Assembly (NCBI RefSeq): GCF_009914755.1
Contig: NC_060945.1
DNA from: the human T2T-CHM13v2.0 reference genome, Homo sapiens
Reading direction: 5' to 3' (one strand)
Length of the DNA stretch: 64,000 nt
Numbering within the stretch: the stretch's first letter is position 1; each line of letters starts with the position of its first letter. Shown here one piece after another: positions 1 through 64,000 of this stretch. Below the pieces are notes generated by a model. The model did no database searches. It saw only the letters and a list, made by a program, of their open reading frames with translations, and had not been told where the DNA came from. The position numbers and the translations under genes were made by a program.

Positions 1-729
<729 letters not shown>

Positions 730-777
730 ACCCTTCTCTTCTCTGGACCTCCATTTCCTCCTCTGGGGCATCCATAG

Positions 778-938
778 GCAGAGCCAACTACATAATTTGC
801 AGGGCCTGATACAAAATCGAAACGTGGAGCCCTTTGTTCAAAATGTACTCAAAATTTGGAGGCAGCAGCAGCACAGCATTAAACCAACTGTGGGGACCTG
901 TGCAACCATGGAGGTCACATGCCCATGAAGCTGGCTCT
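778..938. mobile_element. MER91-like hAT fragment
   Basis: ACATAATTTGCAGGGCC...CACATGCCCATGAAGCTGGCTCT; a related antisense copy lies at 24783-24935. Confidence 0.55.
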
Positions 939-1507
939 AATAAATTAGATCAGGATTTTCAGAAGGTGTTCTGTAAACTCCAGATATTCCAAAAACAAAA
1001 GATTCCTTATTCTCATCTCTAGGAAGTGGGGCACATTTCCCCATCCCTTCATTGAAGATTCAAAATGCGCGTGAACTGCTCCAGAAAGCCCTGCTTGAAA
1101 GCAAGAAACGTGTGTGCCTTCATTTCAACCAGTTTCTCAAATGTATTTGACCATAGCAACATTTTTTCCCCAATTCTCCATATTAATACCCCATATAACC
1201 CATTTTGCAAAATGCTTGAAGTCGATGGTCTTGAGGTCCCTGGAGCTAGAAAAGGCATTAGCAGTCACCCACAGCAGCCCCTCCTGCCCTGAGATTGGAT
1301 GCTCACAAATCTGCTCTTCTTGGCCTTGATGATGACAGTGGTCTCTTTCTTCCAGATTTGATGAGTGTGGGGCATGGGAGGAGATTACTGGGGTTGCAAA
1401 ACCTGCAGCAGGTTCTCAAAGATGACATATCAACTCCCCTAAATGCCCCTCCACTCAGGCACCATGAAAGCCTTTGTTTTAATACACTCAAAATGTTGCC
1501 TCTTCAC

Positions 1508-1815
1508 GGCCGGGCACAGTGGCTTATGCCTATAATCCCAGCACTTCGGGAGGCTAAGGCGGGTGGATCATGAGGTCAAGAGATCGAGACCATCCTGACC
1601 AACATAGTGAAACCCTGTCTCTACTAAAAATACAAAAAAAAAATCAGCTGGGCGTGGTGGTGCATGCCTGTAGTCCCAGCTACTCAGGAGGCTGAGGCAG
1701 GAGAATCACTTAAACCCGGGAGGCAGAGGTTGCAGTGAGCCGAGATCACGCCACTGCACTCCAGCCTGGGTTACAGAGTTAGACTCCGTCTCAAAAAAAA
1801 AAAAAAAAAAAAAAA
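1508..1815 (+). mobile_element. AluS
   Basis: Full Alu; TSD-like gtt(g/a)cctcttcac. Confidence 0.93.
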
Positions 1816-2169
1816 GTTACCTCTTCACTAATTTCTAATCTCCCCAGAAAATTTGTAAGGGGGTTTTGATACCATATGTAGGACAGGAATAAATACAATG
1901 TTTATAGAACTCTTGCATCTCAGATCATTGTATTCAATTCAAAGTGTGTAATTTTATTTGGGGAGGATTTATGCTGAGAACTATCAGTATCCCAGCGCCT
2001 TTGATCAGGAACCCAGGAACTCCTAAAGTGTAGACCATTATCCCCTATAGAGATTAGTTAACTTTCAATCTGGGTAAGAAGAATAAAGTTTTTTTGCAAA
2101 AGAAAGCCCAAATGCCATCTTTTTCCTTCTCCATAAACACTAGGATAAGAAGAGACTTATAAGTAGAAG

Positions 2170-2330
2170 CTTGAGGTTGAATCTCATCTCTATCTTTGTT
2201 GCACTGAACTAATCACTACATCCCCTCTCTGCCTTTGTTTTCTCATCTGTAAAGTGGGAATAATAATAGTAGCAAAGATTCTTCTAGCAATAAGATAAAT
2301 GCATGAGAAAGCTGTCTAAAAATTGAACTG
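2170..2330. mobile_element. MIR fragment
   Basis: TTTCTCATCTGTAAAGTGGGAATAATAATAGTA core. Confidence 0.65.
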
Positions 2331-2459
2331 TAGCAAGCATGGCTAAAGCACTTCTTACCTATTACAAATGTCTAGAGCCAAATTTCCACAGTACGGCATG
2401 GACAGATGATTTTAAAATCAGAAAGAAAAAAACAGTTATAAAAATACTTAGTGAGATTT

Positions 2460-2768
2460 GGCCAGGCATGGTGGCTCACACCTGTAATCCCAGCACTCTG
2501 GGAGGCCAAGGCGGGCAGATCACAACGTCAGGAGATCCAGACCATCCTGGCCAACATGGTGAAACCCCGTCTCTACTAAAAATGCAAAAATTAGCCAGGT
2601 GTGGTGGCAAATGCCTGTAATCCCAGCTACTTGGGAGGCTGAGGCAGGAGAATCGCTTGAACCCAGAGGCGGAGGTTGCAGTGAGCTGAGATCGTGCCAC
2701 TGCACTCCAGCCTGGGTGACAGAGCGAGACTCCGTCTCAAAAAATAAATAAATAAATAAAAATAAATA
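2460..2768 (+). mobile_element. AluS
   Basis: Full Alu, TSD aaatacttagtgaga. Confidence 0.93.
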
Positions 2769-3059
2769 CTTAGTGAGAGTCTCCCTCACTGGTCACTTTG
2801 CTTGGGGGTTCAAATTATAACCCAAAGCTATGGAATATGCTTACTTGGGAGATTCTTACAGCTCCTATACATCAATCTTTTTGAAACATATCAAGGGTCC
2901 TTAGAAATCTGATCTGGTGTGACTCTCAGAGCACTCTGATGACACCTGCTGGCTAGGCATGGTGTGACAAGTGTGTTCTAGTCTGGACAGACGGAGATGG
3001 TCTGGAACCCCTGAGTGGAGTACCTGGGAAGCTGAGGCTGGAGAGAAATCCTGACCTTC

Positions 3060-3675
3060 AATCTTGCTGTGCAAAGTGTGGTCCTAGGGCCTGCAGTATC
3101 GGGATCACTAGGAGCTTGTAAATGTGGGATCAGACTCTACATTTTTTTTTTTAGAGACCGGGTCTTGCTGTGTTACCCAGGCTGGTCTCAAACTCCTAAG
3201 CTCAAGCAATCCTCCTGCCTCAGCCTCCTGAGTTGCTGGGAATACAGGCACTGGCTCAGACTCTACATTTTCATGAGATCCTCCAAGTGATTCGTGTGTG
3301 CTTTAGCGTGAAAGAAACATGTTCTAGTGTTCTAGAGGACTTAATCTAGTGACTAAGCGTCTATGTCAAAGAAAAAAATTTTTTCTTTTTTTGAGACAAG
3401 AATCTCACTCTGTCACCCAGACGGTAGTGTTATTGTGTCATCCCAGTTCACTACAACCTCCACCTCCCAGGCTCAAGCGATCTGCCCACCTCAGCCTACC
3501 AAGTAGCTGGGACCACAGGCACGAGCCACCACGCCTGGCTAATTTTTGTATTTTTTGTAGAGACAAGGTTTCACCATGTTACCCAGACTGGTCTTGAACT
3601 CCTGAGCTCAAGCAATCCACCCACATCAGCCTCCTGAAGTGCTGGGATTACAGGCATGAGCCATTGTGCCTGGCT
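3060..3675 (-). mobile_element. MER5A-like fragment interrupted by a FLAM (3141-3257), followed by AluJ (3376-3675)
   Basis: CAAAGTGTGGTCC...CAAGTGATTC MER5A motifs; antisense Alu motifs. Confidence 0.75.
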
Positions 3676-4038
3676 GAAAAAAAAATTTTAGCTCCACATA
3701 GGGCTAGCAACTCACAGAAAGCTTGGCACTTCTGCTGTTTCTGGTCCAAGCCTTTCGTTACACCAGTGCATAAACAGGCCCATTGCCCCACAACAGTTTT
3801 TCTTATTTTCATTTTTATCCTGTTTTCTACTTATTCTATTGAAGACATTTTTCCTCCCAGAGGAATATTCCTACAATTCTGTAACAAAATGATAGGAAAA
3901 CAGGATTCCCATTACAGAAAATTTGCTTTAAGATCGTATTTTTCAAAATACAAAGGTTTCTTAGAAGTGTTTTTGTGCTTTTTTTAAATGTTCTGTGTAC
4001 TGGTCATACCTACAAATAACAAATAATAATAATAGCAC

Positions 4039-4350
4039 GGCCAGGCGCAGTGGCTCACTCCTGTAATCCTAACACTTTGGGAGGCCGAGGCAGGTGGATC
4101 ACGAAGTCAGGAGTTTGAGACCAGCCTGGCCAACAGTGAAACCCCATCTCTACTAAAAATACAAAAATTAGTTGGGCATGGTGGCACGCACCTGTAGTCC
4201 CAGCTACTCAGGAGGCTGAGGCAAGAGAATCACTTGAACCCGGGAGGCGGAGGTTGCAGTGAGCTGAATTTGCACCACTGTACTCCTGTCTGGGCCACAG
4301 AGCGAGAATCCATCTCAATAATAATAATAACAATAACAATAATAATAATA
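4039..4350 (+). mobile_element. AluS with (AAT)n tail
   Basis: TSD aataataa(t/c)agcac. Confidence 0.92.
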
Positions 4351-4877
4351 ACAGCACAAGGGAAGCAGGACTGGTGCTCTCCCCACAAACACCTGATACA
4401 TTCATTTCTGTTGCCTTGTTTGTAATAGAAATAGAGTCTAGGTAATATAAGCAAAAAAGAAATAAACAAAGGAAATGTATTAGATGGATATGGTGGTGGC
4501 TTATAGAAAAACAGTACAAGCTGAACAACGACATCTCACAAAGGACAGGAAACGGTATTAGGTGTCCAGGAAGCTGGTGTTTCCAGGGCAACACCTTTGG
4601 GACAATTGTTTTCAGCCCTGCCTGTGTCACTGATCAGTATACAAATTCTGGGGATAGAGAGTCTGTTAGGCCTCACTTGGTTCATGTCCAGCCTTTGGAT
4701 AAAGAAGGGCAGGACATTCTGATTTCAGGACTCCCCAAAAGTGTATCTGCGGAGGAAGGCAGGGTTGAGCATCCATTCTGGTTGGTTGAATGTGGTCATG
4801 CCCAAGCATTCCAGTTGTTGCAGATTTTGACTATCACCCTGAGAGAGGGGTAAATCCCCAGAGGTGAGGTTTTCAAC

Positions 4878-5272
<395 letters not shown>

Positions 5273-5882
5273 TTATAGCCTATTTACTCTAAAGCCCATG
5301 TATTATTATTATTCCAAACCCATTGATTATTATTATTCCAAAACATATCTATTTTTAACTGTTTAAGCACATTATTGGAACATGCACTGAGAGCTTGATG
5401 GTCTTTGATTCTTCAAGGCAAATCAACTTTCTACCACGTCATCGGAATAAAACAGAAATTAAACAGTTGAAAGGGCCTCTACTCTCCCAAGACCTCTGGT
5501 GTCCACCCCCATCTAATATTCTTATGTATTCATAGGCGATGTTAAATAAATGGCAAGAATCTCCTATTTCTTTTTTACATAAGAAGAAAGACTGCATAGC
5601 TATGAAAAATACACTCTGTCACCAGAGCCACGCAAGAGATCTTTAGAGGAATAAATAGCCGCAGTCTCATAGCAACATTCAGATGAACAATGCTGAGAGC
5701 TGAAAGATGTTCTTCGGTTAGAAATTCATGCCTACAAAAGAATACCATCCACGAAGTTCCTCACTGTTAATTACAGATAGTAAAGCCAGTCCACAGGCAA
5801 TGGAAATGAGGGTCCATCATGCAGCCGGCTTCTTGGGAAGGACTGACCAATATCCTCAGAAAGCTAAAATGAATGAATATGC

Positions 5883-8011
<2,129 letters not shown>

Positions 8012-8389
8012 TCAAAAAAAACCTCACATTTGAAACTTTCCTTTAGGTTCCCCATCTCTGGCCCATGGACTTTGGGGGAGCAGGTCCAGGAAATAAGTCC
8101 TTTAATTGGAAGCCAGAAGTATAAGAAAAATGGATCCAGGAGTTTATCCTTTAAATACCAAATCCTTGATTGGGCCTCCTTCCACCAACTGTTCTTTCTT
8201 TATCTGAACAAAACAGCAGTGGTCGGTACCAAAAGGCACCGTCCACCGTGCTGGTCTATTTCTGTCCTGCATTGTCATTCTAAATGCTGAGACGATGGCT
8301 TATCAGGACCTTGGAGAGATCAACGCTATCCTGAGAGATTGAATTAAGGTATTGGTAAATGCCTGCCAAGATTGAATTAAGATTGGTAA

Positions 8390-8700
8390 ATACCTTGGTA
8401 GGCTAGAACAATGGATGAAATCTAACAATTGAAATTTAATCGGAAAAAAAAAGAAATTTAATCAGGATAAATGTACATTCTGGTCCACAGAATACCAAGT
8501 GCATAAAAAATAACTGATACTATGGAAAGAGGTTGTTGGTCTAGAATGTTCAGGTTACTACAATCTCAATCTGTGCCAATAGGATGACTTAGTGCCCCTA
8601 CTCAACTCAAACGTAGCATAGTGTGGGCTTTGATGAACAAAGCTGATCCAAGCAAGAGAAGAAAAATCCCCCCGTCCTTTGCTCAGGCCACATCTATGTC
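8390..8700 (+). mobile_element. L3/CR1 ORF2 3' fossil
   Basis: GGCTAGAACAATGG...TGAAATTTAATCAGGATAAATGTA...CTCAGGCCACATCT resembles the CR1 3' region. Confidence 0.5.
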
Positions 8701-8990
8701 ATTAGCATGACTTGAGTGTCAGGAAGGAAAGCCAGATAGACTCCAGTCAGGTGAGCGGTGGCCCTGCTGGATGGAGAGACCATGAAAAGAATACAAAATT
8801 CAGCCAGGGCCTGAAAAGGTGAATGAAGACAGCAGCAACCTTAATGCAGAATCTCAGCCACCAAAATCAGGTGCTAAAATTAAAAGGGGTTGAGAAAGAA
8901 TCACACAGGAATGTGAAAGAGTTGATGGGATGGAAGTGCCAGATGGCAGGACATTAAGGTATCTTAAAAGAGCTAAAAGAAAGGCAATCA

Positions 8991-10110
<1,120 letters not shown>

Positions 10111-10270
10111 CAAGGAAGGGGAAGCGAAGGGGAGGGGAAGGGGAGGGGAAGAGGAGGGAAGGGGAGGGAAGGGAAGGTTAGGTTCTGATGGTGAAGGGAA
10201 GGTTCTGATGGTTACTTCACCAAGCAAGAGAAGCTCTGGTTGCTGAAGAAGTTCCTACAGAGGGGGATCC

Positions 10271-12038
<1,768 letters not shown>

Positions 12039-12492
12039 GTCAGAATGATGGTTGGCCTTGGGGATGGAGGTGATTGCTGGATGAAAAGGCACAGCATGCA
12101 GTGGGGGAGCTTCTAGGATGATGGCAATGTCCTAAAATTTGATTTGGTCAGCAGTTACACAAGTGTGGACATATGTAAACGTAGCAAACTAGACATTTAA
12201 TATTAGCGCACTCTATGTAAGTTACAGTGCAACAAAAAAGCAATTAAAACTCTTGCGTGTGGGGAAAGATGACCCAGGATACAGAAAACCTAGGCTGCAA
12301 CTCAAGAAGTCCTGGGGGGTAGTTATTGTGCAGACAGCCTGAGGAGCAACCATTCTGCCCCCCCTCCCCCCACAGCAGGAGGATGGGGCGAGAAAAACTA
12401 GGTACCAATAATAAAGCAGGTGTAGTTGGCCATATGGAAAATAGTGTTCAGATGAGTTTTATAATTCAGCTGGAGAATTTGGCAAGAATTAG

Positions 12493-12637
12493 TAATGGCA
12501 GCTTAACCCACATCCAAACTAGTATCCTCAATTTTCTATATCTTCTCTGCCACATTTGGCAGAAGAAAAAGAGAGATACTTAGAAAAGATATAGAAAACT
12601 GAGGGTACTAGTTTGGATACAGGTTAAACTGCTATTA
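12493..12637. repeat. Inverted repeat: 56-bp arms (12493-12548 / 12582-12637), 33-nt loop
   Basis: 48/56 matches by manual alignment; all 8 mismatches are transitions. Confidence 0.92.
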
Positions 12638-12650
12638 AAAAACAGACTGG

Positions 12651-14306
<1,656 letters not shown>

Positions 14307-14509
14307 GTACGTAGAGAATTGAGTGCTCTAGAACCTGAAGAATCCCAGCAATCCAAATGATCTGATCTGATCCACTCTTTATGATGAGGTAAGGGCCTCA
14401 GAGAGGTCCCCCAACTAGATATCAGTGGAGCTGGGATTAGAACTGGGTCTCCTGACTTCCAAATTACCTCATTAAACAGGGATGCCAGGTTACAACTGGG
14501 ACTGGGGGC

Positions 14510-14705
14510 ACCTTTCTCATTGTATACATAAAACCATGAAAAATGTAAAACACAAGAATACATCAGCACACATTCATTGGCTGTCAGAACAAAAACATCA
14601 TCACGTTGGACAACCTCTGGAAAACTCCACTACACACTCATGAGTGAATGAGAGTGAAAAAAGCAAACACTGTCTTAGTATTGTTACCAAACAGTATTTG
14701 ACCTA
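14510..14705. mobile_element. MER119-like hAT-Charlie fragment
   Basis: CAAGAATACA..GCACACATTCATT...CTCTGGAAAACTCCACTACACACTC. Confidence 0.55.
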
Positions 14706-15461
14706 TTTGGAGCATGAAGGTACATAGTCCAGGGGCACCCATCTCTATGGAATAAAATGCAAGCGGCACCTCCTAGAGTTGTGCAGTGGCCCTGTGCCCA
14801 AACCTGGCATTCAAGCCATCCCCCAGGAGTAATCCTAAAAGCACATTCTTGAGGCTGACCTGGGTGGGTAATGGAGGCGGTGACTGAGAAAACATTGTTT
14901 CTCCAAATGCAGCCAAGTCGCCCCTATAGAACTCAACCCCCAGATCCTGGCTCAATCAACTCTGCTCTAAGGATCTCATTCTGCTAACAAAGGTCCAGAG
15001 AAGGAAGGAGTCACATGTTTCTCAGAGGATACGTGGATAACAAAAACAACACCATCCAGTTTGCCAAAACAAAGTCTCCCTGTGGCCCTGCTGTCACTTT
15101 CCAAGCTACAGACAAGTGCCTTTTTCCCCCTAACTCTCAACTCAGCATTGTGGGAACTAAACATCACAATCAGCTTCAGGAGCCTCACTGTTGCCATGGG
15201 TTACATGAATTCAAATCTAAGGATGGAACCAAAACAGGCCCTTAAATATCAGCCCTCGAGTGGGAGGTGAAATGAAGTGCTCTAACACCTTAAAGGAAAA
15301 CAGGAGACGCGTGGCAAGGGGTGGGTCCCGCTACAGCAGGATGGGTGGTTGCTGCCTGGAGCCTCGATTTGTTAACAGCTGCTAAAAATATTCTCTGTGT
15401 ATAGGGCTTGCAAGTCTTGGCGGATACCCAGAGAAATAAGAACGAATGTCTGAAACTAGAC

Positions 15462-17728
<2,267 letters not shown>

Positions 17729-18089
17729 ATATCTGGTTATCTTAAGCTCTGGGCTCAAACCATGGTGCTTCCACCAGTTACAAAGTTGGCTGCTTATAAT
17801 TATTAGAAAAAGTACTTAAGCAGTCAATGTGGTAAGGATTTGCTTCCTGTATATTTAATGTGGATTGCAGTCTTATCCCAAGAAAAGTTCCCTCTCCCTG
17901 CTTGTGTTCCTGAGGGCTTTGGGGATGGAAGAGAAAAGGGTAGGATTGATGTCAGCCCCATGGCACATCCCGGGAGCCCCCTCATCAGAGCATGTGATCT
18001 GGGATCCCAGAGGGAGCATGCTGCATATGGAGTCACAACTGTGCTTTGTTTATTGGCAGAAATGAAGTTTGAAAACAAATGGTTTATAG

Positions 18090-18630
18090 CAGGTGTCCCC
18101 ATCCCCTGGGCAGCAGCAGCGCCTGCCAGGTACCGTTCTGTGGCCTGTTAGGAACCAGGCCGCATGGCAGGAGGTAAGTCGTGGAACAGTGAGTGAAGCT
18201 TTATCTGTATTTACAGCCGCTCCTCATCGTTCGTATTACCATGTGAGCTCTGCCTCCTGTCAGATGAGCGGCAGCATTAGATTCCCATAGGAGCATGAAC
18301 CCTACTGTCAACTGCAAATGCAAGGCATAGATCTAGGTTGCACACTCCTTATGAGAACCTAATGCCTGATGATCTGTCACTGTCTCCCATGACCCCCAGA
18401 TGGGACCACCTAGTTTCAGGAAGACAAGCTCAGGGATCCCACTGATTCTACATTACGGTGGGTTGTATAATTATTTCATTATATATTACAGTGGAATCAC
18501 AATATAAATAAGGTGTACAATAAATGGAATGTGCTCAAATCATCCCAAAACCATCCCTCCCACCCCCATGTATGGAGAAATTGTCTCCCATGAAACTGGT
18601 CCCTGGTGCCTAAAAGGTTGGGGACCATTG
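18090..18630. mobile_element. MER1A (hAT-Charlie), near full length
   Basis: Termini CAGGTGTCCCC... / ...AAAAGGTTGGGGACCATTG; 8-bp TSD gtttatag/gtttaaac. Confidence 0.88.
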
Positions 18631-18836
18631 GTTTAAACATGATAAAAGAGAATCAAAGCACATCAGAGTGATCAAGAGGAAGTGAAATGATGGTTAGAGG
18701 GCAATTACAAGGGAGAAAGTGACATGCAAAGGAAACCCAAAGGCACCAGGGGCTTCAGTGTCAGGGTGCAGTCATGTGGATAGGAAAGTGCCTTGAACCC
18801 AAGTGGCTCCAGTGCAGATCCCAGAGCTGGCACTTA

Positions 18837-19532
<696 letters not shown>

Positions 19533-19574
19533 CATGGAACCCTTCGAGTCTGCATTACCTTCCATTCGAACAAG

Positions 19575-20085
19575 AATCGTGGCAGAAAAAACGTCCAACG
19601 GTGACCGCGACAACATCTCCCATCCACGGGCTCTTCTTACAAGGACACTTTAACTCTCCTCCTGCGGAGAGGTGAACTTGAATCTCAGGAAGAGTAGAAG
19701 TGATGCTGTGTGACTTCCACGTCTATAGAAGGCGGTACAGCTTGCATCCGGCTCCCTTGCCCGGGACATTCGTTCTTGGAACTTGCAATGCTGTGAGGAA
19801 GCTCAGTCCCGTGGAGGGGCCTCACGCAGGCGCACTGCAGACATCCCCGGCAGAGGGTGCAGCCGGCGGCAGCAGCAGCTGCAAGGCATGGAGGTGATGA
19901 ACCTCGGGATGGATCTGGCCCCAGCCACTGGGCCTCTCCTGTGCTCTAAGTCTTCCCAGCTCAGACATCATGGAGCAGAGACAAGCCCCTTCCAAACCCT
20001 GACCCAGAGAAGCCGTGAGCATCATAAAGCAGTTATGGCTTCCCACCACTGTGGTTTGAGTCATTTGTTATGCAGTCATAGATAA
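19575..20085 (+). mobile_element. MLT1E/F-type MaLR LTR, CpG-rich
   Basis: ...GCAATGCTGTGAGGAAGCTCAG...TGGAGCAGAGACAAGCC...TTTGTTATGCAG.CATAGATAA. Confidence 0.65.
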
Positions 20086-20116
20086 ATGGAACGAGTGTAA
20101 TAAAAACTACCTTGGA

Positions 20117-24569
<4,453 letters not shown>

Positions 24570-24782
24570 ATGGAGAGAGATAGAGAGAGAGGGAAAGGAA
24601 AAGAGAAGGGTTCCATCAGCAGCTGCAGCAGTCCTTGGTTACCTGCTCCTGGATTGCTTGTTACATGCTTAAGCCATTGTTTTTTGTGTTTCCTGCTGCT
24701 CACGGCTAGAAGCTATTCCAATGGACATATGTTAGATAAATCAATTTGTAGCAGGTTGAATGATTGAAACCAAGGGATTTAA

Positions 24783-25290
24783 TCAGAGCTGGTTTCATAG
24801 GGGTGTGACCAGTGCAGTCACACAGGGCCCCACATTCAGAAGGGCATATGCTTGACTTAAACCTCCACTGTCTCCACTTTGCCTGCATTTTCATTTTGCA
24901 CTGGGCCCTATAAATTATGTAGCCAGCCAGTCCTGGGTTTAATGAATCAGTAGGATCCTAAATGAAATTGGTAAATGATCAATAAGCTCTGTCCTCAAAG
25001 TTGACCATTCGACATTTTTATTAAAGTCACAGAAGAGGACATAGAAGACACTATCAGATTTGTAAGTAGCACAAAATTTGATAAATGGCCAGTTAGTTAG
25101 ATGACACATTTAATATTTTTTTAAAAATCTGAATAGTCAGGAAACTCAAATCTAAAAGAAGACATCTAACAAGAGATAAATGAGAACCCCTGTATTTGGA
25201 TTTATTGTTTTTTCAAACACAAGGGCAGAACAGTTCATGTGGAAGGAGCTTTGTTGTAGGGTCAGGGGGTTGGGGTCTTGCAATTGCAAC
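24783..25290. mobile_element. MER91-like (24783-24935) and L3/CR1-like fossil (~24960-25290)
   Basis: CAGAGCTGGTTTCATAGGGGTGTGACC...TAAATTATGTAGCC; CR1-like ATCAGATTTGTAAGTAGCACAAAA...GATAAATG. Confidence 0.5.
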
Positions 25291-25553
25291 ACTATGTGTC
25301 TCAAGTAAATCACTCCTTCTTTGGGTCACAATGCCTTCATTTGCATGCTAAGGGGTTTAGGTGGGTGATATAGGATCAGTCGCACGATTCTAAGTGAGCG
25401 ATTGCCCTGGATTTGTAAATCTTGCCATATAGTGATACTTGGTAATAATATTTCATGTAGGAAGGAGTCATGTATATATCGTCTTAAAACTTGGAGCTGG
25501 TTGGTATCAGGTGAGTGGGTTAGGATTGATACCCCCCGGCCTTTTACCCTAGT

Positions 25554-25590
<37 letters not shown>

Positions 25591-25833
25591 ACAATATTAA
25601 TGTGCATATAATAGTTATAACTGAAGATATCATATATATGATTTATAAGTCATTTTATTTTTATCACATTTTATTATAGTCACCCAGAATATACATTATC
25701 AAATAAAGGTTTGTATATAATACACTCCTAATGAGAAAAACTCATGTAATATTACCCTAACATTTATTGTTTAAAATTGATGTAATATTTTTCTAACATT
25801 CAAAAACCTGTTGGAATTTGGGTTGTCTTTTTG

Positions 25834-26957
<1,124 letters not shown>

Positions 26958-27278
26958 TAATTTTGCACTTAGATGATACTAGGGAAAACACACAAGCCTT
27001 GTTTTCGTAGGACAGCCTGGTCGAAAGAAAATGGATTTTGTAGTTCATCCCAAGTTCTAATTCCAGCGCAGCCACTTGCCGGGTGGTCTTGGGTGAATTA
27101 CTTAACCACCCTTAGCCTTTTTTTCTCTGCTGTAGAGTGACTAACAGAGCCTTCGAACAGGGTCTGGGTAGACTTGGGGGCGGTGGAGAGTATCTCGAAG
27201 ACTTTCCAAAGGCTTCGAAAGCACATGGGTGGTTTTAAGAGAAGCAGTGTGCAGATTCCCAACCTCCACTTTCTCCCT

Positions 27279-27630
27279 GATACGGTTTGGAACTGTGATC
27301 TCACCCAAATCTCCTGTCGAATGGTAATCCCCAGTGTTGAAGGTGGGCCTGGTGGGAGGCGATGGGATCTTGGGGGTGGATTTCTCATCAGTGGCTTAGC
27401 TCCATCCCCTTGGTGCTGTTCTCCTGACGGTGAGTGTGTCCTTGCGAGACCTGGTCGTTTAAAAGTGTGTGGCGCATCCTCCTTCGCTTTCTGTCTTGCT
27501 TCTGCCATGTAAGACGAGCCTGCTCCCCCTTTGCATCCACTATGAGTAAAAGTTTCCTGAGGCCTCCCCAGAAGCAGAAGCTGCCATGCTTCCTGTACGG
27601 CCTGCAGAACTGTGGGCCACTTAAGCCTCT
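27279..27630 (+). mobile_element. MSTB-type MaLR LTR (CpG-rich, 3' end cut by an Alu)
   Basis: TGATACGGTTTGG...CCCAGTGTTGAAGGTGGGCCTGGTGGGAGG...GGCCTCCCCAGAAGCAGAAGCTGCCATGCTTCCTGTAC. Confidence 0.82.
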
Positions 27631-27634
27631 TCTC

Positions 27635-30761
<3,127 letters not shown>

Positions 30762-31080
30762 ATAGTAAACACTGTAATATATTTTTGTTGTTTTAATCAA
30801 TTGTATACTACTGATTATAATTATAAATTCATTCAAATTAAAGGATCTTATAATTTTATAATCAAAGGAAATTGAAAATATTTAAATATACATATATAAT
30901 ATAAATGAATATTTGGCCAGGTGTGGTGGCTCGTGCCTGTAATCCCAGCACTTTGGGGGACAGATTACCTGATATAAGTCATGAATCCTGGTCTTTATTT
31001 AAGGTATGTTTTTTGGATGAATTCATGTAGGTAGAGTGCTTAGAATAATAACTAGTAAAAAGCAGGTACGTGTTAGCTGA

Positions 31081-31372
31081 TGTCTTAGGACAGCTTCTCC
31101 AGAAGCAGAGGCTGAGAGAGGGATTCTTGTTCCAGTGACTTACTGCAGGAGGATCTTGGGAGGAGGGGGTGAGGGAGCAGGCTGGGCAGGGGAGTGAGTT
31201 AACTGAGGAAGGCTGTGGTTTTAGCTGGAGACTGACTTCAGGCTGACCCCAGGGGGAGCCTGCACTGCAGAGGGGTTCCACTTCGAGGCAAGGGAGCCGG
31301 CCTTTTGCAAGCTGTGAGCTGCAGCTGACACTTGCTGCCCAAGTGACTAAGGCATCAACAGCATCTGCTACA
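31081..31372 (-). mobile_element. LTR16/LTR33-type ERVL LTR fragment
   Basis: TGTCTTAGG...TTCTCCAGAAGCAGAGGCTGAGA...GGATTCTTG. Confidence 0.5.
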
Positions 31373-31604
31373 GCTCATATAATTTTTTACTGGGGATGTG
31401 GAAATGAAGAGAAATAAGGAAGAGTTCCTGTATTCCATGTAGAAAGCTTATTTTCACTTGGGCATAAAAGGAGCAAATGATGCAATTACAGACTATTCGC
31501 CTATGGAGTGCTGCTGACCATCAAGACAGAAAGGCTCAGAGAGAAGAGGGCCCACCAGGCCAGCTCAAGGGCCTGGAGAAGGTGCTGGAAAAAATTACTC
31601 TTGG

Positions 31605-32249
31605 TCCCGAGACCAGCTCGGTCAGGGAGACCCTAACCCAGCGGCACTAGAGGAATTAAAGACACACACACAGAAATATAGAGGTGTGAAGTGGGAAATC
31701 AGGGGTCTCACAGCCTCCAGAGCTGAGAGCCCCGAACAGAGATTTACCCACGTATTTATTAACAGCAAAGCAGTCATTAGCATTGTTTCTATAGATATTA
31801 AATTAACTAAAATTTTCTAAATTTTAACTAAAATTAACTAACTAAATTAACTAAAAGTTTCTATAGATATTAAATTAACTAAAAGTATCCCTTATGAGAA
31901 ACGAAGGGATGGGCCGAATTAAAGGAATAGAATAGAATTAAAGGATAGAATAGAATTAAAGGAATAGAATAGAAGGGATGGGCCGAATTAAAGGGCTAGT
32001 TAACTGCAGCAGGAGGATGCCCTTAAGGCATAAATCGCTCATGCTATTGTTTGTGGCTTAAGAATGCCTTTAAGAGGTTTTCCTGCCCTGGGTGGGCCAG
32101 GTGTCCCTTGCCCTCATTCCCGTAAGCCCACAACCTTCCAGCTTGGGCATTAGGGCCATTACGAACGTGTCACAGTGCTGCAGAGATTTTGTTTGTGGCC
32201 AGTCTTGGGGCCAGTTTATGGCTGGATTTTGGGGGGCTTGCTCCCAACA
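31605..32249 (-). mobile_element. MER9 solo LTR (HERV-K9/HML-3)
   Basis: CCAGCTCGGTCAGGGAGACCCTAACCCAGCGGCACTAGAGGAATTAAAGACACACAC...GGGGCTTGCTCCCAACA; 6-bp TSD tcttgg/acttgg. Confidence 0.85.
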
Positions 32250-32402
32250 ACTTGGAATGGCACTTGAAGGGTTCCAGGAGCTTTGGATGATTGGCAGGGG
32301 AGAAGGGGGAAGGTAGGGTGGGTGCGGGGTAAATAAGAGAGGCAAAGAGCATCAGATGGAATCAACTCTGCCTGGGAGCTTGCCCTTAGTGGCTGGACCT
32401 GA

Positions 32403-32990
<588 letters not shown>

Positions 32991-33394
32991 CTTGTACTGG
33001 TACCACCTTAGAGTGTGGCAGGGGCAATGGAAGAGCAGCATGGCCCAGGCATGGGGGCTCTGAGCTGTGGGCAATGGTGTCAGGTGAGCGTGAGGCCAAG
33101 TGGGCCAAGCCAGTCCTGATACACAGGGCAGAGCCCCAGCTCCTACCTTTACCCAACATCAGGCAGGCATTGCCAAAACTTCAGCTAAGCCTTCTTCAGC
33201 TCTGCTGCAGCTCAAGGGATGAAAAGCTAGATTAGGCAACTGGGCTGGCAAGGTGAGGACAAGAGGAAGGAAAGGGAGAAGGAAGCCCAGAAGGTTGGAG
33301 CTGGGAAGCAGGGAGAAACCTGGGGCCTGGGAGGGCAAAAGAATGAAGGGCTTCAAAGGGGTGGTGAGATCAGATGACATCGCTGAAACCATGT

Positions 33395-33765
33395 GATGTG
33401 GTTTGGCTGTGTCCCCACCCAAAATCTCAACTTGAATTATAATCTGAATTATAATCCCCATGTGTTGGGGGAAGGACCTGGTGGGAAGTGATTGGATCAT
33501 AAGGGCGGTTGCCTCATGCTGTTCTTGTGGCAGCGAGTTCTCGTGCGATGTGCTGGTTTTATAAGAGACCTTCCCCACTTCACTCTGCACTTCCCTCTCC
33601 TGCTGCCATGTGAAGAAGGACGTGTTTGCTTCCCCTTCCTCTATGATTGTAAGTTTCCTGAGGCTTCCCCAGCAATGCAGAACTGTGAGTCAATTAAGCC
33701 TCTTTCCTTTATACATTACCCAGTCTCAGGCAGTTGTTTAAAGCAGCGTGAGAATGAACTAATAC
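33395..33765 (+). mobile_element. THE1/MSTA solo LTR, full length
   Basis: TGATGTGGTTTGGCTGTGTCCCCACCC...TTTTATAAG...CCCCAGCAATGCAGAACT|GTGAGT...GAACTAATAC. Confidence 0.88.
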
Positions 33766-33904
33766 GCTGTGGAAACCAAGTGAAATGATTTGAGCTCCCA
33801 AGGAGAGATGGCAGCAGGGATAGCCAAACCCTGGGGCAGTGCCCACTCTGAAGACAGAGCCCTGGCTGTGCCTCCCTATGGGAAGCAGCTAGGGAGGTTT
33901 TGTT

Positions 33905-34854
<950 letters not shown>

Positions 34855-34864
34855 CTAAGTTAAC

Positions 34865-34959
34865 AATACAGATGACAGCCCACGATACAGATGACAGCCC
34901 ACAATACAGATGACAGCCCACAATACAGATGACAGCCCACAATACAGATGACAGCCCAC
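34865..34959. repeat. Minisatellite, 5 x 19 bp (AATACAGATGACAGCCCAC)
   Basis: Five head-to-tail copies, one substitution. Confidence 0.97.
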
Positions 34960-35622
34960 TTTAACCAGGACTTGCTGGAGGGTTGGGGCTGTCTCCTAAG
35001 CCGCTGGGCATAAGGGCTTTGAGCTTCTGTGAAGCGTGAATCACTGAGTGTGAGTCGCTGAGCTGATTATTCTCCGTGCCCTCCTTATGCTTTCTTCCTC
35101 CTTCCCAGCCCTGCTCTGCACCCTGTGGGCTTGACCTCTGTGGACACATTTTCTGAGTTTCTTTCCCCTTTGTCTTCCTGTGGGTTTGGCTAATGAGAGG
35201 CCCTGAGAAGAAGTCGGAGGGCAAGAGAAGCAGCTGGGGTCTTTCTTCCCCGTCCCTCCCTACTTCTTGTAGTGATGCTGCCTGTGGCTTGGGGCTCTTC
35301 CTCCCCAGATCCGGCTCTCACCCAGCTCAGTCACGCTCTCTCCTCCCCTGACCTCTACTACAGTGAGTGGTGCCGAGGGGCTTCACCGTCCCACTTTGTA
35401 AAAATTAGCCCCGCACGCTAGTTTGTAAACAAACGCTCTGTTGAATTCTTTCCAGAATTCCATTTGAGTGTGCCTAAGGGTGCCCTGCTTGAGCTATGAT
35501 GCTACAGATATCCCCATGAGAAATTTCTATCCGTGGGCAAGGGCAGCAAGGGGTCACGGGATCGTGGTGTGATTTCTCTGCCTTAAATTAGTTCCTAATA
35601 TGTTGTAATATTGTTGATGTCA

Positions 35623-36862
<1,240 letters not shown>

Positions 36863-36872
36863 AAGTTTCTTT

Positions 36873-39623
<2,751 letters not shown>

Positions 39624-39768
39624 GGAACTTAGTTTTAAAGAATACATGCCTGTAAGGCTGGAATTTAGTATTGCCAAAATTACTCTTATGAATCTTTGGT
39701 TCTCAATAAGGTCTGGTGTATGGAGCCATCTTTACACAATATGTTGTTGGGTGGCATGTCAACCCAAA

Positions 39769-39967
39769 AATAGTCCTTTTCTCCGCTCTTAGAGATGAAC
39801 ATATTGCTGTTTCTGTGTGTTTGTTTTCAGTTGAGCATCAGTTGAAGGAATTGCTTGGTTATGTAGGGCCTTGTTGTATCAAAAATACGTACTTACAATA
39901 GCAGAATCAACTCACAAGGTGAGATGCTCACACCATGAGTGGTATCTACAGACTGACAGTGTGTGAA
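39769..39967 (+). repeat. Copy 2 of the ~197-bp direct repeat
   Basis: Aligns to 36873-37068. Confidence 0.92.
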
Positions 39968-40309
39968 GGAATTTTGGATTCAAATCTCTAGTCTTCCTCC
40001 TACTACAGGGTATAAAATTGTTGATAGGAAGAGCAGACAAAATCTCTTTTATGATGTAAACTCATATTCTCTCCCTCTCTCTGCCTCTGCCCTCAACATG
40101 CATATATATAGTTGATTTAAGTTATATGTAAATGTAAGCTGGGTGCAACTCTCCTGTCCAGTAAGAATGAGGGCCTGGCCTACTGTCAGATTTCACTAAA
40201 CACATTTCTGGACAGTGGTGTGCATTAAGAGGTCTCTTCATAACCCTCCCCAAACGAGTCTTCAGTCATTTGAGTTTGCATAGCAATGTGAAAGAGACCA
40301 CTCTCTTCC

Positions 40310-41972
<1,663 letters not shown>

Positions 41973-42084
41973 TGAGTTTGACTACTTTAGTTACCACATG
42001 TAAGTGCAATCATGCAGTATTTGTCCTTTTGTGACTGGCTTATGTCACTAAGCATAATGTCCTCAAGCTTCATCCATATTGTAG

Positions 42085-44400
<2,316 letters not shown>

Positions 44401-44889
44401 TATGTAACTAGAGCTTGCATTCACCCACCATGTGAGTGGTTCCTAAGACTTTAATTTTGAGAAATGGCTTCTACTCAGGCTCCAGGTCCTTATTCTTCAG
44501 CCCCGACCCATCTTTCCTCCCTGTAGACACTTCCTTCCATCTAAACCGCCACGGCAGCCTCCTTCAGCACACAGATAACATCCTCCTCACTGAGTGGGCA
44601 GGAAAGGAGGTTCAAAGAATGAAGTGGTTTACCCAGCCAGTAAATGGAGAATCCAAGACTAGAGACCATCTGTTCATTTTTGTTTGTTTGCATTTTTTTC
44701 CTTTCTTTTCTTTATTCTTTCTTTCTTTTTCATTTCCTTTCTTCCTTCCTTTTCTTCCTTCCTCTTTCTTTTTTTCTTTCTTCTTTCTCTTCTTTCTCTT
44801 TCTTTTCTTGCTCTCTTTCTTCTTTCTTGTTGTTGTTTTTGTTGAGACCATGTGCTCAGATTCCTAGTACATGACTATAAAGTTAGGAA

Positions 44890-45475
44890 AGAGCCCCCAA
44901 GACCACTTTCCCCTCTGATACCAATTTAAAGTTTAGGGGTCCCCACAACCACCTTCAAGTTCAATAATCCACTTGGTGGACTCGCAGAACGTACTGAAAG
45001 CTATTATACTTATACTTACAGTTTATCATAGCAAAAGGACACAGATTAACATCAGCCAAGGGAAGACACACATAGGGCAGTGTCCAGGAGAGCTTCCAGC
45101 AGTCCTCTCCCAGTGGAGTAATGGACTCCTTCTGGAAACTATATGCACGGACTATATACATGGAGTATTGCCAACCAAGGAAACTCACCAGGCTGTTGGT
45201 GTCCAGAGTGTATAGTAGGGCTTGGTCTTGTGGACATGGCTGGCTTGACCTTAGTCTATTCCTTCAGGGGTCAAGCTGATATGGTGTGGCCAAATCTCCC
45301 ACCATAAATCACATTGGTCTAACATGTTGTGTCTGTTTGGCATGGCCCATGGCCTCCAGGTAAACACAGTGCTATTATCAAGCAGGACATCTAAGGGCTT
45401 AGAGATCACCTCCCAAGAGCCAAGGGCAAAGCCCAGATCTCACTTCAAGTAAGCTTAAAATTCTTTACTACACAA
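44890..45475. mobile_element. MER21/MER77-type LTR
   Basis: GGGGTCCCCACAACCACC...GGACACAGATTAACATCAGCCAAGGGAAGA...TTCTTTACTACACA. Confidence 0.65.
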
Positions 45476-46746
45476 CACCCTTTCCTTGTTACAGGAGAGT
45501 GGGGGTGCCCTGCTGGCCCTCACAGAGGAAGAGCTCATAACTCATAACCCACAAAACTGTAATGAAGGGCAATCCCATCCGACTGAAAAATGGGACTGGA
45601 AACAGGCACTGAACATTCCAGAAGGAAAGAGAGGGGCACAGGGGAGCGCGTAAGTGGATTTAATGATGGCTAGTCTACAAGAAAAAGTGCAATCGATTCA
45701 GGTTATTGAAAATTCACCCCCAATATTTTCCTCTACTCATCAAACGTGGAAGAAAGGGGCTCATTGGAGCTTGCTCATGGCTCGCATCAGGGCCAGCCGG
45801 CCTGTCTTGTTCTCTGATTATAACATCAAGGACCCCTAGGTGGTGCTGATTTCTAGCTTGGGTGGCAAATAGTTAACAACAACAAAAAAGGAATCTGAAA
45901 GTTCAGCAAACCTCTTCTTTTTTTTTCAAACTTTTTTGTTTTTGATTAAGCACATTCCACAGTACAAAGCTGTCATGAATAATATCTGTACAATTGAACA
46001 GTTTCAATAGCTGTTCAGACACAAATTTATTTCAAACAAATAATTGGCAAACATAATTAACTACAAGTTAGAATTAGACTATCCCAGTGCTTTAAAACAT
46101 TAATATAGCAGTAATTTACATTTGCTCAATTATGGTTAGCAAAATAAAGTCCAGAGTATGGCTGGGAATTTACTATTATAATCCCAGAAAGTCAGAATTC
46201 CTTGGGTGCCAAAGTCCCTTGCTATAATTTAGTAGGAACAATTCAAAGGTTGTGTACATATTCAAAGGCCATGATCTCCCAAGGAACAAGGGGGACTTCT
46301 ATATTAAACAAGCAAAAACAACAAAAAATCTATTCATTCATTCCGAATTGTCTCCTCCTCTGCCCCTACCTTCCCCCTGGGCTTTCCTGAGCAGTTTGAT
46401 ATTGAAGTTGTAGGACGAAAAGAGGTCAAAACTAAATCACTTTCACAACCACCATCAAGCTTACAACATCTGCCTTATGAATGGAGGTTTATTGTTTACG
46501 CTTTGAGACTCAACTTCTCAAAAACATAAATTAGTAACATGGGAAGGAAGGATTTTTTTTAAGAAAAACTAAAAAAGCAAAGCCAACTCGATAAATCACA
46601 TACACACACATTGATCCCCACACCGTTCTCAATGCAAAGGACAAATCGGAGCCCAAGGACCTTCCCTTTAGTAGTAGAGCATGCTTCCACAGGAAGAGGT
46701 TTAATTTATAGGAGGCTGTTTATTGGTCCTTTAAAATGCTATTGAT

Positions 46747-47040
46747 GGCCGGGCACGGTGGCTCCCAAAGTAATCCCAGCACTTTGGGAGCCTGAGGCAG
46801 GCGGATCACAAGGTCAGGAGTTCGAGACCAGTTCGGTCAATATAGTGAAACCCCGTCTCTATTAAAAATGCAAAAATTAGCTGGGTGTGGTGGCACGTGC
46901 CTGTAGTCCCAGCTACTTGGGAGGCTGAGGCAGGAGAATCACTTGAACCTGGAGGTGAGGAGGTTGCAGCGATCTGAGATTGCGCCACTGCACTCCAGCC
47001 CGGGCTACAATGCGAGACTCTGTCTCAAAAAAAAAAAAAA
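46747..47040 (+). mobile_element. AluS inserted in the pseudogene 3'UTR
   Basis: Full Alu with degenerate TSD aaaatgctattga / aaaagttattga. Confidence 0.9.
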
Positions 47041-47125
47041 GTTATTGACATTCCTTGATCTTTGGAAACAACGGCAAAGGGCAAATCAAACCTAATATTG
47101 AATAAGGGAGAAGGAGTGCCAACTG

Positions 47126-47211
47126 GATGCCAATGTCCTTTCCATGCACTGTCAGGGTGATAGTGCCAGATGCCAACGTCCTTTCCATGCACCATCAGGG
47201 AGACAGTGCCA
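47126..47211. repeat. 43-bp tandem duplication (2 copies) in the pseudogene 3'UTR
   Basis: gatgccaaYgtcctttccatgcac...caggg.ga.agtgcca twice. Confidence 0.85.
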
Positions 47212-48029
47212 TTTACACATTTGGGCTGTGTACTCGGGAGTACTCGGGAGCTTTGAGAACCTGCTGAGGCCGCAGCAGCACGTGACACCAGAGATGACTG
47301 GGGTGGGATTCATGGACTTGAGGCTTTACACCACTTAGGAGTGCCCTCCCCTCAGCATGGACCTCTGAACCAGCCTGACCTGACCTGCAGGCTCCAACAC
47401 ACCAGCGGGCCCTGCCAGAACCTTGGCAAGGACAGGATGCATGAATTCCAGAGCCAGGACAGCCCGTCAATAGGGCCTTATTATTTCCCCTTCCCAGGGC
47501 CACAACTGCACAGAATAATGATTTTTGACAGTGAAGCCAAATGAATACTACGGGAAGTGACCACTAGTACTCAGGAGTACTTATGAGAAAAAGAATAAGA
47601 ACAAAAATGTTTAAGTTACCTCTCTATTGTATAATATATACTGTACAACAAATAAAACATTCATGTTCAACTTTAGAAATTACATTTTAAAACAAGATTC
47701 TCCTTAAAAACACACACAAACCACACACACAATGACAACAAAATAAAAACACTGTAGGAATACTGCAGGAAGGGTTCCAGGTAATCCACATCAACCCTGG
47801 TATCAGGTTCTTGAGTCCAGTCCATGGCTAAGCGCGAACACACTCTGTATTAGTGTCTCAAGTGCAGGGGGCCCTGACCCCAGCAACTTTGAAGTTAAAC
47901 TGTTATGTACATTATATCTACATGTGAATACAGTATTTTAAATTAGGAGGCAAGCACACATATAAAGGTGTTACTCTACCAAATATCAGGAGATGGTTGC
48001 GGTTCAGAGAACAGTTAATAAAAGGGCTA

Positions 48030-48123
48030 ACCCCCATGGCACGTGTATACCTATGTAACAAAAGTGCACGTTCTGCACATGTATTCCAGAACTTAAAATA
48101 TAATTTAAAAAAATTAAAAATAA
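48030..48123 (+). mobile_element. 5'-truncated L1PA 3' end (~95 bp) inserted in the pseudogene 3'UTR
   Basis: CATGGCACGTGTATACCTATGTAACAAA...GCACATGTATTCCAGAACTTAAA plus A-tail; TSD aataaaagggcta / aataaaagagcta. Confidence 0.85.
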
Positions 48124-48156
48124 AATAAAAGAGCTATGTTGGGAGATAATAACTGA

Positions 48157-48470
<314 letters not shown>

Positions 48471-50635
48471 AACTGACTTACAGTTCTTTAAATTAAAAGA
48501 AATTGGTATAGAAAGGAAGTATAATCCAAAACATATTACTAAAACGACCCAGAGAGATTTTTCCATTGTCCAACATGTTCCTAATACAGCAAGTCAAAAT
48601 TCATAATGACTTGGACGGTCAAAAGGAGAATGTTAACTTTTGAAAATGAAAGCCGTGGACATTCTGAGTAGGTGTTTGGCACCCAAAATTTCACTGAAGA
48701 AGAATGCTGTTTCTTAGTATCAAACCAAAGTGCAAAGCAATATAAATTAGAGGCCAAGACTTCTCTTGGCGTCAATTTACTTCTGTAAAACAGATTCTAT
48801 GTTCCTTTTCTATGATCAGTTTACATTTGAAACATTAGATTTTTTCACTAATGAGGGAAGGAAATGGGCTTCTGTGCTACTTTCAAGTCAGTGAAGCTAA
48901 GGTCTCCTTCTCAAAGTAGAGCTGGAATCAGAGGTGAGAAATGTCGGGACTTGAAGAGTTAGGCTGCTTTGCATCTACCCAGCGTCTAGAACCAATTCCA
49001 GCTTCATAACTCAGCTGTGAACGAACTCCCTTAGGCATTGGTAGCCACGTAGCCAGTAGTTCAAGACTAGAAAACCCGGAAACGGGTGAAAGTGCAGACT
49101 GTTATCTAGAGATGTAAGTGTATGTTCTGGAGGGGGAATGGGTCTCATTCTGGGCACTGGGAGGCACATTTAAGAAACCACAAATCAAAATAGTGTCATC
49201 ATGGGAGCTGCTGACGATTTGAAACTCATCAAACTGTAGGCAAAACACATGTCCAGAATGTTCCACCAATGTGCGCAAACACAATGTGCTTGCTGGGGCT
49301 CGAGGGTCAAGAGCGGCTTGCAAGTCCTAAACTTTAATTTTCCCATCATAGGCCCGGCTGACCATCCTCTTGTTATCAAACTGGATGCATCGGACCAATT
49401 CTTCATGTCCCTCTAGGACTCTTAAACAGGAGCCACATTCAATATCCAAGAGCCTAATGGTATGATCTGATGATCCACTAACAACCAGCCCATCCCTGTA
49501 CTGGAGACAAGACTCGCTTGTGCCCATTGAGAGTACGAGCAAATTCACAGGTGCTCATGCTCCAGACTTTGATGGTCCTGTCACCAGAGGCAGACACGAT
49601 GTATTTCTCGTCAAAGTCTACTACGTTGACAGCAGCTCAGTGGACAACCAGGACACCACGTAAAGTGATATCGGTCGCAGAAGCCATGTCCCACACAGCA
49701 ATGGAGCGGTCCTTGGAACAGGTCACCATCAGTCCACTGCTGAAGCGTAAGTGCAGTACATCCTCATTGTGGTGGATTAATGTGTTAAGAACTTCACCCG
49801 TGTTCACTTCCCACACTCTCACCGTAGAATCCGAAGAGCCAGTTACAATGACACGCTCATCCTACTGCAGATAGAGGACAGAACCTGTGTGGCCATTAAC
49901 ACTTTCAAACATTCCAGGCTGGTTTTATCCCAAATCTTAATTATCTTGTAGGCCACTGATAATTTTTTCATCATCGTACTGTAAACCATAGACACCTTTA
50001 CTATTTTCAGAGTGGTACTGAATCCTCTGCAAGCTGTGTCGGCCACACCGCTAGGTGGATTCTATAGTCTCTATATCCTGGATAATGTTTGGGTATAATG
50101 ACCTATAAAATGAATTTGGAGGGCTAGATATGGGTCTGTTTTGAAACAGGTACTGATCCCACCCTCTTCTTTCTGAAAGTCCTTTCCATAGGGGATCAGT
50201 GTGTACCATTCGTTCAATCAGCTTCTTCCAAAGCATTCATTCTGAGATCAATCCCTGCCATCCTTTACATACCAGCTCTGCTGCACACAGAGACCTGGTA
50301 ACCAGGTACAAAAGAATGTTTTCTGCTATGTGATCTAAGCCTTGCTCGGGTAAAGCAGTAATAAAGTCCTGCTGCAACATGGGCTTCAGGTAAGAGTTGA
50401 TACGTCCATGGTGATAATGACACATTCGTGAAATAAGATGTTCCACAAATTCCAACTGATCTGATTCAGACCCCTGGTTAAAATATTGAATATACAAGTC
50501 TTTTTCTTTTTGGTAGTTTCCTTCTGATGGCCTCTTTCTGGAGATGATCACAAATGATGTTCCATTACTTATCTGCCAAGGAGTATTTTTCTTTGGGGAC
50601 TTATCTTCATCTTGATCTTCCAGAACTGAAGTGTT

Positions 50636-50774
50636 AGTTCCACATGGCTGGGGAGGCCTCATAATCACGGCAGAAGGCAAGGAGGAGCAGGTCACATCTT
50701 ACGTGCAATGGCAGCAAGCAAAGAGAGAGAAGCTTGTGCAGGGAAACTCCCCTTTTTTAAAAACATCCGATCTC
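50636..50774 (-). mobile_element. THE1 (THE1C/D-like) MaLR LTR fragment fused to the 5' end of the FBXW11 retrocopy
   Basis: Minus strand reads GAGATCGGATGTTTTTAAAAAAGGGGAGTTTCCCTGCACAAGC...GAGGCCTCCCCAGCCATGTGGAACT, matching the THE1 LTR up to its GT(A/G)AGT donor. Compare the related full LTR at 33395-33765. Confidence 0.9.
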
Positions 50775-50776
50775 AA

Positions 50777-52569
<1,793 letters not shown>

Positions 52570-52789
52570 CTAGCTTTCAGTTCTGGAGGAAAAAATTCTC
52601 TAGGAACTGAAAATCTTAACTTAGTCTCCATGATAACTGAATCTTACCTCTTGTAAAATTTGCCTTAATAGTATTTTTAATAGTTAAAGCATTTAAAATT
52701 TTTATGTTGGATTTATTTTATTTCATTTTGGAACTCGGGTTCCAAAGGTAGATTTAATCATACTCCTCAATTTGTGGCACACTTAAAAA

Positions 52790-56700
<3,911 letters not shown>

Positions 56701-56707
56701 ATTTACC

Positions 56708-62690
<5,983 letters not shown>

Positions 62691-62801
62691 ATATGTTGAA
62701 TTGTGTCCCCTAAAAAGATAAGTTTAAGTCCTAATCCATGGCATACTTGCGAATGTGACCTTACTTGGAAATACAGTCTGTGCAGATGTGATTAGTTAAG
62801 A

Positions 62802-62982
62802 CAATGGTCCCCAACCTTTTTTGCACCAGGGACTGATATGAGAATCTAATGCTGCCACTGATTTGACAGGAGGCGGAGTTCAGGTGGTAATACTTGTCAC
62901 CACTCACCTCCTGCCATGTGGCCCGGTTCCTAGCAGTCCACAGACTGGTACTGGTCTGCAGCCCAGGGATTGGGGACCCTTG
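62802..62982. mobile_element. Internally deleted MER1B
   Basis: Termini CAATGGTCCCCAACC / TTGGGGACCCTTG; perfect 8-bp TSD agttaaga. Confidence 0.85.
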
Positions 62983-63001
62983 AGTTAAGATGAGGGCATA
63001 T

Positions 63002-63957
63002 TGATATGGCTCCGATGAGTGGAGGAACACAAGGGTTCTTGGTCCTCATGCCGGTTTAGATAAAACAACATGGACACAAGTGGAGTGGTTTTTTTTTTTG
63101 TTGTTTTTTTTTGTTTTGTTTTTTTTTGAGACGGAGTCTCGCTGTCGCCCAGGCTGGAGTGCAGTGGCGCAATCTCGGCTCACTGCAGGCTCCGCCCCCT
63201 GGGGTTCACGCCATTCTCCTGCCTCAGCCTCCCGAGTAGCTGGGACTACAGGCGCCCGCCACCTCGCCCGGCTAATTTTTTGTATTTTTAGTAGAGACGG
63301 GGTTTCACCGTGTTAGCCAGGATGGTCTCGATCTCCTGACCTCGTGATCCGCCCGCCTCGGCCTCCCAAAGTGCTGGGATTACAGGCGTGAGCCACCGCG
63401 CCCGGCCGTGGAGTGGTTTTAATAGGCAAGTTTAATAGGCAAGAAGGGAGAAGGCAGAAGGAAGAAGCTCCCTCGTACAGAGACAAGAGGCAGAGAGGCT
63501 CCAAAGCCGAAAGAGTAGACACCAAGTGGAGTGAAAACCAGCTAAGTTTATATAGAGGCTGGAGGAGGCGGTGTCTGATTTGCACAGGGCTCAGGGGATT
63601 GGTTTGACCAGGCATGTCATTCACGCAGCCCGGGAAAAAGCTGGTCCACCCACCCTAGCCTTTTAATATGCAAATGCAGAGCACCATGATGTTCTACACA
63701 CGTGGGGATACGTGGGGGCGGCCATGTTTGCCAGGCACTTGTGGGGCAAGGGCAAGAAGAAGAGGGTGGGAATTGTCATGTTTGGGTAGACCCAGTTTCT
63801 AATGGCCAGCATGTGCATATCAAAGGTTGCTGGCCTGGCTCTAAGAGCCTGGGCTTGACAAGAAACCTTTCTGGAACAGCTTTAAAAATGAAAACTTCCC
63901 AAGGACCCCTTTTCCTCTCTATCTGCCTAAAATAATTTCTTAATAACTCCTACCACA
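63002..63957 (-). mobile_element. LTR9-family ERV1 solo LTR
   Basis: Minus strand starts TGTGGTAGGAGTTATTAAGAAATTATTTTAGGCAGATAGAGAGGAAAAGGGGTCCTTGGGAAG; octamer ATGCAAAT at ~63668. Confidence 0.8.
63093..63407 (-). mobile_element. Young AluY (AluYk11/Yk12-type)
   Basis: Diagnostic GAACCCCAGGGGGCGGAGCCTGCAG and GGGCGACAGCGAGAC; CpGs intact; perfect TSD gtggagtggtttt (63080-63092, 63408-63420). Confidence 0.88.
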
Positions 63958-64000
63958 ATACGGGATTAGAGTTGACCCTAAACCCAATGATGGGTGTCCT

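What the first reader, a model, noticed from the sequence alone, without database searches (positions are those of the whole stretch)
50570..50774. Fossil LTR-spliced chimeric mRNA: THE1 LTR donor joined in frame to an internal FBXW11 exon at the 5' end of the retrocopy
Seen: on the minus strand the junction at 50636/50635 reads ...GTGATT ATG AGG CCT CCC CAG CCA TGT GGA ACT | AAC ACT TCA GTT CTG GAA GAT ([16 protein letters not shown]). The LTR stops exactly where MaLR LTRs carry a GT(A/G)AGT donor; the intact related LTR here reads GAACT|GTGAGT at 33680-33690. The rest of the LTR 3' end is absent at the other end of the retrocopy, so it did not simply insert into an LTR. Knowledge (recalled): NTSVMEDQNEDESPKKNTLWQ is a discrete alternatively spliced phase-0 FBXW11 exon after exon 1 (MEPDSVIEDKTIELM) and exon 2. 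MaLR LTRs act as oocyte/early-embryo promoters supplying first exons, donors and ATGs (e.g. mouse MT-driven oocyte Dicer). Inference: two independent splice boundaries coinciding at one nucleotide means the retrotransposed mRNA was a THE1-exon-to-FBXW11 isoform in the primate germline. That implies an LTR-derived alternative 5' exon or promoter in parental FBXW11 and an N-terminally swapped beta-TrCP2.
Basis: partly seen in the sequence, partly recalled or inferred. Interest (0 to 1): 0.9.

Follow-up and report, generated by a model that had tools for sequence, protein, structure and literature searches.

The report
Fossil of a THE1-spliced FBXW11 mRNA
A dead retrocopy of the FBXW11 gene on chromosome 21 preserves an old messenger RNA in which a retroviral-type repeat inside FBXW11 was spliced onto the gene's third exon, a neat but not unprecedented record of repeat-driven isoform variety.

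Summary
On the minus strand, 139 nt of a THE1-type LTR (50774-50636) end in TGGAACT and are joined directly to the FBXW11 'NTSV' exon (50635 onward).

The best genome-wide match of the LTR piece is a sense-oriented solo THE1 LTR in FBXW11 intron 1 (92.8% identity; the 38 other scored copies reach at most 90%). It groups with the chr21 piece in a tree of 30 copies (support 97/91) and reads GGAACT|GTAAGT at the junction. The parental exon starts at AACACT, just after a pyrimidine tract and TAG.

So a spliced THE1-exon-to-exon-3 FBXW11 mRNA, polyadenylated at the normal site, was retrocopied. This happened roughly 30-55 Myr ago.

Promoter use by the LTR is not shown. The piece starts at LTR position 138, upstream of the TATA-like box. 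The true 5' end is lost next to an Alu that has no target-site duplication.

The 11-codon in-frame LTR ORF and the GT donor are still intact in the parent. They are also both intact in 17 of 28 other copies, so this says nothing about selection. No paper or supplement searched mentions the isoform.

Verdict: a new example of a known kind, of moderate interest.

The parts
50636..50774 (-). THE1-type LTR piece, 139 nt. It corresponds to positions 138-276 of the 359-nt source LTR in FBXW11 intron 1. It contains the TATA-like TTTTTAAAAAAGG and the ATG-bearing 11-codon stretch, and ends at the last exonic base before the LTR's GT donor.
   Evidence: 129 of 139 bases identical to G000:C5:172518089-172517951 (-). 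Sister to that LTR in a 30-copy tree, support 97/91. LTR coordinates.
50635..50636 (-). Fossil splice junction: LTR donor site joined to the FBXW11 exon 3 acceptor site.
   Evidence: Parent LTR reads GGAACT|gtaagt. Parent exon reads ccccctag|AACACT. The retrocopy reads GGAACT|AACACT. The word is unique in the genome.
50573..50635 (-). FBXW11 exon 3 (the 'NTSV' exon), 63 nt, phase 0.
   Evidence: 59 of 63 bases identical to C5:172454703-172454641.
49077..50572 (-). Ten further FBXW11 coding exons joined without introns. Window boundaries: 50347, 50160, 50069, 49936, 49818, 49568, 49454, 49343, 49264, 49077. The frame is dead.
   Evidence: Every exon maps to C5 with AG...GT borders. Per-exon identity is 92.5-97.5%. 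There are 3 frameshifting deletions (5, 1 and 5 nt) and 5 in-frame stops; 57 codons changed the residue and 26 did not.
45926..49076 (-). Last FBXW11 exon (3' UTR, 2413 nt in the parent), ending at the parental poly(A) site. It is interrupted by later insertions: an Alu with one duplication copy at 48153-48470, a repeated L1-like fragment at 48025-48127, extra sequence at 47158-47202 that reads as a tandem duplication, and an Alu at 46739-47041.
   Evidence: 2382 aligned bases at 94.6% identity, with the insertions listed. The parent reads AATAAA...GTTTGA|CTTTTG, whereas the copy reads GTTTGA followed by A-rich sequence. The duplication flanking the Alu is read.
45910..45925 (-). Remnant of the poly(A) tail (A9 then GAAGAGG).
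   Evidence: It follows the last base that is homologous to the parental mRNA.
50777..51065 (+). Alu whose head abuts the LTR piece. It has no target-site duplication and marks the place where the retrocopy's original 5' end was lost or never copied.
   Evidence: Read. The spacer beyond it is not homologous to the parent LTR (score 14.0 against shuffles 12.7 +/- 1.7). No duplication of 10 nt or more was found for the retrocopy.
33395..33770 (+). It reads GAACT|GTGAGT at 33680-33690. Its ends are approximate.

Best explanation
FBXW11P1 is an L1-type processed pseudogene made from a spliced, polyadenylated FBXW11 transcript whose upstream exon came from a solo THE1 LTR. That LTR lies in sense orientation in FBXW11 intron 1, 28.5 kb below exon 1.

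The LTR supplied the 5' splice donor (GGAACT|GTAAGT). It also supplied an ATG 33 nt upstream that reads in phase 0 into the gene. Splicing skipped alternative exon 2 and joined the normal acceptor of exon 3; the rest of the mRNA was normal.

The copy landed on chr21 in the simian germline or early embryo, roughly 30-55 Myr ago, and has decayed neutrally since.

Shown: the source LTR, both splice borders, the intronless chain of 12 FBXW11 exons, the poly(A) site and the decay.

Inferred: L1 as the copying machine, the age, and the place where the RNA started. My reading is that the RNA began upstream of the LTR's own start site. It was therefore either an alternative first exon with an upstream start or an internal cassette exon. 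In either case the LTR acted as exon and donor rather than as a proven promoter.
For: Source LTR:
- Of the 40 places scored (3177 first-look candidates), one is the query itself. The best other match is C5:172517951-172518089 (-), at 93% and 206 bits. The remaining 38 are at 88-90% and at most 179 bits.
- In one search, a tree of the chr21 piece plus 29 genomic copies pairs it with that LTR (ultrafast bootstrap 97, SH-aLRT 91). That pair sits on the longest inner branch (0.031).
- The LTR is a 359-nt solo LTR flanked by a 5-bp repeat.
- It lies between exon 1 (starting at C5:172546816, inside a CpG island) and alternative exon 2 (C5:172498034). It is 63 kb above exon 3, on the gene's strand.
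- A uniformly placed best hit would fall in that 92-kb interval, in sense orientation, with a probability of about 1.5e-5 (my arithmetic).

Splice borders: the donor GTAAGT follows the junction base directly, and the acceptor ...ccccctag precedes AACACT.

The rest of the copy:
- All 13 segments are colinear with AG/GT borders.
- The FBXW11 part is 94.4% identical (221 mismatches in 3941 aligned bases; JC distance 0.058).
- Homology ends at the parental cleavage site, followed by A9.
- The chimeric frame is open in the present parent sequence: 525 codons, with an in-frame stop upstream of the ATG.

Background from papers:
- THE1 LTRs are known to carry a splice donor used in chimeric mRNAs, such as THE1B-CSF1R (PMC5134097, passages).
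- They start transcripts in human oocytes (PMC6102241, passages).
Against: - No target-site duplication was found: there is no shared word of 10 nt or more between the 77 nt after the tail and the 2.7 kb upstream. One hallmark of L1 insertion is therefore missing.
- The 5' end abuts an Alu that itself lacks a duplication, so the RNA's start cannot be read.
- The LTR piece differs from its source by only 7.2% (10 of 139). About twice the 5.8% of the exons might be expected if both LTR copies drift freely. With 10 differences this is within sampling error.
- The search scored only the 40 best of its 3177 candidates.
- No present-day RNA evidence turned up. FBXW11 is absent from the held supplements of four transcript catalogues. 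These files may be cut, or may use other identifiers.
Confidence: 0.9

Rival explanations
1. Stronger form of the reader's idea: the THE1 LTR's own promoter launched the transcript in the germline, as an LTR-initiated alternative first exon in the manner of oocyte MaLR-driven isoforms.
For: [quoted passage not shown]
- THE1 shows focused start sites and strong reporter activity (PMC12963367, passage).
- DUX4-bound MaLRs act as promoters in testis (PMC3836709, passages).
- A fixed retrocopy must come from a germline or early-embryo RNA.
Against: - The copied piece begins at LTR position 138. That is upstream of the TATA-like TCTTAAAAAGG at about 150-160, and so about 40-50 nt upstream of where a start would be expected. 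The usual TATA-to-start spacing is recalled. PMC10735291 (passage) places the THE1A start only 'upstream of position 204'.
- FBXW11 is not in the held supplements of the oocyte LTR-transcript study (4 files), a RAMPAGE atlas of repeat-derived start sites (3 files), the DUX4 study (7 files) or a preimplantation isoform study (5 files).
Confidence: 0.25
2. The LTR piece was an internal cassette exon of a transcript from the normal FBXW11 promoter. It would enter through an acceptor in the LTR, for example ...CTGTTCTCGTGATAG| at LTR position 123, and leave through the LTR donor. The copy's exon 1 part was later lost.
For: - The piece extends into the U3 part of the LTR, past the expected start site.
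- A pyrimidine-rich stretch ending in TAG lies 14 nt upstream of the first preserved base (read from the LTR printed).
- Sense-oriented LTRs in introns are known to be exonised through acceptor-plus-donor pairs (PMC1794541, abstract and passages).
- The 5' end of the copy is demonstrably not original.
Against: - Such an exon (153 nt) would open with an in-frame TGA after exon 1 (my reading). It would be a poison exon, expected to be rare in mRNA pools.
- No splice-site scoring tool was run.
- No exon 1 sequence is present in the window next to the piece.
Confidence: 0.35
3. The retrocopy, truncated by chance at the start of exon 3, inserted into or beside a THE1 LTR already resident on chr21.
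For: THE1 LTRs are very common: more than 37,000 loci (PMC5134097, passage). Another MaLR LTR lies in the same window.
Against: - The piece is closest to the LTR inside the parent gene, and is its sister in the tree.
- It stops exactly at the donor while the gene part starts exactly at an acceptor.
- Neither LTR remainder is found on either flank above shuffle level. The one score of 18 against a shuffle maximum of 17 is a weak antisense match 600 nt away.
Confidence: 0.01
4. During L1 reverse transcription the enzyme switched template from a truncated FBXW11 mRNA to another RNA holding the intron-1 LTR, such as pre-mRNA. This would be a chimeric retrogene of the template-switch type.
For: Both parts lie in the same orientation, as in such chimeras. 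The lack of a clean 5' end leaves room for unusual insertion events.
Against: A switch has no reason to fall on a GT donor on one RNA and on the first base after an AG acceptor on the other, with no shared or filler bases. Ordinary splicing explains both borders.
Confidence: 0.02

Closest known systems
Processed pseudogenes as fossils of old splice variants (Shemesh, Novik, Edelheit, Sorek 2006, PNAS). I saw only its entry in the reference list of PMC5470649. The paper itself is not held, so its content is recalled.
   Same: An intronless copy preserves the exon structure of an mRNA that existed when it was made, including an isoform not otherwise recorded.
   Different: Here the preserved variant is a repeat-gene chimera. 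Its upstream exon is an LTR that can still be located in the parent's intron.
THE1B-CSF1R and other LTR-donor chimeric transcripts (PMC5134097, passages)
   Same: A solo THE1 LTR upstream of a coding exon supplies a splice donor that joins a downstream gene exon.
   Different: In CSF1R, 5' RACE showed that the LTR starts the transcript, and the protein is unchanged. Here the start is unknown, the LTR would replace the first 15 codons with 11 of its own, and the evidence is a genomic fossil rather than RNA.
MaLR-initiated oocyte isoforms, such as mouse MT-driven Dicer (mentioned in PMC6102241, passages)
   Same: A MaLR-family LTR in an intron, in sense orientation, with a consensus donor, giving an N-terminally altered isoform in the germline.
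   Different: Promoter use is not shown here and is disfavoured by the extent of the piece. No expression or function has been demonstrated.
Template-switch chimeric retrogenes of L1 (recalled from work by Buzdin and colleagues; no paper opened)
   Same: Two unrelated sequences fused in the same orientation inside a single retro-insertion.
   Different: Those junctions fall at arbitrary positions. This one sits on a donor-acceptor pair, and both parts come from a single gene locus.

Membership tests
L1-mediated processed pseudogene (retrocopy) | Colinear with the mature mRNA, all introns removed | tested here: met
   12 FBXW11 exons plus the LTR exon are joined at AG/GT borders of the parent.
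L1-mediated processed pseudogene (retrocopy) | Ends at the parental poly(A) site with an A tail | tested here: met
   Homology stops at GTTTGA, 15 nt after AATAAA. A9 plus A-rich bases follow.
L1-mediated processed pseudogene (retrocopy) | Flanking target-site duplication | tested here: not met
   No shared word of 10 nt or more. The 5' end abuts an Alu that has no duplication, so later loss is plausible but not shown.
L1-mediated processed pseudogene (retrocopy) | Lies away from the parent gene and decays neutrally | tested here: met
   The copy is on chr21 and the parent on chr5. It has 5 stops and 3 frameshifts; 57 codons changed the residue and 26 did not.
LTR-gene chimeric transcript through an LTR splice donor | LTR sequence ends at the LTR family's donor | tested here: met
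   The source LTR has GTAAGT after the junction. Of 29 genomic copies, 21 have GT there and 17 have GTAAGT.
LTR-gene chimeric transcript through an LTR splice donor | Gene part begins at a genuine acceptor | tested here: met
   ttttcccccccctag|AACACT.
LTR-gene chimeric transcript through an LTR splice donor | Source LTR lies upstream of that exon, on the gene's strand, at the parent locus | tested here: met
   C5:172518226-172517868 (-) lies in intron 1.
LTR-gene chimeric transcript through an LTR splice donor | Transcription starts in the LTR (needed for the label 'LTR promoter') | tested here: inconclusive
   The piece starts at LTR position 138, above the TATA-like box, and the 5' end is lost. 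The expected start position rests on recall and on the passage.
LTR-gene chimeric transcript through an LTR splice donor | The junction is seen in RNA | not testable with these tools
   No RNA data are available here. The gene name is absent from four held supplement sets.
THE1 (ERVL-MaLR) LTR | LTR of about 350 nt with TG...CA ends, a 5-bp flanking repeat, and very many relatives | tested here: met
   359 nt, TGATATGG...GATACA, flanked by CAAAT on both sides. 3177 first-look candidates in the genome.
THE1 (ERVL-MaLR) LTR | Match to a curated THE1 subfamily consensus (A, B, C or D) | not testable with these tools
No repeat library was on hand.
L1 template-switch chimeric retrogene | Junction at an arbitrary point between two independent RNAs | tested here: not met
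   The junction coincides with a donor and an acceptor of a single gene.

The most novel reading that the evidence does not exclude
The THE1-to-exon-3 transcript is not just a past accident but a lasting germline or early-embryo isoform of beta-TrCP2. Its first 15 residues would be replaced by 11 LTR-encoded ones, and it would still be made in living simians from the intact donor and ATG in intron 1. It would have been abundant enough, tens of millions of years ago, to be caught by L1.
Probability: 0.12. Interest if true: 0.6.

Novelty: new member of a known kind. Interest (0 to 1): 0.4.

Why it matters
It is a clean, datable record of a repeat-gene chimeric mRNA. It shows that an intronic THE1 LTR was already feeding its splice donor into a core ubiquitin-ligase gene early in simian evolution.

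It gives an exact junction, and an exact parental exon end (T2T-CHM13 chr5:172,517,951), to look for in oocyte, embryo, testis and placenta RNA.

It shows that retrocopy 5' ends can be mined for past repeat-derived exons.

It corrects the extent of FBXW11P1. The copy spans 45926-50774, whereas the annotation covers 49032-50635.

It does not change what is known about how LTRs or retrocopies work.

Tried and rejected
- Target-site duplication: no word of 10 nt or more from the 77 nt after the tail recurs in the 2.7 kb upstream of the copy.
- LTR continuing beyond the abutting Alu: the spacer scores 14.0 against the parent LTR region, with shuffles at 12.7 +/- 1.7. The stretch above the second Alu scores 10.5, with shuffles at 10.8 +/- 1.4. 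An apparent by-eye match was dropped.
- Using an older repeat to reconstruct the empty site: both flanks are single-copy, each matching only itself.
- A first count of bases shared only by the chr21 piece and the parent, among 11 sequences, gave just 3 columns. One of them (ATTATG) turned out to be shared with 5 of the 20 further copies fetched. I therefore rely on the tree and not on that count.
- Automatic choice of exon borders by length alone picked wrong borders at several junctions. It was replaced by a choice based on fit to the retrocopy.
- Papers: 'FBXW11' with 'THE1' gave 1 paper, unrelated by its title and abstract start. 'FBXW11' with 'LTR' and 'chimeric transcript' gave 1 paper, unrelated in its passages. 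'FBXW11P1' gave 5 papers. I opened only PMC10453398, which measures FBXW11P1 by qPCR as a neighbour of SOD1-DT; the other four I judged from their listing.
- Earlier findings of this scan were not open.
- The Shemesh 2006 paper is not held.
- Not attempted: splice-site strength scoring, Alu subfamily typing and protein-family scans. These were either not needed or lacked a library.

Full report
**What is in the window.** On the minus strand, one search shows a repeat piece at 50774-50636 ending ...CCATGTGGAACT. It is followed without a gap by AACACTTCAGTT..., the start of the FBXW11-derived sequence. One search translates the junction as [19 protein letters not shown].

**The source of the LTR piece.** I searched the window's own genome with 50500-50774. 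Of 3177 first-look candidates, 40 were scored. One of these is the query itself. The best other match to the LTR part is G000:C5:172517951-172518089, minus strand, at 93% and 206 bits. The other 38 are at 88-90% and at most 179 bits.
- Read on the minus strand, that place is a 359-nt solo LTR (TGATATGG...GATACA) flanked by CAAAT on both sides. Its coordinates are C5:172518226-172517868.
- At the point where the chr21 piece ends, it reads GGAACT|GTAAGT.
- In a maximum-likelihood tree of the chr21 piece and 29 genomic copies (the 9 loci plus 20 more of its listed hits, fetched), the piece and the chr5 LTR are sisters with support 97/91. They share the longest inner branch, 0.031. The tool notes that the bootstrap had not fully settled.

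**Where that LTR lies.**
- One search places the first three FBXW11 exons of the copy on C5, minus strand, at 172454703, 172451093 and 172440399.
- One search shows the parental exon as ...ttttcccccccctag|AACACT...TGGCAG|gtagga, 63 nt long.
- One search finds exon 1 (the motif given in the finding, followed by GTGAGT) starting at C5:172546816. It sits inside the only CpG island in the 50 kb scanned.
- One search finds the alternative exon 2 at C5:172498034, using a recalled short motif.
- The order on the gene's strand is therefore exon 1, THE1 LTR (28.5 kb further on), exon 2 (20 kb further), exon 3 (43 kb further).
- The LTR is in intron 1, in sense orientation.

**The rest of the copy.**
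- BLAST of 45500-51500 against 170 kb of the parent locus, refined, gives a colinear chain: the LTR piece plus 12 FBXW11 exons (exon 3 to the last), every one bordered by AG and GT in the parent.
- Identity is 92.8% for the LTR piece (10 mismatches in 139). It is 94.4% for the FBXW11 part (221 mismatches in 3941; JC distance 0.058).
- Homology ends at the parental cleavage site, 15 nt after AATAAA, and is followed by A9 and A-rich bases.
- The 3' UTR is interrupted by an Alu with its own duplication, an L1-like fragment, extra sequence that reads as a tandem duplication, and a second Alu.
- The reading frame has 3 frameshifting deletions and 5 in-frame stops. 57 codons changed the residue and 26 did not. 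This is a dead copy.
- The RefSeq span (49032-50635) covers about a third of it.

**What this means.** Both borders of the junction are splice sites of a single gene locus, at single-base resolution, and the LTR piece descends from the LTR in that gene's intron. The simplest account is that a spliced mRNA (LTR exon, then exon 3, then the rest) was reverse-transcribed and inserted on chr21.
- Insertion into a resident chr21 LTR is contradicted by the tree and by the absence of either LTR remainder in the flanks.
- A template switch would not land on a donor-acceptor pair.

**Age.** A JC distance of 0.058, combined with a recalled neutral rate of 1-2 x 10^-9 per site per year, gives about 30-55 Myr. 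THE1 is confined to simians, which sets an upper limit below 70 Myr (PMC10735291, passages).

**What is not shown: the start of the RNA.**
- The piece begins at LTR position 138. That is upstream of the TATA-like TCTTAAAAAGG at about 150-160.
- PMC10735291 says only that the THE1A start lies upstream of consensus position 204. PMC12963367 says that THE1 start sites are focused. The usual 25-30 nt spacing from a TATA box is recalled.
- On that basis the copied RNA began at least about 40 nt above the LTR's own start.
- The present 5' end is not original. It is separated by two bases from the head of a + strand Alu that has no duplication. The spacer beyond is unrelated to the parent. The retrocopy has no duplication either, and both flanks are single-copy. 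An Alu-Alu recombination that removed the 5' end would explain all of this, but I could not test it.
- Two readings remain. One is an alternative first exon with an upstream start. The other is an internal cassette exon entered through an acceptor such as the TAG at LTR position 123. The cassette exon would begin with an in-frame TGA after exon 1.

**The reading frame.**
- In today's parent sequence the LTR supplies ATG ATT ATG AGG CCT CCC CAT CCA TGT GGA ACT, in phase with exon 3. There is an in-frame stop upstream, and the frame is open for 525 codons to the normal stop.
- This is a family trait and not a sign of selection. Of 29 genomic copies, 25 keep an ATG-led open 11-codon stretch and 21 keep GT. 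Of the 28 copies other than the parent, 17 keep both.
- In the tree, the parent LTR's branch (0.049) is longer than the fossil's (0.024). That gives no hint of constraint.

**Literature.**
- No paper in the library links FBXW11 with THE1 or with LTR chimeric transcripts.
- FBXW11P1 appears in 5 papers. I opened only PMC10453398, where it is measured by qPCR as a neighbour of SOD1-DT.
- FBXW11 is absent from the held supplements of a human oocyte LTR-transcript study (4 files), a preimplantation isoform study (5 files), the DUX4 retroelement-promoter study (7 files) and a RAMPAGE atlas of repeat-derived start sites (3 files). These files may be cut or may use other identifiers, and bioRxiv supplements are closed.
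- The general ideas are established. Retrocopies act as fossils of splice variants (Shemesh 2006, seen only as a reference entry, content recalled). THE1 donors make chimeric mRNAs (PMC5134097).

**Verdict.** It is a new example of two known things combined, not a new mechanism. Interest is moderate.

Noticed in passing
window 45926-50774 (-): The RefSeq span of FBXW11P1 (49032-50635) leaves out the whole 3' UTR part of the retrocopy (down to 45926) and the 139-nt LTR exon (up to 50774).
   Followed up: yes
window 48153-48470 (-), 48025-48127, 47158-47202, 46739-47041: Later events inside the retrocopy's 3' UTR: an Alu with a long pure A tail and a duplication of about 17 nt (AGAACTRTAAGTCAGTT), an L1-like repeated fragment, extra sequence that reads as a tandem duplication of about 43 nt, and a second Alu in the opposite orientation.
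   Followed up: partly
window 51135-51336 and 50777-51065 (+): There are two Alus upstream of the copy. The outer one is 5'-truncated and flanked by ATTTTTGCTCT on both sides. The inner one, which abuts the LTR piece, has no duplication, which suggests a rearrangement.
   Followed up: partly
L013 (G000:C1:93228995-93232228) and L024 (G000:C1:157332252-157335620): There are two further FBXW11-derived retrocopies on chromosome 1, at 89% and 78% identity to the model mRNA. Within the fetched stretch the first matches only from inside exon 4 onward, so it says nothing about 5' exons.
   Followed up: partly
29 THE1-type copies (L002-L010, L041-L060): A family-wide trait: an ATG 33 nt before the donor opens an 11-codon frame that ends in phase 0 at the donor (25 of 29 copies), and 21 of 29 keep GT. 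Any such LTR spliced to a phase-0 exon would therefore add a ready-made N-terminus.
   Followed up: yes
G000:C5:172409095-172404400; window 49076/49077: FBXW11 has an intron in its 3' UTR. The stop codon (window 49104-49102) lies 25 nt before the last exon junction, and the retrocopy shows that this intron was spliced out.
   Followed up: yes
window 45277-45332 (+): A weak match to the first 56 nt of a MaLR-type LTR on the opposite strand, 600 nt beyond the retrocopy's tail (score 18 against a shuffle maximum of 17). It appears to be a separate old element.
   Followed up: no
window 33395-33770 (+): A more distant MaLR LTR with an intact GTGAGT donor. It differs widely from the THE1 copies in the region before the donor.
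   Followed up: partly
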